Assembly (NCBI RefSeq): GCF_000219725.1
Contig: NC_015732.1
Coordinates: 2,484,972-2,548,971 of the forward strand
DNA: 64,000 bases
Reading direction: 5' to 3'
Source of the DNA: Gracilinema caldarium DSM 7334
Lineage (GTDB): Bacteria; Spirochaetota; Spirochaetia; Treponematales; Breznakiellaceae
Below are positions 1 to 64,000 of the stretch, piece after piece; position 1 is the stretch's first letter, and every line of letters starts with the position of its first letter. The position numbers and the translations under genes are program-made. Below the pieces are notes generated by a model that saw only the letters and a program-made list of their open reading frames with translations, was not told the origin of the DNA and ran no database searches.

Positions 1-1164
1 GCAGATTCTTCTCTGGGTCGGGATGGCTACCTGTATATTTCCGATCAGAATGGAGAGCTGGTTTTTGCACCGGTAAACCAAACCATCTACCGGATCGCAC
101 CCCGGCAAATAGAGGGCTCAGAAGGGAGAACACTCCGCCGATGTAACCATGAAGTATTTCAGATCCTGTACAAACAGTCATCCTATACCGGATGGACCAC
201 CGCTGGAGTTTTTTCGATACAAAGTGTTCTCCGCGAAGTTTCTTTTATACGGTTTTACGCCCTAATTGTTGGAAGTTTCACCGTCCTCCTGGCCATTTTG
301 CTTTCGGTATTCTTTGCATCTTCCATAGCACTCCCCGTAGAAAAATTGCGTAGTTTGATGCGACAGGCTGAAACGGGAGATTTCTCCATCCGGTTTTCTG
401 AAAACCGTCAGGACGAGATCGGCCAACTCGGACACTCTTTTAATCGTATGATATTGGAAATCAGCAACCTGATCGACCAGGTATACCATGAACAACAACG
501 GAAACGAGAGACCGAGTTACGGGTTCTGCAAGAACAGATAAAACCGCACTTCCTATACAATACCCTCGATACCATTCAATGGATGGCCCAGGAACATAGA
601 GCCCAAGATATAGTAGACATGGTGAGCGCCTTAACCCAGCTATTTAGGGTTGGACTTTCTAAGGGTCAAGAAATGATACCTCTCCGGGAAGAACTCAGAC
701 ATGTGGAAAGCTATTTATTTATCCAGAAGGTCCGATATGAGGATAAGTTTGATTACACCATTTCTATAAGCCCTGGCATTGACCAGCTACGGGTGCTCAA
801 GGTGATTTTACAGCCCCTGGTAGAAAATGCCATTTATCATGGGATAAAGGAACGACGGGGTAAAGGGCACATCCTGGTTAGTGCTGAACGTGAGGGACCA
901 GACCTATTCCTGACCGTGGAAGATGACGGTATTGGAATGCCAGCAGACAAACTGGCACAACTGCAGGAAGAACTAAAGTCCAGTCATCAGTTGCATACAG
1001 ACAGCCATAAAGATTGGGGTGAAGGGGGGCATATCGGGTTCGGTGCCAGAAATGTCCATGAACGGATATTTTTAAATTTTGGACCCGATTATGGCATTAC
1101 CTACCAAAGCACCTGGGGTGTTGGTACCCGGGTTACCATCCGACATCCAGCAATAGAAGTATAA
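1..1164 (+). CDS. sensor histidine kinase, YesM/LytS type (HAMP + His_kinase + HATPase_c); 5' end lies outside the window
   Basis: The frame-1 ORF is open from base 1 with no stop. The translation has a HAMP-like segment, the FLYNTLDTIQW His-kinase motif and an N-box LVENAIYHG plus DDGIGM ATPase motif. The stop is TAA at 1162-1164. Confidence 0.85.
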   Translation, partial: ADSSLGRDGYLYISDQNGELVFAPVNQTIYRIAPRQIEGSEGRTLRRCNHEVFQILYKQSSYTGWTTAGVFSIQSVLREVSFIRFYALIVGSFTVLLAILLSVFFASSIALPVEKLRSLMRQAETGDFSIRFSENRQDEIGQLGHSFNRMILEISNLIDQVYHEQQRKRETELRVLQEQIKPHFLYNTLDTIQWMAQEHRAQDIVDMVSALTQLFRVGLSKGQEMIPLREELRHVESYLFIQKVRYEDKFDYTISISPGIDQLRVLKVILQPLVENAIYHGIKERRGKGHILVSAEREGPDLFLTVEDDGIGMPADKLAQLQEELKSSHQLHTDSHKDWGEGGHIGFGARNVHERIFLNFGPDYGITYQSTWGVGTRVTIRHPAIEV

Positions 1165-1179
1165 CACGGGAAAAAAACT

Positions 1180-2394
1180 ATGTGGAAAGTACTAATCGCC
1201 GATGATGAACCTAAAATCCGCCGAGGTATCCGTTCTGTCCTTGAGCGGCTTGATTCGGAAATTGAGGTGGTTGCCGAAGCAGGCGACGGCGAGGCGGCCC
1301 TTGCTCTGGCTGAGGAGACAATCCCGGATATCCTCTTTATCGATATTCGTATGCCCTTCTTAAATGGTCTTGAATTAATTGAAAAACTTTCTGGCCTTCC
1401 CCATGACTGGATTATTATTATCGTGAGCGGACACGATGAATTTGAGTATGCCAGAAAAGCAGTATCTCTTAAAGTCTTTGAGTATCTCTTAAAACCGGTA
1501 CAAGAAGCTGAAATAAAAAGAACACTGGAACACGCTAAAAATGAACTTGCCCTGCGGCGAGAAACAAATCGGTACATTAACTGGGCAAGAGAGAAAATAA
1601 CTGAACACCGAAGTACTCTGCAAGAACAATTTATTCTGGAATGGCTTTCATCATCCCTTTCGAAAACTGACATTGAAGACTGTTCCAAATTCCTGGGGCT
1701 TACCTTGCCAGAAAAAGCGGTGGTGCTTGCTATTCGGCTGGAGGAAAAGGTACTCTCAGTAGGAAGTTTGCAAGCTGGTTACCGGACCATTCTTATCTAT
1801 TCAGTACAATCAATTATTCAAGAACAGTTAGGTAAGGATATAATCTGCGTAATAGATAGAGATGATACGATTATTACCCTATATCCAGGGGATCTACAAG
1901 TATTACAAAATAAGATCCTTGGCATCGAAGCCGCTATTGAAGCGACAACCCATCAACATCCAATTATAGCAGTAGTGCCCAGCGGAAATTATAGAAAAGA
2001 AGGGCATCGCACGATACAGGAATCCTATGAAGAGGCCCTATCGGAGCTGACCAAGAAGGGAAATTACCAAACCTTTGTGCTCCTGGCTCAGGGATATATC
2101 GAAAAAAACTATCAATACCCGGATTTATCATTAGAGGAAACCGCATCGGAATTGGAAATCAGCCCAGGCTATTTGTCCCGGCTGCTTAAACAAGCAACCG
2201 GTTACTCCTTTGTAGAATATGTGAGCAGAGTTCGGATCCAGCATGCCCTGCAGTTATTAACAGATCCGGCAATAAAGATCTATGAAATTGCTGAAAAGGT
2301 AGGCTATCGTAGCCAGCATTACTTTAGCAGGGCTTTTAAACAGATACTGGGTATATCTCCCATCGAATACCGAAAGGGAGGCAGCTTACCATGA
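1180..2394 (+). CDS. two-component response regulator with REC domain and C-terminal AraC-type HTH (YesN-like)
   Basis: The N-terminus MWKVLIADDEPKIRRGIRSVL with DIRMP and VSGHDEF is a typical receiver domain. The C-terminus has AraC HTH signatures (ETASELEISPGYLSRLLKQ and IAEKVGYRSQHYFSRAFKQ). It starts 16 nt after the kinase stop and overlaps the next gene with ATGA. Confidence 0.85.
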   Translation: MWKVLIADDEPKIRRGIRSVLERLDSEIEVVAEAGDGEAALALAEETIPDILFIDIRMPFLNGLELIEKLSGLPHDWIIIIVSGHDEFEYARKAVSLKVFEYLLKPVQEAEIKRTLEHAKNELALRRETNRYINWAREKITEHRSTLQEQFILEWLSSSLSKTDIEDCSKFLGLTLPEKAVVLAIRLEEKVLSVGSLQAGYRTILIYSVQSIIQEQLGKDIICVIDRDDTIITLYPGDLQVLQNKILGIEAAIEATTHQHPIIAVVPSGNYRKEGHRTIQESYEEALSELTKKGNYQTFVLLAQGYIEKNYQYPDLSLEETASELEISPGYLSRLLKQATGYSFVEYVSRVRIQHALQLLTDPAIKIYEIAEKVGYRSQHYFSRAFKQILGISPIEYRKGGSLP

Positions 2395-4289
2395 AACGGT
2401 ATATCCAGCCTTCATTCATCCTCATTGCCCTTGGCATTATGGTCCTAGCCGTTTCCTTGCTCTGGTTTGTGAATATTCTACCCCTTATTTCATACAATAA
2501 GGTAGAGCCAGAAGTTGGCAAACTCATAGGCCTTTCACAGGCCAACCTTTCAGAACCATGGCGCATCAGCATGACGGAAGAAATAACCCAGCAGGCAAAA
2601 AAATACCTCGATATGCGGGTAATTATTACTGATGCGGTAGATTCCAGCGAACGCCAGGTTGATGATGTGAAACGGCTCCTTGCCTATGGCATCGATCTCC
2701 TTATCATCTCGCCGACAGATTCGCAGATTCTGACCCCCGTCGTAACTGAAGCGTATAAAACTATTCCAGTGATTGTACTGGATCGGGCAGTGGAAGGCTA
2801 TGATTACACCCTGTATATCGGTCCGGACAACCAGCTCATTGGTCGCGAGACGGGTCGCTATGTCTCAGAATTATTGGGAGAAAAGGGCGGTCAGGTCTGG
2901 GAAATTCAGGGCCGCTCAGGCTCTCCGCCTACCATCGACCGAAGTACCGGTTTACGGCAGGAAATTGAGCGACATCCCGGGATCAGATTGGTCAAAACAG
3001 TCACCGCCGATTGGCTCCGGGACCAAGCTGAGGATACCCTCTCTCATTTATTTAAAACCACCCCAACGCCCGATGTCATCGTATCCCAGAATGACGCCAT
3101 GGCCTATGGGGCAATTTTAGCAGCGAAGAAAGCAGCGGTTTCAAATATCAAATTCATCGGGGTAGATGGACTGGAGGGTGCCAATGGGGGCCTAGACCTG
3201 GTACGGAAGGGACTCCTATCAGCCACTTTTATTTGCCCCACCGGCGGAAAAGAAGCGGTAAACTACGCCTGGGATATTCTAGAAAAGAAACCCGGCATTC
3301 CCAAAAAAATATATTTACGCACAAGAAAGATAACCGCCGAAACAGTTAATGCTAATGTGGATCCCTATGCGTCATTCCGGCATCCCCGCTCCAACAAGGA
3401 ACCCATACGCCTCGGCTTTGCCCAGGTAGGAAGCGAAAGCCGTTGGCGGCTTACCAATACAAAATCGATAAAAGATGCGGCCCGTGACGCCGGCATTGAG
3501 CTTACCTTTATAGACGGCCAGCAAAAGCAGGAAAACCAGATTGCAGCGATCAGGTCATTTATCAAACAGAAGGTGGACATCATCGCCTTTTCACCGATTG
3601 TCGAATCAGGCTGGGAAGAGGTGCTCCAGGAAGCAAAAGCCGCAGGGATTCCGGTTATTCTTTCTGACCGGGAAGTAGATATAAAAGATGACTCCCTTTG
3701 GGCTACCTTTATCGGCTCAGATTTTCTAGAAGAGGGCCGACGGGCCGCCCGGTGGCTCCTGTCCTATATAGAACATCATCCTACCCCAGATGGTCAAGTT
3801 AATATCGTGGAACTCCAAGGGACGGTAGGTTCAGCTCCTGCCATTGACCGGAAACGGGGCTTTGAGCTAACCCTGGAACCTCATCCAGAGTTCCGCATCA
3901 TCCGATCGGAAATTGCCAATTTTTATTTCGATCAGGGCCGGGATGTGATGAAAAAAATCCTTGAAACGGAAAAGAGACGGATTGATGTCCTCTTTGCCCA
4001 CAATGATGATATGGCTCTGGGAGCAATTCAAACACTTGAATCAGCAGGACTGCGACCGGGAAAGGATATGGTGATCGTCTCGGTAGATGCGGTAAAGGAA
4101 GCCTTTCAGGCTATGATTGCGGGTAAACTCAACTGTACCGTGGAATGTACTCCCCTCCTGGGGCCCCAATTAATGAAAGTAATCCAGGATTATTTTGATG
4201 GAAAGGAACTACCCACCCGGATTATCACCAGTGAAGAAGTATTCCCCGCCGAGGTAGCCCGAACAGTACTGCCAAAACGTCGGTATTAA
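2391..4289 (+). CDS. membrane-anchored protein with two tandem periplasmic sugar-binding (PBP type I) domains; likely co-sensor for the upstream kinase
   Basis: It has an N-terminal hydrophobic helix (FILIALGIMVLAVSLLWFV). Residues ~50-330 look like a LacI/RbsB-type periplasmic binding fold. Residues ~335-632 are ~65% identical by eye to the adjacent YtfQ-like binding protein. The ATGA overlap with the regulator implies translational coupling. Confidence 0.75.
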   Translation: MKRYIQPSFILIALGIMVLAVSLLWFVNILPLISYNKVEPEVGKLIGLSQANLSEPWRISMTEEITQQAKKYLDMRVIITDAVDSSERQVDDVKRLLAYGIDLLIISPTDSQILTPVVTEAYKTIPVIVLDRAVEGYDYTLYIGPDNQLIGRETGRYVSELLGEKGGQVWEIQGRSGSPPTIDRSTGLRQEIERHPGIRLVKTVTADWLRDQAEDTLSHLFKTTPTPDVIVSQNDAMAYGAILAAKKAAVSNIKFIGVDGLEGANGGLDLVRKGLLSATFICPTGGKEAVNYAWDILEKKPGIPKKIYLRTRKITAETVNANVDPYASFRHPRSNKEPIRLGFAQVGSESRWRLTNTKSIKDAARDAGIELTFIDGQQKQENQIAAIRSFIKQKVDIIAFSPIVESGWEEVLQEAKAAGIPVILSDREVDIKDDSLWATFIGSDFLEEGRRAARWLLSYIEHHPTPDGQVNIVELQGTVGSAPAIDRKRGFELTLEPHPEFRIIRSEIANFYFDQGRDVMKKILETEKRRIDVLFAHNDDMALGAIQTLESAGLRPGKDMVIVSVDAVKEAFQAMIAGKLNCTVECTPLLGPQLMKVIQDYFDGKELPTRIITSEEVFPAEVARTVLPKRRY

Positions 4290-4398
4290 TGCATTTCTCA
4301 GTGCGTTATCGTACACAAAATTATGGAATCCTCTAAATACATATTCTCCAAGGGGTGCCACAATATTGGTATCAACGAAGCCCACAAAGGAGGCATGT

Positions 4399-5358
4399 AT
4401 GAAGAAATCCTTACAAGTTTTTGCGGGAGTGTGCGCACTCATCACCCTGGTGTCTCTGAACGCCTTTGCTCAGAGCAATAAAAAAATTGTGCTCGGGTTC
4501 TCCCAGATCGGGGCAGAAAGCGAATGGCGGACCGCCAACACCGAATCCATTAAGGCGGCTGCAGCTGCAGCGGGCATTGAACTAAAATTTGCCGATGCCC
4601 AGCAAAAGCAGGAAAACCAGATTAAAGCCATCCGCTCCTTTATTGCCCAGAAGGTAGATGTGATCGCCTTCTCACCGGTTGTAGAAACCGGTTGGGAAAC
4701 GGTGCTTCAGGAAGCCAAGCGGGCAAAAATTCCTGTTATTCTTACTGATCGAGCAGTTAATGTCAAAGATGATAGCCTTTATGTATCCTTTATGGGATCC
4801 GACTTTGTCGAAGAAGGCAGACGTGCTGCGGTCTGGCTCATGGGCTACCTGCACACCGACAAACCAGTAAACATTGTGGAACTCCAGGGCACCGTTGGTT
4901 CTGCTCCGGCCATCGACCGTAAGCGTGGTTTTGAGGAAATGCTGAAGCCCTTCCCCAATTATAAAATCATCCGTTCCCAGACCGGTGACTTTACCCGTGC
5001 CAAGGGCAAGGAAGTCATGGAAGCGTTCCTGAAGGCAGAAGGTAAGAATATCAATGTCCTCTTTGCCCACAATGACGACATGGCAATTGGTGCCATCCAG
5101 GCTATTGAAGAATTCGGACTAAAACCCGGAAAGGATATCATCATCGTATCCATCGATGCTGTAAAGGGCGCCTTCGAAGCAATGATCGCCGGTAAACTCA
5201 ATTGCACCGTGGAATGCTCTCCTCTGCTTGGAGAGCAGCTCATGGCTGCTGTTAAAGATCTGATGGCAGGAAAAACATTACCCAAACGGATCGTTACCAA
5301 TGAAGGTGTATACCCCGCAGAATTTGCGGCCCAGGTATTCCCCTCCCGCAAGTACTAG
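4399..5358 (+). CDS. ytfQ: ABC transporter periplasmic sugar-binding protein, YtfQ-like (galactofuranose-type CUT2 family)
   Basis: Signal peptide MKKSLQVFAGVCALITLVSLNAFAQ. An AAAGGAGG RBS sits 5 nt upstream of the ATG at 4399. The PBP-I fold matches YtfQ, and it is followed by a tandem-ATPase gene and two permeases as in ytfQRT-yjfF. Confidence 0.7.
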   Translation: MKKSLQVFAGVCALITLVSLNAFAQSNKKIVLGFSQIGAESEWRTANTESIKAAAAAAGIELKFADAQQKQENQIKAIRSFIAQKVDVIAFSPVVETGWETVLQEAKRAKIPVILTDRAVNVKDDSLYVSFMGSDFVEEGRRAAVWLMGYLHTDKPVNIVELQGTVGSAPAIDRKRGFEEMLKPFPNYKIIRSQTGDFTRAKGKEVMEAFLKAEGKNINVLFAHNDDMAIGAIQAIEEFGLKPGKDIIIVSIDAVKGAFEAMIAGKLNCTVECSPLLGEQLMAAVKDLMAGKTLPKRIVTNEGVYPAEFAAQVFPSRKY

Positions 5359-5376
5359 GGCTACTTGGTAACTACA

Positions 5377-5411
5377 GGGGCGTTTCGGCGTAAACCGGAA
5401 CGCCCTTTTTT
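5377..5411 (+). terminator. GC-rich hairpin plus T-run between the SBP and ATPase genes (partial terminator or attenuator)
   Basis: GGGGCGTTTCGGCG-TAAA-CCGGAACGCCC is followed by TTTTTTAT, directly after the ytfQ-like stop and before the RBS of the next gene. Confidence 0.55.
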
Positions 5412-5430
5412 ATCAAAGGAGAATTACAGC

Positions 5431-6972
5431 ATGGAAAATATTGAAATTCTTTCCATGGTTAACATTTCAAAGTATTTTCCCGGAGTCAGGGCCCTTTCAC
5501 AGGTTAATTTTTCCTTAAAAAGCGGAGAAATTCATGCCCTTATGGGGCAGAATGGAGCCGGGAAATCCACATTAATAAAAATAATGACCGGAGTATATCA
5601 ACCTGACTCGGGTCACATGTATCTTCGAGGGGAAAGCATAAAAGTAGAATCCCCTGAACATGCTCAGACCCTGGGAATCGCGACCGTTTACCAGGAAGTA
5701 AATCTTTGCCCCAATGTAACAGTTGCAGAGAACCTTTTGCTCGGACGAGAACCACGGAATCTCATAGGTATTAAATGGAAGCATCTTTTTGAGGAAGCCC
5801 ATAAAATTATTAAAGAAAAATTGGACCTTGATCTGGACACAACAAAACCTCTTGGTTCTTACTCTCTGGCAATTCAACAAATGATCGCTATTGCCCGATC
5901 CCTCTGTGTGAAATCGGACATTTTAATACTTGATGAACCAACTTCGAGTCTTGATGAAGCCGAAGTTGAGCGGCTGTTTTACATTTTGCGTAAGTTAAAA
6001 AATGAAGGAATGGCGATTCTCTTTATAACTCATTTCATAGATCAGGTATATGCCGTATCCGATCGGATTACGGTTCTGCGGAACGGCGAATACATAGGAA
6101 CCGCAGAGGCCTCTGCATTATCCAAACTCGAACTCATTAGCATGATGGTTGGTAAGGATCCAGCAGAACTTGCAGCAACAGCAACCAGGCAGGAAGTAAA
6201 ACTTTCCCATGGTACCGAGGAGCTTCTTAAAGTTGATGGATTGGGCCGTACTGGCTATCTTAAACCCATCAACATAAGCTTAAAAAAAGGCGAAGTTCTC
6301 GGCCTGGCAGGGTTACTCGGCTCAGGACGTACGGAGACTGCAAAACTGATATTCGGGGCCGAACGGGCACTTGAAGGTAAATTATTCCGGAATGGGCAGG
6401 AAGTTGCCTTATCCGCCCCCCGGGATGCCATTATGGTTGGAATGGGATTCTGTCCGGAGGACAGAAAAACCGAAGGCCTTATTGGCGACCTTTCCATCCG
6501 GGAGAATATCATACTCGCATTGCAGGCAAAACAGGGTATCCTAAAATACATACCCCGGAAGACTCAGGAGGAAATTGCAAATCAGTTTATTAAAGAACTG
6601 GGTATAAAGACCCCCGATGCGGAACGACCGGTCAAAACCCTATCCGGCGGCAACCAGCAGAAGGTACTACTTGCCCGATGGCTTGCAACAAAACCGGCTA
6701 TACTCATTTTAGATGAACCAACCAGAGGAATTGATGTGGCCGCCAAAAGTGAAATTCTACAACGTATTTTACAATTAAGGAATGAAGGCCTGTCGATAAT
6801 ATTCATTTCATCGGAGTTGGAAGAAGTATCAGCTATCAGCGACCGGGTTGCGGTTTTCCGGGATAAAAAAAAGATTGCTGAAATAGAAGGTACTGAAATT
6901 AATGAGCATACCATTATGCGTCTTATTGCCCAGGAGGAGCTAGAAAATGAAAAACAAGTTAAAGCGAATTAA
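5431..6972 (+). CDS. ytfR: sugar ABC transporter ATP-binding protein with duplicated ATPase domains (YtfR-like)
   Basis: Two Walker A motifs (GQNGAGKST and GLLGSGRT), two signature motifs (LSGGNQQK) and two Walker B motifs (ILILDEPT). An AAAGGAG RBS lies before the ATG at 5431. Confidence 0.8.
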   Translation: MENIEILSMVNISKYFPGVRALSQVNFSLKSGEIHALMGQNGAGKSTLIKIMTGVYQPDSGHMYLRGESIKVESPEHAQTLGIATVYQEVNLCPNVTVAENLLLGREPRNLIGIKWKHLFEEAHKIIKEKLDLDLDTTKPLGSYSLAIQQMIAIARSLCVKSDILILDEPTSSLDEAEVERLFYILRKLKNEGMAILFITHFIDQVYAVSDRITVLRNGEYIGTAEASALSKLELISMMVGKDPAELAATATRQEVKLSHGTEELLKVDGLGRTGYLKPINISLKKGEVLGLAGLLGSGRTETAKLIFGAERALEGKLFRNGQEVALSAPRDAIMVGMGFCPEDRKTEGLIGDLSIRENIILALQAKQGILKYIPRKTQEEIANQFIKELGIKTPDAERPVKTLSGGNQQKVLLARWLATKPAILILDEPTRGIDVAAKSEILQRILQLRNEGLSIIFISSELEEVSAISDRVAVFRDKKKIAEIEGTEINEHTIMRLIAQEELENEKQVKAN

Positions 6973-7999
6973 CGACACCACCTTATTCTGGCCCTTTATG
7001 GTCCTTCTTTTATTGTTATTGATTAATGCATTTTTAACGAAAGGATTTTTTTCAATTGAATGGAAGGATGGCCGGTTCTCCGGCATCCTTGTTGATATTC
7101 TAAATAGGTCTACCTATATCGGTATCATTGCCATTGGACTGACTCTGGTAATTTCCACCGGCGGAATCGATATATCGGTGGGATCCGTGGTTGCTATTTC
7201 CGGAGCTATTGCAGCATACCTTATCGGCGGAGAATTAATCTTGCAGGGGGACCAACAGGTACTAGTTACCCGGACCCCTATGGGAGTTGCTATTACAGCG
7301 GCTCTCTTATCCGCCCTTATTTTAGGGATGTGGAATGGGTTTCTCGTTTCACGACTCCGAATCCAGCCAATTGTAGCTACCCTGATCCTTATGGTCGCAG
7401 GAAGGGGCATCGCCCAGCTGGTTACCAACGGACAAATTATCACCATTTATTACAAACCTTACTATTTTATTGGAAACGGCACCTTTCTTGGCATCCCCTT
7501 TTCATTGTATATTCTGCTTGCTGTTCTGATACTGGTCATCCTCGCAACAAGAAAGACTGCCCTGGGACTCTTTTTTGAATCGATCGGCGTGAATAGAACT
7601 GCAAGCCGTTACTCAGGAATACAGGAACAACGGATCGTGTTCTGGTCTTATGCATTCTGTGCTTTCTGTGCCGGTGTCTCGGGGCTTCTAGTAAGTTCCA
7701 ATGTAAAAAGTGCCGACGGAAACAACGCGGGAGACCTCTTTGAACTGGATGCCATTTTAGCAGTAGTTATTGGCGGTACTTCTCTAAATGGGGGCAAATT
7801 CAATCTGGCAGGCTCTATTCTCGGGGCGGTCATTATTCAGACCCTGACAACAACCATCTATTCTATCGGAGTACCGCCCCAGGTCAACTTAGTTATAAAG
7901 TCCATCGTTGTATTTTTAGTGAGCATGCTTCAGTCGGAAAACTTTAGAGCCCTGTTCCGCTTTGGCCGCAAGAGCTTTCAGATGAGAGGCGCTTTATGA
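6947..7999 (+). CDS. ytfT: sugar ABC transporter permease (YtfT-like, CUT2 family)
   Basis: Multi-span hydrophobic protein in the AraH/RbsC permease family. Its start overlaps the ATPase 3' end. Confidence 0.75.
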   Translation: MKNKLKRINDTTLFWPFMVLLLLLLINAFLTKGFFSIEWKDGRFSGILVDILNRSTYIGIIAIGLTLVISTGGIDISVGSVVAISGAIAAYLIGGELILQGDQQVLVTRTPMGVAITAALLSALILGMWNGFLVSRLRIQPIVATLILMVAGRGIAQLVTNGQIITIYYKPYYFIGNGTFLGIPFSLYILLAVLILVILATRKTALGLFFESIGVNRTASRYSGIQEQRIVFWSYAFCAFCAGVSGLLVSSNVKSADGNNAGDLFELDAILAVVIGGTSLNGGKFNLAGSILGAVIIQTLTTTIYSIGVPPQVNLVIKSIVVFLVSMLQSENFRALFRFGRKSFQMRGAL

Positions 8000-8991
8000 A
8001 ACAGATTGATAGAAAACATCTGCCCTTTATTGTCACCGTGAGTCTCTTTATTGTAATGTACAGTGCTGGTTCCATCGCCTACCCAAATTTTCTTTCAATC
8101 CAGGTGTTCATCAACCTGTTTATTGATAATGCCTTTTTAGGGATTGCGGCGGTAGGCATGACCTTTGTCATCCTATCTGGCGGGATTGATCTGTCTATGG
8201 GATCCGTAGTTGCCTTAGTCACGATGATCTCCGCGGACCTGCTGCGAAAGGATGTGCCACCGGCGGTGGTGATCCCGGTGGTACTTCTTGCAGCTTCCGG
8301 TATTGGACTCTTTCAGGGTATCATGATCCAGTTTTTTAAGGTGCAACCCTTTATCGCAACCCTGGCGGGGATGTTCTTTGCCCGGGGAGCTTGCTACCTC
8401 ATCAGCATAGATACCATCAATATTGAAAATGATTGGTATCGGGATGTTAGCATGGCTGCTATAGAGTTGCCAACCGGCGATTTTATTTCAGTTAACGTCT
8501 TGATTTTTGTAGTCTTTGCCATAGTCGGATGGTGGTTACTGCGCTTTACCCGTTTCGGAAGAACCGTTTATGCCATAGGGGGTTCGGAGCAATCGGCCCT
8601 ACTCATGGGCTTGCCAGTTAATCGAACCAAAGTTTTAATTTATACCTTTAATGGCTTTTGTTCAGGCCTGGCAGGCATTGTGTTTACTTTTTATATGCTT
8701 TCCGGGTATGCACTTCACTGCAAGGACCTGCACATGGATGCCATTGCAGCGGTCGTCATGGGCGGAACCCTTTTAACTGGCGGCGTCGGATCCATTGGCG
8801 GCTCTATCATGGGGGTTCTGATTCTAGGAACCATCCAGACCATCATCAATTTCCAGGGAACCTTAAGTTCCTGGTGGACCCGAATTGTGGTGGGCATCCT
8901 AATATTTGCATTTATATTGATGCAAAGCCTTTTGAATCGGCCTATGAAAGTTACCAATAAGAACAGCAAACAAGAACAAAACGCAGCCTAA
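7996..8991 (+). CDS. yjfF: sugar ABC transporter permease (YjfF-like, CUT2 family)
   Basis: It is the second CUT2 permease paralog. Its start overlaps the previous stop with ATGA. Confidence 0.75.
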   Translation: MKQIDRKHLPFIVTVSLFIVMYSAGSIAYPNFLSIQVFINLFIDNAFLGIAAVGMTFVILSGGIDLSMGSVVALVTMISADLLRKDVPPAVVIPVVLLAASGIGLFQGIMIQFFKVQPFIATLAGMFFARGACYLISIDTINIENDWYRDVSMAAIELPTGDFISVNVLIFVVFAIVGWWLLRFTRFGRTVYAIGGSEQSALLMGLPVNRTKVLIYTFNGFCSGLAGIVFTFYMLSGYALHCKDLHMDAIAAVVMGGTLLTGGVGSIGGSIMGVLILGTIQTIINFQGTLSSWWTRIVVGILIFAFILMQSLLNRPMKVTNKNSKQEQNAA

Positions 8992-8995
8992 GATT

Positions 8996-9019
8996 AAGCC
9001 CGCAGGTGCGGGCTTTTTT
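8996..9019. terminator. rho-independent terminator hairpin between convergent operons
   Basis: AAGCCCGC-AGGT-GCGGGCTT is followed by TTTTTT immediately after the yjfF-like stop. It is A-rich on the opposite side, facing the convergent alpha-galactosidase gene. Confidence 0.75.
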
Positions 9020-9039
9020 ATGCTTCTAACATTTTAATC

Positions 9040-11229
9040 TTATTCAGCTCTAAACCTGAAAATAATGCTTTGATTTTCCTGTAAAGGATAGGGTAATAAT
9101 AACCCCACCTGCATTAATTCTTCTCCCCAAAATACTTTCCCATCGCCTAACAGTCTGTATTTATAGTTTGATTGTAATCCCTTCAATCGCACTATTCTGA
9201 AAACATCATTTGCTTCAGTTCGTAATAATACAAAGGTTACCAATACTTCTCGTTTATCCTTTGATACGTAGCTCCATGAAGTGTACACTAAAGGGAACTC
9301 TTCATTATCTAATCGATATAGATCACCAAATTGTACAAGAGGGCGTATCTCTTTATAAAATGATACCTGTTCTTTAATTTCTGTTTTATCTGCTTCAGTT
9401 AGTCTTGTTAAATCTAATTCATAACCAAAATTGCCTGCCATTGCTACCGCACCACGCAACGATAAGGGGACAACTCTTCCGGTCTGATGATTTGGTACAG
9501 TGGAGACATGGGCTCCCATAGTAATTGCGGGATATGGGATAGTTGTACCCTTTTGGATATAAATCCTAGAAATTGCATCTGTATTATCACTGGTCCATGT
9601 CTGAGGCATATAATACAACATGCCCGGATCAAACCGTCCGCCACCTCCAGAACAACTTTCAAAAAGAATATCTGGAAATGAAGAGGTAATCCGTTCTAAT
9701 ATTTCATAGAGGCCAAGAACATAACGATGAGAGATTTCACCTTGTTGAGAGGAAGAAAACGCAGATGAACCGATCTCAGTTAAATGTCTATTCATATCCC
9801 ATTTAACATACGATATTGGAGCACTGCTTAAAACCATCGTGATTGTTTCAATTATATACTCTCTTACTTCGCGACGTGTCAAATCGAGCACTAACTGGTT
9901 CCGTCCTTCGGAACGTGAACGATTGGGAACATGCAGACACCAATCTGGATGCGTTTTATATAATCTACTTTCAACAGATACCATCTCTGGCTCTACCCAA
10001 ATACCAAATTTCATGCCAAGCTTGTTGATCTCTTCAGCTAAAGTTTTTAACCCGCCTGGTAATTTGTGTTTATCAGGAAACCAATCACCAAGAGAGCGTT
10101 TATCATCTTTTCTGTTGTCAAACCAGCCATCATCGAGAACAAATAATTCTATTCCGAGAGGGGCTGCCTCTTTTGCAAGAGAGACTAATTTATCTTCGTT
10201 AAAATCGAAGTAGGTACCTTCCCAATTATTAATGAGTATCGGACGAACCGTATCACGGTATTTTCCCCGGCACAAACGTTTCCGATATAAATCATGAAAT
10301 GTCCGGGACATGTCTCCCAAACCGTTTCTACTATAAACCATTACAACTTCTGGTGTCTGGAATTGTTCCCCCGGATTTAAAACCCAATTAAAATTCAGCG
10401 GGTTAATTCCCATCATAACTCGTATCATTTCAAATTGATCTACTTCTACCTGAGCAAGGAAATTGCCTGAATAAACCAGATTAAAACCAAAAACTTCACC
10501 GTGGTCTTCATCAGCATCAGGAGAAAGAATAGCAATAAATGGGTTCTGTTGATGACTACTGGTTCCTCGACGACTTTCTATGGATTGCATTCCTGGAACC
10601 AGAGATCGGGTATATATATGACGTTCACGGCAGTGGGCCCCTGATAGCTGTAAGAGCTTATACTTTTTATTGGGAAAATCAAGACTAAAACTCATTGTTT
10701 GTAATAAGGAGATGCAATTTTCTGAATCATTTATAAATCTGACATTTCTTGTAATGACATCAAATTCATTCCAAACTGTATATGAAAGAATACAACGCAA
10801 TCTTCCTACTGGATCAAATAGAATAATTTCCAGCGTGTCTGCTTCTTGATTATTTTCTATATATGTACCAGGCAATTTATCTAAACCTGGTTTCCCTTTT
10901 ATAATACGATATTCTTTATACCATAAGTCAGCAACTCTGCTGCCATCTTGATACTGAATTGTATAGGCTGGCGAGCGAAAATCTGTTCTTCCATATCCAG
11001 GATATTCTTGTGGTAATGTATCTAAAGAAAAAGTCCTGTCATCCGGTTCAGGATTAGGAGAAAACGAGCGATCTATAAACTGTAATGAATACGACCCATT
11101 CCATTCTTGCAAGATACTATACCAACCAAGATGCGCAACATATTTTCCACGAACAATCTGAATAATATAACTTGAATGTATGGTTTTTAGATGAAACACG
11201 TTATGCTCAGGCGAATAGGTAATACTCAT
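9040..11229 (-). CDS. alpha-galactosidase, glycoside hydrolase family 36 (melibiase/raffinose type)
   Basis: 729-aa product with GH36 hallmarks (FVLDDGWF, KFGIWVEPEMV, CSGGGGRFD). The likely start is the ATG for MSITY at 11229, preceded by an AAGAGGA RBS. Confidence 0.85.
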   Translation of the reverse strand: MSITYSPEHNVFHLKTIHSSYIIQIVRGKYVAHLGWYSILQEWNGSYSLQFIDRSFSPNPEPDDRTFSLDTLPQEYPGYGRTDFRSPAYTIQYQDGSRVADLWYKEYRIIKGKPGLDKLPGTYIENNQEADTLEIILFDPVGRLRCILSYTVWNEFDVITRNVRFINDSENCISLLQTMSFSLDFPNKKYKLLQLSGAHCRERHIYTRSLVPGMQSIESRRGTSSHQQNPFIAILSPDADEDHGEVFGFNLVYSGNFLAQVEVDQFEMIRVMMGINPLNFNWVLNPGEQFQTPEVVMVYSRNGLGDMSRTFHDLYRKRLCRGKYRDTVRPILINNWEGTYFDFNEDKLVSLAKEAAPLGIELFVLDDGWFDNRKDDKRSLGDWFPDKHKLPGGLKTLAEEINKLGMKFGIWVEPEMVSVESRLYKTHPDWCLHVPNRSRSEGRNQLVLDLTRREVREYIIETITMVLSSAPISYVKWDMNRHLTEIGSSAFSSSQQGEISHRYVLGLYEILERITSSFPDILFESCSGGGGRFDPGMLYYMPQTWTSDNTDAISRIYIQKGTTIPYPAITMGAHVSTVPNHQTGRVVPLSLRGAVAMAGNFGYELDLTRLTEADKTEIKEQVSFYKEIRPLVQFGDLYRLDNEEFPLVYTSWSYVSKDKREVLVTFVLLRTEANDVFRIVRLKGLQSNYKYRLLGDGKVFWGEELMQVGLLLPYPLQENQSIIFRFRAE

Positions 11230-11246
11230 ATTTATTCCTCTTATTG

Positions 11247-11300
11247 CGTTTTTATAAAAATACACGTACTCCTTAAATGTAAAGAGAAGTACGTGTATTT
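11247..11300. terminator. inverted repeat between the SBP gene and the alpha-galactosidase gene (internal terminator or processing hairpin)
   Basis: AAAATACACGTACT ... AGTACGTGTATTT form a 13-bp stem around a 16-nt loop. On the minus strand it is followed by TTTTATAAAA. Confidence 0.45.
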
Positions 11301-11312
11301 GTTTCTGATTAT

Positions 11313-12665
11313 TTATTTAAACAGATCAAGAATTTTTTTATTCGCGTCCTTAAGTCCAGCTTCAGGAGTCACCTTTCCGATAAAAATTGCATCGAAGGTC
11401 TGAGTCATTATTTCACTGATTTTTACTCCATTTTCAACGACTGGATATACAAAGGTACCATTTTTCTCATTAGCTTCATCTGTAAAGGCGGTTACATTGA
11501 TGTTTTTAGAAGTATATGCTTTTAATGCTTCATCAACACCAGCTTTGATTGCGGGGAATACAACTCCATAACTACCAACAATCTTCTGAGCCTCTTCTGA
11601 AGCGAGATATTTGACCCATTGCCAGGCTTCTTCTGGATGTTTTGTACCTACCCAAATAGAATCCGCAAGACCATTTATCATACTGCGTCGACCAACTGGC
11701 CCTACGGGAAGTTTGGCAAAACCAACCTTAAAGGGAGAACTGCTGGTATAATAGCCAATCATCCAGGAGCCATCGAATACTGTTGCAGCTTTTTTTGACG
11801 TAAAAAGTGAATTTGCTCCGTTTACAGTATCTTCATAGGAAGCCATATAGCCCTTTTTAGTGACCCTTACCATCCATTCAATTGTTTTAATAAAACGCGG
11901 ATCATCAAAATGGAAATTCGCATTGTACAGTCCATCCGTATACATCCATCCAGTACTAACGGCCAGAGGACTAAATTGTGCTTGCCCTCTGTCATCACTA
12001 TGATTTAATGCTATTCCATACTGAACTACATTATTTGCATCAAAACTGGGATCTAGACCATTTTTACCATTTTTATCGATAGAAAGTTTTGCGATAAATT
12101 TTTCAAAAGTTCCACCATCATTTGGATTCCAGGTTAATTCATTTGCTTCCTTTTCAGAAATTCCTGCAGCCTTTAGCATTTCCGCATTATAAACGATCGC
12201 AATAGTATCCCAATCTTTCGGAAGCCCATATCGCTTACCATCTTTTGTTGCCCAGAGTCCGGCTAAACCATTCATGTATATCGAAGTATCTACATTATCC
12301 CGCTTAACAAGAGGAGTAATGTCTACCAATTGTTTTTTTGAAGAAAAGTCCGGGTATTTTGCCAGGTGGTTCGTAAATACATCTGGAGCAGTACCGCTGA
12401 CCATATCGGTCTGCAGTGCAGTCCAATAATCCCCCCACCCTAATTGTTCAATTTTAATTTGAATGTTGGGATTTTTTGCCATAAAGCTTTCCGCAACTTT
12501 CTGATATGCGGGTAACTGATTCGCATCCCAGAGTACATATCGTATGGTAACTTTCCCACTACTTTTACTGGTACTCTGTTTTGCATCCTCACTGGTGCCT
12601 GAAGCAAACACCATACTGGATATGGCAATTGCCATAACCATTAAAACCAAGCTTCTCTTTTTCAT
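11313..12665 (-). CDS. extracellular solute-binding protein family 1 (CUT1 sugar ABC transporter SBP)
   Basis: Signal or lipoprotein-like N-terminus MKKRSLVLMVMAIAISSMVFASG. A GGAGGA RBS lies before the ATG at 12665. The fold matches MalE/MsmE-type oligosaccharide binders. Confidence 0.8.
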   Translation of the reverse strand: MKKRSLVLMVMAIAISSMVFASGTSEDAKQSTSKSSGKVTIRYVLWDANQLPAYQKVAESFMAKNPNIQIKIEQLGWGDYWTALQTDMVSGTAPDVFTNHLAKYPDFSSKKQLVDITPLVKRDNVDTSIYMNGLAGLWATKDGKRYGLPKDWDTIAIVYNAEMLKAAGISEKEANELTWNPNDGGTFEKFIAKLSIDKNGKNGLDPSFDANNVVQYGIALNHSDDRGQAQFSPLAVSTGWMYTDGLYNANFHFDDPRFIKTIEWMVRVTKKGYMASYEDTVNGANSLFTSKKAATVFDGSWMIGYYTSSSPFKVGFAKLPVGPVGRRSMINGLADSIWVGTKHPEEAWQWVKYLASEEAQKIVGSYGVVFPAIKAGVDEALKAYTSKNINVTAFTDEANEKNGTFVYPVVENGVKISEIMTQTFDAIFIGKVTPEAGLKDANKKILDLFK

Positions 12666-12721
12666 AAGCTTCTCCTCCAAAACCATATGTTATTCCAAGG
12701 GCCAGGCCCGGAATTTTCGAT

Positions 12722-13624
12722 TTAGCGGAACCCCGAAAAACCAATCGAATCTACTATTTTTCTTCCAAAAAGAATGAAAATACCGAAGGTAGGTATCATA
12801 GCCAGAGTAGTCCCTGCCATCATACCGCTCCAATCAGGCTGTCCTTGCGGTGTTTGCAACCGGAAAATTGCAAGCGCAACGGTAAGGGTTCGTATACTTT
12901 CTTTTTTACCCACAATTAGTGGCCACATATAATCATTCCATGCAGTGATAAAGGTGATTACCGCTAAAGTTGTCAGTGCAGTAGTACTAATCGGAAGAAT
13001 TACCTCAATAAATGTTTTCAAGTATCCAGCCCCATCAAGGTAGGCAGCTTCTTCCAATTCCTTGTTAATACGCAAAAAGAATTGTCTCAGAAAGAAAACG
13101 GCAAAAGGGGTCATCAGCAATGTTGGTGCCATAATCCCCCAATAAGAATTTAATAAGCCTAATTGCTTTACAAGGATAAAATTGGGAAGCATAGTGACAA
13201 TCCCTGGTATCATCAAAGTAGAGACATAGAGACTAAACAAATTATCACGAAATCTGAAATGCAGGCGGGCAAACGCATAGGCTGCCATAGAAGAAAATAA
13301 AACTTGAAAAAAGGTAACCCCTATTGAAACCAGAAATGAGTTATAAATATTTAAGAAGAAATTTACCTTCTGGCCGGAACCACCCATTTTTATTGCTGTT
13401 TCAGAATCAATTAATCCCAAAACGCGGGCATAATTTAACAAAGTAGCATGAGGTGGCCATAGTGCGGTAGGATTTGCAAAAACAGATTGTTGTGGTGCTA
13501 CGGATGTTCGAAAAACCCAATAAAATGGAAAAAGGGTTAAAAATAGAAATAAAACTACTATTATAAATACTGCCATTTTATATAACATGTTCGTTCTTTG
13601 GTTGATTGATAAGGAGTTCTTCAT
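12722..13624 (-). CDS. sugar ABC transporter permease (MalG/MsmG-like)
   Basis: Has the EAA-loop motif (EAAYLDGAGYLKTFIEVILP) and six predicted TM segments. Confidence 0.8.
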   Translation of the reverse strand: MKNSLSINQRTNMLYKMAVFIIVVLFLFLTLFPFYWVFRTSVAPQQSVFANPTALWPPHATLLNYARVLGLIDSETAIKMGGSGQKVNFFLNIYNSFLVSIGVTFFQVLFSSMAAYAFARLHFRFRDNLFSLYVSTLMIPGIVTMLPNFILVKQLGLLNSYWGIMAPTLLMTPFAVFFLRQFFLRINKELEEAAYLDGAGYLKTFIEVILPISTTALTTLAVITFITAWNDYMWPLIVGKKESIRTLTVALAIFRLQTPQGQPDWSGMMAGTTLAMIPTFGIFILFGRKIVDSIGFSGFR

Positions 13625-13636
13625 ATCTGTATTCCT

Positions 13637-14530
13637 TTAAAAGTCTGACTCATTTGCTCTGGACAATCGCATCTGCAAAAAGCTGATACCAATTAATATG
13701 AGGAAAAGGACCATCGAAACTGCAGTGGCATATCCCATACGATAACTTTCAAAACCATTTTTAAATATATACAAATAAATAACATACGTTGCGTTTACAG
13801 GCCCACCTTTTGTGGTAACCGCAATCGTATCGTATATTTGAAACGAACCAATAACAGAGGTAATGACAACAAAGGCAAGAACAGGTTTTAAGTAGGGGAT
13901 GAGAATTGTAAAAAATCGTTTCCAGGGGCCAGCACCATCAATTAATGCGGCTTCTTCGACTTCTTTAGGAAATCCTTGAATGCCTGCAAAAACAATTAAA
14001 GCCGTATATCCCATATGGCGCCAGATATTTATAGCTGCTACTGATGGTAACGATAGGGTATCAGAAAAAAGGAATGGAACAGATTTAAAACCGACAGCTT
14101 TAATTATTTCATTAATAATACCAATTGCGGGATCCATCATCCAGAGCCAAAGAAGGGCAACTACAACATTTGGTAACAACCATGGAATAAGAAACAAGCT
14201 TCTTACCAACACGGAAGAAGTAGATCGTTCCATAATCATGGCAAGCAGTAATGCTAAAACAGTTTGTATTGGTATATTCCAGAGGACATACTGAAACGTG
14301 ATAAAGAGAGAATGCCAGAAATCTGGATCAGTAATCAGTGCCTTATAATTTTTAAAACCAATAAATTCAGCCTTACTTAATAAATCCCAGTTTGTAAAAC
14401 TTAACCAAAAACCACGTAACGTAGGTACTAGGAAAAACATGCTGAATCCAATCAAGCTCGGGAAAATGAAGAAAAGGGCTATTATATGCTCTCTTGTGGT
14501 ATGTGATGAAACATTCTTTATGCCTTTCAT
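13637..14530 (-). CDS. sugar ABC transporter permease (MalF/MsmF-like)
   Basis: Has the EAA motif (EEAALIDGAGPWKRFFTILIPYLKP). An AGGAGG RBS lies 9 nt before the ATG at 14530. Confidence 0.8.
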   Translation of the reverse strand: MKGIKNVSSHTTREHIIALFFIFPSLIGFSMFFLVPTLRGFWLSFTNWDLLSKAEFIGFKNYKALITDPDFWHSLFITFQYVLWNIPIQTVLALLLAMIMERSTSSVLVRSLFLIPWLLPNVVVALLWLWMMDPAIGIINEIIKAVGFKSVPFLFSDTLSLPSVAAINIWRHMGYTALIVFAGIQGFPKEVEEAALIDGAGPWKRFFTILIPYLKPVLAFVVITSVIGSFQIYDTIAVTTKGGPVNATYVIYLYIFKNGFESYRMGYATAVSMVLFLILIGISFLQMRLSRANESDF

Positions 14531-14698
14531 CCTTTCACACCTCCTATTCAAAACTATACTACGATTTGTAAAATCTGTAAAGTTATAATGTAAATATTTT
14601 CTAATTATCTGAAATTTATTTCTATTATTTTAATTAATTCTCCATAATCATATATTTACAAGACCTTCACTTTAGATATAATTGGTTCAGAGAAAATT

Positions 14699-15703
14699 AT
14701 GACTATACAAGAAATAGCACTGGAAGCAGGTGTATCAACTGCAACTGTATCCCGAGTAATTAATAATCAGCCGGTAAGCAAAGAAAAGCGGGAATTGGTT
14801 GAGGGAGCGATTCGTCGCTTAAATTATTTGCCCGATGATCTGACTCGTAGACATTTGGGAACCCCCTACAAAGCTGTAGCTGTCCTAACCCATAGCATGA
14901 CTAATCCATATAGCATGGAGTTTGTTGAAACAATTATAGATAGATATGAAGAATTGGGGATAAATGTATATGTAAGCAGGAATGAAACTGCTGACATTGA
15001 GTATCGCTGCCTTGCGGATCTGCTTGCCCGGGGTGTTGAAGGCATTATTCTCCACGATCCACCTTTTAAAAACTACGAGACCGGCCTATTTACAAAGATT
15101 TCTGAACGATTACCCCTTGTTATTGTACATTCTTTTAATCAAGTTTTGGAAATGAATGAAGTTGTTGTGGACCAATACTACGGTATGAAAAAAGTAATGT
15201 CCCACCTCATCGGGCTTGGACACCGGGATATTCTGTTTCTCAGAAATAAAATTGGTTATTCATTAGATTTAAAAGAAAAAGTATGGAGAGAGGAACTTAC
15301 CCTGGCCGGGACGCCTCCAAAGGATAATTATGTATTAGTAATTCCTGATGCTGACAAAGAAGCAGGAATAAAAGAAACTGAAGATATTGTACGAGAGTTC
15401 TTTGTCTCGAATAAAAGGCCCACAGCAATATTTGCAGCCAATGATATGATGGGGGTAGGGGCACTTAATGTGATTAAAGAGCTTGGACTGAGAGTCCCGG
15501 AGGATATTTCTGTTATCAGTCATGACAATACAATGCTTGCCGCTAGTTATCATTTAAGCTCTGTGGACCTTAAAATTAAAAGTGTCGCCCATGCGGTCGT
15601 CGATTTAATGCAGTATGTTGTCAATGGCCACGATAAAGAGCCACGGAGAATCATGATCACCCCGGAGCTTATCCTCCGTGGTTCCACAGCGAAAATTGGA
15701 TAG
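14699..15703 (+). CDS. LacI family transcriptional regulator
   Basis: N-terminal HTH (MTIQEIALEAGVSTATVSRVINN) plus a periplasmic-binding-like effector domain. It is transcribed divergently from the ABC/alpha-galactosidase operon. Confidence 0.85.
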   Translation: MTIQEIALEAGVSTATVSRVINNQPVSKEKRELVEGAIRRLNYLPDDLTRRHLGTPYKAVAVLTHSMTNPYSMEFVETIIDRYEELGINVYVSRNETADIEYRCLADLLARGVEGIILHDPPFKNYETGLFTKISERLPLVIVHSFNQVLEMNEVVVDQYYGMKKVMSHLIGLGHRDILFLRNKIGYSLDLKEKVWREELTLAGTPPKDNYVLVIPDADKEAGIKETEDIVREFFVSNKRPTAIFAANDMMGVGALNVIKELGLRVPEDISVISHDNTMLAASYHLSSVDLKIKSVAHAVVDLMQYVVNGHDKEPRRIMITPELILRGSTAKIG

Positions 15704-15717
15704 TATATGTATTAGCT

Positions 15718-16752
15718 TTACACCGCGACCTTGATCGCTTCGCTCCTGCTGGCGGTGGCGGTAACGGGGACGTCATAAGCGGCCAAAATGGCATTCAGCC
15801 GGTTGATGAGCTCCTGCCGGGAATCCTTGAACCGGAACCCAACGGGAATAACCGCGGGCCGCCGCAGCTGTTCGAGGGAGGCGAGAAAGCGCGGTAAAAC
15901 TTTTCCGAGTTCCCGCACATCGTACACCATGAGGCCCCGGCCGCTTTGCTGGAGCATCCGGGCATTCAGTTCCTGTTCAGCCTGGCCTCGCTGGGGAATA
16001 GCCAGCACCGGTTTACCAAGAACCAGGGCTTCCGACAGGGTCTGGTGCCCCCCGTTGGTGATCACTGCGGTACAGTTCCGCAGGCCCTCATCAAAATCCG
16101 CCCCCGGTGCTGGATAAAGCCGGTAGGTTAAACCGGGAATCGCGTCCAGGAGGGGGAGAATGTCCTTGCGGCTTTCTATTTTTAGGTTTACCGCGAGGAA
16201 AGCCTCATTCCGAACCGGTTTGGCAAGCAAGGCCTTGCGCAGTACAGGCCCGATATCGCCTCCGAAAAATGACACATGGAGCCGCCAATCCCAGGGGCCT
16301 TCCATCATAAACGCTACCAGGGCGGCCACCCAGGTTCGGGGGTCCAGAGTAAGATACCGGCGGATGATGCCGGGATGATTCATCTGAATGACTGGTATGC
16401 CCACGAGCCGGGCAGCCCAGGGCAGATAGGGATCGAAATCGGAGAGCACCGCCTGAATCCGGTCCTTTACCAACTGACGGGAGAGCCGCTTTATGGCAGG
16501 AAAAAAATGCAGGGCCTGTCTCAGGCTATAAAAAACAGTACGAATATACTCTACACGGTTTTTATTTTTTATAAAGGTAAAACAGGGTATACTGCGCACT
16601 GCCGCCCGGGGTAAGCGGGATGCAACAAAGGCCGACACTGTTTCAGGTATATACAACAGTACCTCATGATACTGCTTAAGGTCATCATACAGGGCGACCA
16701 TCCGGCCCGCATGTCCGAATCCTTCCCCAGCACAGGAATAGGCTATACGCAT
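15718..16752 (-). CDS. glycosyltransferase, GT-B fold (MGT/GT1/GT28-like UDP-glycosyltransferase)
   Basis: The N-terminal GEGFGHAGR motif and C-terminal ITNGGHQTLSEALVLGKPVLAIPQRGQAEQELNA resemble the GT1 donor-binding signature. Confidence 0.65.
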   Translation of the reverse strand: MRIAYSCAGEGFGHAGRMVALYDDLKQYHEVLLYIPETVSAFVASRLPRAAVRSIPCFTFIKNKNRVEYIRTVFYSLRQALHFFPAIKRLSRQLVKDRIQAVLSDFDPYLPWAARLVGIPVIQMNHPGIIRRYLTLDPRTWVAALVAFMMEGPWDWRLHVSFFGGDIGPVLRKALLAKPVRNEAFLAVNLKIESRKDILPLLDAIPGLTYRLYPAPGADFDEGLRNCTAVITNGGHQTLSEALVLGKPVLAIPQRGQAEQELNARMLQQSGRGLMVYDVRELGKVLPRFLASLEQLRRPAVIPVGFRFKDSRQELINRLNAILAAYDVPVTATASRSEAIKVAV

Positions 16753-16861
16753 AGGAGTACCTCCATGCTAAGGTTCGCCTATGGATGTTAAAAAAGGCCT
16801 AAAAAAGTATTAGAATTATATAAAAAGTTCCGCTCCTTGAGACTTCTGCCAGGAGGTTTCC

Positions 16862-18289
16862 ATGAAATATGCCTTTGAAAGAAAATCACCCTGGGTCTTT
16901 GAACTCCCCCGAAAGGGCCCCATGCAGGTGCCCCTGCGGCTCTATACCACCGAAGGGATGCTGAAACAGCTCGAAGAAGACCAATCCATAGACCAGTTGA
17001 TGAACGTCGCGAGTCTCCCCGGCATTTACCGGTATGCCCTGGGCATGCCCGACATGCACCAGGGCTTTGGCTTCCCCATCGGTGCGGTCGCCGCCTTTGA
17101 CATCGACTCGGGGATCATTTCCCCCGGCGGTGTGGGCTTTGATATTAACTGCGGGGTGCGGCTCCTGCGAACCGGTTTAAGCCGCCAGGCCATCGAAGAC
17201 CGTCTGGATGAACTGGGGAAAAGGCTCTTCGCCCTTGTGCCCAGCGGTGTGGGTTCAACGGGACACAGGGTCTTCAGCAAGGCTGAGATGAAAGGGCTCC
17301 TCAGCGAAGGTGCCCCCTGGATTATTTCAGCAGGTTTCGGTGTTCCTTCTGATCAGTCAGCCATGGAAAGCCAGGGGCACCTTGCGGCCGCCGATGCGGA
17401 ACTGGTGAGTGAAAAGGCTATTGAGCGGGGCCGGGATGAACTTGGCACCCTGGGGGCGGGGAACCATTTCCTCGAGGTCGATTACATCGAAACTATCTAC
17501 GATGCGGAATATGCCGCGGCCTTTGGGCTACGGGAACATGACATTGTGGTCTGGATACACACCGGCTCCCGGGGCTTAGGCCACCAGGTCGCCACGGATT
17601 TCATCAACCTGTTTAAGAAAAAGATGGACCAATACAAGATACCCCTGTACAACCACGAACTCGCGGCCCTACCCTTTAAAACCAGCGAAGGCCGCCAGTA
17701 TTTTGCTGCCATGTCCGCGGCGGCAAATTATGCCTGGGTGAACCGGCAGATCATTACCCACCAGGTCAGGACCGCCTTTGAGCAGGTCTATCCAGACCTC
17801 ATGGCGGGACAGAGCATCGACCTCATCTACGATGTGGCCCACAACATTGCCAAGGAGGAGGTCCACGACGGAAAAAAACTACTGGTCCATCGCAAGGGCG
17901 GCACCCGGGCATTCCCGGCGGGGCATCCTGAATTGGAGGGGCCCTTCGCCCAATATGGACAGCCGGTTCTCCTTCCGGGGGACATGAAGCGGGGCAGTTA
18001 CATTCTTGTAGGTACCGGGGCCAGTATGGATGAAACCTTCGGCAGTACCGCCCATGGGGCGGGCCGCCGCTTAAGCCGGAACGAGGCGGTGCGGCGCTAC
18101 CAGTTCGAGGACATCAGCGCGGATATGGCCCAGCATCACATTAGGCTCTTTGCGGCGGACAAAAAGGTTGCCCGGGAAGAGGCCCCCGATGCGTATAAAA
18201 ATGTGGATGAAGTAGTGGGCCCCATAGTCCATGCAGGCATTGCCCGCCCCGTTGCCCGTTCCCGGCCCCTCTTGGTAATTAAGGGGTGA
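16862..18289 (+). CDS. rtcB: RNA-splicing ligase RtcB
   Basis: Carries the conserved RtcB metal-binding core (PDMHQGFGFPIGAVAAFD, GVGFDINCGVRLLRT) and the HxG nucleotidylation region. An AGGAGG RBS precedes the start. Confidence 0.85.
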   Translation: MKYAFERKSPWVFELPRKGPMQVPLRLYTTEGMLKQLEEDQSIDQLMNVASLPGIYRYALGMPDMHQGFGFPIGAVAAFDIDSGIISPGGVGFDINCGVRLLRTGLSRQAIEDRLDELGKRLFALVPSGVGSTGHRVFSKAEMKGLLSEGAPWIISAGFGVPSDQSAMESQGHLAAADAELVSEKAIERGRDELGTLGAGNHFLEVDYIETIYDAEYAAAFGLREHDIVVWIHTGSRGLGHQVATDFINLFKKKMDQYKIPLYNHELAALPFKTSEGRQYFAAMSAAANYAWVNRQIITHQVRTAFEQVYPDLMAGQSIDLIYDVAHNIAKEEVHDGKKLLVHRKGGTRAFPAGHPELEGPFAQYGQPVLLPGDMKRGSYILVGTGASMDETFGSTAHGAGRRLSRNEAVRRYQFEDISADMAQHHIRLFAADKKVAREEAPDAYKNVDEVVGPIVHAGIARPVARSRPLLVIKG

Positions 18290-18316
18290 GCAGGGTCAGA
18301 GACCCCATGGTGACCA

Positions 18317-19924
18317 TTACCCTCCATCAATAAAAAAGCCCAGACTCTTTGCAACAGAAAGAAATTTTTGTTCATCCTGTAATGAGACAACAATTTTGTT
18401 GCCTTCGACCAGACTGTAAAGGGGCCTTATTTTTTCATTCTGCAATAAAGCATAAACTTCGGGGCTGGCATTTGTAAGATCATAAAGCAAGGCCCGTTGT
18501 GGGCTTTTAAGTACCCCAAACCGAGATTTAAGGTTTCTAAAAAACTCGTTCCACCGCACAGAAGGTTCCGGGGAAATAAGTTGTTTAAACTTGTTTATTC
18601 TCATTTCTACTTGTTTATACGTGGTACAAGCCCGCATAAAAGAAATTTCATCAATCTTATATCTATCGGGGCCCAAAGGATTGCCTATTTGTTCCAAAAA
18701 AAGTTTATGCCCCAGAGATTTACCCCGAAAAGTTACTAAAAGCAGATCCTTATCTGCCAGAGCTTCGTAAGAGGTCTGAGATTGGGTTTCATACTCATCG
18801 ATAAGACCCAGACAATAGGCACCCAATTTAGTCACCCGGACCATAAAAAGGCCATCAAATCTGGAGATGATCCTATCCTTGCCATTATAGTGTAGCGGTT
18901 TTGGGGGTTCTTTTTCACTAATTTCTACTAAACCCAAGAGGGCCAAGAGATACCAATAACCTTTAAAAAGCGGGAGCCCCATCAAAAGGTGGCTTTGAGG
19001 GCCCCACACATAGATGATTCGTTGATAATCTGAGTTTAGAAGAGCATCCTCTTCGCCTATATCGATGTACTCAGCCCTACAAAACAGGCTATACTTCTCT
19101 ATGTACGGGTCTGCATAGGTAAATCTGTAGCCTCGAACATAGAGGGTTTTATACAGTGATTCTACAGAAAACCACCGTTGTGCCTTGGCGCATTCGACAA
19201 AAACATGCCAGAATAGGGATCTACAATCGGGGGCCTTAGCTGAAATGCGGGCACTGTTAACCTGACGGAATGAAAGATGTTCAGTAAGTACAGCAAATTC
19301 AAAAAAACTGCCCAGGGGATCATCCAATTTATAAAATGTTTTTTCTGGATTAAAAAATCGAGGAACTATTTTTCTTAAGATCTGTGGAACAGTACCATCT
19401 TGTTCAGTAAAGTCTGACTGCACCGATTGATACCAGCGAACAAATAGTTCTATTGGATCAAGCCCATGGATTTTACTAAGGGGAAATTCTCCCTGACCGC
19501 AGAGGGGTCGTATACTTTTAATTTCAGTTTTTGTCAGGCCGCTTTCCATCAATCCCCGAGAATATTTACGTTCGTCATGTAATACATCTTTAGATACCTG
19601 GATAAGCAAAGACAAATTATCCACAATAGTGGTTTCATTAGACCAAACATCGGTTGGTGCCTCCATAAGTTCCTGAAAAGAATATTCCGGAGGTTTTTTC
19701 ATATACCCTATAAACAGACTACGAAATAGTTCGTAAAGATATAAATACTTATTTTGAACAACAGTAAAGAGACTCAGAGCTGGCTCTAACTCTATTAGGT
19801 ACTGCGATGGTTCATACAGAGCAATTTCATTGTGCAGGTCTTCATCAATTTCATACTTTTTAAACAATGTTTCAAAATTTACAAAGCCCCAGAATACACC
19901 CACATATCGGTTTGGTTTGACCAA
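18317..19924 (-). CDS. hypothetical 535-aa region, probably the C-terminal extension of the adjacent SNF2-family helicase pseudogene (no recognisable domain)
   Basis: It has no ATG start; the track uses TTG. It overlaps the 3' end of the helicase_C ORF by 52 nt in the +1 frame, which is consistent with a single ancestral gene broken by a frameshift. Confidence 0.35.
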   Translation of the reverse strand: MVKPNRYVGVFWGFVNFETLFKKYEIDEDLHNEIALYEPSQYLIELEPALSLFTVVQNKYLYLYELFRSLFIGYMKKPPEYSFQELMEAPTDVWSNETTIVDNLSLLIQVSKDVLHDERKYSRGLMESGLTKTEIKSIRPLCGQGEFPLSKIHGLDPIELFVRWYQSVQSDFTEQDGTVPQILRKIVPRFFNPEKTFYKLDDPLGSFFEFAVLTEHLSFRQVNSARISAKAPDCRSLFWHVFVECAKAQRWFSVESLYKTLYVRGYRFTYADPYIEKYSLFCRAEYIDIGEEDALLNSDYQRIIYVWGPQSHLLMGLPLFKGYWYLLALLGLVEISEKEPPKPLHYNGKDRIISRFDGLFMVRVTKLGAYCLGLIDEYETQSQTSYEALADKDLLLVTFRGKSLGHKLFLEQIGNPLGPDRYKIDEISFMRACTTYKQVEMRINKFKQLISPEPSVRWNEFFRNLKSRFGVLKSPQRALLYDLTNASPEVYALLQNEKIRPLYSLVEGNKIVVSLQDEQKFLSVAKSLGFFIDGG

Positions 19925-20690
19925 TTCGATGCACCCGGTCTATTGCCTGAGCTTCAGCGGCTCGATTCCACCAGGGGTCAAAAATAAAAACATAATCCGC
20001 AGCGGTCAGATTAAGACCCACCCCACCGGTTTTCAGTGTCATAATAAGAACCTTTACTTCCGGATCAGTCTGAAAGCGCTGAACCAATGCCTGCCGATCT
20101 ACGGTGGCTCCAGTCATAACCAAATTCGCCAGCCCTCGCTTGGACAGATCTTCCGAAAGTAAATCTACCGTCGCAAGGAAATTGGTAAAGACCAGACATT
20201 TGTGTCCCTCTGCTGAAAGGTTTTCCACCATATCCAGAAAATATTCCCGTTTTGCTGAAATACCGTTGTAGTTATCATCAGCTTCCGGAATACCTGCTAA
20301 ACGCCGTAAACGGGTCATGGCTTTAAGCAGTCTGAACAAACCCTTTGCAGTTTCCCCGGATGAGAAGGCCTCTTGCACAGCCCGCAATTCCTCTTCTCGG
20401 ATCTGGTGATATAATTCTAGATGGTCCTGGTCTAATTCGATTATTACTGTCTGCTCGGTTTTACTGGGCAAATCTTTGAGCACATCGGTCTTCATCCGAC
20501 GCAAGATAAATGGATAAATTTTTAGCCGTAGTTCCCGACTTACTGGTTCTTCGCTATTTTATATGGGTAAGTACCCCAGTTTACCAGCGATCCGGTAAAT
20601 AATAAGCTTAAACCTGAATCCGTATAAAAAATAAAGTAACCCAAGCCAACCTGATGGTGTATAATGAATTACCACTAAAACAAAATGCAC
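19872..20690 (-). pseudogene. SNF2/RapA-family helicase remnant: Helicase_C domain and degraded upstream sequence; SNF2_N ATPase domain missing
   Basis: The product has the SNF2 C-terminal motifs (KIYPFILRRMKTDVLKDLPSK, LVFTNF, TGGVGLNLTAADYVFIFDPWWNRAAEAQAIDRVHRIGQ). An in-frame stop lies just upstream. The N-terminal motor domain is absent and the sequence abuts a transposase remnant. Confidence 0.7.
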
Positions 20691-20699
20691 CCAAGAGGT

Positions 20700-21299
20700 G
20701 AAGCTTGGATTACGTCATAAATACTACCACAGAAAAATTAAATAGCATAGGCGGAATGGCGCTGGTAGGAAAAATACTAGAAAAAGGGGAAAAAGCCTGC
20801 TGGAGATGCATCGCTTCCTGATATTGATATTATTTTTCAGGTTACTGAAACACGTATAACCAAAGATGGGACACCCTTACTGTTTCCGGAGATAGACATT
20901 GAAACCTTCTGGACGAATCTGTATGAAAGCCCTGAAACAGTAATCGATCTCTATCATGAACATGGTACCTCGGAACAGTTCCACAGTGAGTTGAAATCAG
21001 ATATGAACGTTGAACGCTTGCCTTCGGGGAAGTTTGTGGTAAATGCCATCCTGCTGAAACTCGCCATGCTGTCGTTCAATATCTTGCGATTTATCGGCCA
21101 GACATCGCTTGCTTTCCCGGATGCACTTCCCTATAAAACAGATTCTAAAAGAAAGCGTCTACGAAAAGTCATTGATGACTTGATTCGTGTTGCGGTAAAG
21201 ATTGTGAGACACGCCAGACAGACCTGTATCCGGTTGTGGGAACAAGATCCCTGGCTTGCTTGTTTCAAACAGGTCTATAGCGTCTGCTGTAATCTATAA
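20700..21299 (+). pseudogene. IS1380-family-like transposase remnant (N-terminal and C-terminal pieces, internally deleted and frameshifted)
   Basis: The translation has an N-terminus-like TTEKLNSIGGMALVGKILEKG, followed out of frame by C-terminal motifs YHEHGTSEQFHSELKSDMNVERLPSGKFVVNAILLKLAMLSFNIL. Confidence 0.55.
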
Positions 21300-21443
21300 T
21301 TTTTTTTGCTCTTTTTCAGCTAAATTCTGGAAGCAGCCTTCTCTTAAAAGATTTTCTCCCTTACTTTGTGGGCTGTTTTTATGCTTCTTTTCCTTGGTTA
21401 CTGCTAATTTGGATGGTTTTATACGGATTTAGGTTTAAATAAA

Positions 21444-21731
21444 AAACCTACAGCAATATTTGCTGCTAATGATATAATAGGTGTAGGGGCACTTAATGCA
21501 ATTAAAGATCTTGGATTAAGAGTTCCGGAGGATATTTCTGTCATAAGTCATGACAATACGATGCTTGCTGCTAGTTACCATTTAAGTTCGGTGGACCTTA
21601 AAATTAAAAGTGTGGCCCATGCGGTTGTCGATTTAATGCAGTATGTTGTCAATGGCCATGACAAAGAGCCACGGAGAATCATGATCACCCCAGATATCAT
21701 TCTTCGCGGCTCAACAGCTAAGACTATATAA
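21444..21731 (+). pseudogene. 3' fragment of a LacI-family regulator gene (paralog of 14699..15703)
   Basis: About 88% nucleotide identity to 15421-15703. It encodes KPTAIFAANDIIGVGALNAIKDLGLRVPEDISVISHDNTMLAASYHLSSVDLKIKSVAHAVVDLMQYVVNGHDKEPRRIMITPDIILRG. The HTH and N-terminal two thirds are missing. Confidence 0.8.
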
Positions 21732-21846
21732 GAACGTTTCTAAAATTGAATTATTTTTTTTAGACATAGGAGCAAATGTTTGCAGAGTTGGCTTAAAAGT
21801 TTAAAAAACTGCTAAAAATCAAAAATTTTGTCCTCTCCATAATATA

Positions 21847-22179
21847 CTACTACACCGCAGCCTTGACCGCTTCATCAGTCTTGCTGGGAACAAAAGTACA
21901 GTATGTTGCAAGTATACAATTTAGCCGATCTAGCAACTCTTTCTGGGAATCCTTAAAGCTGAACCCCACAGGGATGACCGCAGGCCTTCATCAAAATTAG
22001 CCCCCGGCGCGGGATAAAGCCGGTAGCGTAGACCGGGAATTGCATCTAATATGGGGAGAATCTCCTTGCGGCTTTCCACCTTAAGATTTACCGCCAGGAA
22101 CCCCTCATCCCGTACCGGTTTGGATAGCAGGGCCTTCCTCAGTACCGGTCCTATATCTCCACCGAAAAATGAAACATAG
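21847..22179 (-). pseudogene. 3' portion of a glycosyltransferase paralog (copy of 15718..16752), internally deleted and truncated by the IS insertion
   Basis: Homology to the intact GT resumes after a ~260-bp internal deletion. It ends at the IS left boundary. Confidence 0.75.
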
Positions 22180-23827
22180 GGCTTCCTGAAAAACAAACAA
22201 CTCTTTACAAAAGAAGCAAATACAGAGATAATCTCAATAAGAAGTGCACGGAAGAAAGGGGTAAGGCCTTAAAAAGCGTGCACTTTACTATGGGGTAACG
22301 ATGTATAAGGAAAAGGAACAGGTACCTGAGTTTGAAGACTTTTATGTACCCTTCGGAGGACATTTACGAGAAGATAATCGATGGGTACGATTAGCCGCAA
22401 TTATTCCATGGGAAGAGATAGAAGCTGAATATAAAAAATGTTTTTCAAAACGAATTGGAAGAACAGCCAAGACCGTACGGCTCGCCTTGGGATCATTATT
22501 GATAAAAGAGAAATTACAATTAACAGATGAAGAAACGGTAGAAACAATACGAGAGAACCATTACCTGCAATATTTTTTAGGATATGAATCTTACAAAGAT
22601 GAAAAACCCTTTGATCCAAGCATGATGGTTCATTTTCGAAAACGGCTTGGACCTGATGCAATAGCAAAGATAAATGAGTTGATAGCGAAACGGTATCAAG
22701 AACAGGTAGAAGCAGAATCTGAAAAAAAACAGAACAAAAAAAACCAAAAGGATGACCATGATCATGGAAATCGAGGGCAACTCATTATAGATGCCACGTG
22801 CGTCCCCCAGGATATCCGGCATCCCCATGATGTCACTTTATTGGATGAAGCGCGAAGGAAAACAGAAAAGATAATTGATACGTTATATGAAGCGAGTGAG
22901 CTCACCATAAAACCACGAACCTATAGAAAACAGGCCCGTATCAAATATCTCAATTTTATACGAGGGCGACGAAGAACAAAAAAAGAAATACGCAGAGCGA
23001 TTCGGACCCAACTCCAATACATACGACGTAATTTACGGACTATCAATGAATTACAAAACAAGGTTCCCAGTACAACGTTGAGTGCAAAACAGCGACGTGA
23101 TCTTATCGTGATACATGAGGTTTACCGGCAACAGGTACAGATGTATAAGGGAAAGACCCATTCGATATCGGGAAAAATCGTCAGTATCAGTCAACCCCAT
23201 GTACGACCAATAGCCCGAGGTAAAGCAAAAGCGGCCTTTGAATTCGGAGCAAAACTATCAGCATCGATGACCGAACACGGGATGATTTTTATAGATCGAT
23301 TACAATGGGAACCCTATAACGAACAAGAAGATTTGCCAACACAAATAGAAAAATATAAGAGGCGATGTGGTCGATATCCGGAATCGGTGCATGCCGATAA
23401 AATATATCGGACACGAGCAAACCGAGCCTATTGTGAAGCTCGAGGAATACGATTGTCTGGACCACCCTTAGGCAGACCGATTAAAGAAACATTAGAGAAT
23501 AAAAAGATAGTACGACAGCTACGAAAGATTCAAAGACTTGACGAAGCCATTCGACAAGCGATTGAAGGTGGCTTTGGATATATGAAACGAAAGTTTGGTC
23601 TTGGTACAATCTATGAAAAATTACGCGAAACTAGTGAAACAGCAATCATGGTATGTGTATTGCTGACCAACTGTGAAAAGATCCTGAGGGATCTTTTTAT
23701 GCGCTTTTTATTTTTACTTGGTTTTAAACCTCATAAATCATATTTGAAAGTTTTAGTATACTAAATTAAACCCATTTTAACGTAAAAAAGTTTTGAAATA
23801 TCATTTTTAGACATTTTCAGTAGGCCC
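22180..23827 (+). mobile_element. insertion sequence, 1648 bp, with imperfect ~13-bp terminal inverted repeats and a 7-bp target duplication AACATAG (IS5/IS1182-superfamily-like DDE transposase)
   Basis: Left end GGCTTCCTGAAA, right end TTTCAGTAGGCC. AACATAG appears at 22173-22179 and 23828-23834. It splits a GT paralog whose halves lie on either side. A second copy lies at 60647..62293. Confidence 0.8.
22301..23764 (+). CDS. DDE transposase, 487 aa (InsH-like N-terminal domain, IS5/IS1182-like)
   Basis: Intact ORF inside the IS. The N-terminal region (RWVRLAAIIPWEEIEAEYKKCF, HYLQYFLGYESY) resembles the transposase InsH N-terminal domain. Confidence 0.75.
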   Translation: MYKEKEQVPEFEDFYVPFGGHLREDNRWVRLAAIIPWEEIEAEYKKCFSKRIGRTAKTVRLALGSLLIKEKLQLTDEETVETIRENHYLQYFLGYESYKDEKPFDPSMMVHFRKRLGPDAIAKINELIAKRYQEQVEAESEKKQNKKNQKDDHDHGNRGQLIIDATCVPQDIRHPHDVTLLDEARRKTEKIIDTLYEASELTIKPRTYRKQARIKYLNFIRGRRRTKKEIRRAIRTQLQYIRRNLRTINELQNKVPSTTLSAKQRRDLIVIHEVYRQQVQMYKGKTHSISGKIVSISQPHVRPIARGKAKAAFEFGAKLSASMTEHGMIFIDRLQWEPYNEQEDLPTQIEKYKRRCGRYPESVHADKIYRTRANRAYCEARGIRLSGPPLGRPIKETLENKKIVRQLRKIQRLDEAIRQAIEGGFGYMKRKFGLGTIYEKLRETSETAIMVCVLLTNCEKILRDLFMRFLFLLGFKPHKSYLKVLVY

Positions 23828-23834
23828 AACATAG

Positions 23835-24307
23835 AGTCGTTTGTCCCAGGGGCCTTCCATCATGCAAGCTACCAGGGCAGCCACCCAGGTTCGAGGATCC
23901 ATAGTCAGGTAGCGGCGGATGATTCCGGGATGATTCATCTGAATGACCGGAATTCCCGCAAGCCGGGCAGCCCAGGGCAGATAGGGATCAAAATCGGAGA
24001 GGACCGCCTGAATACGATCCTTTACCAACTGCCTGCTTATGCGTTTTATAGTTGGGTAAAAATGCAGAGCCAAGCGAAGACTGTGAAATATGGTGCGGAT
24101 ATATTCAACGCGGTTTTTATTTTTAATAAATGTAAAACAGGGAATGGACCGCACTGTGGCACGGGGCAGGCGGGAGGTAACAAAGGACGACACGGTCTCG
24201 GGTATATACAACAAAACTTCATGATACTGTTTCAGATCATCATACAGGGCGACCATCCGGCCGGCATGACCGAATCCTTCTCCTGCACAAGAATAGGCTA
24301 TACGCAT
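23835..24307 (-). pseudogene. 5' portion of the glycosyltransferase paralog split by the IS
   Basis: Encodes MRIAYSCAGEGFGHAGRMVALYDDLKQYHEVLLYIPETV..., near-identical to the N-terminal half of the 15718..16752 product. It ends at the IS right boundary and TSD. Confidence 0.8.
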
Positions 24308-24415
24308 GGAATAACTCCATGCTAACGTTCGCCTAAGGATGTTAAAAAACACCTAAAAACGTATTAGAATTATATAAAAAGTGTTGCTCCATAATCCTTC
24401 TGTAAGGAGGTCTCG

Positions 24416-24790
24416 ATGAACTATCCCTTTGAAAAACTATCCCCCTGGGCTTTTGAACTCCCCCGCTAGGGGCCCATGCAGGTACCCCTGCGGCTCTATA
24501 CCACTGAAAACATGCTGAAACAGCTTAAAGAAGATTAATCCATAGACCAGTTGATGAACGTCGCAAGCCTCTCTGGCATTTACCGGTATGCTCTGGGCAT
24601 GCCCGACATGCACCAGGGCTTCGGGTTCCCGGCGGGACATCTAGAATTGGAGGAGCCTTTCGAACAGTATGGGCAGCCGGTCCTGTTTCAGGGGGATATA
24701 AAGCGAGGCAGTTACTTTCTTGTTGATACCGATTGATACCGAGGCCAGTATGGATGAAACCTTCGGCAGTACTGCCCCTGGCTCGTTCCC
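24416..24790 (+). pseudogene. rtcB paralog remnant (in-frame stops, ~870-bp and ~200-bp internal deletions)
   Basis: Matches the N-terminus of RtcB but with TAG and TAA stops (FELPR*GPMQ, LKED*SID). It then jumps to C-terminal HLELEEPFEQYGQPVLFQGDIKRGSY. The divergent intergenic region is conserved with 16753-16861. Confidence 0.8.
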
Positions 24791-24805
24791 GGCCCCTGTT
24801 GGTAA

Positions 24806-25897
24806 TTAAGGAGTAAGTACTTTTGTCAGGAAATGGGCTGGAGGCTCCCAGGCATAGTCGCCATATCCACCTGCCAGAAGCCAGGTAGAAGGAATAGCCC
24901 GATCTCGCAGGAAGGAAAAAACCGTCATGTCCCGTTTTACACAGGTATCGAGGGGTAGTTGTAAATCAACAGAGGAAGGCAGTTCATCCTTTTCATAGGG
25001 GTCAGCGCCATCAACCACGATGGCGAGATCCGGTTTTTTACCACCTGAAAGCATTTCAAGCTGAAGAAGCCCAGAGGCAAGGCGGGATACATAGGACGCT
25101 TGATCTTCTTTCGATACAGGAATATCTACATCAGAAGCCACCAGCGGGGCTCTGCTGGGAACTGCATGAGCTAATGTTTCCGGGTCGAGAGGCCAACCTA
25201 AAGCCATGTGTATGGAGAGGGTCAGTATACAAGGATCACCAGAAGCAAGCTCTGCTGTACCGTCTCCCTTATGAGCATCGAGATCAATAATCCATATTGA
25301 TGAAATGAGTCCTTCCGCTTTAAGCCTCCGGGCTGCGATAATAATGTCATTGAGAAGGCAGAAACCTGCACCGGAATCGTAGCGGGCATGGTGCATTCCA
25401 CCGCCTAAATAGTAGCAAAAACCCGGATTGGAATTATTTGTAGACAATGGTTCAGAACTTACACCGGAAGGTTTGCTACGATGAGCCAGAGCTAAACGGC
25501 AGGCGAGATAGGTTCCCCAGACCTGGGCCCGGATCGTGGTAAAAAGCTCTGAAAGGGGTCGCACCGCATCACCAGGGCTGTATCGCCTAAACCTTCCCTG
25601 TTCATCCATCAATTCATAGGTCTTGATAAGTTCTTTTTCGAGCCCTTCACCGAACAGCGCTGCCACAAAGTTGGCATCATGTGCCCTGGCAATATCTTCC
25701 CGACTAATATGTCGGTCTCCTTCGGGAATAGAGAGCATATCCGCAGCTGATGCAAGCGAGTGTACAGGCCGCATGGGTGGTATTATCTTTTTTTTAAGAT
25801 ACTCAAGTACTGCCAAGGCCCGCCGATCCCGTATCGGGATTTGAATCCCATAATCGGGGAATCGCATATCAAGAGCAGGATCGTACAGCAAAATCAT
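24806..25897 (-). CDS. histone deacetylase superfamily protein (AcuC/AphA-like, arginase-deacetylase fold)
   Basis: Carries the HDAC motifs YYLGGGMHHARYDSGAGFCLLND and WIIDLDAHKGDGT. The ATG at 25897 (MILLYDP) is preferred over the longer TTG-initiated track ORF, but has no clear RBS; TTG at 25942 remains an alternative. Confidence 0.75.
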   Translation of the reverse strand: MILLYDPALDMRFPDYGIQIPIRDRRALAVLEYLKKKIIPPMRPVHSLASAADMLSIPEGDRHISREDIARAHDANFVAALFGEGLEKELIKTYELMDEQGRFRRYSPGDAVRPLSELFTTIRAQVWGTYLACRLALAHRSKPSGVSSEPLSTNNSNPGFCYYLGGGMHHARYDSGAGFCLLNDIIIAARRLKAEGLISSIWIIDLDAHKGDGTAELASGDPCILTLSIHMALGWPLDPETLAHAVPSRAPLVASDVDIPVSKEDQASYVSRLASGLLQLEMLSGGKKPDLAIVVDGADPYEKDELPSSVDLQLPLDTCVKRDMTVFSFLRDRAIPSTWLLAGGYGDYAWEPPAHFLTKVLTP

Positions 25898-25902
25898 AGG
25901 AT

Positions 25903-27183
25903 CTAAAAACGCATCACTAACTTGAGCGTCATTTCTACCCAATACCCCACATGGGCAGGCCCCAATTCACCATACCAACCAGAGGGATACAACATTGTCA
26001 TATCTACTGGTATTTTATTCACAAGACTGACTGTAGTTCCTTGGAAAAGGGTATGATCAATATTGAATGAACACAAAAACGAGCCATCCTCAAGCGCGAT
26101 AAGAGCATTACTACCCAGCATGGTATAATCATCAATTTTATAAATCCCGTTCACTATAAAATAATGCATCCGATTCAAATCACCTAACGGAAGGTTTACA
26201 TTAAAAGACCGCTGTTCAGGTACTGTGTTGATCCAATCTTTTGTATATAGCATATCTATACTATCTTGTGAAACCAGTGCACTTCCACCATTGTACCAAT
26301 ATTGACTGGTAATGATGAACATTCCATCGTTGATAGAAAAATCTAAACCTATTGCAGCTTCAAGGCCTCGATACCAAATCCAGTCTCTGGTATAATAGGT
26401 TTGTGTATGCAACCAATGCATATCAAGGGTATATAAAGCATCAAAAACGATTGAAACCGGTCCATCATATTTTATAGAGCTACCGAAACGATGTAGAGGT
26501 TCATTGGTTGCATCTCGAAGTGTGACAGATCCAACCTTCATTGCAGGTCTACCAGCTTGAATTGCATAGAGCCCTTGCACACTCCAATGATTTCCGTGGT
26601 GTTCTGACACTATACCAGCTAGACTGGTTCTCCCATTCGTTTCAGTTGTATCATAAGGTCCGGTCCCAAAGAAACTCATTTTTAGAGTATCCATCGGGTA
26701 CCAGTTACAAACAAGCCCAAGAATACCCCGAGGTCGAGCATCGGGATTTCGTGGATTTGGATGGATAAGAAAATCGGTAGGGCGAAATAGTTGCCCAAAT
26801 CCAAAGGATAATCTAAGAATTCCCATATCTGTTGCAAAGGAATCGCCCTTGATTTGGTAATATAAACGATCTACATCTATAGTACTGGAATAGAAAGAAT
26901 CAGTATTATTTTCATTTACCTCATTTGAACTACCACTTTGAATATAAAGGTTAACTGAAGATATAAAAATCCCTCGGTCTCCTACTGGGGCTTTCATCCT
27001 TAGATTGGCATACTGTTCTATTCCAAATAAATTATTTGAAGTCTCATTATAACCATATCCCCAGGAAGAACGTACAAGAGATTCACTCATACCGCTCCAT
27101 TGCCAATCTGAAGCTACTGAATATGGAATAGAAATTATAAAAATAAAACCTACTATAAATAGAAATACACGCCAATATTTCAT
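25903..27183 (-). CDS. putative outer membrane beta-barrel protein
   Basis: N-terminal signal sequence, many alternating aromatic/hydrophilic stretches, and a C-terminal ...KLVMRF ending in Phe as in OMP sorting signals. It overlaps the LolA-like gene by 4 nt. Confidence 0.55.
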   Translation of the reverse strand: MKYWRVFLFIVGFIFIISIPYSVASDWQWSGMSESLVRSSWGYGYNETSNNLFGIEQYANLRMKAPVGDRGIFISSVNLYIQSGSSNEVNENNTDSFYSSTIDVDRLYYQIKGDSFATDMGILRLSFGFGQLFRPTDFLIHPNPRNPDARPRGILGLVCNWYPMDTLKMSFFGTGPYDTTETNGRTSLAGIVSEHHGNHWSVQGLYAIQAGRPAMKVGSVTLRDATNEPLHRFGSSIKYDGPVSIVFDALYTLDMHWLHTQTYYTRDWIWYRGLEAAIGLDFSINDGMFIITSQYWYNGGSALVSQDSIDMLYTKDWINTVPEQRSFNVNLPLGDLNRMHYFIVNGIYKIDDYTMLGSNALIALEDGSFLCSFNIDHTLFQGTTVSLVNKIPVDMTMLYPSGWYGELGPAHVGYWVEMTLKLVMRF

Positions 27184-27938
27184 CGTTCAAGATTCCTCAT
27201 ACTAAATAAGGTATCATCTATAGGTTTGTCTAAAACAACATTAGACATTTTCAGAACCGTTCGACTCCCCTTTCTCAGAAGATCTCTCATTTCAAATTCT
27301 ATCGGAAACCGTCTATTTCCAATTTGTTCAATCTTATGCAAGGTATACTCTTTCAACTTTGCACCTGAAAGTGCATACTGCTCAGTCTTTAATACATCTC
27401 CTGTTTGGATATCTACCCATATCTTTTGTTTTGGATAGCTTTCAGTTTTTTTATTAGCTAATAATTCGAGAACCCAAGCATCTCTATTATTTATAGACTC
27501 TTTACCAAGCAATGTAGGAGTATACCGAACCGATAATTTCTCATTTTCAATTGTATCTTCATAAGAAAAATCGGAACCCATCATAGATTCTTTAAGCATA
27601 TGACCAGAAATCAGCATAACCGATTCAGTATCTGGTGAATACACATAGAGACGGCCTTCACGTTTTAAATATCTGGTATCCCGATCTTCAGGATTATAAA
27701 ATTCAACAAAACTTAGTTGATTACCCTTTGCCCAAGCTTTAAACAATTTAACAAAACGCTTCCCCTGGTATTCAATAATCATTTCACCCGTATAGTGAAT
27801 ACTATCATATACTTCATTCGCATCAATCTGGGCCAATAGCTGCTTTGGATCCGGGCTTTGATGTTGTGCATACATGGCAGAAAATTTTACAAAGAAAATC
27901 AGCAATATAACGAGTACAAACCTTGTTTTATATTTCAT
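27180..27938 (-). CDS. LolA-like outer-membrane lipoprotein-sorting protein family member (periplasmic, signal peptide)
   Basis: Has a signal peptide MKYKTRFVLVILLIFFVKFSAMYAQ. Size and sequence resemble LolA-like proteins that accompany FtsX/MacB-type ABC exporters. Confidence 0.5.
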   Translation of the reverse strand: MKYKTRFVLVILLIFFVKFSAMYAQHQSPDPKQLLAQIDANEVYDSIHYTGEMIIEYQGKRFVKLFKAWAKGNQLSFVEFYNPEDRDTRYLKREGRLYVYSPDTESVMLISGHMLKESMMGSDFSYEDTIENEKLSVRYTPTLLGKESINNRDAWVLELLANKKTESYPKQKIWVDIQTGDVLKTEQYALSGAKLKEYTLHKIEQIGNRRFPIEFEMRDLLRKGSRTVLKMSNVVLDKPIDDTLFSMRNLER

Positions 27939-27976
27939 AATGTTCCTCCCTTAATCACGGTTCTATTAAAGACATC

Positions 27977-29233
27977 TTATCTTCGTAAAGCTTCTACAGG
28001 TTCGATGTATGCACTTTTTAAGGATGGTAGCAATGTACAACAGGCAGATACTAACACACCAAAACCAAATCCTTGCAATAATATATTTGGAGTAAATGAA
28101 AGAAAGATGGTACCTGCAATGGGATAATCCTTGAGGCCTCCACCAGTAAAATAGGTAAAATCCATAGGGAACATCGATCCTAACCAGGTTCCTAAAGCAC
28201 CAATGAGAGTTCCTAACATAGCGCCAAAAACACTAAGATAAAGGGCTTCGTAAAAAAACGTCCGTACAATTTGCCATCGAGTAAAACCTAAAGCCCCCAT
28301 CATTCCAATTTCTTTGATACGTTCATGAATCACCATTAAAATAGTGTTAATGATCAAGAAACTTGCAACTACTTGAAATATGGTAAAAATGATTACATAG
28401 AGGAAATTGAATGATTTCATTAAAGCAATCCAATAGTGTTCCCTCCATTCTCGAACCAGTGCTCCCGGTCCTACGATAGATTGTACTGCTAATTTTACCG
28501 TTCCAGCCTGCTCATAACGGTTTGTATAAATAAAGAGTTGTTGTATGTTATTCTGCATTACAAGCACTTTTGAAAGTCGATCATAAGGTAAGATGATCAC
28601 ATTTTCATCATATTTAATATAATCAAAATTAAAAATGCCAACGATCTGAGGATTCATAAATTTATCAGAATATTGGGCAGAAATCATTTTAAAAGAAATC
28701 GTATCCCCTATCTTAACACCTAACTTCTTTGCCAATGTATAGCCAATTGCACATTCGTTGGATCCCAATGTAGGGAAACGTCCCGCTACAATGCCATCAT
28801 TGCGCTTTGTAAGATTAAAATGATTTACCAGTAATTCCCGTTCTGTATCTATTCCCCACACAATTGCATGTTTTACTGTACTGTCAAAAAGACTTGCATA
28901 GACACTGATTCTTGGAAGGGCTGCCTTTACTCCAGGAATAGATTCAATCTCTGATAATAAATTCTTGAGAGGCATAGTCTCATTAAGAGGATATTGAACT
29001 GGAAGATATTCTTTGTTTTCTTCAAAGTCTCGTGAAACCACAAGCACATGTCCTGTTTCAAAGGTACGTACTGCTACTTCCATAGCCTTAACCATTCCAT
29101 CAATCATGGAATTCATAGCAATATTAAAAAATACAGCAATTGCGACCGCAGAAATACAGAACCAAGTTCTGCGTTTATTACGCCAGATATTTCTAAAGGC
29201 TATTACAAGGAATGTTCCATTTGCAAATTTCAT
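27977..29233 (-). CDS. ABC transporter permease, FtsX/MacB/LolC-like (4 TM with large periplasmic loop)
   Basis: N-terminal FRNIWRNKRRTWFCISAVAIAVFF, a C-terminal FtsX TM bundle, and the typical ending VEALRR. Confidence 0.75.
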   Translation of the reverse strand: MKFANGTFLVIAFRNIWRNKRRTWFCISAVAIAVFFNIAMNSMIDGMVKAMEVAVRTFETGHVLVVSRDFEENKEYLPVQYPLNETMPLKNLLSEIESIPGVKAALPRISVYASLFDSTVKHAIVWGIDTERELLVNHFNLTKRNDGIVAGRFPTLGSNECAIGYTLAKKLGVKIGDTISFKMISAQYSDKFMNPQIVGIFNFDYIKYDENVIILPYDRLSKVLVMQNNIQQLFIYTNRYEQAGTVKLAVQSIVGPGALVREWREHYWIALMKSFNFLYVIIFTIFQVVASFLIINTILMVIHERIKEIGMMGALGFTRWQIVRTFFYEALYLSVFGAMLGTLIGALGTWLGSMFPMDFTYFTGGGLKDYPIAGTIFLSFTPNILLQGFGFGVLVSACCTLLPSLKSAYIEPVEALRR

Positions 29234-29242
29234 AATCTCATC

Positions 29243-30757
29243 CTATTCAAAACGCAGGCTGTCAGTGACTGGTAATTTCAGAGCCCTTATGGTTGGGAAA
29301 AGGGCTCCCAGACCAGAAATACTTGTAGCCACAGGGCCTATACCGAAAATAACTGGCCAATTCCAGGTAGACCTAAATAACCCCACTATTCGGTAGCCAA
29401 AATCTCCCTCCATCTCTCTTACCATTGCAGAATAATCAATTCCATATAAAACCATAGGAATATTGATAAGGCATCCAAGAACTATACCAAAACAAGAACC
29501 TAAGAAGCCAATCAATGATGCTTCTATAATGTACACTAGGAGTATTTCACTATCTATCATTCCAAGAGATCGAAGCATGCCGGTTTCTTTAGTTCTTTCA
29601 AGAACCGCCATCAGCATGGTATTTGAGATTCCAATAAACGAAATAATAAAAAGCAAGATTATTATTATTCGATTAGAAATATTATCACCTGTAGAAACAG
29701 CAATATAATCGGATACATATGATTTCCAGCCATATACCACTAAATTAGATGGTATAGGCAACCCTTTCTGCTCTATACCTTTTAAAAGACAGGACTGAAT
29801 CTGTTCAGGATGTTCTTGCGGACCAGGGAGACGATCATCACGGGTATTTTTAGACCTGATAATAAGCTCGGTAATATGTCCTTGTAACATCATGCCAGCC
29901 TCATCCTGAAGCACATCTAAAGGTATACATGCGACATTTGCGTTTAATTGTGGGTTTGGACAATTAATAACACCAACAACTTGAACATCAATAATCTGGT
30001 TGATATGTCGAATAGCTCCCGTTTCTGTTTTTATATCAATTACGGTAGCAATTCGTACCCGCATTTGACCTGCCTCAAATAAACGATTCCAGAGAAATTG
30101 CAGATCATCTTTCTTCGCATCAGAACGCAAGATAAATCTTTTTTCATCACTATTTTCTGACAAGCGGTACAATCCACGAATTTTATTTTCTTCTTCTTTT
30201 GTTATGGCTAGTGACAATAGATCTTCCTCCAACCTTTCAGGAGATAATATACGAGGGATCCCAATCCTTAATTTTTCTGCAGCCATATAACCAAGAACAA
30301 TCTCGAAAGATCCCTTATTGGGAAAGCGGCCTAGATCTATATAATTTGGATATCGTAAAACCGAGGATTCTCGTTCAGGATCGATAGCATAAAATACAAT
30401 CGGCGCAGAACCAGAACTTGAAAAAAGTGTGCCATTAAAAACAAAGCGAGGGGCTACGGCATACCCATTTTGTTCTAACACTTCTGCAATTGGCTCCCAA
30501 TGAGAAAAACTTTCATACATTGGTAATTCGTCCTTTATCTCATAGTATTCTTTTGTCTGAAGTTTTGCAGCACCTGTTTCAAAAGCAACAATATTTCGCT
30601 GAGATTCAATATTCATCCCAGCCAACCAACCATCGATAAAAATGTAAAGACCCACAGAGATTGCGACTGCAGCAATAGTGATAATTGTCTTAACACGGTG
30701 GCGGGTTAAATTTTTTAAAGCCATCCGGACAAGTTCAATGAGTACTTGTATTTTCAT
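29243..30757 (-). CDS. ABC transporter permease, FtsX/MacB/LolE-like, second non-identical paralog
   Basis: Same architecture with a larger periplasmic domain. ATGA overlap with the upstream ATPase gene. Confidence 0.75.
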   Translation of the reverse strand: MKIQVLIELVRMALKNLTRHRVKTIITIAAVAISVGLYIFIDGWLAGMNIESQRNIVAFETGAAKLQTKEYYEIKDELPMYESFSHWEPIAEVLEQNGYAVAPRFVFNGTLFSSSGSAPIVFYAIDPERESSVLRYPNYIDLGRFPNKGSFEIVLGYMAAEKLRIGIPRILSPERLEEDLLSLAITKEEENKIRGLYRLSENSDEKRFILRSDAKKDDLQFLWNRLFEAGQMRVRIATVIDIKTETGAIRHINQIIDVQVVGVINCPNPQLNANVACIPLDVLQDEAGMMLQGHITELIIRSKNTRDDRLPGPQEHPEQIQSCLLKGIEQKGLPIPSNLVVYGWKSYVSDYIAVSTGDNISNRIIIILLFIISFIGISNTMLMAVLERTKETGMLRSLGMIDSEILLVYIIEASLIGFLGSCFGIVLGCLINIPMVLYGIDYSAMVREMEGDFGYRIVGLFRSTWNWPVIFGIGPVATSISGLGALFPTIRALKLPVTDSLRFE

Positions 30758-31440
30758 AACTGCACCTGCTCTGTTTCAATCATTCCATCTCGTAATACAA
30801 TGATTCGACGAGCATATTCCATGACCAATTTGTCATGGGTAGAAAAGATAAAGGTACTTTTTTCTTTTTTATTTAGTTCCAACATCAATTCAAGAATTTC
30901 TCGCGCTGTTTTAGAATCAAGATTAGCTGTCGGTTCATCAGCTAGAATAATCGCTGGATGTTTTACCAAGGCCCGTGCAATTGCAACTCTTTGTTGTTGA
31001 CCTCCAGACATCTCCTTTGGCCGCCTCTTTCCCATATTGATAAGACCGACATCTTCTAAGGCCTTTTCAGCTCGCATCTTTGCTTCATTTTGAGGAATAC
31101 CGAGTAATGTAAGGGGCAGCATGACATTTTCAAGAGCAGTTAAGACAGGAATTAGATTATATGCTTGAAAAATAAAACCGGTTTTTTGCCGACGTAAGAT
31201 AGCCAGTTCTTTTTTACTTTGATTTCCTATGTTTTTATCTTCTATTTCAATTATTCCTTCAGTGGGAGTATCTAAACATCCAACCAAATGTAAAAATGTC
31301 GATTTTCCACTTCCCGAAGGTCCTGCAATTGCAGCAAAATCACCAGTTTCAAATTGTAAAGTAATACCTTGTAGAGCTGGTATAATCATACCATTTATAT
31401 GGTACTGTTTTACTAAATTACTTGTTTTAACAACAACCAT
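30754..31440 (-). CDS. ABC transporter ATP-binding protein, LolD/MacB-ATPase-like
   Basis: Walker A GPSGSGKST, signature SGGQQQRVAIARAL, Walker B ILADEPT. An AAAGGAGG RBS lies 6 nt before the ATG at 31440 (MVVVKTSNL). Confidence 0.85.
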   Translation of the reverse strand: MVVVKTSNLVKQYHINGMIIPALQGITLQFETGDFAAIAGPSGSGKSTFLHLVGCLDTPTEGIIEIEDKNIGNQSKKELAILRRQKTGFIFQAYNLIPVLTALENVMLPLTLLGIPQNEAKMRAEKALEDVGLINMGKRRPKEMSGGQQQRVAIARALVKHPAIILADEPTANLDSKTAREILELMLELNKKEKSTFIFSTHDKLVMEYARRIIVLRDGMIETEQVQL

Positions 31441-31462
31441 GAATGGCCTCCTTTTCATTGCT

Positions 31463-32539
31463 TTATTTCTTTTGTTGTTTCAATTCCTGCAATGCCTCTA
31501 GTCCAAATACATCCTTAACTTTTAATTCTTCTGTAATAGAGTTGGGGACTAACATCATCGAATTACCAGCCTTAAGGCCTTCATTTAATATTGATAAGTT
31601 TTTAAGCTTTAACGCGGTTTCATTGTTTATATAGATTTCAGCCGCTTCTTTAAATCGATTAGCGATATCAATCTCCGCTTCTGCCAGTAGTATACGACCT
31701 TTCTTTTCTCGTTCAGCCTGGGCAAGCCGGCTTAATGAACTCTGTAATTCCTGTGGGATTTGGATATCCGTAATTTCGATATGTTGAACAGTGATACCCC
31801 AATCAGTTGTTTTTATATCTACTTCTTTTCGAATTTGGTGTTCAATTTCATCACCTAGCTCAAGGAATGTGGTGAGATCATGCTTACTAATTGCGTTTCG
31901 CAAAGCAGTTTTTGCTGATAAAACTACAGCTTCTTCATAATTCTGAACCTCGCATATTGCTTTTTCTGCATCCCATACAAGCCAAAAGCAAAGAGCATCC
32001 ACTGTGACTGTTACAGAATCTCTCGTAAGTGTTGTTTCAGCAGAGAAATCGGTAACCCTAATCCGTAAATCTACTGTTTCAGCAATCTTATCAGCAATTG
32101 GAAATAATATAAAAACACCAGGTCCTTTAACTTGATGAAATTTACCAAAACGCAAAATGATAGCCCGCTCCCATTCATCCATTTTTTGAATACTAGGAGC
32201 AACCAATGCACCAAAGGCAGCATAAAGAATATAAATTTGTGGATTATTTACATACCAAATTATAATAAGGATACTCATGATAATAAGAACTTTTACAGCC
32301 ACTTGCCATCGAGGAAACAAGGTCATAACCAGTGTTGTCACAATGGGAGCTGCAATGAGTGCTAATGCATCGAGACCTCTAAATTGAATATTAGTTGTAT
32401 ATCGGAAAACTGCTGTTACAAGCAGCAACATGAGTAAAACCCCGATACCAATCACATGTAAGGAGAAATCTCTCTGTGAATTTTCCTTATGTACATTTTT
32501 AATATAGGGCTGCTGTTGATCCTTTTTATGAAACCACAT
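31463..32539 (-). CDS. SPFH/band-7 (stomatin/prohibitin-like) membrane protein
   Basis: Two N-terminal TM helices are followed by an SPFH domain (ILRFGKFHQVKGPGVFILFPIADK ... AQAEREKKGRILLAEAE). An AAGGAGG RBS lies 7 nt upstream. Confidence 0.8.
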   Translation of the reverse strand: MWFHKKDQQQPYIKNVHKENSQRDFSLHVIGIGVLLMLLLVTAVFRYTTNIQFRGLDALALIAAPIVTTLVMTLFPRWQVAVKVLIIMSILIIIWYVNNPQIYILYAAFGALVAPSIQKMDEWERAIILRFGKFHQVKGPGVFILFPIADKIAETVDLRIRVTDFSAETTLTRDSVTVTVDALCFWLVWDAEKAICEVQNYEEAVVLSAKTALRNAISKHDLTTFLELGDEIEHQIRKEVDIKTTDWGITVQHIEITDIQIPQELQSSLSRLAQAEREKKGRILLAEAEIDIANRFKEAAEIYINNETALKLKNLSILNEGLKAGNSMMLVPNSITEELKVKDVFGLEALQELKQQKK

Positions 32540-32541
32540 TG

Positions 32542-32943
32542 TTATTCCTCCTTAAATTGCTGTATTAATTCGATTAGATCCTGTTTTGTTCGAATTCCCA
32601 AGGCTTCCATCTCTTTAAAAAACCTCCCAATACATTCTTCTATTCTTTTTTGCCGTTCAGTCTCTTTTAAATCCACTTCTTTATCAGAAATATAGGTACC
32701 ACTACCAACTTGGGTAATGACCAAACCACGAAGCTCTAATTCACTATAAGCCTTTGCAATTGTATTCGGATTAATTTTTAATTCTATTGCCAGAGATCTA
32801 ATCGTCGGCAGTCGATCTCCAGGAACTAAATGTTTTGCAAGTATTGCCCGTTCTACTTGCTGGATAATTTGTCGATAAAAGGGAACTCCACTCACGGGAT
32901 CAAGAGAAAATGTTATTTTGCTACGTATACTTGTACTATACAT
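32542..32943 (-). CDS. GntR family transcriptional regulator (YtrA-like short subfamily)
   Basis: Winged-helix region VPGDRLPTIRSLAIELKINPNTIAKAYSELELRGLVITQVGSGTYIS. Only 3 nt separate it from the SPFH gene. Confidence 0.8.
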   Translation of the reverse strand: MYSTSIRSKITFSLDPVSGVPFYRQIIQQVERAILAKHLVPGDRLPTIRSLAIELKINPNTIAKAYSELELRGLVITQVGSGTYISDKEVDLKETERQKRIEECIGRFFKEMEALGIRTKQDLIELIQQFKEE

Positions 32944-32960
32944 TTAGTGCTATTGTATTA

Positions 32961-32974
32961 TTGTAATAGTACAA
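32961..32974. promoter_or_regulatory. 14-bp near-perfect palindrome TTGTAATAGTACAA immediately upstream of the GntR start; candidate autoregulatory operator
   Basis: 6 of 7 palindromic pairs, flanked by direct ATTGTA repeats, ~18 nt upstream of the GntR ATG. Confidence 0.4.
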
Positions 32975-32991
32975 TTGTCAAGTAAAAACAT

Positions 32992-33038
32992 ACAAAAAAT
33001 AACACAAAGGACCCCTAAAGCTATTCTTTAGAGGTCCT
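32992..33038 (-). terminator. rho-independent terminator downstream of fucI
   Basis: On the minus strand, AGGACCTCTAAAG-AATAG-CTTTAGGGGTCCT is followed by TTGTGTTATTTTTTG. Confidence 0.65.
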
Positions 33039-33097
33039 AATTGAATGTACGTATAAGCTATAATAGATTTTTAAAATTAACTTTCTAAAAGCAACCT

Positions 33098-34918
33098 TTA
33101 TGCATTTCCATATAGAGGCCCAAGGATCTGACATGCCCGGTAATCGGAACCTTCACTGTCCATACCAAAGGCACTCCAATAACTGGGGCGGTACACCCTA
33201 CTGATGTCCACATTGTGCATACAGACAGGGATCCGCAGGATGGAAGCCAGGGTAATCAGGTCAGCCCCAATGTGACCGTAGCTGATTGCCCCATGGTTCG
33301 CGCCCCAGGCAGCCATAACCGAGTAGACATCCTTAAAGGGACCATTGCCTGTAAGCCGCGGAACAAACCAGGTAGTTGGCCAGGTTTCATTGGTCCGCTT
33401 ATCAAGCTTATTATGGACATCCTCCGGCAAGGTGGCGGTGACCCCTTCGGCTATTTGCAGTACCGGCCCAAGGCCCTTTACCAGATTGATGCGACTCATG
33501 GTCACCGGCATTCCGCCTTCGGTTAAGAAATCCGATGAGTAGCCGCCGCCCCGGAAGTAGCCCAGGTCTGCATAACGCCAGAGGGTGGCATCCAGGCAAG
33601 CCCCAGCCTCTTCGGGGGTAATTTCCCAGAAGGGTTTCATGGCAGGCTTGCCATCCCTGCGCTGTTTGCCGGTCCCATCCATGGTCGTAGCCCCTGAGTT
33701 TATCAGGTGGATGAACCCCTGGGCCGCGACGCCCTCAGGTTTCCATCCCGTAACTCGCTGGACCGCTTCGGGACTCCAATAGGTCCGCACATCGGAGAAT
33801 ATCTGGGCTGTTCCGGTAAGGAGATGCCCGAAGAGCATAGCCGCTCCGTTCAGGGAGTCATTTTCCGTTGCTACCAGATAGGGACTGCGGATTCCGTTCC
33901 AATCAAAGGATGAATTTAAAATAGTTTCAAGGAAGTCCCCATTGGGGAAATGGTCTGTCCAATGCCGCTGTCCCTGGAAGCCAGCCAAAAGAGCATTATG
34001 TCCCAGGGCTTCTTCATAGAGGCCTTTCCGTTTCAGGTCAGAATTTCCAACCATCAGATCCCGAACAATCATGGCCATTTTTACACTGGTAGACCAGACC
34101 TCATCTTTTTTTTTGCGGTTGTGCTGTTTTTCCGGCGGATTGATATCCGGTCCTTCCTTGCAGTTTTCCCGAACCCATTCCAGAGCCCGTTTATATTCGG
34201 CTTCGCTGTAAATCTTTTCCTCAAAACGCCGGACCAGTTCGCTCATATCGACATACTCGGTCCGCATCCCCAGATAGTCCTGGAAAAAGTCCGGATTTAC
34301 AATGGAGCCAGCGATGCCCATGGAAACGGAACCGATGGAAAGGTAGCTCTTTCCCCGCATCCAGGCGGCGGCAATACCTGCACGGGCAAAACGGAGGATT
34401 TTTTCTTCCACATCGGCGGGTATTTTATCCGTATCCTGCAGATCCTGCACATCGTGGCCATAGATGCCAAAGGCAGGCAGACCCTTCTGGTTATGGGCTG
34501 CCAATACTGCCGCCAGGTACACCGCCCCTGGCCGGTCGGTGCCATTAAAGCCCCACACGGCTTTAATGGTCAGGGGGTCCATATCCATGGTTTCAGAGCC
34601 GTAGCACCAGCAGGGAGTAACGGTTAGGGTTACCGACACATTTTCCCGTCTGAATTTGTCCGCGCAGGCCGCGGCTTCTGCTACCCCCCCAATAGTGGTG
34701 TCCGCAATCACACACTGTACGGGCATGCCATTGGGATGTCGCAGTTTCGACTGAATCAAGGCCGCTGCAGCCTTGGCCATTCCCATGGTCACCTCTTCCA
34801 GGGATTCCCGCACGCCGCCAAGCCGGCCATCGATTGTGGGACGTATACCGATTTTGGGAAGTTCCCCCCGATACCGTTGCTCCGGTGGATTCATTTTTAA
34901 ACTGGCTATATCTGCCAT
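33098..34918 (-). CDS. fucI: L-fucose isomerase
   Basis: Collinear, roughly 65-70% identical by eye to E. coli FucI across the whole length ([57 protein letters not shown]). An AAGGAGG RBS lies before the ATG at 34918 (MADIA). Confidence 0.92.
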
Positions 34919-34975
34919 ACCGACACCTCCTTTCAAGGCAATTTTGATGTTTGGATACCCCTAAAACGAAAAGTT

Positions 34976-36031
34976 TTAGAAGATCCTATGAGAGTTCACC
35001 GGCAATATGGTAACCGGCAGACGGACAATTTCCGGTTCTATTGGATGCACCGTTCCGGTGGAAGGGATCCTTTTTACTTCATCAATTTGTATGAGAATCC
35101 GTTCAGCCGCCAGCCGTCCCAAACCAGCTATATCCTGAGCTGCTATATATTTACAGAAAGGCAAGAAGGCCGAATAAGCTGTTTGATCAAAAGCAGCAAC
35201 TGCGAAGGAAGGTAAAGGATAACCCTGTTTAATGTCTTCCAAAAGGCGCCGCTGCATTCCCAGATGCACCAAAAGGTTCACCGCCACCAGGGCTTCCGGA
35301 GGATTCCGGCTTTGCAGTAGTTCATCCATCCGCTGATACCCGTCGCTTACCCCCATACCCCCTAATCGGATCAGGTCGCCCTCCACAGAAAGCCCCGCCT
35401 CAGCCATAGCCCGGCCATAACCGGCAAGCCGTTCCCGGGCAGTCGAAATGCTGATATCTCCCCCGACAAAAGCAATCCGGGAATATCCATCCTGGATTAA
35501 GGCCCGAGTAAGGGCCGCCGATCCTGTTTCATTTTCCGAGAGCACCGCACCAAGGGAACAGCCTTCCACAAGCCGATCCACCAGCAGGATGGGCATACCC
35601 TGACAGGCTAAGTGCTGCAGGTGGTCTCCCTGGGATCCTGCCGGAATGACGATGATCCCATCCACCAGACGTTCCGCAAAAAGGGAAATCCGCTTTTGTT
35701 CTTCCTCCACCGAATTGGAAGAAGAAGCAACAAGAAGGGTATATCCTGCCTGTTCAAGGATGCAGTCCATAGCTTCGGTGAGTTCCATAAAAAAATCGTT
35801 AGACAGTTCCGGAGCAATCACCGCTACGGTCTTGGTGGATTTTGTTTTTAGACTCCGGGCTACATGGTTTATCGTAAAATGCAACTCTTCTGCAGCAGTA
35901 AGAACTTTCTGACGGGTTTCCGCCGTTACCAGATGGGAAAGGTCCGGATCAAAGCAACGGGAAACCGTGGCTGTAGAAACCCCTGCCAGGGCCGCTACAT
36001 CCCGGACCGTGGCATGTTGCCTGCGGCTCAC
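34976..36031 (-). CDS. LacI family transcriptional regulator
   Basis: HTH ATVRDVAALAGVSTATVSRCF plus a sugar-binding-like domain. ATGA-type overlap with the upstream AEC gene. Confidence 0.85.
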   Translation of the reverse strand: MSRRQHATVRDVAALAGVSTATVSRCFDPDLSHLVTAETRQKVLTAAEELHFTINHVARSLKTKSTKTVAVIAPELSNDFFMELTEAMDCILEQAGYTLLVASSSNSVEEEQKRISLFAERLVDGIIVIPAGSQGDHLQHLACQGMPILLVDRLVEGCSLGAVLSENETGSAALTRALIQDGYSRIAFVGGDISISTARERLAGYGRAMAEAGLSVEGDLIRLGGMGVSDGYQRMDELLQSRNPPEALVAVNLLVHLGMQRRLLEDIKQGYPLPSFAVAAFDQTAYSAFLPFCKYIAAQDIAGLGRLAAERILIQIDEVKRIPSTGTVHPIEPEIVRLPVTILPVNSHRIF

Positions 36032-37011
36032 TAAAGCACCCCTGAAAGCAACCCTGCGTTATTCCCCCATATAAGGGCAATTATAAAGGCAAGCAAAAGA
36101 GCCACCAGGGTGTGCAAGGAGAGGACGGTGCTAATAAAAGCTCCATCCTCATTATTTGTTTTAAAAACCGGAATGATAAAGGGCGGCGGCAGTATGAAGA
36201 GGGTCATCAACGCTAAGGCTTGCAGGGGACCATAACCAAGACGGGGCAGTATCAGGAGGGTTATCCCTAAACCGACCAGGATAACCGCAACCAGCCGGCT
36301 TATAATAAGCAGTACACTTTTGCCCAGGTTCTGCAACGAAAGATCCTTAAGCCCAAAGCCTACTACAAGAGATACCAGGGGAGTGGTCATTGAGCCTATG
36401 GTACTAAACAGCGGATATAAAAATCCCCTATCCCCCCAGGGAAGATTTTGAGCCTGAGGAACAAAGGTTGATGAAATGAGGCCTGAAATAATGGCTATCA
36501 TGACCGGAGATTTGAGCATACCAAGAACTATTGTTCCTAAAGACTGCCGGCCCCGCTGGTGAGGCTTTATATGTTCCGTCTGCAGCTGAAACATCAGGAT
36601 GGTGAACACATAGAGAACCTGTCCAAGATCGGCTGATGCAAAAGCTGGAAGGGCTTGCGTTCCATACAGGGTTGTAAAAAGGGCATAGCCCAGCATTCCT
36701 GCCTCGAAACCTTGGAATAGAAAGACCGTAGTTTGCCTTGGCAGTGAAAAAAGCTTTGCAGGGATAATGGCAGCAAATCCCAGTAAACCACAGGAAACAA
36801 ATACGGACAATGCTAATATCCCAAGCCGGCCATTTATGGAGATACGAGAAAAGGCGAGAAAAAGCAAAGCCGGCAGACTGATAGAAGACACAATCCGTTT
36901 AAGTCCCTCTATCATTGAAAAAGTGATATACTCTCGCTTCCCTAAAACAGCTCCCAGCAGGACAAGCACTATAATTGGTAAAAATTGAGATAACAGGCCC
37001 AGTTCATCCAT
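36031..37011 (-). CDS. AEC (auxin efflux carrier) family membrane transporter
   Basis: About 10 TM segments with typical AEC N-terminal (FLPIIVLVLLGAVLGK) and C-terminal halves. Confidence 0.75.
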   Translation of the reverse strand: MDELGLLSQFLPIIVLVLLGAVLGKREYITFSMIEGLKRIVSSISLPALLFLAFSRISINGRLGILALSVFVSCGLLGFAAIIPAKLFSLPRQTTVFLFQGFEAGMLGYALFTTLYGTQALPAFASADLGQVLYVFTILMFQLQTEHIKPHQRGRQSLGTIVLGMLKSPVMIAIISGLISSTFVPQAQNLPWGDRGFLYPLFSTIGSMTTPLVSLVVGFGLKDLSLQNLGKSVLLIISRLVAVILVGLGITLLILPRLGYGPLQALALMTLFILPPPFIIPVFKTNNEDGAFISTVLSLHTLVALLLAFIIALIWGNNAGLLSGVL

Positions 37012-37043
37012 GTAATCGTTTACACCTTATCACTATTGAGTGG

Positions 37044-37481
37044 TCATCGAGATACTGGAATAACACCTTTTTTTAGAATGATATTCCCGTATTTTACGGT
37101 TTCACCGGTCATAACCACCGCGAAGGCCTTTTTTGCCCTTTCATAAAAAGCAAATCGCTCCATCCGTTCAGTAGGAGGAGTTCCAGGCCAGCGACGGTCG
37201 ATAACCTCCCGGTAAGAACGTTCAACTGAAAGATCAAGTTCGTCCCCAGGAACTGGTTGCATCATAACAACCGGATGTTCCACATAGGAATCCAGATTGA
37301 TCAACGCAAGTATGCCATCCAACAGGTCGGGAATCCTCAATCCATCAGCCCGTATCACCCTTGAATTAAGGGAATCACCAGTAAAAAAAGCATCGGCCAG
37401 CACTATTTCGTCACCATGTCCCATCCGGAAGAGAGTATCCAATAGATCAGGGCCAATTACCGGGGAAATACCAATAAGCAT
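37044..37481 (-). CDS. fucU: L-fucose mutarotase (RbsD/FucU family)
   Basis: The 146-aa product aligns along its length with E. coli FucU (GISPVIGPDLLDTLFRMGHGDEIVLADAFF, IRADGL, FAFYERAKKAFAVVMTGE, KYGNIILKKGV). An AGGAGG RBS lies 6 nt before the ATG at 37481. Confidence 0.88.
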   Translation of the reverse strand: MLIGISPVIGPDLLDTLFRMGHGDEIVLADAFFTGDSLNSRVIRADGLRIPDLLDGILALINLDSYVEHPVVMMQPVPGDELDLSVERSYREVIDRRWPGTPPTERMERFAFYERAKKAFAVVMTGETVKYGNIILKKGVIPVSR

Positions 37482-37554
37482 AACTACCTCCTGTATGATA
37501 GTATCATCAGCCTGAAATAAGGAATTGTCAAGCAAAAATGTAATCGATTACATT

Positions 37555-37941
37555 TTATGTACAAGTCTGGTATATGAAAACAGACACTTCAGGGGCGGAT
37601 ATGGTAGACATCGTAGGTTCCATCCAGACCTTTAAAGGCATGGGTGGATCGAAACACCCTGAATACCGGCTGCCATAGTAACCATAGTTCCAAGTTAAAT
37701 AATACTCACGCAGAGCCTGCTGGGCTTCGATTGCGACTTGAATGGTATGGCGGGAGTCGATTAAAAAGCCCATGACCGCATCCCCAATGGTTTTGACCGG
37801 AAGGCCATTATATTTTTCAATGTATTTAAAAAGTATCCTAAAATGTTCCCGTACAAGACCAACGGCTTTGGCATCCCCTAAATCGGAATACAATCTGGTT
37901 GAACCTTTTATATCGATAAACAGGATGGTACTGATCATCAA
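37555..37941 (-). CDS. truncated class III nucleotidyl cyclase (CHD) domain ORF, 128 aa; likely a decayed gene
   Basis: The N-terminal half has CHD motifs (ILFIDIKGSTRL, KTIGDAVMGF). The C-terminal half lacks the second catalytic region and looks frameshifted. Confidence 0.4.
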   Translation of the reverse strand: MMISTILFIDIKGSTRLYSDLGDAKAVGLVREHFRILFKYIEKYNGLPVKTIGDAVMGFLIDSRHTIQVAIEAQQALREYYLTWNYGYYGSRYSGCFDPPMPLKVWMEPTMSTISAPEVSVFIYQTCT

Positions 37942-38045
37942 TTCCAGACTCTAATCCTGAGGAAGGGTCTCACTTCCAAATATCTCCCGGTACAGGGGAT
38001 GTTGCAGTACATCCAGCTCTACAAGAATAAGATCTTAATTTACCT

Positions 38046-39308
38046 TTATATTGCAGGCCAGTGTTCCAGCAGGTACTGTTCCGCTTCTGCATTCCAGAGC
38101 CCTTGGTACTTATCGCAGAGCACAGCTAAGCGTGCATACCGTGCATCTGTTTCCTCCAGCTGTTTAAAATCGGTAATCGCAGTCATCGGCATAGAGATCC
38201 CTGTATAGACAAGTTTTTTCCCCGCAGGCTTATCCGGCAGATGCAGGGTTGCCTCAGCGGCACTGTCCAGGCCTCCCACATGGGTAACCATAACCGCCGG
38301 GTTAATACGTCCCTGTTCCGAGAGACTCAGGGCTTCCCGCATATCATCTGTGTTGCCGCCAGTGGTCCCTACAATATGGGTTGCACCATAATGGATATTA
38401 TAAAAATTCACTTTGGCACTGAACTGGGAATCCACAGGGCCGGCAAAGAAATTAAGACATCCGTCTTTACCCAGAATTGCGTCCCCCTGCTCTACGACAG
38501 GCGCTACCGGGGCAAACACAAAGACATCATCATAACCAGTACCCTCATTCAGCTCGATAAGCCGAGCCACCGGATCAGAGATCGTGGCGGTATTGATGAA
38601 CACCAGGTCCACACCCCGCTTTTTCTGCTCCGCTGGGGGAAATAAAGAGGCAGCCCGGGCCAAACGGCCATCATCAATATCGGTAACCACCAGACGACGG
38701 GGTCGGTGTTCTAACTGTAGGGCATAACTGATGGCTCCTAGCCCCATCGGCCCGGCTCCGGCAAGAATGGCCATGGTCCCTCCGGGCAGGGTACCCATCT
38801 TGTGTTCATAACTACCCATGGTGGTATGATAACTTGCATGGAAAGCTCCGATAATGCAGGACATGGGTTCTGCCAGGGATGCCATAAAAAAAGCATCTCC
38901 CTTATACTCTAAGAGACAATCCAGTTCCATGACTTCATGGGGCATAATAGCATAGGTCGCCGCTCCACCACAGTACCGGTAGGAATAACCAGGTGAAGCC
39001 ATGCTACCCTTATAATTCAGCGCAGGCTGTAGGGCAAATTTTGCCCCAACCTTATAGCGATGGGCCCATTTAGCACCAACCTTTTCAATAATTCCTGCAG
39101 TTTCATGACCTACAATGATTGGTTCTTGTGCTATATTTTTAGGCACCCGTTTATGGTCACTTCCAAGTTTTGCAGCCTTATAGGTGGACATACAGATAGA
39201 ATCAGTAATAATTTTTACCAGTATTTCATCATCCTGAATCTCAGGAAGTTCAAATTCTTCCAGACGTAAATCCATTTTGCCATAGAGGCGCACCGCCTTC
39301 GTTTTCAT
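38046..39308 (-). CDS. zinc-dependent medium-chain dehydrogenase, 420 aa (SorE/GatD-like polyol-phosphate or ketose-phosphate dehydrogenase)
   Basis: GroES-like N-terminus with Cys/His zinc ligands (DSICMSTYKAAKLG, GHETAG) and a Rossmann motif (AGAGPMGLGAISYAL). Last gene of the PTS operon, overlapping the kinase gene. Confidence 0.7.
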   Translation of the reverse strand: MKTKAVRLYGKMDLRLEEFELPEIQDDEILVKIITDSICMSTYKAAKLGSDHKRVPKNIAQEPIIVGHETAGIIEKVGAKWAHRYKVGAKFALQPALNYKGSMASPGYSYRYCGGAATYAIMPHEVMELDCLLEYKGDAFFMASLAEPMSCIIGAFHASYHTTMGSYEHKMGTLPGGTMAILAGAGPMGLGAISYALQLEHRPRRLVVTDIDDGRLARAASLFPPAEQKKRGVDLVFINTATISDPVARLIELNEGTGYDDVFVFAPVAPVVEQGDAILGKDGCLNFFAGPVDSQFSAKVNFYNIHYGATHIVGTTGGNTDDMREALSLSEQGRINPAVMVTHVGGLDSAAEATLHLPDKPAGKKLVYTGISMPMTAITDFKQLEETDARYARLAVLCDKYQGLWNAEAEQYLLEHWPAI

Positions 39309-40273
39309 AGTTCCTCCTCAATTTCATGAACCTGTACTTGTTGAGTATAATAATGCAGGGCTTCTCTTGTAGGGACCGCAGTACCTTCCGTAGTAACCGC
39401 TGCGGTTCCTGCTCCAACTGCGTTGCGGATCATGTTGTGCAAGGGATCCTCCCGCTGCAAACACAGGGCCAGCGCAGCCACCATAGCATCCCCTGCTCCT
39501 ACAGTACTTTTAGGTTGTACCGGGATGCCTTCGGCAAATAGGACGGCCTTCTCATGTACTAAGAGGGCCCCTTGGGAACCCAGGGAAACAACTATTAGTT
39601 CCACTCCTTGTGCCAGCAAGGCCCGGCATGCATAAGCCATTTCACCAAGCCGAGGTTTGTCTTCCTTACGGAAAGAACGGCCGAATAACCGCTCTAATTC
39701 ATCAATATTGGGCTTAACAAGGGTTGGCCCAACTTCCAAACCTAAACGGAGCGATTCTCCATCTGCATCCAGTATGGTTCGAGCTCCCAGGGATCGGGCC
39801 TTTAGGATCAGCCTTCGATACATATCTGGAGGGGTGCCTCTTCCAATACTGCCGGAAAAGACAAATATGGTTTCTGGACTAGCTTCAGAAAACAGGATAG
39901 CTTCCAATGCAGTTAAGGCCTTTTCCGATATGAGCGGCCCCTGATCATTGATATCCGTATGGGTGTGGTTAAGCGGATCGACAATTTTCATATTCGTCCT
40001 TGTTTCTCCCGGCACAGATACAAAGCGGTGTTCAATCCCACGTTCATCCAAATAGGTCTTAATAAAATTGCCTGCTGTACCTGCGATAACACCAAAAGCA
40101 GTACTTGTCCCCCCAAAGCCGTGTATCGATTTTGATACGTTAATTCCCTTACCCCCTGCATCGAGTCTTGAGGTACTGATACGATTTACCTGGTTTAAGG
40201 CAAAACCTTCTATTTCGACGGTCCGATCCACTGCAGGGTTTAAGGTAAGGGTACGAATCTTGCGATTATTCAT
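39305..40273 (-). CDS. 1-phosphofructokinase/tagatose-6-phosphate kinase family (PfkB) sugar-phosphate kinase
   Basis: FruK/LacC-like N-terminus (IRTLTLNPAVDRT, AGGKGINVSK) and a C-terminal GAGDAMVAAL anion hole. The start at 40273 overlaps the HPr stop. Confidence 0.8.
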   Translation of the reverse strand: MNNRKIRTLTLNPAVDRTVEIEGFALNQVNRISTSRLDAGGKGINVSKSIHGFGGTSTAFGVIAGTAGNFIKTYLDERGIEHRFVSVPGETRTNMKIVDPLNHTHTDINDQGPLISEKALTALEAILFSEASPETIFVFSGSIGRGTPPDMYRRLILKARSLGARTILDADGESLRLGLEVGPTLVKPNIDELERLFGRSFRKEDKPRLGEMAYACRALLAQGVELIVVSLGSQGALLVHEKAVLFAEGIPVQPKSTVGAGDAMVAALALCLQREDPLHNMIRNAVGAGTAAVTTEGTAVPTREALHYYTQQVQVHEIEEEL

Positions 40274-40535
40274 GATGAATAGCCTCAAAGAAAGCGCCGA
40301 GGACTTCCTGGGCTTTATCTTCTTCATCTCCTGATATTTCCAGGGTTACCTGTTCCTGATATTTCACACCCAGGGTAAGCATGTGCAGAAGACTTTTGCC
40401 ATTAATCACCTTGTCCCCTTTAATAACCGTAACTTGACAATCAGGAAACTGTTCGTTTGCAGTATCCACAAAGAGGCGGGCAGGCCGGGTATGGAACCCC
40501 GTAGGATTTATAATGGTATAGGTTTTACGATTCAT
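40266..40535 (-). CDS. ptsH: phosphocarrier protein HPr
   Basis: The 89-aa product has the active-site His15 context (GFHTRPA) and regulatory Ser46 context (GKSLLHMLTLG). Confidence 0.88.
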   Translation of the reverse strand: MNRKTYTIINPTGFHTRPARLFVDTANEQFPDCQVTVIKGDKVINGKSLLHMLTLGVKYQEQVTLEISGDEEDKAQEVLGAFFEAIHHE

Positions 40536-42250
40536 GATAAAACTCCTTTCATATAGGTATAAATTGCTTCAGAACTTTCCATTGTGCTTGCCTGCGAAGC
40601 CCATTGGGCTGCCTCATGTAAGGTGATATGAGCTAAACGGGATCGAATCTTAGGAATTGATGCAGAACCCATACTAAGTTCAGTAATACCCAGCCCGATA
40701 AAGAGGGGAAAGAGTTCCGGATCTCCTGCGAGTTCTCCACATACACCGATCCAGATGCCATGAGCTCGTGCAGCTTTCGCGGCCAGCTCTATAAGCTGTA
40801 AAACCGCAGGAGTTAAACCCTGATGCAGGTACGTCAGGGACCGGTTCATACGATCAGCGGCCATGGTGTATTGGGTTAAATCATTGGTACCTACGCTGAA
40901 GAAATCAACCTCTTGGGCAAAATGATTTGCCAGGAGAGCCGCGGAGGGAATTTCTATCATTATACCCAATTCCCAGGAATCGGAAATGGATATGCCACTT
41001 TGTTGTAAATATGTAGTTTCTTCTGCAATGATCTTTTTAGCCGCCCTTAACTCTTCAAGGGTTGCGATCATAGGAAGTAAAATTCTGAGCTTTCCAAAGC
41101 TACTGGCTCTGAGCAGAGCCCGGATCTGGGTCCGAAAGAGCGTTTCTTTCTGTAGGCAAAGCCGGATTGCCCGAACTCCAAGGAATGGATTTGCTTCTTG
41201 TTCAAGCTCTATATAGGGAATCTGCTTATCTCCCCCTACATCGAGAGTCCGGATGACTACTGGTTTGCCCTTCATCCGCTGTAAAACAAATTTATAAACC
41301 TCGAACTGCTCATCTTCAGATGGCATGGATGGCCGGTCCATAAACATGAATTCGGTTCTGAAAAGTCCTATGCCATCGGCCCCATTGGTCAGCACCCCAT
41401 CCAAATCTTGTAAGCTACCGATATTGGCGGCGATTTCTATCGGTACACCATCTCTGGTTACCGAAGGCTTCCCTGCATAATGACGAATCAGTGACTGTTC
41501 TTCGATATAGGCACTGCGTTTCTGTTCATATTCTGAAAGGATATCCGCATGAGGATTGATAATCACTGTGCCGGTTATTCCATCTACAATAATAGAGCTC
41601 CCTTCATGAAGGTCTGGCAGGGGGCCTAATCCAACAACCGCAGGAATTCCTAACGAACGGGCCAGAATACTTGAATGAGACAGTGCACTGCCTCCTTCAG
41701 TAATAAAGGCAAGCACCATAGCTCGATCCAATGAGGCAGTTTCAGAAGGGGTCAGATCTTTCGCTGCAACAATCGAAGGTTGCTGTAAATGCAGGGTTCC
41801 TAGCTCATCACCCTGGATATTTTGAACAAGACGATGCACAATATCCTCTATATCATTGATACGCCCCATAAAGAGTTCATCCTGCACCTGGCGTAAAAGT
41901 TCAATAAACAGGTCCCCCGTTTCTTTTACAGCCATGACTGCGCTTTTGTGTTCATCAGAAATTTTTTTTCTAATCTCCGCCAAAAACTCAGGATCCCGTA
42001 AAATCGAAAGATGACTCGCAAATATTTCTGCTTTTTCGGTACCTAATTCTGCTTGTGTCTTATCCCGTAAGAATGTAACCTGTTCTTTGGCCTGTTCCAA
42101 AGCTTTTGTAAAATGTTGCCACTCCACTTCCGGACTATTCGCACAGAGCTCTGGGCTCTGTTGTTGTGTAGTTTTGGTTGGTTCGATGAAATAAACTGGC
42201 CCTATGGCCACTCCCGGGGAAGCAGGAATCCCCTGCAAGGTAACAGTCAT
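40532..42250 (-). CDS. ptsI: phosphoenolpyruvate-protein phosphotransferase (PTS enzyme I)
   Basis: 572 aa with the EI phospho-His region (GGSALSHSSILARSLGIPAVVG) and a PEP-utilising C-terminal domain (FFSVGTNDLTQY). Confidence 0.9.
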   Translation of the reverse strand: MTVTLQGIPASPGVAIGPVYFIEPTKTTQQQSPELCANSPEVEWQHFTKALEQAKEQVTFLRDKTQAELGTEKAEIFASHLSILRDPEFLAEIRKKISDEHKSAVMAVKETGDLFIELLRQVQDELFMGRINDIEDIVHRLVQNIQGDELGTLHLQQPSIVAAKDLTPSETASLDRAMVLAFITEGGSALSHSSILARSLGIPAVVGLGPLPDLHEGSSIIVDGITGTVIINPHADILSEYEQKRSAYIEEQSLIRHYAGKPSVTRDGVPIEIAANIGSLQDLDGVLTNGADGIGLFRTEFMFMDRPSMPSEDEQFEVYKFVLQRMKGKPVVIRTLDVGGDKQIPYIELEQEANPFLGVRAIRLCLQKETLFRTQIRALLRASSFGKLRILLPMIATLEELRAAKKIIAEETTYLQQSGISISDSWELGIMIEIPSAALLANHFAQEVDFFSVGTNDLTQYTMAADRMNRSLTYLHQGLTPAVLQLIELAAKAARAHGIWIGVCGELAGDPELFPLFIGLGITELSMGSASIPKIRSRLAHITLHEAAQWASQASTMESSEAIYTYMKGVLS

Positions 42251-42693
42251 TATTGTTTCTCCATTGTCCTGATTACATCCATTATTTCTTTAGTACTCTG
42301 GGCTTTTAGCATCTTATTTAGTTTAGCATCGTCGATGCAAATCTGAGCAATGTTGGTAAGAAGGTCGATATGTTCATTTCCTTGAGCGGCCACAGCAATA
42401 AGCAATTTTGCTATCCGGCCCTTGCCAAAATCGACACCTCCAGGAACCTGAATAATCGCTAATCCAGTCTTTTTCACCAGGGGTTTAGCAGCTTCGGTTC
42501 CATGGGGCACCGCCACACCATTCCCAACATAGGTCGTTGAGATACTGTCCCGCTGGACCATTGCATCAACATATCCCGGTTCTATATACCCCGTCTTTAA
42601 CAGCAGTTCCCCGCACGCACGGATTGCTTCATCCTTACTGGTAAAACAAGCATTCAATCTAATGTTGTTTTCTGAAAGCATCGCTTCATACAT
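42250..42693 (-). CDS. PTS EIIA component, mannitol/fructose (EIIA-2) family
   Basis: EIIA-2 fold with the His-containing GVAVPHGT motif. An AAGGAGG RBS precedes the ATG at 42693; the longer track ORF overlapping the regulator is rejected. Confidence 0.8.
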   Translation of the reverse strand: MYEAMLSENNIRLNACFTSKDEAIRACGELLLKTGYIEPGYVDAMVQRDSISTTYVGNGVAVPHGTEAAKPLVKKTGLAIIQVPGGVDFGKGRIAKLLIAVAAQGNEHIDLLTNIAQICIDDAKLNKMLKAQSTKEIMDVIRTMEKQ

Positions 42694-42754
42694 ACTCTGA
42701 TCCTCCTTAGCCCAAATTGAGTAATTGGGCACCTCAAAAAAATCGGTTGGATTT

Positions 42755-44812
42755 TTAAAAGCGCTTATAAAAACTCCTGATATGTTGTTCTGTTTCCTGT
42801 TCCAGATACTCAAGTATAGTAGTATCCAAAAGTGAAACACTTATTTCATTTAGAAGGGACAGATCCCGGTCATTCAGGTTCTGTGGTGCAAGCATCAACA
42901 GTATTGTTCTCGGGGCAGATGACCACTGCACAGCATCCACAACTAGGGGTTCTCTAAGTCGATGAATGGTAAAACAGGGCCTGGTGACGGCTGTACTGCG
43001 GGCATGTAAAAACAAAGAGCGGTTATCGGGCAATAAAATCCCATGATCGGTTGATCGCTGGGCCAGTGCTGCAAAAGCCGCTTCCTCATCGTTTATACAA
43101 CCCAGACCCTTGCATGCATATATAAGTTGTTGTAAAACTTCATTCCAATCCTTCCCATAGGAACAGGATGTAAATACGAAAATATGATCAAAAATAGTTT
43201 CTTTCGGTAGATGAACGGTATCAGCCTGACAAGATGCAGGAATGGGTGTCACAACTGGAGCTGTTCGAGAATGTTCCGGATGCTCCCTCTGTTTGATCTT
43301 ATCCTTTGCGTTCAAGTAGTTTCTGATCAGCTTTACGCCCTCATCAGATAAGAGGGGTTCCACTAATACATAGCTCCCTTGCGGGATTGGTAATGGGATG
43401 GTTGAAATAAGAATATCCCACCCTTCTAAAGACATGGTTTGAATATCAAACCATGATACATTCACAATAAGCTCAATCTCCGGGATCTTCTCCCGCAACC
43501 GGCTTGCGAGCATATTGGCACTGCCGATACCTGCAGAACACACAACCAGGGCTCGATATCGTCTGCGCTCCTGGGTTCTACGCGAGAGGGCCGCACCGAA
43601 ATGGAGTACCAGGTAACCTACCTCATCATCAGGCACCCTGAGGCTGGGGAACAATTCATGCACAATATGAGACAATATTTCAAATAACGACCCATATTCC
43701 TCTTTGATACGATGCAAGAGGGGGTTTTTAATTGGTAGGTTATGTTGTAAGCGATACAGGGCGGGCACCCAATGGGCCAATAATCCATCACGCAGGATCC
43801 GATCTTCACTGAGTCCCTGCCCTAATGTTTCTTCACATTTCTGAATGAGGAGAGTGATTTCCGGAAGCACCTGCAGATTATCCGCAAGGAGTGTTTTGCC
43901 AAGCCGCTCCTGATGAGCGCCCCGAAGAAACCGTTCTATCGCTTCCTGTTCTGCATCATCAACAGGGATCGAAAAGTGGGAAAACATTGCAGTCAGGGCT
44001 GCCCGTGCAATACGGCAGACCTCTTCATCGCTCACCTGCTTCAGTTCTTGCGTCACAACAGGAAGCATATAGCCAGATTTGCGTCGTACAGCCGCCACAG
44101 CAAGTACCAAGAGGAGTTGCAAATAATCCTGTGGAGCCATATCGGGCAATAATTCCCGGGAAAGCCCCGAAAGAACATGTTCCGCATACCGAATATACTG
44201 CAGGGGGATAATTCTCAGAGCCAATAGTTCTGCTTCTTCCAGACAGAGACGGGAAAGTGCTGCCTCAGAACGAAGCAGAGCAAGGAGGCCACTCTCACCA
44301 AACAGATCCCATAACAGCATCACCAGCGCTTCCCGTTTCCGGTTTTCACTGCCCTCGAGTCGGAGTCCCATTCCCTTCCGCAGGGTCAACTGAAAACCAT
44401 ACAGGGAAAACCAGGATTGCAGGGTATCCAGATCCCGCCGTATGACTTGGATTGAACTATACAGCTCTTCTGCAAGAGCCGAGAGCTTTATCGCCTCATT
44501 CGATTCCAGAAGCAAGAGACACAGCATTCGCTGTCGTTCTTCCGGGCTTGTATCGCTTGGCACCGATTCCTGTAAGTCATTCCGGCACCGGGTTATACCC
44601 TCAGCATCACCTGCAAGTTTAAGTCCTAGCCCAGGCCGTGCCTGAAGTCGTATACCATAATCCCGCTCAAGATTTCTGGACAAGCTCACCAGTTCACGAT
44701 GCACCGTACGGATACTCACCTTAATCTTCTGGGCAATATGGGCTAGGGTAACCTCACTCGGTTCATCGATGAGAATCTGAAGAATATTCCGTTGTCTCAA
44801 AGTCAGATTCAT
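42755..44812 (-). CDS. mtlR: PRD-domain transcriptional regulator, MtlR/LicR type (HTH + 2 PRD + EIIB-like + EIIA-like)
   Basis: N-terminal HTH (LTLRQRNILQILIDEPSEVTLAHIAQKIKVSIRTVHREL), PRD-type His regions, and a C-terminal EIIB(Gat)-like CSAGIGSANMLA and EIIA-like domain. A GGTGGAG RBS lies before the ATG at 44812. Confidence 0.75.
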   Translation of the reverse strand: MNLTLRQRNILQILIDEPSEVTLAHIAQKIKVSIRTVHRELVSLSRNLERDYGIRLQARPGLGLKLAGDAEGITRCRNDLQESVPSDTSPEERQRMLCLLLLESNEAIKLSALAEELYSSIQVIRRDLDTLQSWFSLYGFQLTLRKGMGLRLEGSENRKREALVMLLWDLFGESGLLALLRSEAALSRLCLEEAELLALRIIPLQYIRYAEHVLSGLSRELLPDMAPQDYLQLLLVLAVAAVRRKSGYMLPVVTQELKQVSDEEVCRIARAALTAMFSHFSIPVDDAEQEAIERFLRGAHQERLGKTLLADNLQVLPEITLLIQKCEETLGQGLSEDRILRDGLLAHWVPALYRLQHNLPIKNPLLHRIKEEYGSLFEILSHIVHELFPSLRVPDDEVGYLVLHFGAALSRRTQERRRYRALVVCSAGIGSANMLASRLREKIPEIELIVNVSWFDIQTMSLEGWDILISTIPLPIPQGSYVLVEPLLSDEGVKLIRNYLNAKDKIKQREHPEHSRTAPVVTPIPASCQADTVHLPKETIFDHIFVFTSCSYGKDWNEVLQQLIYACKGLGCINDEEAAFAALAQRSTDHGILLPDNRSLFLHARSTAVTRPCFTIHRLREPLVVDAVQWSSAPRTILLMLAPQNLNDRDLSLLNEISVSLLDTTILEYLEQETEQHIRSFYKRF

Positions 44813-44854
44813 CGCAATCTCCACCCTAAACCCATACCGATTAATACTACCCGC

Positions 44855-46264
44855 TTATGCCTTTAACTTCTCTACAAGCACATCATATTCTGGACTCTTT
44901 AAAAAGTCATCGATGGAAATATGAACAGCACCTGGCAATATTGAACGGGCCCGTTCTGTCAAAGCTTCATGGGTAATGACGATATCCGCATCTTGAGGCA
45001 GATCGTTAATTGCACAATTGGTCACAGTTATCTGTAGACCTGCTTTCTGAATCTTGGAACGAAGTATCGATGCACCCATAGCACTGGAACCCATACCTGC
45101 ATCACAGGCGAAGACGATCTTTTTTACGCCCTTTTTCTGAGGAATAACATCTACCTTGAGCTTGGAGCCCTTGAAGGCAGCAGTCTGGGCCGCAGCCTGT
45201 TCCAAACCATCCTCAGCTTCATTCTGTTTACCAAACTTCAGGAGCAGATAGGCTACTGCAAAGGATGCTGCAGATGAAAGCAGAACCCCTGTCAGCATCG
45301 GGAACAGTCCCCCCTTGGGAGTCATAGCCAGATAGGCAAAAATGGAACCAGGCGAAGGAGTAGCGACAAGGCCAGCCCCCAGTACCGAGAATGTAAAGGT
45401 ACCGGTCATACCACCTGCAATTGCTGCAAGTATGAGTTTGGGATTCATTAAAATATAGGGGAAGTAAATTTCATGAATGCCGCCCAGGAAATGAATAATA
45501 ATTGCACCGGGGGCAGATTCTTTAGCCATCCCCTTGCCAACAAGCCAATAGGCGACGAGGATTCCAAGTCCAGGACCAGGGTTGGATTCCAGCATAAAGA
45601 TGATGGATTTACCCGCCTCAGTTGCCTGCTGAACACCGATGGGAGCAAGAACACCATGATTAATTGCATTGTTCAGGAAGAGTACTTTACCAGGTTCAAT
45701 AAAAATATTTGCTAGGGGAAGCAGGTTCATAGAAACAATGGACCGAACACCAGCAGCTAAAACATTTGAGATAAACATAACCGCCGGAGCAATAACTACA
45801 TAGGCGATAAGGGCAAGAATGGTACCCAAAATACCCATGGAGAAATTGTTCACCAGCATCTCAAAGCCTACAGGTATCTTACCTTCGAAGAAGGCATCTA
45901 CCTTTTTTAAGCACCATGCGGCGATAGGACCTACAATCATTGCACCAAGGAACATGGGTATACTCGAACCAACAATGATACCCATAACCGCCGCAGCACC
46001 AATTACACCACCGCGAACATCATAGACCATTTTTCCGCCGGTGTATCCAATTAAGAGGGGCAGGAGATAGGTAATCATGGGGCCTACGAGCTTTGCAAAA
46101 GATTCATTAGGTAGCCAGCCTGTCGGAATAAACAATGCAGTAATAAGTCCCCAGGTAATAAAAGCCCCGATGTTTGGCATCACCATGCCGCTTAAAAACC
46201 GCCCGGTCCGCTGGATATGCATGCGGGCACCGGATTGATTCGCTTTTTGTACAGAATCACTCAT
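44855..46264 (-). CDS. mtlA: PTS mannitol-family EIICB permease
   Basis: Collinear with E. coli MtlA EIIC and EIIB, roughly 60% identity by eye (GRFLSGMVMPNIGAFITWGLITALFIPTGWLPNE, HFLGGIHEIYFPY, EIIB motif ACDAGMGSSAMGASILRSKIQKAGL). A GGAGG RBS lies before the ATG at 46264. Confidence 0.88.
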   Translation of the reverse strand: MSDSVQKANQSGARMHIQRTGRFLSGMVMPNIGAFITWGLITALFIPTGWLPNESFAKLVGPMITYLLPLLIGYTGGKMVYDVRGGVIGAAAVMGIIVGSSIPMFLGAMIVGPIAAWCLKKVDAFFEGKIPVGFEMLVNNFSMGILGTILALIAYVVIAPAVMFISNVLAAGVRSIVSMNLLPLANIFIEPGKVLFLNNAINHGVLAPIGVQQATEAGKSIIFMLESNPGPGLGILVAYWLVGKGMAKESAPGAIIIHFLGGIHEIYFPYILMNPKLILAAIAGGMTGTFTFSVLGAGLVATPSPGSIFAYLAMTPKGGLFPMLTGVLLSSAASFAVAYLLLKFGKQNEAEDGLEQAAAQTAAFKGSKLKVDVIPQKKGVKKIVFACDAGMGSSAMGASILRSKIQKAGLQITVTNCAINDLPQDADIVITHEALTERARSILPGAVHISIDDFLKSPEYDVLVEKLKA

Positions 46265-46361
46265 ATTCTGAACCTCCAATACTGGCAGTATATCCGTCTT
46301 CTGTACAGCAGAAATGACAACTTAATGATGTTACGGCAGGAATATTGTTGACAAATTACAT

Positions 46362-47669
46362 TTAGTCTTTAAGCAAGCCTGCACGGGCCAGTTCCAGTTC
46401 CAGGTAGGTAGGGCCCACGCCCCAGAGGTCAAGAAATTCCCGGTAGGCCCGGTATCCGGAGTCTTTTATATTGATGAACAGCTCCCGCCTGTCCGCACCT
46501 TCCCGGTAAGCCCGGATAAGCACATTTTTCGGGGTATGTTCCATGGTGATAAACTCGACCATTTCCACCGCATATCCAAAAGCCCGGAGCATGAGAGCCC
46601 GGGAAGCATCGGTAACGAGGGTTGCCTGCTTATCCCTGGTTACCCCGTAGCGAATGATCGGGTCCATAGCGGGCGCTTTAAGTTGATGAAAGAACTCATG
46701 CTGACAGCAGGGTACGGCTAAAATGACCGGGCACCCCCATTGGAGGCCCTTAACCAGGGCCGCATCGGTGGCTATATCACAGGCATGGAGGCTGATAATC
46801 ATGTCAGGCCGGCGAGCAGAAGCCGGCGAGCCTTCATCAATCTGAAAATTGGCGATATCCCCGACTTCGAAATGGAGCCGGTCGTAGCCGAGACGCCGGG
46901 CGGTATCATTGCAAAAGGCAACCACATCATCCTTTAGGTCCAGGCCGGTGACCTGAAATTGGCTGTACCCCCGGTCTATCAGGTAGTGATAGAGCGCAAA
47001 GGTAAGATAGGCCTTGCCACTGCCAAAATCTACTATATACAAAGGCTTATCTTTGGGGAAATGCCGGAGCGCGTCCTCTGCAAATTCCAGGTATTTATTG
47101 ATCTGCCGAAATTTATCGTACCGTTTCTGAGAAACCCGGCCGTTGGTATCCATGACGCCAAGCTCGACTAAGAACGGAATTGCCTCTCCTTCCGAAAGGA
47201 GATAAGCCTTCTGGCGGTTATGAGAAAGGGAAGACCTGGACTTGGTGGGGGGCTTTTCCGCAATCTGACAAAGGCCGGCGGCGGTCCAATGGAATTGATA
47301 ATCGGCGCGGCTTGTAAAAATGGTACCCTCTGCAAAGTTCCGAAGACCTTCTGCGAGGGGCGGTGCATCTGAAGCAAGGGGGTACTGTTGATGAAAGGTC
47401 TTGGGGCCGAATTGGAACTCTGCCTGCAGTTGTATGCCGCCTTTAAGGGCGACGGGCCTAAGTTTTAATTTTTGGCACCCCTCAGCCTGACGGATAAAAA
47501 GGCTGTCTTCTGCAGGGGCATAAGCATCCCGGAGCCGGGAGAACACGGCGTACACCAGGGTTTCTGCCACATCAAGGGAATCGAGGAAACTCTGCAGTTG
47601 TTCGGGACGGAGCGAAATCTTGGCTGTCATATTAAGCATGGACCTGGCTGGCCTCGATATAGGCGGCAT
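46362..47669 (-). CDS. class I SAM-dependent methyltransferase with N-terminal extension
   Basis: Motif I IVDFGSGKAYLT and motif ISLHACDIATD in the C-terminal half. Confidence 0.6.
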   Translation of the reverse strand: MPPISRPARSMLNMTAKISLRPEQLQSFLDSLDVAETLVYAVFSRLRDAYAPAEDSLFIRQAEGCQKLKLRPVALKGGIQLQAEFQFGPKTFHQQYPLASDAPPLAEGLRNFAEGTIFTSRADYQFHWTAAGLCQIAEKPPTKSRSSLSHNRQKAYLLSEGEAIPFLVELGVMDTNGRVSQKRYDKFRQINKYLEFAEDALRHFPKDKPLYIVDFGSGKAYLTFALYHYLIDRGYSQFQVTGLDLKDDVVAFCNDTARRLGYDRLHFEVGDIANFQIDEGSPASARRPDMIISLHACDIATDAALVKGLQWGCPVILAVPCCQHEFFHQLKAPAMDPIIRYGVTRDKQATLVTDASRALMLRAFGYAVEMVEFITMEHTPKNVLIRAYREGADRRELFINIKDSGYRAYREFLDLWGVGPTYLELELARAGLLKD

Positions 47670-48384
47670 GCCGGGCGGCTCTTCGGGTAGAGGAAAAGGC
47701 TTCGAAGCGCTCGAGGCTGCTGTTCAGCACCAGGTTTTCAGGAGCCTTCACTTCGGCGAGCAAGGCTTGCACTTCATCGAAACGGCCCACATCTTCCCAG
47801 TAATGGGCATCGCTGCCGCAGACCATGGGACAGCCCAGTTCTATACAGAGTTGTGCAATCCTGAGGCAATTGGGATGGCTGCCCTTGCGGATCCGGAAGG
47901 AGCTGTCGTTAATTTCCAGGGCTTTCCCATAATCCCGGGCTGTGGCCACCACCCGTTCCATATCGATGGGGAAGGCGGGGTTCCCGGGGTGGGAAATGGC
48001 ATCTACCCAGGGACTGCGCAGGGCATTCACCAGGGCTTCCGTGTTTTCCTCTTGGCCGTGATCTTCAAAACAGATTTCGTGAAAACCCGCCATAACAAAA
48101 TCGAGCCTGGCGAGAATATAGGGTTCCAGGTCAATCTCACCGGCGGTATTCATAATATTGGCCTCGATGCCGGTGAAAAACCGCACCCCCTGTATGGTCT
48201 TAGGCAGTACACGCAGGTTTCCGAAATGATAGGGATGGGTAGTCCCGGGCATAGCCGGACCATGATCAGTTAATACAAAGGCTTTGAGTCCCCGTCGTTG
48301 AGCCCCCCGGGCAAGATCATCGACGGTAGAAAAGGCATGGCCAGAGGCCACCGAATGGGTATGGGAATCAATATGTATGTTCAT
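47632..48384 (-). CDS. PHP-domain phosphoesterase (YcdX/histidinol-phosphatase-like)
   Basis: PHP His clusters (HIDSHTHS, LTDHGP, GSDAHYWEDVG). Start taken at MNIHID. Confidence 0.75.
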   Translation of the reverse strand: MNIHIDSHTHSVASGHAFSTVDDLARGAQRRGLKAFVLTDHGPAMPGTTHPYHFGNLRVLPKTIQGVRFFTGIEANIMNTAGEIDLEPYILARLDFVMAGFHEICFEDHGQEENTEALVNALRSPWVDAISHPGNPAFPIDMERVVATARDYGKALEINDSSFRIRKGSHPNCLRIAQLCIELGCPMVCGSDAHYWEDVGRFDEVQALLAEVKAPENLVLNSSLERFEAFSSTRRAARHAAYIEASQVHA

Positions 48385-48415
48385 AGAGATGTACCTTATA
48401 GCATAATCATTTGTT

Positions 48416-49831
48416 CTACACAATTGCCTTGGTCATCCAACGTTTGCTCTTCCAGCGGAACAGCATGATGATACCCCGTATTGTTTCGTCGGTGCCCACA
48501 GCAAGCCAGATGCCAACCATGCCAAGCCCGAAGTGGAGCCCCAAAAGCCATGCACCCAAAACCCCAAGCCCCCACATCGATACGATACCCACCATAACGG
48601 GAAACTGAACATCCCCTGCCCCCTTCAAAGCCGGTATGGTAATCAGGTTAATAGACCGGCCCGTTTCCACATAAAAGGAAACAAAGAGCATATTGTAGGT
48701 AACTACAGCTATTTCCTTGACGTGGGTAAAAATACCAATGAGAGGCCGCTTGAATATATTAAGAAGGAGCACAAGGCTTACCGAGATGAGGGTTCCCGCA
48801 ATCTGGTAGAGGTACACCCGCTTATAGGCCGCTTCAGGCTGTTTCGCCCCGACAAAATAACCGGTTTTTATCTGAGCTCCGTTACCAATGGACATGGCAG
48901 CAACAAACACAAAACGAACCAGCGTCTGGGCATAGACCTGAGCAGACATGGCATAGGTCCCCAGGGTAGTCACCATAGCCATAATGACAATCTGGCCTAC
49001 GTTATAGGAGAGGGCTTCACCCGCAGAGGGAACACCGATTTCCAGAATCTTTCTATAAATTGATGCAGGAACAGTACGCCAGCCTTCTGACCGGAAAACA
49101 ATATTTTGATGTTTCTTAATCCTGTAGCGGGTCATGATGACCGCCGCAATCTGGGAAACTACCGACGACACAGCAACCCCGGCAACCCCGGTTACCGGCA
49201 ATCCAAACCATCCGTAGAGGGCCAGTGCATTTCCTACAACATTAATCAGATTCGCAATAATCGAAATATACATGGCATCCCGGGTATAACCATAAGTCCG
49301 GAGCACCGTTCCCTGAAACATGTTAAAGGCAATAAAAGCCGAACCAAAACCACCAAAGATAGTAAAATACTGCCACGCATAGGTTCGAACCTTTGGTTCC
49401 AGAGGATACAGAGAAAGCAGGGGCCAGGACCCCGCAAGAACCAGAACCGTAACCAAGAGGGCCAGCATCAGTACCATAACCGCACCAGCTTGGGCGATCA
49501 GCCCCGATTCCTCCTTCCGCTCCGCACCCAGATACTGGGCCAGTACAATACCCGATCCGGTACACACGATGGTAAACAGGAGTTGGATAAAAAACATGTA
49601 TTGGGACACCATACCAACGCCCGCTACAGCCTCTTGGGCATAGGAACTGAGCATGAAGGTATCGATGGATGATACCAGCATTCTGAAAAGGGATTCGAGA
49701 AATATGGGCAGTACCAGTACTGGTAACCCCACCGACCCAGGGTTAATTGATTTTTGAGCTTTCATTATTGCATTACTCCAGCGGAACAGCTCTCCGATGA
49801 GCATAATGTCCAGCGGAGCCATACTACTCAA
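48416..49831 (-). CDS. MATE family efflux transporter
   Basis: 12 TM segments with duplicated 6-TM halves, as in NorM/DinF-like transporters. Confidence 0.8.
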   Translation of the reverse strand: MSSMAPLDIMLIGELFRWSNAIMKAQKSINPGSVGLPVLVLPIFLESLFRMLVSSIDTFMLSSYAQEAVAGVGMVSQYMFFIQLLFTIVCTGSGIVLAQYLGAERKEESGLIAQAGAVMVLMLALLVTVLVLAGSWPLLSLYPLEPKVRTYAWQYFTIFGGFGSAFIAFNMFQGTVLRTYGYTRDAMYISIIANLINVVGNALALYGWFGLPVTGVAGVAVSSVVSQIAAVIMTRYRIKKHQNIVFRSEGWRTVPASIYRKILEIGVPSAGEALSYNVGQIVIMAMVTTLGTYAMSAQVYAQTLVRFVFVAAMSIGNGAQIKTGYFVGAKQPEAAYKRVYLYQIAGTLISVSLVLLLNIFKRPLIGIFTHVKEIAVVTYNMLFVSFYVETGRSINLITIPALKGAGDVQFPVMVGIVSMWGLGVLGAWLLGLHFGLGMVGIWLAVGTDETIRGIIMLFRWKSKRWMTKAIV

Positions 49832-50018
49832 TTTTTAATCTTTGGTATAGATGGATGAAATTTTCCAAATATTATTCTGTATAAAACATATAGAGACATA
49901 TTGCCCGTCGTATACCCGTCGTATACATAAGTACCCTCAGTTATACAATCTAATTACTTTTGTCATCTTTAACTTGCGCAACATGCATACTCAAGGTAGT
50001 ATAACTGTGGAGGTTTTT

Positions 50019-50990
50019 ATGATTATATGCTGCGGTGAAGCCCTTATCGATATGGTTCCCTATACAACGTCCGATGACATTGATACCTATCGTCCCCTGC
50101 CTGGTGGCAGTCCCTATAACACTGCTATTGCCATAGGCCGGCTGGGCGCTCCGGTCAGTTTTATGGGCCGCCTTTCATCCGACTTTTTTGGAACCATGCT
50201 CGTAGATCGGCTTCGAGCAAACAACGTAGAGACCAATCTCATCGTCCGGTCAACTCAAAACAGCACCCTGGCTTTCGTAAAAATAGAAGCAGGGAAAGAA
50301 CCCCAATACGCCTTTTACACCGAAGGAACCGCTGACCGGTCATTCTCGGTAGAAGATCTGCCAAAAACCTTACCACAGGACCTGCATGGAATTCTTTTTG
50401 GGTCCATATCGATGACCATGGAGCCCGTGGCGAGCACCATAGAAACCTTTATACAATCCCAGAGCAGGCGGAATGATGCCTCTGCACCGGTCATCTCGCT
50501 GGATCCTAACGTCCGTCCTGTAATGATCCATGATCGGGCTCGGTATGTGCAACGTCTTGAATCATGGATAGCCTCTGCCACCATCGTTAAAATTTCCGGC
50601 GCCGATTTGGAATATGTCTACCCATCCCTGTCGCGGGAAGCGGCGCTTGAAAAGGTTCTATCCTTAGGTCCCACCCTGGTGGTGACCACCCTCGGCGCCG
50701 ATGGTGCCCTCGCCATCGGCCGCCGTAGTGACGGCAGCCGCTTCAGTGCCACCGCACCAGTAGTTCCGGTTAAAGTTGCCGACACCATCGGCGCCGGCGA
50801 CACCTTTCACGGAGCCTTATTATCATGGCTGGAACTCAAGGGCAAACTGAACCGGCTCGCCCTGTCAAAGATTTCAGAAGCAGACCTGCATGAAGCCCTC
50901 TTTTTTGCGAATAAGGCAGCTTCTTTGGTCTGTACTAAACATGGCGCAGAGCCTCCCACCATGGCAGAAATGGAAGCGTTGCAGACCTAA
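50019..50990 (+). CDS. PfkB family carbohydrate kinase (fructokinase/2-keto-3-deoxygluconate kinase-like)
   Basis: N-terminal MIICCGEALIDM and C-terminal DTIGAGDTFHGALLS anion-hole motif. A GTGGAGG RBS precedes the ATG at 50019. Confidence 0.8.
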   Translation: MIICCGEALIDMVPYTTSDDIDTYRPLPGGSPYNTAIAIGRLGAPVSFMGRLSSDFFGTMLVDRLRANNVETNLIVRSTQNSTLAFVKIEAGKEPQYAFYTEGTADRSFSVEDLPKTLPQDLHGILFGSISMTMEPVASTIETFIQSQSRRNDASAPVISLDPNVRPVMIHDRARYVQRLESWIASATIVKISGADLEYVYPSLSREAALEKVLSLGPTLVVTTLGADGALAIGRRSDGSRFSATAPVVPVKVADTIGAGDTFHGALLSWLELKGKLNRLALSKISEADLHEALFFANKAASLVCTKHGAEPPTMAEMEALQT

Positions 50991-51025
50991 GGCATCCTAA
51001 TCAATTTTATAGAGGAAAACGTTGG

Positions 51026-51646
51026 ATGGAATATCTTTTTGATGGAGTTCGAGAGTTTAATCAAAAGGATTATCGGGAATACAAAAACCTCTTTCAGGGA
51101 CTCAGTCGCAGACAACAACCGCATACTCTTTTTATCGGCTGTTCCGATTCTCGGGTGGTTCCTAACCTGATAACTAAAACATTACCTGGAGAGCTATTCG
51201 TCATTCGTAATATCGCAAATATTGTTCCCTTTTACCGGGAATCTGAAGAATTCCTTGCCACCACAGCCGCAATTGAATATGCTGTCCAGGTTCTTAAGGT
51301 TGATAACATTCTCATTTGCGGCCATTCAAATTGCGGGGGATGTAAAGCCCTGTATATGGATGAACATCAAACCCAGGAGATTCCCCACACTAAAAAATGG
51401 CTTGAACTTGCAGGGCGGGTAAAGCAAAAAATACTATCAGAACCGGTTCTTGATGAACTGGAACGGGAATGGAAAACAGAACAGCTGAATGTGGTGGAAC
51501 AGATGAATCATCTTATCACCTACCCCTACATCAAGGAGAAATATCGGAATAAGGAGATCAACATCCTCGGGTGGTATTATCACATCGAAACCGGGGATGT
51601 CTTTAATTATAACCCTGAGGAAAAACGTTTTGTAAAAATTACTTGA
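51026..51646 (+). CDS. beta-class carbonic anhydrase
   Basis: Zinc-ligand motifs CSDSRV and HSNCGG with the conserved spacing. Confidence 0.85.
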   Translation: MEYLFDGVREFNQKDYREYKNLFQGLSRRQQPHTLFIGCSDSRVVPNLITKTLPGELFVIRNIANIVPFYRESEEFLATTAAIEYAVQVLKVDNILICGHSNCGGCKALYMDEHQTQEIPHTKKWLELAGRVKQKILSEPVLDELEREWKTEQLNVVEQMNHLITYPYIKEKYRNKEINILGWYYHIETGDVFNYNPEEKRFVKIT

Positions 51647-51705
51647 AACAAGCGCTTCTCCCACAACCCAATCAGGGTTTTGGGGAGCCTTTACACCATA
51701 CACAA

Positions 51706-52842
51706 CTACAAAGTAACCTTAGCGCCTACAAACCACTGGGACCAGGCAGTAAAGGGAATACCAAACCAGGTGGCCGATAGTGTATCCTGGGTCTTCATAA
51801 ACTCTGGAACTGTTCCGCCCTCTTCCAGTTGAACCAGGGTTTTAATACCTCCTGTCAGGTGAAGGGACCGGCTCAAAGGAAGTCCGAGGCTGAGACGGGC
51901 TGTGGGATAGGGTTTAATTAAGGAAATAAAAGCATCTTTATCACAATCTACTCCCGCCTGATACAGGGCTTCAATATCCTTCCCAAGGTGTTGCTCTGCG
52001 GACACATCAATATCAATATAGGGACCTCCCAGCCGTACCCTGGTACCGAGGCCTGCACTCACCATGAGGTTGTCATTTCGGACAAACCAGTCAGTCCGCG
52101 GAGCTCCTGCACCTAGTACCAAATAGATGAAGGGACTTCCGGCCTGCCAATAGGCAAAGGCCGTGTCCGTAGCGGGCATATATACAAAGCTCAGACTGTC
52201 CACTCCATTCCGGGATATATTGATGAGCCCGATCTGTAGGCCCCGTAACTCATCGGTGATATTCACGAGGCCAATCTGCATCCCATCCACCGATTCAGCC
52301 ACATTGAATACTTCCGCAATCTGTATACCCTTAACGGTTTTGGCAATATTAAAAACCCCTGCGGCCTGCACCGATCCCGTAACATCCTCTGCAATATTAA
52401 ACACCCCTGCCAGCTGAGCTCCCCGAACGGGACCGCCGGCTATATTAAACACCCCGGCCCCTTGAAAACCAAAACCCTGGTTATAGATATTAAAAACCCC
52501 AGCCCCGGCAAAGCCATAGGAGGCTTCGAAGGTTGCTCCAATTAAAGCAAAGGAAGCAGAGGTGCGATAATACCCAAAAGGACTAGATACCCCTGGCGCA
52601 AACGAAAGCAGTACCGGTGTATAGGGAACTTCAGAGTCTTCGTAAGATTCTGTAGCTTCCCTTACCTGAGACGGAAACTCCGCATCTGCTCTGTTTGTAT
52701 CCCGTTCCCTGTTCAGTTTTTCCTGGTATTGCTCCCGAGCTTTCTGCAGAACAGTCTCATCATCTTCCTGGGCAGCCAGGGGACCAGCAAAAAACGAAAA
52801 ACCCATTAGTAATGCGACGAGTGAACCAACAATACGTTTCAT
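51706..52842 (-). CDS. secreted/outer-membrane repeat protein with ~6 tandem GAGVFNIA-type 11-12 residue repeats
   Basis: Signal peptide MKRIVGSLVALLMGFSFFAGPLAAQ with a GGAGAGGAG RBS. Repeats AGVFNIYNQGF, GAGVFNIAGGP, LAGVFNIAEDV, AAGVFNIAKTV, IAEVFNVAESV, IGLVNITDEL and IGLINISRNG. Confidence 0.55.
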   Translation of the reverse strand: MKRIVGSLVALLMGFSFFAGPLAAQEDDETVLQKAREQYQEKLNRERDTNRADAEFPSQVREATESYEDSEVPYTPVLLSFAPGVSSPFGYYRTSASFALIGATFEASYGFAGAGVFNIYNQGFGFQGAGVFNIAGGPVRGAQLAGVFNIAEDVTGSVQAAGVFNIAKTVKGIQIAEVFNVAESVDGMQIGLVNITDELRGLQIGLINISRNGVDSLSFVYMPATDTAFAYWQAGSPFIYLVLGAGAPRTDWFVRNDNLMVSAGLGTRVRLGGPYIDIDVSAEQHLGKDIEALYQAGVDCDKDAFISLIKPYPTARLSLGLPLSRSLHLTGGIKTLVQLEEGGTVPEFMKTQDTLSATWFGIPFTAWSQWFVGAKVTL

Positions 52843-53039
52843 TTCGCTCTCCTCTCCATTCGATGAACCAACACAAGAGTCCGATCCATCAATTAAAAAT
52901 TGAGGGATTAAAAATCCATCCCCCGATGTCTCCATAAGAGCACATCGGTTATATATATAGCACGAAACAACTAACATTTCAGATGAATATGTCAAAATCT
53001 AAAAATCCCAACTTATTTTTTAAGCGACTGGTTAACTAT

Positions 53040-53581
53040 TGATGATATATTTACAGCTGCTTTGCCTTATCGATTAATAAACAACCGCATTAACCTGGAC
53101 TTTATACCCCAATTTCGCTATTTTAAAATTGCAGAGAATGAGTTCAGCACAAAGGAACTCCTTTCCTTAAAGAACCTGATTGGGGCATTGTTTTTAGTTG
53201 AAACTTCAGTCCCCAACGGAACTCGAAGGGATATTTAAACAGCTGAGGGCTTTGCTTGAGCAGGAACAGCCGGAGGTGTATCGGGCATTTCTTTCCTGGC
53301 TGTATAATTTTTTCTCAAAATCCGTACCTGATTGGGTGAGAGAGCCGTTAGATCCGAAGGAGGCACCGACCATGCTAGCCACAAACCTGAAGAAATGGGA
53401 ACAGGAACTTATCCAACAGGGTATATTCAAAGGTAAACAAGAAGGTTTGCAAGAAGGGCTACAACAGGGTATAGTAAGAGGCAAACTGGAAACGGCTCGA
53501 AAACTGAAACAAAAAGGTTTAAGTGTACAGGAAATTGCTGAGGTTACGGGACTCAGCTTTGAGGACATAGAACAACTTTAG
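53040..53581 (+). pseudogene. 3' remnant of an Rpn/YhgA-like PD-(D/E)XK nuclease (putative transposase) gene, frameshifted and lacking the nuclease domain
   Basis: The C-terminal region KGKQEGLQEGLQQGIVRGKLETARKLKQKGLSVQEIAEVTGLSFEDIEQL is the characteristic Rpn-family tail. Upstream homology continues in another frame, and there is no N-terminal domain. Confidence 0.55.
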
Positions 53582-53588
53582 AAGACTT

Positions 53589-53617
53589 TTAGAAATATCA
53601 TATTTTAAAAGTATAAT
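53589..53617 (+). promoter_or_regulatory. sigma70-like promoter TTAGAA-17-TATAAT upstream of the acetyltransferase gene
   Basis: Near-consensus -35 and -10 hexamers with a 17-bp spacer, 37 nt upstream of the GTG start. Confidence 0.4.
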
Positions 53618-53653
53618 ATTGTTGATGTGCAAATCCCGTAACAGGGGGCCCCG

Positions 53654-54469
53654 GTGGGTGAACAAGAAACGATAGAGAATCGTAAAAACGGTCCTAATAC
53701 GGTGATAAGCCTCGCAGAGGAACTTTTGTCTGCAGGACTCCGTCCCGGGATGACCATCCTCCTGCATTCTTCCCTCAGTGCTCTTGGCTGGGTTTGCGGC
53801 GGTGCACCGGCGGTCATCATGGCGTTCCAACAGGTTTTAACCGAAGAAGGAACCCTCGTCATGCCAACCCATTCGGGGGATTTATCAGACCCGGCCCAGT
53901 GGGAACATCCGCCGGTTCCCCGTGAGTGGTGGGAAACCATACGGAGTACCATGCCTGCTTATCGAAAAGATCGAACCCCCACACGAGGCATGGGCATCAT
54001 TCCGGAAACCTTCCGAAAAATGGATGGTGTACTGCGGTCCAGTCACCCCCAGATGTCCTTTGCTGCCTGGGGAAAACACAAAGCATACATTTTGCAGGAC
54101 GAACACTACGATTTTGGCATGAATGACCAGAGCCCCCTGGGCCGCCTTTACGAACTGGACGGACAGGTCTTTCTGCTTGGCGTAGGCCATGACAGGAACA
54201 CTTCGATACACCTGGCTGAATACCGAGCCGAGTGGCCTTCCAAATTGATGATTAAAAACGGCATGCCCATAGAAGAAGGGGGCATAACCTCCTGGCGCGA
54301 GTTTGATGACATCGCCTATGGGGGCGAAGACTTCGAAGCCCTCGGCAAGGCCTTTGAGGAGCAGCATCACATAAAACCATTCAAGGTTGGCAATGCAAGC
54401 TGCCGCATGTTTTCCCAGCGGGCCCTGGTGGACTTTGCAGTCCATTGGATCTCTACTCACCGGACCTAA
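53654..54469 (+). CDS. aminoglycoside N(3)-acetyltransferase family protein (AAC(3)/Antibiotic_NAT fold)
   Basis: The 271-aa product is collinear with AAC(3) enzymes (MTILLHSSLSALGWVCGG, LVMPTHSGDLSDP, RGMGIIPETFRKMDGVLRSSHPQMSFAAWG, FLLGVGHDRNTSIHLAEYRA). GTG start with an AGGGGG RBS. Confidence 0.8.
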   Translation: MGEQETIENRKNGPNTVISLAEELLSAGLRPGMTILLHSSLSALGWVCGGAPAVIMAFQQVLTEEGTLVMPTHSGDLSDPAQWEHPPVPREWWETIRSTMPAYRKDRTPTRGMGIIPETFRKMDGVLRSSHPQMSFAAWGKHKAYILQDEHYDFGMNDQSPLGRLYELDGQVFLLGVGHDRNTSIHLAEYRAEWPSKLMIKNGMPIEEGGITSWREFDDIAYGGEDFEALGKAFEEQHHIKPFKVGNASCRMFSQRALVDFAVHWISTHRT

Positions 54470-54475
54470 GGCCCT

Positions 54476-56437
54476 TTACTTTAGAGCCCGCAGTGCATTC
54501 AGCACCGCCAGGAGGGCAACCCCCACATCGGCAAGGACCCCCATCCACATGGTTGCCAGCCCCAGGGCACCAAGCACCATGACAGCAATCTTCACCAGCA
54601 GGGCAAAGAGTATGTTCTGCCAGACGATGCGGCGGGTTTTCCGCGCCCGGTCGATGGCTTCGGGTATCCGGGACAGGTCATCGGTCATAAGGACCATATC
54701 CGCCTGTTCTATAGCCAGGTCCGACCCGGCCCTGCCCATGGCGATTCCCACATCGGAGCGGGCCAGCACCGGCCCATCGTTAATGCCATCGCCTACAAAG
54801 GCCGTAGTCCCCCCAGAGCTTTGCTGTAACAGCGATTCGAACCGCTCCAGCTTATCCTCAGGGAGCAGGCTGTGGTGTACTTCAGTGACCCCGGTTTGCC
54901 GGCCAACAGCATGGGCAGGGCCGGGGCCGTCACCGGTAAAGAGGGCGACCTGCTCGACCCCGCGATCCCGCAGTTCCCGGATGACCCGGGGAGCATCGGC
55001 CTTTATCTGGTCTTCCAGGTGTACCGTTCCGACAATGGAGCCATCGTATGCAACATGAATAACCGTTGCGTCGGCGGAGCTGCATTCATGGGGAATAGAT
55101 TTAAGATGGAGGAGCCGATCATTCCCGGCAAGAATTTCCGTTCCCTCCTGGGTCACCAGACTGCCATGACCGGGAATTTCGTAGTAGGAGCCCTCATCAT
55201 AGACAGGGTTGGTATCCGATTGGGTTTTCCAATGGCGCTGCACTGCCTGGGCCAAAGGATGATTGGATTGGGCAGTAGCGGCCGCTGCATAGGCCAGAAC
55301 CTGTGCTTCCGAATGGTTAGGGTGGACATCAATTTTTGACACCTGGAATTTTCCCGTGGTCAGGGTGCCGGTTTTATCAAAGACGATACGTTGGACATGA
55401 ACCAGCCGGTCAAGGACTGCAGCTCCCTTGAGTAAAATGCCCCGTTTTGCCGCTCCCCCAAGACCGGCAAAATAGGTAAGAGGCACACTTAAGACAAAGG
55501 CACAGGGACAAGAAATGACTAGCATGATGAGGGCTCGGTACAGCCAATCATAGAACCGTGCTCCTGGAAGCAGAAGAGGCGGCACAACTGCTATAATGAG
55601 GGCTATTCCCACAACAACAGGGGTATAGAAGCGGGCAAAGCGGGTAACGAATAATTCAACCGGGGCTTTCCGCTGTTGGGCTGATTCTATCAGATGTAAA
55701 ACCCGGTTTAAGGTCGAATGTTCATACTTTTCAGTTACCTGTACCGTAAGGGTGCCTTCTGTAAGTACATAACCGCCTAGCAATACCTGCCCCGGTTCAG
55801 CGGGCCGGGGTACGGACTCACCGGTTACTGCAGAAGTATCCACCGTACCGGTACCCTCTGCCACAAGACCATCCAGGGCAAGCCGCTCCCCTGCCCGCAA
55901 CAGCAGGAGCTCTCCCGGTTCAACCTGTTCCGGAGGAGATGCTATCCAGGTGCCGTTTCGTTTAACCCGCACCTGGTCGGGGCGCAGATTCAGGAGAGCC
56001 TCGATGGATCGGCGGCTGCGGTGTACTGCATAGTCCTGGAAGAATTCTCCAATCCGGTAAAACACCATAACACCCACCGCTTCTTCCCAGGCTCCGAGGG
56101 CAATAGCTCCAAGAGATGCAATGCTCATGAGGAAGAGTTCATCAAATACAAATCCCCTTCGCAGGTTCTGCCAGGCTCCCCTGAAAACGGGCCATGCGGC
56201 AGCCCCGTAGGTGACCATCAACATAATAAGACCCATTGTTGTCCCATAGGGGATACTGAGTAGATTTTCAGACAGTAGAATGCCAAAGATAGTCCCCAGA
56301 AACGCGAGGGCTAATGTCCGGGCTTCGGCAATCTGGGTCTCGGTAAGATGACCCACAGGAAGGCTCTTTTCAGCGGAACTTGAATCTTGTATGTCAAAGG
56401 CGGCACCACAACCGCAACTACTGCAGGAATCATTCAT
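54476..56437 (-). CDS. heavy-metal translocating P1B-type ATPase (Cd/Zn/Pb type, CadA/ZntA-like)
   Basis: N-terminal Cys-rich metal-binding segment (CSSCGCG), TM6 SCPCAFVLSVP, phosphorylation motif FDKTGTLT and GDGINDGP hinge. Confidence 0.88.
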   Translation of the reverse strand: MNDSCSSCGCGAAFDIQDSSSAEKSLPVGHLTETQIAEARTLALAFLGTIFGILLSENLLSIPYGTTMGLIMLMVTYGAAAWPVFRGAWQNLRRGFVFDELFLMSIASLGAIALGAWEEAVGVMVFYRIGEFFQDYAVHRSRRSIEALLNLRPDQVRVKRNGTWIASPPEQVEPGELLLLRAGERLALDGLVAEGTGTVDTSAVTGESVPRPAEPGQVLLGGYVLTEGTLTVQVTEKYEHSTLNRVLHLIESAQQRKAPVELFVTRFARFYTPVVVGIALIIAVVPPLLLPGARFYDWLYRALIMLVISCPCAFVLSVPLTYFAGLGGAAKRGILLKGAAVLDRLVHVQRIVFDKTGTLTTGKFQVSKIDVHPNHSEAQVLAYAAAATAQSNHPLAQAVQRHWKTQSDTNPVYDEGSYYEIPGHGSLVTQEGTEILAGNDRLLHLKSIPHECSSADATVIHVAYDGSIVGTVHLEDQIKADAPRVIRELRDRGVEQVALFTGDGPGPAHAVGRQTGVTEVHHSLLPEDKLERFESLLQQSSGGTTAFVGDGINDGPVLARSDVGIAMGRAGSDLAIEQADMVLMTDDLSRIPEAIDRARKTRRIVWQNILFALLVKIAVMVLGALGLATMWMGVLADVGVALLAVLNALRALK

Positions 56438-56475
56438 AGGTTCATATACTCCTCTTGATACTATGCAGGCCGCTT

Positions 56476-56495
56476 CTCAAAACTGCAGTTTTGAG
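56476..56495. promoter_or_regulatory. 20-bp perfect palindrome CTCAAAACTGCAGTTTTGAG between the ArsR-family gene and the P-type ATPase gene
   Basis: Exact self-complementarity. It sits in the 65-nt intergenic gap of a two-gene operon, with an adjacent direct repeat AGAGGCCCT x2. Confidence 0.4.
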
Positions 56496-56502
56496 AGGCC
56501 CT

Positions 56503-56874
56503 TTAAGAGAGGCCCTGCTCGGACACATGTTCCATGGCCAGGGCAATCAGGGCATCCACATGGTGATCATCGAGCTGGTAGTAAACAATTTTTCCAATTT
56601 TCACTGGCCGGACGAGCCGGGCACGGCGAAGTATTGCAAGCTGATGACTTAAGGCAGACTGACTCATATCAAGCAGTGCTGCGAGGTCACAGACACAGCG
56701 GTTTTCCGGACTTTGCAGGGCATGGAGAATCCGCAATCGACTGGGATCCGCAAGAATTTTAAACAACTCCGATAAGGCTAAAAGCCGTGGAACAGGCCAT
56801 TCCAGCTTCCGGTCTTCTTCCGAAATCGTTTCGTCCCTGTCGGTACAGGTACAATGATAAGTTTGTTGGTCCAT
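56503..56874 (-). CDS. ArsR/SmtB family metalloregulator (CadC-like)
   Basis: HTH LADPSRLRILHAL ... VCDLAALLDMSQSALSHQLAILRRARLV and N-terminal Cys pair (HCTCTD) typical of CadC-type sensors. Confidence 0.85.
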   Translation of the reverse strand: MDQQTYHCTCTDRDETISEEDRKLEWPVPRLLALSELFKILADPSRLRILHALQSPENRCVCDLAALLDMSQSALSHQLAILRRARLVRPVKIGKIVYYQLDDHHVDALIALAMEHVSEQGLS

Positions 56875-56885
56875 ACTCGATGACA

Positions 56886-56901
56886 GCTCCCATACATGAA
56901 T
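56886..56901. promoter_or_regulatory. imperfect 16-bp inverted repeat ATGAATATATGTTCAT just upstream of the ArsR-family gene; candidate metalloregulator operator
   Basis: 14 of 16 positions palindromic, flanked by ATACAT direct repeats, 12 nt upstream of the start codon. Confidence 0.45.
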
Positions 56902-57112
56902 ATATGTTCATACATAATAAATGTCAAGGGATGCATTAAACAAATACAAGCAACACCCGAGCAGTTTGTCGGACTTGTCTGAATAATCAGATAAAAATCG
57001 CAGACATTAGCGATTTTTTACCTTGCAAACAGCCAAAGCAGCCAGGTTAATCGAGATTTTAATGGCTAAGGGTAATCCTTAGCCATTAAAAATCTACAAG
57101 TCCGACAGGCTC

Positions 57113-57463
57113 TTAAGTACGGAGAATTTTCTCCATTGGCTTTCCTTTTGCCAGTTCATCAACCAACTTATCAAGACAGCGGACAATACGTACAATTTCA
57201 TCTTGAATATCCTCGATACGTATACCACAGATAAGTCCTGTAATAAGGCTAGCCTTGGGATTGATGCACGGGGCCTCTTTTACAAAGGTTTCCAGATTAA
57301 TCTCTAAATCCGATTGCCGTTGTAGCTCTTCACTCGTATACCCCGTAAGCCAGGAAATGACCCGATCCACTTCTTCTTTTGTCCTGCCTTTTCGGACAGC
57401 TTTTTGGATATAGAGCGGGTATACTGTTGAAAAGCGCATTTTATATATTTTTTGTTGATCCAT
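57113..57463 (-). CDS. DUF2200-like small conserved protein
   Basis: About 116 aa. Start chosen at MDQQK with an AGGAGAG RBS. The sequence pattern (FSTVYPLYIQKAVRKGRTKEEVDRVISWLTGY) matches the DUF2200 family from memory. Confidence 0.45.
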   Translation of the reverse strand: MDQQKIYKMRFSTVYPLYIQKAVRKGRTKEEVDRVISWLTGYTSEELQRQSDLEINLETFVKEAPCINPKASLITGLICGIRIEDIQDEIVRIVRCLDKLVDELAKGKPMEKILRT

Positions 57464-57555
57464 GGGGAACTCTCCTGATAATTTGACAGGATTCAAAGTG
57501 CCTCAAAAAAATCGGTAAGATTTTTGAAAGCGCTTAATCAAATCTTTACAAAATC

Positions 57556-59451
57556 TCATTTTCCGTTACCCGCAAGCCTTTCCATCTCCTGTCGGGTCCG
57601 TTCCATCAGATCCGTTGTGGATTCCCGCTGTAAAAGATGGGGGTCGGGATATTGGGGATTCCCGATACGCACATAAATGGTCTGGCCAAAGAGGAACCGC
57701 AGTAGGCCCCAGGACCGTTTCTTAAAACTGATCCTGATCGGTACCACGGGCACCGAGGCTTCGACTGCAAGCTGAAAAGCCCCCCGCTTAAAGGGCCGCA
57801 GCTGTTCATCAAACTTAACCAGTTCTCCCTCAGGGAATACATGGATAAAGCGCCTGTGCCGCAAGAGACGGGAGAGTTCGTAAAAAAAGATACGGCCTTC
57901 GGTCAGCGTCTCTGGAATCGGCACACTGCCGAGGGCATTTACCAGAAAACCTGCAACCGGAAGCTTAAAATTGCTGGGCAGGGACGTAAAGACCGGTTTT
58001 TTCGGAAACGCTGCAAGGCCAACCATGGCTGAATCCAGGGTATGTACATGGTTGGCAACCAGGACTGCCCCGCTTTTCCGGCGTACCTTACGGAGGACCT
58101 TACGATTTTTAATTCGCACCCGCAGCACAAAGGTACAATAGAGCCACAGGAGAGGGATAGCGACAATATAATAGAAAACAATTGAAAAAAGCCTTGTGGG
58201 GATGCCCTTGTTTATCCGCCGTTTATACTCCCGTCCCGGGTTTTGCTTTTCCAGACGCCGGGTCTGTTCATCCTGCCGGGCCGCATCGAACATCTGCTCG
58301 GCCTTGCGTATTGAATAGTCCAGACGATACACCTTCGCCCGCTCGGTATAGGCCGGCCCCATCCTATACCGTTCTTCCGGATGTTCTATCCAGTACTCAA
58401 TTTTATGAGCCAGGTCCCGGCTGGAACCGGCTTTAAAGAGACTGCGTTCATCCAGGGCAAACTGGCCGGTGGCGCTTTTTTTACTGTTCGAAATCACCGG
58501 AACCTTACCGCAAGCGATTGCTTCGAGACAGGCTATGGCTTCAATTTCCACATCTGCCGCATGCACATAGAGATCGCAGGAATGAATCAGATTAATGAGT
58601 TCCTCCTGCTGGTAAAATCCGAAGGTTACCGGATTCGTGAGAGATTTCGCAAGCCACCGTAGATAGCCCTCTCGGGGGCCAGCACCGGCGAGATGTAGTT
58701 GAATACGATCTTCATATTTGGATAATTTTATGGCTTTAATGAGCACATCCTGCCGTTTTTCCGGAGCAAAGCGACCCACCATGAGAATATGAAACAACCG
58801 GTTTCCTCCGGAATCTGTTGATGGGTGGACCTCAGGTCCCTGAAAATTGGGAGCCGGGTATATAGCTCCCGGGAGATCTAAGCTCTGGGACACAGGACTG
58901 AAAGCGTAGCTGACTCCATTCGAAATTACATGGAGACGCCCCGTATAATGATGTTTAACCAGTTCCCGGGCAATAAAGGGAGAAGGACAGTGGATATGTT
59001 CAACCCTTCGGTAAAAGCTGAAACGAAACCAGAAGTAGATAAAAAATGCTATCGGTGCGCCCCAGGGACCTAGCCCGGCCCCATAGGTGATGTTTTCCGG
59101 CTGAACATGAAAAGCGGCCGTAGCGGGGATTCCCATTTTTTTTGCAAGCCCCAAACCCTTTCGTGCTACCTGCCAGGGCATGAAAAAATGAACCACATCA
59201 GCTCCGGTCAAGGCTTCCTGCATAACTTTTTTATCATATTTTGCAAATATCATGGACTGTTTTCGGGCTACCGGTGTTACGATGGGGATATAGCGCTCTG
59301 GAACCGAATACATGTCGGGGCCATGGACTCCCACACTTACCACCCGGACCTGGTGGCCCCGCATATTAAGGGCTTCGACAAAACGGAAGGCAGTCATGGT
59401 AGTTCCATTGGTCAGGATGCCGTAATTGTCGATCACAAAGACGATGACCAT
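57556..59451 (-). CDS. fusion protein: N-terminal GT4-type glycosyltransferase and C-terminal lysophospholipid acyltransferase (PlsC/LPLAT) domain
   Basis: The N-terminal ~390 aa have a GT-B fold with the E-x7-E region (HAADVEIEAIACLEAIACGKVPV). A TM segment is followed by acyltransferase motifs NHVHTLD, FPEGE and PVVPIRI. Confidence 0.7.
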   Translation of the reverse strand: MVIVFVIDNYGILTNGTTMTAFRFVEALNMRGHQVRVVSVGVHGPDMYSVPERYIPIVTPVARKQSMIFAKYDKKVMQEALTGADVVHFFMPWQVARKGLGLAKKMGIPATAAFHVQPENITYGAGLGPWGAPIAFFIYFWFRFSFYRRVEHIHCPSPFIARELVKHHYTGRLHVISNGVSYAFSPVSQSLDLPGAIYPAPNFQGPEVHPSTDSGGNRLFHILMVGRFAPEKRQDVLIKAIKLSKYEDRIQLHLAGAGPREGYLRWLAKSLTNPVTFGFYQQEELINLIHSCDLYVHAADVEIEAIACLEAIACGKVPVISNSKKSATGQFALDERSLFKAGSSRDLAHKIEYWIEHPEERYRMGPAYTERAKVYRLDYSIRKAEQMFDAARQDEQTRRLEKQNPGREYKRRINKGIPTRLFSIVFYYIVAIPLLWLYCTFVLRVRIKNRKVLRKVRRKSGAVLVANHVHTLDSAMVGLAAFPKKPVFTSLPSNFKLPVAGFLVNALGSVPIPETLTEGRIFFYELSRLLRHRRFIHVFPEGELVKFDEQLRPFKRGAFQLAVEASVPVVPIRISFKKRSWGLLRFLFGQTIYVRIGNPQYPDPHLLQRESTTDLMERTRQEMERLAGNGK

Positions 59452-59511
59452 AGATTTTTCCCTTGTATTATGTAAAATTGTAGTGATAATTTACTGATCG
59501 GTCGAGGGCCC

Positions 59512-60120
59512 GTGAGAGATAGAACAAATCTAAAGAACATACAAGAGGCGTTTCAAAAACCTTTACCCGGCAGGGAAGCACATCTCAAAATGGCACCTCC
59601 CTGGCGAAGGGATGCCCTGCAGCCCGAACAGCATTACCGGCCTTCGGCGGTTCTGCTATTGCTGTATCAGGCGGGGGATGCACTGTATTTTCCTCTTATT
59701 CTTCGAAGCAGTCAGTTGAACCACCATGCGAGCCAGATTGGGCTTCCCGGAGGCGCTCTGGAACCGGGAGAAAGTGCAGAACAGGCAGCCCTGCGGGAAA
59801 CGGAGGAGGAACTGGGGATTTCTACCGCAAAGATTCAAATCCTGGGCTCATTAAGTCCCCTGGGTCTTGCCGTCAGCGGCTACACGATTTACCCTGTTGT
59901 CGGATACCATGAGGGGCCTCTTAACGTTCGGCCAAACCCAGCTGAGGTAGCCCGTTGTATTATGGTTTCTCTTGATGAACTACTCCATGATAAAACAATC
60001 ATCACCCATACGTTGGAAGACGGCCGGAATGTCCCGGCGTATCGCCTTGCAGGAGCAACAGTCTGGGGTGCTACTGCCATGATTCTGGCGGAATTGACCG
60101 AAATTTTGATGCAGGAATAA
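59512..60120 (+). CDS. NUDIX hydrolase (CoA pyrophosphatase NudL-like)
   Basis: Nudix box GLPGGALEPGESAEQAALRETEEELGI and upstream UPF0035-like SAVLLLL motif. Confidence 0.8.
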   Translation: MRDRTNLKNIQEAFQKPLPGREAHLKMAPPWRRDALQPEQHYRPSAVLLLLYQAGDALYFPLILRSSQLNHHASQIGLPGGALEPGESAEQAALRETEEELGISTAKIQILGSLSPLGLAVSGYTIYPVVGYHEGPLNVRPNPAEVARCIMVSLDELLHDKTIITHTLEDGRNVPAYRLAGATVWGATAMILAELTEILMQE

Positions 60121-60646
60121 AGATATACAGTATTGTTTCCATATTATCAACCACAATTCTGCCATCTATTTGCTTTAAAAGTAGCTGAAATAATTCCATA
60201 TTAAGTTCAAAATGAGGATACTCATTGTTTAAAACAGGAAATGAAATCTTATTTTTAGTACTATACAGTTTTATAGTAATTTTAATCTCATCATTTTGAA
60301 TATTCTCAATAGATAATGATATTTTTTGCGGCTTATGCATTTCCATTACAAGATATAATTGAACAAAAAGCTCATGTATAAAAAGGGTAAGATGTTGAGA
60401 GTTTTGTATAGATACCGGTATAGGCTCAGCATGTTCGATTGTAATAATAGAGCGTTTTGTCTGAAAGTGAGTATTCTCTTCAAAATAAGACTGAAACCAT
60501 TGTAATAAATCGATGAGATTTACCATCTCGACATACTGATCCATTTTATGAATATCATAAACGCTTATTAATGAGCGTATTTCAGAAATTAACATGTCAA
60601 ATTGTTGAGCTGAATTATTACCAAGTTCAAACATCTGGTTATATAG
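60071..60646 (-). pseudogene. 3' part of an AT-rich gene split by an IS insertion (weak GHKL/histidine-kinase-like ATPase resemblance)
   Basis: The reading frame continues through the target duplication into 62294..62435 on the far side of the IS. The reconstructed pre-insertion ORF is ~237 aa with an AAAAGG RBS and ATG at 62435. GC is far below the neighbouring genes. Confidence 0.6.
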
Positions 60647-62293
60647 GGCTTCCTGAAAAACAAACAACTCTTTACAAAAGAAGCAAATACAGAGATAATC
60701 TCAATAAGAAGTGCACGGAAGAAAGGGGTAAGGCCTTAAAAAGCGTGCACTTTACTATGGGGTAACGATGTATAAGGAAAAGGAACAGGTACCTGAGTTT
60801 GAAGACTTTTATGTACCCTTCGGAGGACATTTACGAGAAGATAATCGATGGGTACGATTAGCCGCAATTATTCCATGGGAAGAGATAGAAGCTGAATATA
60901 AAAAATGTTTTTCAAAACGAATTGGAAGAACAGCCAAGACCGTACGGCTCGCCTTGGGATCATTATTGATAAAAGAGAAATTACAATTAACAGATGAAGA
61001 AACGGTAGAAACAATACGAGAGAACCATTACCTGCAATATTTTTTAGGATATGAATCTTACAAAGATGAAAAACCCTTTGATCCAAGCATGATGGTTCAT
61101 TTTCGAAAACGGCTTGGACCTGATGCAATAGCAAAGATAAATGAGTTGATAGCGAAACGGTATCAAGAACAGGTAGAAGCAGAATCTGAAAAAAAACAGA
61201 ACAAAAAAACCAAAAGGATGACCATGATCATGGAAATCGAGGGCAACTCATTATAGATGCCACGTGCGTCCCCCAGGATATCCGGCATCCCCATGATGTC
61301 ACTTTATTGGATGAAGCGCGAAGGAAAACAGAAAAGATAATTGATACGTTATATGAAGCGAGTGAGCTCACCATAAAACCACGAACCTATAGAAAACAGG
61401 CCCGTATCAAATATCTCAATTTTATACGAGGGCGACGAAGAACAAAAAAAGAAATACGCAGAGCGATTCGGACCCAACTCCAATACATACGACGTAATTT
61501 ACGGACTATCAATGAATTACAAAACAAGGTTCCCAGTACAACGTTGAGTGCAAAACAGCGACGTGATCTTATCGTGATACATGAGGTTTACCGGCAACAG
61601 GTACAGATGTATAAGGGAAAGACCCATTCGATATCGGGAAAAATCGTCAGTATCAGTCAACCCCATGTACGACCAATAGCCCGAGGTAAAGCAAAAGCGG
61701 CCTTTGAATTCGGAGCAAAACTATCAGCATCGATGACCGAACACGGGATGATTTTTATAGATCGATTACAATGGGAACCCTATAACGAACAAGAAGATTT
61801 GCCAACACAAATAGAAAAATATAAGAGGCGATGTGGTCGATATCCGGAATCGGTGCATGCCGATAAAATATATCGGACACGAGCAAACCGAGCCTATTGT
61901 GAAGCTCGAGGAATACGATTGTCTGGACCACCCTTAGGCAGACCGATTAAAGAAACATTAGAGAATAAAAAGATAGTACGACAGCTACGAAAGATTCAAA
62001 GACTTGACGAAGCCATTCGACAAGCGATTGAAGGTGGCTTTGGATATATGAAACGAAAGTTTGGTCTTGGTACAATCTATGAAAAATTACGCGAAACTAG
62101 TGAAACAGCAATCATGGTATGTGTATTGCTGACCAACTGTGAAAAGATCCTGAGGGATCTTTTTATGCGCTTTTTATTTTTACTTGGTTTTAAACCTCAT
62201 AAATCATATTTGAAAGTTTTAGTATACTAAATTAAACCCATTTTAACGTAAAAAAGTTTTGAAATATCATTTTTAGACATTTTCAGTAGGCCC
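60647..62293 (+). mobile_element. second copy of the 1.65-kb IS (1647 bp), 7-bp target duplication TATATAG
   Basis: Near-identical to 22180..23827, with the same terminal inverted repeats. TATATAG appears at 60640-60646 and 62294-62300. Confidence 0.8.
60768..62230 (+). pseudogene. transposase gene with a -1 frameshift in a poly-A tract (A7 versus A8 in the intact copy)
   Basis: The ORF breaks at 61256 after KKQNKKTKRMTMIMEIEGNSL and resumes as the 307-aa ORF 61307..62230, which is identical to the C-terminal part of the intact copy. The only visible difference is one A fewer at ~61203-61209. Confidence 0.75.
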
Positions 62294-62435
62294 TATATAG
62301 ATTTAACAAACTAAGAATTACCTGAATATTATTTCGAACATAATGATTTACTTTTTTCTCAAACGATTCTGTCAGTTGGCTTAGAGAATATTCAGAGAGA
62401 GGGTTGTTATTGGAATTTATTTTTTTAGATTTCAT
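62294..62435 (-). pseudogene. 5' part of the IS-disrupted AT-rich gene
   Basis: ATG at 62435 with an AAAAGG RBS, in frame with 60071..60646 through one copy of the target duplication. Confidence 0.55.
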
Positions 62436-62692
62436 TCGTAATACCTTTTCAGAATCGATAGCATATCGCTATTAGCGATATAAAAACATAGTATTAGCTC
62501 ATTGTTTTAATGTCAAGAAAAACAGACAATTATTAAAGACTATTTTTTTATACAATTGTCATGCAATTTGCTATGCGGTTTGTTAAGTTACAGAAAATTG
62601 CACTTAAAATCAAAAGATGGAAGGCAAGGTTTTCTAAATATTTCTCTATTTTGAAAACCAATTAATAAGGCATTGATTAGTGGTACACAATT

Positions 62693-63028
62693 ATGATGGA
62701 AAATGAATTACTAAATTTACTCGGTCATAACATTCGACAGACCCGTATCGAAAAAGGCCTTTCACAGTATGGTTTAGCATTAAAAACAGGAATGGCAGCC
62801 AATTCTATTAATGATATAGAGAATGGAAAACGTTGGGTTTCAGCAAAATCATTATCTAGAATAGCAAATGCCTTAGAAGTTGAGCCTTATATTTTCCTCC
62901 TTCCAAAATCATTTCGAATTAATGATGGAATTACTAGTATTAAATTATATGATGACGAAATGATTAAAGCTATCCAATCAGCTATAAAAGAAGTCAGAAA
63001 ACGTTATAATATCGATTCCGATTCTTGA
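62693..63028 (+). CDS. XRE family (Cro/C1-type HTH) transcriptional regulator
   Basis: HTH_XRE signature LLGHNIRQTRIEKGLSQYGLALKTGMAANSINDIENGKRWVSAKSLSRIANAL. AT-rich context. Confidence 0.8.
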   Translation: MMENELLNLLGHNIRQTRIEKGLSQYGLALKTGMAANSINDIENGKRWVSAKSLSRIANALEVEPYIFLLPKSFRINDGITSIKLYDDEMIKAIQSAIKEVRKRYNIDSDS

Positions 63029-63122
63029 TATTATAAAATAGTGAAAATTTTTCATATAATTTTCATTAAATAGCGATAAAAGCTTGATTTTTCTAATTTG
63101 TAAGCTGTATGATTTTTCAATC

Positions 63123-64000
63123 ATGAATATGCAATCCTTCTTTTCAATTGGAAGATTAGTTCCCCGAACCTTCGAAATTGGGAAAGCATTTCCCTACTCC
63201 CGGGAAAGTTTTGCTAAAGATCTTGTATCTGGCTTTACAGTCGGTATTGTAGCCCTGCCGCTGGCCATGGCCTTTAGTATCGCCGCCGGCGCATCCCCTG
63301 CCCAGGGCTTATACACGGCAATCCTCGCAGGTTTCTTCATCAGTTTCCTCGGCGGAAGCCGCTACCAGATCGGCGGGCCTACCGGTGCCTTTGTGGTCAT
63401 TATTTTCGGTGTCATTTCCCGACATGGGATGGAGGGGCTCGTACTGGCGACGATCCTCGCAGGACTTATGCTGATTGCAATGGGACTTTCCGGCCTAGGC
63501 CGGCTCATCAAATTTATCCCCTATCCGGTAACCACGGGTTTTACAACCGGTATTGGGCTGCTCATTTTTTCCCAGCAGGTCAAAGATTTTCTTGGACTAA
63601 AAATAGAAAAGGTATCTCCCGAATTTTTTGAAAAATGGGCTCAGTATTTTGAGCATATGGGCACCTTTGACCCATTAACCCTCTTTGTAGGATTACTCAC
63701 CATTACGATCATCATTCTGATCCGGCGCTTTTTCCCTCGAATTCCCGCGTCAGTAGTAGGAGTAGGCTTCACCACCCTGATATGTTTTATCTTTTCCCTG
63801 CCAGTAGAAACCATAGGATCCCGGTTTGGGGGCATTCCCTCAACATTACCCATTCCGACCCTGCCGGAATTTCATTGGAGTACAATGAAAGCCGTTTTCC
63901 CCGATGCAATCACCATCGCACTCCTTGCGGCAATCGAATCCCTGCTCTCCGCAGTTGTAGCCGATGGTATGACCGGAGACCGGCATAATGCCAACATGGA
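63123..64000 (+). CDS. SulP family anion transporter (sulfate/bicarbonate permease), 3' end outside the window
   Basis: The frame is open from ATG 63123 to the window end. Typical SulP N-terminus (FSIGRLVPRTFEIGKAFPYSRESFAKDLVSGFTVGIVALPLAMAFSIAAGASPAQGLYTAILAGFFISFLGGSRYQIGGPTGAF). Confidence 0.85.
   Translation, partial: MNMQSFFSIGRLVPRTFEIGKAFPYSRESFAKDLVSGFTVGIVALPLAMAFSIAAGASPAQGLYTAILAGFFISFLGGSRYQIGGPTGAFVVIIFGVISRHGMEGLVLATILAGLMLIAMGLSGLGRLIKFIPYPVTTGFTTGIGLLIFSQQVKDFLGLKIEKVSPEFFEKWAQYFEHMGTFDPLTLFVGLLTITIIILIRRFFPRIPASVVGVGFTTLICFIFSLPVETIGSRFGGIPSTLPIPTLPEFHWSTMKAVFPDAITIALLAAIESLLSAVVADGMTGDRHNANM

Follow-up and report, generated by a model that had tools for sequence, protein, structure and literature searches.

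A seven-gene mannitol-type PTS operon

The 64-kb window of the Gracilinema caldarium H1 genome analyzed here (64,000 nucleotides in one stretch, to which all positions refer) contains seven co-directional ORFs on the minus strand (38046 to 46264; proteins AEJ20361 to AEJ20367), each with a strong family match and tightly packed, neighboring genes either overlapping by 1 to 8 nt or leaving gaps of 30 to 61 nt. The tight seven-gene operon described in the initial annotation was thus found in place, with the following features.

46265-46361, minus strand: promoter/leader region, from an alignment with three orthologous upstream regions
44855-46264, minus strand: Mtl-family PTS EIICB (mtlA-like), 469 aa, AEJ20367; NF011663 and TIGR00851, 61% identity to E. 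coli MtlA
42755-44824, minus strand: MtlR-type PRD-containing transcriptional regulator; Pfam HTH_11, Mga, PRD, PTS_EIIA_2
42250-42693, minus strand: EIIA of the PTS, Mtl/Fru type, with a probable length of 147 aa; PF00359, 110 bits
40532-42250, minus strand: enzyme I (EI; ptsI), 572 aa, AEJ20364; TIGR01417, 633 bits (cut-off 342)
40266-40535, minus strand: HPr (ptsH), 89 aa; TIGR01003, 70 bits (cut-off 48)
39305-40273, minus strand: PfkB-family hexose-phosphate kinase, 1-phosphofructokinase-like; TIGR03828, 317 bits (cut-off 292)
38046-39308, minus strand: zinc MDR (YggP/SorE family) of 420 aa, AEJ20361, a predicted oxidoreductase for polyol phosphates and ketose-1-phosphates; 54% identity to YggP

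The EIICB ORF spans 44855 to 46279, with its likely start at the ATG at 46264, which is preceded by GGAGG and gives a 469-aa product matching its relatives. It scores above the curated cut-offs of both mannitol models (NF011663, 688 bits against 589; TIGR00851, 547 bits against 468) and is 53% identical to E. coli CmtA, a protein which itself shares 53% identity with MtlA. The mechanical EIIA ORF (42250 to 42840) has its likely start at 42693, the 147-aa product being called also in relatives, and its alignment with the IIA domain of E. coli MtlA (40% identity) begins at ORF residue 46. The regulator displays the MtlR-type architecture according to Pfam, with an HTH/Mga N terminus, a PRD domain, and an EIIA-like domain, while HPr carries His15 in a GFHTRPA motif and a GKS motif resembling Ser46. 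The description of an Mtl-family PTS operon that has EI and HPr genes of its own and an MtlR-type regulator holds. We consider a self-contained hexitol PTS with D-mannitol as its substrate the most likely reading of these genes.

Textbook PTS mannitol catabolism proceeds through MtlA and then MtlD. A tblastn search with E. coli MtlD returned no match within the 64-kb window, in keeping with the claimed absence of mtlD, and the place where MtlD would be expected is indeed taken by the PfkB kinase and the zinc MDR. Immediately downstream of the operon is a fragment of a gene with a cyclase domain.

Upstream of EIICB, the leader shows TATACT (46287 to 46292) and GGAGG (46273 to 46277), a promoter-like TTGTCA-18-CATCAT site (46354 to 46325), and a box, TTTGTCAACAATATTCCTGCC (46334 to 46354), conserved in the alignment of the three orthologous upstream regions. 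The palindrome CTGTACAG (46301 to 46308), nested in TTCTG..CAGAA (46299 to 46313) as initially noted, is present, but its suggested role as a regulatory site finds no support, since it is not conserved in the three orthologous promoters and a palindrome of 8 nt comes close to what chance would produce in a spacer of 82 nt.

Family assignment of the dehydrogenase and the kinase

The MDR aligns over its full length with E. coli YggP, whose gene adjoins cmtBA, at 54% identity, and shares 44% identity over 420 aa with the dehydrogenase of the L. plantarum sor operon, a canonical Lactobacillus sor operon. It consists of ADH_N and ADH_zinc_N domains; C39, H68, E69, and E147 are invariant in the alignment, where the GAGPMGLGA (GxGxxG) and VVTDID motifs are also found. 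No NCBIfam model was exceeded at its own cut-off, and the GatD model NF007642, with its cut-off of 550, gave 27.8 bits, so that the protein is not deemed a GatD. Of the former description as SorE/GatD-like, therefore, the SorE-like half stands and the GatD-like half does not. With the SorE proteins of the sor operons (Klebsiella, E. coli, Lactobacillus) it shares the MDR subfamily, a length of approximately 420 aa, the C-terminal extension, the zinc-ligand and NAD motifs, and, according to our prediction, the interconversion of a ketose-1-phosphate and a polyol phosphate. SorE, however, is partnered by a Man-family PTS and an SDR sorbitol-6-phosphate dehydrogenase and works reductively, whereas the G. 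caldarium enzyme is accompanied by an Mtl-family PTS and a kinase, with no SDR in the operon, and is predicted to work oxidatively. In a tree of MDRs with SorE as the outgroup, SorE has a long branch of its own, and the PTS-linked MDRs are set apart from a clade of MDRs without a nearby PTS. Since the Man-family PTS and SDR partners are missing and SorE branches separately, we assign the protein to a paralogous YggP-type subfamily rather than to SorE itself.

The kinase (ORF 39305 to 40327, likely start at 40273) passes the 1-phosphofructokinase (1-PFK) equivalog TIGR03828 by a narrow margin, 317.1 bits against 292, and fails the E. coli-type FruK model NF007068 (160 against 432), the LacC models (153 to 167 against 410 to 469), and the Pfk-2 model (155 against 353). 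It shares 38% identity with FruK of D. radiodurans, 33% with FruK of E. coli, and 33 to 34% with LacC; the best annotated plasmid matches are 1-PFKs in fructose operons (36 to 41%), with LacC at 32 to 34%, and the top PDB match is labeled a tagatose-6-phosphate kinase. In a neighbor-joining tree, the MDR-adjacent kinases form one clade, distinct from the FruK, LacC, and Pfk-2 references, and the kinases linked in Sporomusaceae loci cluster with FruK of E. coli and D. radiodurans.

The dehydrogenase-kinase module across genomes

The MDR gene is found together with genes for Mtl-type EIICB/EIIA in 32 of the 80 genomes with an MDR homolog, and a PfkB gene lies beside it in 28 of these 32 loci, none of which yielded a match to E. 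coli MtlD. The module is spread over Bacillota, Actinomycetota, and Spirochaetota. Half of the PTS-linked loci (16/32) carry the regulator in the equivalent position, as do MtlD-type operons, while PtsI (6/32) and HPr (9/32) are less frequent and occur in about 4 of 52 MtlD-linked loci; the embedding of EI and HPr in such operons is thus a minority arrangement, as had been supposed. Among 145 flanking ORFs of the PTS-linked loci, the only recurring families were DeoR, PtsI, HPr, and transketolase. Neither MtlD nor any aldolase, tagatose-bisphosphate aldolase included, recurred there, which fits a product entering glycolysis directly. In a third context of the family, a rhamnulokinase-like kinase adjoins the MDR; rhamnulokinases produce a ketose-1-phosphate.

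The seven-gene cassette is conserved in Treponema sp. J25, a Logan contig, and a Spirochaetes MAG, and its flanking contexts differ in relatives. Compared with two relatives, dN was 0.04 to 0.31 and dS was saturated, with dN/dS ≤0.08 wherever computable.

In the 80 closest metagenomic relatives of the EIICB, linkage to MtlD was seen in 52 and linkage to the MDR in 8, which corresponds to the MDR-type unit in roughly 1 in 7 of the determinable close relatives. MtlD-linked and MDR/PfkB-linked members interleave in a neighbor-joining tree of 116 EIICBs, where the G. caldarium clade is sister to locus L095 (mtlA-mtlR-mtlF-mtlD-ptsI-ptsH), indicating that the downstream enzymes have been swapped within a single transporter clade. 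The mtlA-mtlR-mtlF-mtlD operons of Firmicutes (Bacillus, Geobacillus, Clostridium type; here L091, L095, L102, L106, L107, and others) share the order of EIICB, PRD-type MtlR, and EIIA, and the EIICBs, interleaved in the tree, are 56 to 68% identical; L095 and L129 likewise have ptsI and ptsH. What sets G. caldarium apart is the lack of MtlD, the mannitol-1-phosphate 5-dehydrogenase, in place of which it has the PfkB kinase and the YggP/SorE-type MDR. The locus is best explained as an operon of the Firmicute mtlA-mtlR-mtlF type in which two genes have taken the place of mtlD, normally the final gene, and into which ptsI-ptsH have been inserted.

A similar neighborhood is found in the cmtB-cmtA-yggP-yggF cluster ("cryptic mannitol" PTS) of E. 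coli K-12, in which an Mtl-family EIICB (53% identity) likewise adjoins YggP. This cluster has no PfkB kinase, PRD regulator, or EI/HPr, and instead contains an FBPase (YggF), FumE/YggD, and YggC; cmtBA-yggP is regarded as cryptic. The fructose operon fruR-fruK-fruA has in common with the G. caldarium locus the predicted step from fructose-1-phosphate to fructose-1,6-bisphosphate, the kinase passing TIGR03828, and some MDR-related loci also share with it a DeoR regulator and a kinase of the FruK clade. The G. caldarium transporter, however, is of the Mtl and not the Fru type, its kinase belongs to a separate clade, and FruR boxes are lacking; nor did the Bacillota FruR box cluster in the DeoR-type loci.

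A predicted fructose-1-phosphate route and its alternatives

In the route that we propose, EI and HPr would hand the phosphate of PEP via EIIA to EIICB, and mannitol would enter as mannitol-1-phosphate, as strong homology suggests, while the MtlR-type regulator, judging from its domain architecture, would activate the promoter according to the PTS phosphorylation state. The MDR would then use NAD+ to oxidize mannitol-1-phosphate at C2, next to the phosphate ester, yielding D-fructose-1-phosphate, and the co-evolving PfkB kinase would phosphorylate this at C6 to fructose-1,6-bisphosphate, to be cleaved by the housekeeping aldolase; the net energetics would equal those of the MtlD/PFK route. The predicted dehydrogenase step would run the SorE reaction backward on the C5 epimer, L-sorbose-1-phosphate being the C5 epimer of D-fructose-1-phosphate. 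SorE reduces L-sorbose-1-phosphate to D-sorbitol-6-phosphate (PMC12817954). By analogy, an equal stereochemical course at C2 would give D-mannitol-1-phosphate from D-fructose-1-phosphate. Whether C2 or C5 is oxidized cannot be read from the sequence, and C2 is the position that we infer.

We regard this conversion of mannitol-1-phosphate via fructose-1-phosphate to fructose-1,6-bisphosphate, predicted from sequence, as an evenly balanced proposition. Against it speak the reported inability of strain H1 to use mannitol, the position of the kinase clade outside the FruK references, the tagatose-6-phosphate kinase label of the top PDB match, the narrow TIGR03828 margin, the view of cmtBA-yggP as cryptic, and the lack of FruR box clustering in the DeoR-type loci. 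That the YggP-type MDR is a D-mannitol-1-phosphate 2-dehydrogenase, which together with the kinase clade would define an unrecognized mannitol route, is put forward somewhat more tentatively, just short of even. In the literature searched, we found no functional characterization of any YggP-subfamily member, no functional study of the two-gene unit which recurrently replaces MtlD, no report on the function of the cmtB-cmtA-yggP-yggF cluster, and none of a D-mannitol-1-phosphate 2-dehydrogenase activity with fructose-1-phosphate as the product. The pairing of MDR and kinase occurs in many anaerobes and, in part, in E. coli. If the fructose-1-phosphate route is correct, it would define a new enzyme activity, allow a better annotation, in anaerobes of the gut and of digesters, of genes that now bear the label "L-sorbose 1-phosphate reductase" or "zinc-binding dehydrogenase," and offer, through its chemistry, a function for YggP of E. 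coli and for the "cryptic" CmtAB system.

An unlikely alternative is that the MDR oxidizes the carbon distal to the phosphate, in the manner of GatD or MtlD, to a ketose-6-phosphate (fructose-6-phosphate from mannitol-1-phosphate or tagatose-6-phosphate from galactitol-1-phosphate), which the PfkB protein, as a 6-phosphate kinase of the Pfk-2/LacC type, would convert to the 1,6-bisphosphate. The label of the top PDB match and the separation of the kinase clade from the FruK references speak for it, and for mannitol it would likewise reach fructose-1,6-bisphosphate, so that the gene context fits both routes. However, SorE, the closest relative of the MDR with a defined function, acts beside the phosphate and the GatD score falls far below its cut-off, the LacC and Pfk-2 models fail widely where the 1-PFK equivalog passes, and a fructose-6-phosphate product would need no dedicated kinase, although 28 of the 32 loci have one linked. 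The galactitol/tagatose-like scheme proposed in the initial annotation is on these grounds the weaker reading, since the tagatose-bisphosphate aldolase is also missing from the recurring neighbors. With the galactitol gat operon, the locus shares a zinc MDR for a PTS-delivered hexitol phosphate, but it has neither a GatZ/GatY-type aldolase nor a Gat-family PTS.

It is also improbable, in our view, that the operon serves a physiological substrate other than mannitol. In this reading, a diverged Mtl-family permease would import a different hexitol, or a ketose (fructose, for example) would be delivered as the ketose-1-phosphate, in which case the kinase would belong to the main pathway, with the MDR on a reductive side branch. 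We know of no demonstrated role in mannitol utilization for E. coli CmtA, despite its similarity to MtlA, and SorE itself runs reductively. Strain H1, moreover, was reported to be mannitol negative, to ferment D-fructose, and to make no ethanol (PMC3739177), a conflict between genotype and phenotype that we flag for this type strain, which carries a probable mannitol operon. On the other hand, the EIICB scores above the cut-offs of both mannitol models and shares 61% identity with MtlA, the EIICB tree shows MDR- and MtlD-linked members interleaved, and the gene order is identical to that of mtlARFD operons. A reductive branch would leave a polyol phosphate for which no follow-up enzyme is found in any of the 32 loci, and the negative growth result may reflect redox balance, as mannitol furnishes one NADH more than glucose does and no ethanol is formed by H1.

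Finally, the mannitol-negative phenotype and the gene fragment downstream would suit a remnant that is cryptic or in decay and currently serves no function in H1, but this is very improbable, given that all seven ORFs are intact, that dN lies far below the saturated dS in both comparisons, and that the cassette has been kept in Treponema sp. J25, the Logan contig, and the Spirochaetes MAG.

Gene content and boundaries of the operon

According to our ORF calling, the operon comprises seven minus-strand ORFs spanning 46264 to 38046, and an exact-sequence look-up returned AEJ20361, AEJ20364 and AEJ20367 of Gracilinema caldarium DSM 7334/H1 as identical to its MDR, EI and EIICB, respectively. The mechanically called ORF starts of EIICB, EIIA and PfkB lie too far upstream; their likely starts (46264, 42693 and 40273) agree with the gene lengths called in relatives. 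Gene junctions consist of 1-8 nt overlaps or 30-61 nt gaps.

Genes of the operon, from EIICB to the MDR
Start 46264, minus strand: Mtl-family EIICB; NF011663 688 bits (cutoff 589), TIGR00851 547 bits (cutoff 468)
Minus strand: MtlR-type regulator; Pfam domains HTH_11, Mga, PRD and EIIA_2
Likely start 42693, minus strand: EIIA; Pfam and NCBIfam matches
Minus strand: EI (AEJ20364); TIGR01417 633 bits (cutoff 342)
Minus strand: HPr; His15 and a Ser46-like site both found
39305-40273, minus strand: PfkB kinase; TIGR03828 (1-phosphofructokinase equivalog) 317 bits (cutoff 292)
Minus strand: zinc MDR of 420 aa; no NCBIfam model above its cutoff

The EI score and the His15 of HPr bear out the initial annotation of a self-contained Mtl-family PTS operon with its own EI and HPr. 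The absence of mtlD that it had reported was also found here, since tblastn with E. coli MtlD as the query gave no match within the 64-kb window. Treponema sp. J25 (L084) and a Logan contig (L085) carry the same seven-gene cassette among unrelated flanking genes, which sets the operon boundaries; a terminator scan 3' of the MDR gene gave no convincing candidate, and an Rfam search of the whole window returned zero matches. The cassette is kept as a block in these two loci and in a Spirochaetes MAG (L002) with different flanks in each, which suggests that it moves or inserts as a unit. Across the three loci, amino acid identity to the window proteins is 94-95% for EIICB and 87-89% for the MDR, while PfkB (64-66%), EI (69-70%) and MtlR (67%) are less conserved. 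With dN at 0.04-0.31 and dS saturated, the operon is under purifying selection.

Transporter family and exchange of the downstream enzymes

The EIICB shares 61% identity with E. coli MtlA, more than the 53% shared with CmtA; identity between the EIIA and the IIA domain of MtlA is 40%. We scanned metagenomes for EIICB homologues and kept the best 80 loci (56-71% identity), among which 52 are linked to MtlD and 8 to an MDR (6 of these with PfkB), the remaining 20 being too short for classification. The best long match with known neighbors (L091; 68%) has the order mtlA-mtlR-mtlF-mtlD. Another locus, L095 (63%), reads mtlA-mtlR-mtlF-mtlD-ptsI-ptsH and thus has the architecture of the window operon, except that MtlD is encoded where the window has PfkB and the MDR. 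MtlD-linked and MDR-linked members interleave in a 116-member EIICB tree, with L095 as sister to the clade of the window protein, which indicates that the downstream enzymes were swapped on repeated occasions inside one transporter family. Such repeated exchange argues for an unchanged substrate, mannitol, and for PfkB and the MDR as a putative non-orthologous replacement of MtlD. The components of the operon are all from known families; what is new is their combination and the activity predicted for the MDR, and our literature search turned up no work on the function of YggP or the MDR/PfkB module.

Dehydrogenase, kinase and proposed route

The window MDR shares 54% full-length identity with E. 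coli YggP, whose gene adjoins cmtA and cmtB. Its identity is 44% with the zinc dehydrogenase encoded in a canonical Lactobacillus sorbose operon, in which a SorC-type regulator and the dehydrogenase lie on one side and an SDR and the Man-family PTS components IIA-IID lie divergently on the other. SorE reduces L-sorbose-1-phosphate to D-sorbitol-6-phosphate (PMC12817954). The initial description of the MDR as SorE/GatD-like therefore stands for SorE, at 44% identity, whereas a GatD-like identity is ruled out, the score of 28 bits against a cutoff of 550 marking kinship at the superfamily level only. Database names are either "zinc-binding dehydrogenase" or, by transfer, "L-sorbose 1-phosphate reductase," and the closest solved structures are sorbitol dehydrogenases, xylitol dehydrogenases and a ketose reductase. 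The alignment shows Cys39, His68, Glu69 and Glu147 to be invariant, and the structural-zinc lobe is missing. The motifs GAGPMGLGA and VVTDID suggest a preference for NAD. Profile alignment to sorbitol dehydrogenase structures revealed no diagnostic phosphate-binding residues; the HKR motif of the MDR aligns with HGR of sorbitol dehydrogenase and is consequently not diagnostic.

We surveyed MDR homologues in 80 genome loci (59-71% identity). Mtl-type EIICB/EIIA is present in 32 of them, and in 28 of these 32 a PfkB gene directly adjoins the MDR gene; MtlR (16 loci), HPr (9) and PtsI (6) are also encountered among the 32. The PTS-linked modules are flanked by 145 ORFs in total, whose sole recurring products are DeoR regulators (9), PtsI (5), HPr (4) and transketolase (3); neither an aldolase nor MtlD recurs. 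FruR boxes (TGAWWGWTTT) are unclustered in the nine DeoR-type loci, and regulator sites thus give no support. In a neighbor-joining tree with SorE as the outgroup, the MDRs of the 48 loci without a PTS form one clean clade, and the MDRs linked to a PTS, the window protein and YggP among them, fall outside it.

These 48 loci share a different cluster, encoding an E2 acyltransferase, an E3 lipoamide dehydrogenase and an E1 with alpha and beta fused, together with a 448-aa protein, an SDR, the MDR and an FGGY kinase (L029:2138-12709; also L017, L078, L041, L080 and others in L002-L081). The FGGY kinase is closest to rhamnulokinase and the SDR to sorbitol-6-phosphate dehydrogenase, while the 448-aa protein had zero Pfam, NCBIfam and PDB matches. 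We speculate that the cluster may represent an uncharacterized 6-deoxyhexose route, where the MDR and SDR might shift the carbonyl and the pyruvate dehydrogenase-like complex might then split a methyl ketone to yield acetyl-CoA.

Three independent contexts tie the MDR family to ketose-1-phosphates: SorE uses L-sorbose-1-phosphate, a rhamnulokinase-like kinase lies beside the MDR in the PTS-less clade, and a 1-phosphofructokinase-like kinase lies beside it in the PTS-linked clade. The product of rhamnulokinase is a ketose-1-phosphate. L-Sorbose-1-phosphate and D-fructose-1-phosphate differ solely at C5, and C2 reduction of the former by SorE gives L-gulitol-1-phosphate, which is D-sorbitol-6-phosphate. 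Given these established configurations, C2 reduction with the stereochemistry of SorE would convert D-fructose-1-phosphate to D-mannitol-1-phosphate. The contexts and this stereochemistry lead us to propose a route, to which we give about even chances, in which the PTS would deliver mannitol-1-phosphate, the MDR would oxidize it with NAD+ to fructose-1-phosphate, and the PfkB kinase would phosphorylate this with ATP to fructose-1,6-bisphosphate. A fructose-1-phosphate route would account for a dedicated kinase that is nearly always linked and for an aldolase that is never needed.

The kinase has to be weighed against the galactitol/tagatose-like route of the initial annotation, from a polyol-1-phosphate via a ketose-6-phosphate to a bisphosphate, or its variant from mannitol-1-phosphate via fructose-6-phosphate. 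For mannitol, both would likewise finish at fructose-1,6-bisphosphate, and comparison with solved structures is ambiguous, the top PDB match being labeled tagatose-6-phosphate kinase and FruK coming next. The kinase scores far below the NCBIfam cutoffs for tagatose-6-phosphate kinase and Pfk-2, and its best annotated plasmid homologues are 1-phosphofructokinases (36-41%), followed by LacC (32-34%). The kinases encoded next to the MDR group in a clade of their own, beside the FruK, LacC and Pfk-2 references (32-38% identity); in Sporomusaceae loci, the MDR-linked kinase falls with FruK. We regard a ketose-6-phosphate intermediate as unlikely.

In E. coli K-12 (L001, NC_000913.3 3073976-3079330), cmtB-cmtA-yggP is followed by yggF, fumE/yggD and yggC, where yggF encodes a class II fructose-1,6-bisphosphatase and yggC a P-loop NTPase. 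The presence of a fructose-1,6-bisphosphate enzyme beside YggP fits a fructose-phosphate product.

Strain H1 was reported as mannitol negative, yet it ferments fructose (PMC3739177). Redox balance could reconcile this report with a maintained operon: mannitol yields one NADH more than hexose and H1 forms no ethanol, so that growth in pure culture may fail. Mannitol use alongside hydrogen consumers would then be possible.

Upstream region and neighboring genes

The palindrome proposed initially as a regulatory site is present at 46299-46313 (8-mer expected count, 0.34 per window), but its regulatory role was rejected as unsupported since it is not conserved in an alignment of three orthologous upstream regions. 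The same alignment contains four conserved elements, namely, a box, CATTA, GATA(T/C)ACT and the Shine-Dalgarno sequence. The box, TTTGTC(A/C)..AATATTC.TG.C at 46334-46354, is, speculatively, a possible -35 element or a possible site for MtlR. At 3.5 kb upstream of the operon, on the plus strand (49851-50990), lies a gene for a second PfkB-family kinase of 379 aa, which most resembles fructokinase and IolC-type kinases, with no model above its cutoff, and is unrelated to the 1-phosphofructokinase subfamily.

On its 3' side, the operon is followed by part of a class III cyclase domain, beyond which lies a separate fucose cluster encoding FucU, a permease, a LacI-type regulator and FucI. The intervening minus-strand ORF of 128 aa (37555-37941) matches PF00211 (class III adenylate/guanylate cyclase) at profile positions 10-63 of 183 only and probably represents a gene fragment. 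The perfect inverted repeat AAAATGTAATCGATTACATTTT (37530-37555), situated immediately 5' of fucU (37044-37535), is overlapped by a promoter-like site and probably serves as operator for the LacI-family regulator (34976-36031) of the fucose cluster.

Follow-up and report, generated by a model that had tools for sequence, protein, structure and literature searches.

Among acetyltransferases of the Antibiotic_NAT fold, many environmental enzymes confer resistance, and YokD, BA2930 and FrbF "possess no activity against AGs" (PMC8956665). Rpn genes are mobile by horizontal gene transfer and enriched near variable loci, and rpnS exists as stand-alone genes in E. coli (PMC10400941). For metal efflux, the closest described counterparts are the pumps ZntA, CadA and ZiaA and the regulators SmtB, ZiaR, CadC and CzrA. 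Here we analysed genes of all these kinds lying side by side at positions 53040-56901 of a 64,000-nucleotide stretch of the Gracilinema caldarium DSM 7334 genome (the window). A first-pass annotation had taken this segment for a resistance module in which an antibiotic-modifying enzyme and a heavy-metal pump were co-selected next to mobility debris. Its four genes (4/4) and all the sequence features it described were found at or near the places where it had put them, and its family-level gene calls stood; the synthesis into a co-selected module did not. The reading that we prefer, with a probability of roughly 75%, is that the 3.9-kb stretch consists of three units of unlike history, which are chance neighbours at one variable chromosomal spot of Gracilinema. 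The locus as a whole is ordinary, and a retained RpnS-like ORF is its sole mildly novel point.

The backbone order MatE, PfkB, carbonic anhydrase, surface protein, acetyltransferase, variable segment, GT4/acyltransferase and NUDIX was common to the related lineages L002/L013, L003, L015 and L004-L007; L012 shares the GT side, and its contig stops short of the acetyltransferase slot. All three other lineages from which the slot was recovered (L002/L013, L003 and L015) hold an acetyltransferase orthologue in it, and comparison with the orthologues of L002, L003 and L015 gave dN/dS of 0.08-0.12 at dS of 1.4-1.9, the flanking GT and PfkB genes being alike. The acetyltransferase gene is old, vertically inherited and ancestral at the locus, and its mode of evolution is that of the housekeeping genes beside it. 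L004, the sister lineage, carries a 561-bp internal deletion in this gene and can dispense with it.

This gene (53654-54469, plus strand, GTG start codon) encodes a 271-aa N-acetyltransferase of the Antibiotic_NAT fold and of the YokD/BA2930/FrbF clade. The proposed AAC(3) fold was confirmed by a full-length domain match to PF02522 (Antibiotic_NAT, 317 bits), and the TxPhiHPhiAE catalytic motif is intact (T183-S-I-H-L-A-E189). Since the His/Glu catalytic motif is kept, the protein is probably an active, acetyl-CoA-dependent enzyme. Its reading as a resistance enzyme, on the other hand, was not borne out: the score on the NCBIfam AAC_3 equivalog model (NF033082) was 173.9 bits, under the cut-off of 270, scores on the NCBIfam AAC(3) subtype models were far under every cut-off, and a PDB search returned YokD, BA2930 and FrbF at 271-276 bits and the best true AAC(3) at 122 bits, so that the protein lies about 150 bits nearer to the former than to any resistance enzyme. 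The first-pass annotation had itself named placement in a non-resistance clade as an outcome that would count against it, and this is the placement found. Because it belongs to this branch, its substrate is most likely something other than an aminoglycoside; this expectation is drawn from three characterised relatives, whose identity to it is only ~50% (by eye, from the YokD alignment), and weak or unusual aminoglycoside acetylation may therefore occur.

The gene might alternatively encode a true chromosomal, intrinsic aminoglycoside 3-N-acetyltransferase, an environmental proto-resistance gene unconnected with the metal operon. This would agree with the full-length domain and intact motif, with the NCBI product name (aminoglycoside N(3)-acetyltransferase) and with the resistance given by many environmental members of the family, and Gracilinema caldarium inhabits a microbial mat, a setting in which antibiotic producers can plausibly be expected. 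We consider it unlikely, since the equivalog and subtype models, the closeness to three enzymes without aminoglycoside activity and the deletion in L004 all speak against it.

Upstream of the acetyltransferase gene, the truncated Rpn gene of the first-pass annotation corresponds to a 127-aa ORF (53198-53581, plus strand) that matched only the C-terminal positions 208-273 of the 273 in TIGR01784 (50.5 bits, cut-off 52.1). When the full-length 299-aa Rpn of the relative L013 was used as a tblastn query, the remnant was found to span residues 136-299 and to change frame near 53205, an upstream piece (53074-53208, plus strand) covering residues 136-180 in frame 1 with 80% identity over 45 aa, and the 127-aa ORF covering approximately residues 178-299 in frame 2. 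Residues 1-135, including the PD-(D/E)XK nuclease core, are missing from the remnant, so the gene is truncated, as the first-pass annotation had it; ~295 bp of N-terminal sequence are still there at the rpn junction of L004. The rpn site is empty in L002 and L003, and the internal deletions differ between the window and L004. We infer that an rpn gene was inserted 5' of the acetyltransferase gene in the ancestor that the window lineage shares with L004, and that its nuclease (toxin) part would then have been lost through different deletions in each lineage.

Within the remnant lies an RpnS-like 69-aa ORF (53372-53581, plus strand), annotated by NCBI as a hypothetical protein (P0248), which begins with MLATNLKKWEQEL... 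and continues with 4-aa repeats and an HTH-like tail. Ahead of it stands a Shine-Dalgarno sequence, AAGGAGG (53357-53363), which, like the start codon, is intact and identical in the window and L004. Between these two the ORF showed dN/dS of 0.07 at dS of ~1.0 (equal to or above background), with changes at 23 of 65 third positions and at 10 of 130 first and second positions (Fisher p = 3e-6). The ORF is thus under purifying selection, though the signal could predate the breakage of rpn or reflect gene conversion by intact paralogues. Its length is 69 aa in the window, 65 in L004 and 61 in L007, differing by steps of one 4-aa repeat. The low dN/dS, the excess of third-position changes and the repeat variation agree with the account of RpnS in PMC10400941. 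In a structure model, helices were predicted at residues 2-47, 52-59 and 63-68, and Foldseek superposed the model on E. coli RpnA-S (7TH0) with an rmsd of 0.8 A and TMt of 0.75, a match that is not significant (E = 1.8).

The whole remnant, including this ORF, could instead be neutral, functionless debris, its apparent conservation resulting from recent loss of an intact gene or from gene conversion by intact paralogues. The inactivating deletions are independent in the two lineages, so the ancestral rpn perhaps stayed whole through the larger part of the divergence time; the 12-nt repeat units vary in frame by construction, and thus their variation alone is no proof that the ORF is maintained; rpn is multi-copy in the clade (L013 2181-3080; L018), and the TIGR01784 score is just under its cut-off. 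These points make neutral debris a possibility worth weighing, but one that we hold doubtful, in view of the low dN/dS at such dS and the preserved start codon and Shine-Dalgarno sequence, of another rpn copy, elsewhere in L004, that is split as well and has its 69-aa ORF intact, of 7 out of 24 relatives in alignment A1 being gene calls that start at the same MLAT methionine, and of the stand-alone rpnS genes in E. coli. Under our preferred reading, the short C-terminal ORF has survived undamaged and most likely continues to yield an RpnS-type small protein.

The acetyltransferase gene had also been credited with its own near-consensus sigma70 promoter. The sequence TTAGAA-17-TATAAT is present 37 nt 5' of the GTG (53589-53617, plus strand; promoter scan and motif check) and its -10 is perfect, but the label is generous because the -35 has just 3 of the 6 letters of TTGACA in place. 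The scan gave 12 promoter-like sites per 4.8 kb against 4.8 +/- 2.3 in shuffles. The site falls inside DNA missing from L002 and L003, and its -10 is not kept in L004, where the letters are tctatc. The 3' flank of the rpn insertion may now provide this promoter-like sequence ahead of the acetyltransferase gene.

On the other side, the acetyltransferase gene converges, as claimed, with an ATPase gene, the stop codons being 6 nt apart. The ATPase (54476-56437, minus strand, 653 aa) was identified as a P1B-2 (Zn/Cd/Pb-type) P-type ATPase by TIGR01512 (494.7 bits, over the 313.5 cut-off), by its best PDB match, ZntA 4UMV (361 bits), and by its motifs (CPCx4SxP at 310-319, DKTGT at 354-358, Nx7K at 608-616, DxGx7N at 637-647, besides TGE and GDGxND). 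The SCPCA signature for Cd/Zn/Pb was correctly noted, CPC being residues 310-312. The N-terminus carries CSSCGC, and a Pfam search found no HMA domain (no PF00403 match). Next to it lies the gene for a 123-aa ArsR/SmtB-family metalloregulator (56503-56874, minus strand), a family call upheld by NF033788 (94.8 bits, over the cut-off of 55) and by SmtB as best PDB match (76.9 bits), followed by Lmo1102, CzrA and CadC. Its cysteines C8, C10, C60 and C62 are of alpha3N type, and residues 103-119 form an alpha5-type DxHx10Hx2E motif.

The arsR-cadA pair is preceded by a putative promoter, TTGACA-17-TATATT (56896-56927, minus strand; -35 at 56927-56922, -10 at 56904-56899), within which the right boundary of the first-pass segment, 56901, falls. 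The operator-like inverted repeat that had been pointed out is the palindrome ATGAACATATATTCAT at 56896-56911, overlapping the -10. The core TGAA-N6-TTCA and the promoter are kept in L004 and L007, and a longer perfect palindrome, TGAACATATGAA-N6-TTCATATGTTCA, stands 5' of a homologous operon (63% identity) found in L008 and L011; in all, three diverged loci retain the putative operator. A repeat search also found the palindrome GCTTCTCAAAACTGCAGTTTTGAGAGGC (56472-56499, 94% complementary) in the arsR-cadA spacer, as part of extra sequence in the window's lineage; the spacers of L004 and L008 are much shorter and lack it. Judged from its sequence, arsR-cadA is an ordinary SmtB/CadC-type repressor with a P1B-2 pump, a textbook efflux operon. 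In the metal-free state, a repressor dimer would occupy the palindrome over the -10 of the promoter from which it is itself transcribed; once its cysteine (alpha3N) sites, its His/Asp/Glu (alpha5) sites or both had taken up Zn, Cd or Pb, it would come off, so that arsR and the pump could be transcribed and the pump would export the metal using ATP.

These two genes form a clade-specific cassette with a third, encoding a DUF2200 protein (57113-57463, minus strand, 116 aa from ATG; PF09966, 164 bits). The cassette, delimited by blastn, tblastn and a tree, occupies 54470-57555, between the stop codons of the acetyltransferase and GT4/acyltransferase genes. When the window was compared with L002 and L003 by blastn, 54451-57567 remained unmatched and the flanks on both sides aligned. 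DUF2200 adjoins arsR-cadA only in the window and L004-L007 and is absent from L002, L003, L012 and L015, where two genes, for proteins of 336 aa and 110 aa, take the place of the cassette (tblastn). The nearest cadA homologue is that of L004 (85% identical); the next, in spirochaete MAGs, are 62-64% identical, with the arsR-cadA pair in a different context. In a GT tree rooted on L014 the window groups with L004/L007 and the other clades fall outside. The cassette would thus have taken the place of another, two-gene cassette in the shared ancestor of L004 and the window lineage, a polarity that depends on a short internal branch in a one-gene NJ tree.

The distribution of the parts bears directly on the idea of a compact islet, gained by horizontal transfer, whose aminoglycoside enzyme and metal pump travel together under co-selection and whose mobility scar is Rpn. 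The Rpn insertion and the cadA cassette bracket the acetyltransferase gene and share a clade-specific distribution, being in the window and L004-L007 and not in L002 or L003 (the cassette also not in L012 or L015); Rpn genes, as noted above, do move horizontally; and the acetyltransferase and cadA genes have GC3 values (0.585 and 0.558) above the window mean (z ~1.2-1.4). The backbone neighbours, however, have the same GC3 (0.52-0.55), and lineages without Rpn and cassette have a syntenic orthologue of the acetyltransferase, which shows the same divergence as its flanks and therefore did not arrive together with Rpn or cassette; these vary as two separate events flanking an ancestral gene. Moreover, the acetyltransferase sits in a non-resistance branch, and L004 lost it by deletion yet kept cadA, the opposite of co-selection. 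No compositional break, integrase, flanking repeats or plasmid or mobile-element match was found at the locus, nor any tRNA in 44-64 kb of the window; no plasmid in the plasmid search carries the segment, the only matches being ~300 bp at 66-70% to the ATPase core. Synteny, branch, the L004 deletion and these mobility negatives largely refute the islet, which we regard as very improbable: a mobile antibiotic-plus-metal module is rejected because the acetyltransferase is conserved and chromosomal, the efflux operon was acquired separately and the nuclease gene has decayed.

Compared with known systems, the acetyltransferase resembles YokD (B. subtilis, 2NYG), BA2930 (B. anthracis, 3IJW) and FrbF (S. 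rubellomurinus, 3SMA) in length, full-length alignment, the TxPhiHPhiAE motif and a chromosomal gene unlinked to mobile elements, and differs in its host, a spirochaete; FrbF acts in phosphonate biosynthesis, whereas no such gene cluster surrounds the window gene. With the resistance enzymes AAC(3)-II, -III, -IV, -VI, -VIII and others it has the PF02522 family and catalytic dyad in common, but it is under the family cut-off, scores <=122 bits against them in the PDB, and is syntenic, vertical and off mobile elements. The ATPase shares the P1B-2 motif set with ZntA (Shigella/E. coli, 4UMV), CadA (pI258) and ZiaA; unlike them, it has a short N-terminal CSSCGC in place of a ferredoxin-like HMA and 653 aa against about 730, and it is far under the cut-off of the ZntA orthologue model (432 vs 1240). 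Like SmtB, ZiaR, CadC and CzrA, which use 12-2-12 type operators, the regulator has a winged-helix core, predicted autoregulation through TGAA-N6-TTCA over the -10 and a gene upstream of the pump; it joins a CadC-like CxC...CVC ligand set with an SmtB-like DxHx10Hx2E motif and, unlike those systems, has an additional hairpin between arsR and cadA. Finally, like RpnS/RpnSs (Zhong et al. 2023, PMC10400941; 7TH0), the 69-aa ORF is a C-terminal Rpn piece that has a methionine and a Shine-Dalgarno sequence of its own, a long first helix with 4-aa repeats that begin 14 residues past the methionine and vary in number among close relatives, and an HTH-like tail, the fold match to 7TH0 lacking significance; unlike in RpnS systems, the gene's nuclease part, RpnL, is destroyed here, and therefore no cognate toxin is encoded in cis.

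The segment at 53040–56901 had been read in the first-pass annotation as a compact resistance islet, in which an aminoglycoside-modifying enzyme and a heavy-metal pump are co-selected next to mobility debris. Two of its products, the acetyltransferase and the ATPase, matched proteins of Gracilinema caldarium at NCBI (3.24-Mb contig) with 100% identity, and the closest relative was a single lineage represented by the loci L004/L005, L006 and L007 (about 82% nucleotide identity to the window), followed by L002 (on one contig with L013), L003, L012 and L015 at about 74–77%, with L014 as a more distant outgroup. The backbone order of MatE, PfkB, beta-carbonic anhydrase, surface repeat protein, acetyltransferase, a variable slot, GT4/acyltransferase fusion and NUDIX was common to every relative but L014, to each contig's limit (the L012 contig stops short of the acetyltransferase slot). 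In L002, L003 and L015 the acetyltransferase gene was found in the same position without the Rpn fragment and without the metal operon, and in L004–L007 it carried a 561-bp internal deletion (window 53693–54253 gone) beside an intact metal operon, which is the reverse of co-selection. Because the parts are not inherited together, the islet reading is not supported, and the gene identifications on which it was built are right at the family level. The suspicion of an accessory segment held for the metal cassette and the Rpn fragment, which are clade-specific and not core, and failed for the syntenic acetyltransferase. The locus is thus composed of an ancestral YokD-like acetyltransferase, a clade-specific SmtB/CadC-plus-P1B-2 cassette and a decayed rpn gene.

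The AAC(3)-type fold of the acetyltransferase (53654–54469, + strand) was borne out by a full-length match to PF02522 (Antibiotic_NAT; 317 bits, cut-off 25), in which residues 36–266 covered profile positions 1–231 of 232. The TxPhiHPhiAE catalytic motif, as defined in PMC8956665, was intact (TSIHLAE, residues 183–189, with the His/Glu dyad), suggesting that the protein is probably an active N-acetyltransferase. In the resistance-database check it stayed under the cut-off of the NCBIfam/AMRFinder AAC_3 model NF033082 (173.9 bits, 270 required) and of every AAC(3) subtype model (score/cut-off: -VIII, 132.6/560; -IV, 118.6/420; -II, 100.7/480; -VIa, 57.6/675). Its PDB matches were led by YokD, BA2930 and FrbF at 271–276 bits; the top resistance enzyme, 7LAP, reached 122 bits, and the clinical AAC(3)-III, -IV and -VI enzymes 63–97 bits. 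YokD, BA2930 and FrbF are reported to be without aminoglycoside activity (Stogios et al., PMC8956665), and the similarity scores place the acetyltransferase nearer to this outgroup than to the resistance-conferring AAC(3) enzymes. Its pairwise dN/dS (0.08–0.12) and dS (1.4–1.9) equalled those of the adjoining GT and PfkB genes, which indicates vertical descent under purifying selection. The gene should not be counted as a resistance gene in resistome surveys of environmental spirochaetes; as judged from these comparisons, it is ancestral at the locus, YokD-like and outside the resistance branch. A near-consensus sigma70 promoter had also been claimed for it. The element TTAGAA-17-TATAAT is indeed present at 53589–53617, but its −35 hexamer matches TTGACA at just 3 of 6 positions, and the sequence is not conserved in L004; this promoter-like DNA came with the rpn insertion or arose afterwards.

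The surroundings gave no better grounds for a mobile module. No tRNA was found at 44–64 kb and no integrase at the borders of the segment, and the flanking direct or inverted repeats that could delimit an element amounted to short chance-level matches. As a candidate, plasmid origin was rejected after distant blastn of 53040–57500 against 72,556 plasmids, which returned ~300-bp matches to the ATPase core at 66–70% identity plus one DUF2200 match. A compositional island was likewise dropped, the GC3 of the acetyltransferase and cadA being high for the window but no different from that found in the conserved flanks and hence not informative. The vicinity contains one true mobile element, an apparent insertion sequence (IS) at 60768–62230, and the conserved GT and NUDIX genes lie between it and the cadA cassette. 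This IS consists of two adjoining ORFs with DUF772 and DDE_Tnp_1_2 transposase domains, possibly frameshifted, within a low-GC stretch at 60000–63000 (GC 0.28–0.40), and it appears to be specific to the window lineage because the L004 alignment ends at 60645. The main value of these results is a correction: the "AAC(3)" annotation, the adjacent metal pump and the fragment resembling a transposase give the appearance of a co-selection module, but by comparative genomics they do not form one.

The accessory part of this locus is the metal operon and DUF2200 alone, located between the acetyltransferase stop and the GT4/acyltransferase gene (54470–57555). Blast of 54451–57567 found no counterpart in L002 or L003. 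Instead, the slot in L002/L013, L003, L012 and L015 holds a pair of genes encoding 336 and 110 aa (L002 9264–10634, L003 4000–5365, L015 12076–13436, L012 11992–13339), accompanied in L002/L013 and L012 by UDP-glucose dehydrogenase. Neither gene of the pair matched a Pfam or NCBIfam family, and the 110-aa protein gave just a faint CutA-like match (E = 0.0065). On the other hand, L004–L007 carry DUF2200-arsR-cadA at junctions exactly as in the window. In a neighbour-joining tree of the GT protein rooted on L014, the window grouped with L004/L007 and the two clades bearing the 336-aa and 110-aa pair fell outside, so that the metal cassette is most simply explained by a single replacement in the ancestor of the window and L004; the polarity of this replacement is only probable because the deciding internal branch is short. 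The efflux cassette is clade-specific and wholly conventional, and the locus provides a clean natural case of gene-cassette replacement in a fixed chromosomal slot. The DUF2200 gene (57113–57463, − strand) accompanies arsR-cadA solely in the window/L004 clade, is absent at the distant loci L008–L011, and evolves far faster than its neighbours (77% amino acid identity; dS about 3.2 versus about 0.7). Immediately 3' of its stop and before the arsR promoter, a perfect 15-bp-stem hairpin, TTTTAATGGCTAAGG-N5-CCTTAGCCATTAAAA (57057–57091), is probably a terminator or insulator between two transcription units.

The first-pass pairing of an ArsR regulator with a P1B ATPase bearing the SCPCA Cd/Zn/Pb signature was confirmed. 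The pump encoded by cadA (54476–56437, − strand) passed the Cd-family model TIGR01512 (494.7 bits, cut-off 313.5), stayed under the cut-off of the copper model TIGR01511 (343 versus 397), matched both PF00122 and PF00702, and possesses the P-type core motifs DKTGT (354–358), TGE (205–207) and GDGxND (GDGIND, 549–554). In the Arguello classification, the transmembrane metal site of the P1B-2 group is defined by CPC(x4)[ST]xP, N(x7)K and DxG(x7)N. SCPCA was present in the pump with its CPC at residues 310–312, and the whole signature was found as CPCx4SxP at 310–319, Nx7K at 608–616 and DxGx7N at 637–647; in the best-aligning structure, ZntA (4UMV), the CPC, Lys and Asp line up with these positions. 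An N-terminal ferredoxin-like HMA domain is usual in CadA and ZntA, although not strictly defining. A PF00403 (HMA) search of the pump gave no match, its N-terminus reading MNDSCSSCGCG with a CSSCGC motif, and its closest homologues likewise had no HMA domain. These features lead us to assign the pump to the P1B-2 (Zn/Cd/Pb) P-type ATPases of the ZntA/CadA kind. The nearest homologues were that of L004 (85% identity) and then those of Termitinemataceae, Treponemataceae and Spirochaetaceae MAGs (62–64%), in which arsR-cadA has a LacI-family gene on one side and a GH88 gene on the other. Since the closest homologues are all from spirochaetes, the metal cassette stems from within this group.

The repressor encoded by arsR (56503–56874, − strand) belongs to the ArsR/SmtB family, as it passed NF033788 (94.8, cut-off 55) and PF01022 (winged-helix HTH_5; 64, cut-off 22) and, among PDB entries, aligned best with SmtB, followed by Listeria Lmo1102, CzrA and CadC. 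Metal sites of the SmtB/CadC type are built from alpha3N cysteines and/or the alpha5 motif DxHx10Hx2E. The repressor has both CadC-like cysteines (C8, C10, C60 and C62) and an SmtB-like DxHx10Hx2E at 103–119 (D103–E119), and its CVC and DHH...H..E columns line up with those of SmtB and Lmo1102. Ahead of arsR is a promoter, TTGACA-17-TATATT (56927–56899), through which the right boundary formerly drawn at 56901 cuts. The operator-like inverted repeat already noticed there was recovered as the palindrome ATGAACATATATTCAT (56896–56911) over the −10 of this promoter, and L004 and L007 have nearly identical copies of both elements. In L008 and L011, whose homologous operon is 63% identical, the palindrome is longer and perfect, TGAACATATGAA-N6-TTCATATGTTCA. 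That the TGAA-N6-TTCA core has been kept at three diverged loci argues for a putative operator role. By classical derepression, the repressor would be released by Zn, Cd or Pb, and ATP-driven metal efflux would follow. For an organism of hot-spring mats, the pump seems at least as likely to serve zinc homeostasis as pollution resistance. The spacer from the arsR stop to the cadA start contains a 28-nt near-perfect palindrome (56472–56499, core CTCAAAACTGCAGTTTTGAG), which may be an intercistronic hairpin acting on cadA expression or mRNA stability; the corresponding spacers in L004 and L008 are far shorter and without the palindrome.

On the other side of the acetyltransferase, the gene for a predicted 429-aa surface protein (51706–52995, − strand) with LA_2272/VC2662-type repeats (AGVFNI...) matched no Pfam family. 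In the L004 lineage it has a 670-bp internal deletion (window 52151–52819 absent), a second sign of a deletion-prone neighbourhood. Three blocks in this region (52820–53077, 53075–53184 and 54254–54469) were 88–96% identical to L004 with dS of 0.14–0.27, against a background dS of 0.67–0.80 between the window and L004; true intergenic DNA could not be aligned.

Truncation of the Rpn gene was likewise confirmed: the ORF at 53198–53581 (+ strand) matched the last 66 positions of TIGR01784 alone (50.5 bits, cut-off 52.1), the nuclease domain being absent, and a Pfam search of the Rpn ORFs gave no match, including to the PD-(D/E)XK domain PF04754 (Transposase_31). In the stretch separating the surface-protein gene from the acetyltransferase, both the window and L004–L007 carry the rpn insertion; the site is empty in L002 and L003, with 114 bp between these two genes in L002. 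When aligned with the intact 299-aa Rpn of L013, the window gene retained residues 136–180 in one frame and ~178–299 in another, and the L004 gene retained 1–24, 72–172 and 220–299. Retention of different residues indicates that the nuclease half was destroyed independently in the two lineages. No further rpn copy was found within the 64-kb window. A second rpn of the sister genome (L018 2270–3210, GCA_030154545.1) was split, with residues 1–159 and 199–299 in separate frames and a 69-aa RpnS-type ORF intact, and this structure was the same in four independent assemblies (L017, L019 and L020 being of the same contig type). Decay of rpn was thus asymmetric, the nuclease being gone and the antitoxin-like tail retained, which bears on the evolution of intragenic toxin-antitoxin pairs.

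The C-terminal piece of the window remnant is a 69-aa RpnS-like ORF (53372–53581, + strand), annotated at NCBI as a hypothetical protein (P0248). Its ATG at 53372 and the Shine-Dalgarno sequence AAGGAGG, which lies 8 nt upstream, were both identical in L004. Between the two lineages, codon changes were mostly silent (19 synonymous, 10 conservative non-synonymous; dN/dS 0.07, dS 0.98) and fell on 23 of 65 third positions versus 10 of 130 first and second positions (p = 3e-6). The ORF was longest in the window (69 aa, with six repeats), followed by L004 (65 aa) and L007 (61 aa), in steps of whole 4-aa repeats. Among its 24 aligned relatives, the MLAT start was nearly invariant, the repeat tract varied widely in repeat number, and the HTH-like tail was conserved; 7 of the 24 were gene calls starting at the MLAT methionine. 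Judged by this pattern, the ORF does not seem to behave like debris, although the selection signal may alternatively be older than the nuclease deletions or be due to gene conversion. The block directly upstream (53075–53184), 96% identical to L004 at a background dS of about 0.7 and containing a promoter-like TTTATA-17-TAAAAT (53101–53129), may act as an internal promoter or leader for rpnS, or may be left from later inter-lineage recombination. An AlphaFold model of the ORF (mean pLDDT 80) showed one long and two short helices. Foldseek ranked RpnA-S 7TH0 seventh (TMt 0.75, rmsd 0.8 Å over 37 columns), among many generic HTH matches and at a non-significant E of 1.8, and a PDB sequence search with the ORF did not find RpnA-S but designed helical repeat proteins only.

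We put the probability that the ORF is a functional orphan RpnS at about 35–40%. A broader proposal, which we hold a shade more tentatively, is that rpn genes in this clade repeatedly lose the RpnL nuclease half, as seen at the window locus and at the second locus in the sister genome, and keep a stand-alone RpnS ORF under purifying selection, maybe neutralising Rpn nucleases with matching repeat number, with 53075–53184 as promoter or leader. If true, this would be an 'orphan antitoxin' outliving its toxin, perhaps active against other resident or incoming Rpn nucleases. All families at this locus are already known and the proteins that were checked have annotations in the public genome, and the RpnS-like ORF with its conserved upstream block is the sole point that might repay follow-up. 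RpnS is a small antitoxin whose translation begins within rpn genes; its hallmarks are repeats that begin 8–20 residues past the methionine, a repeat number that varies between strains, and the occurrence of stand-alone rpnSs genes (PMC10400941). The 69-aa ORF, with repeats starting 14 residues past its methionine, shares with RpnS both the repeat position and the variable repeat number.
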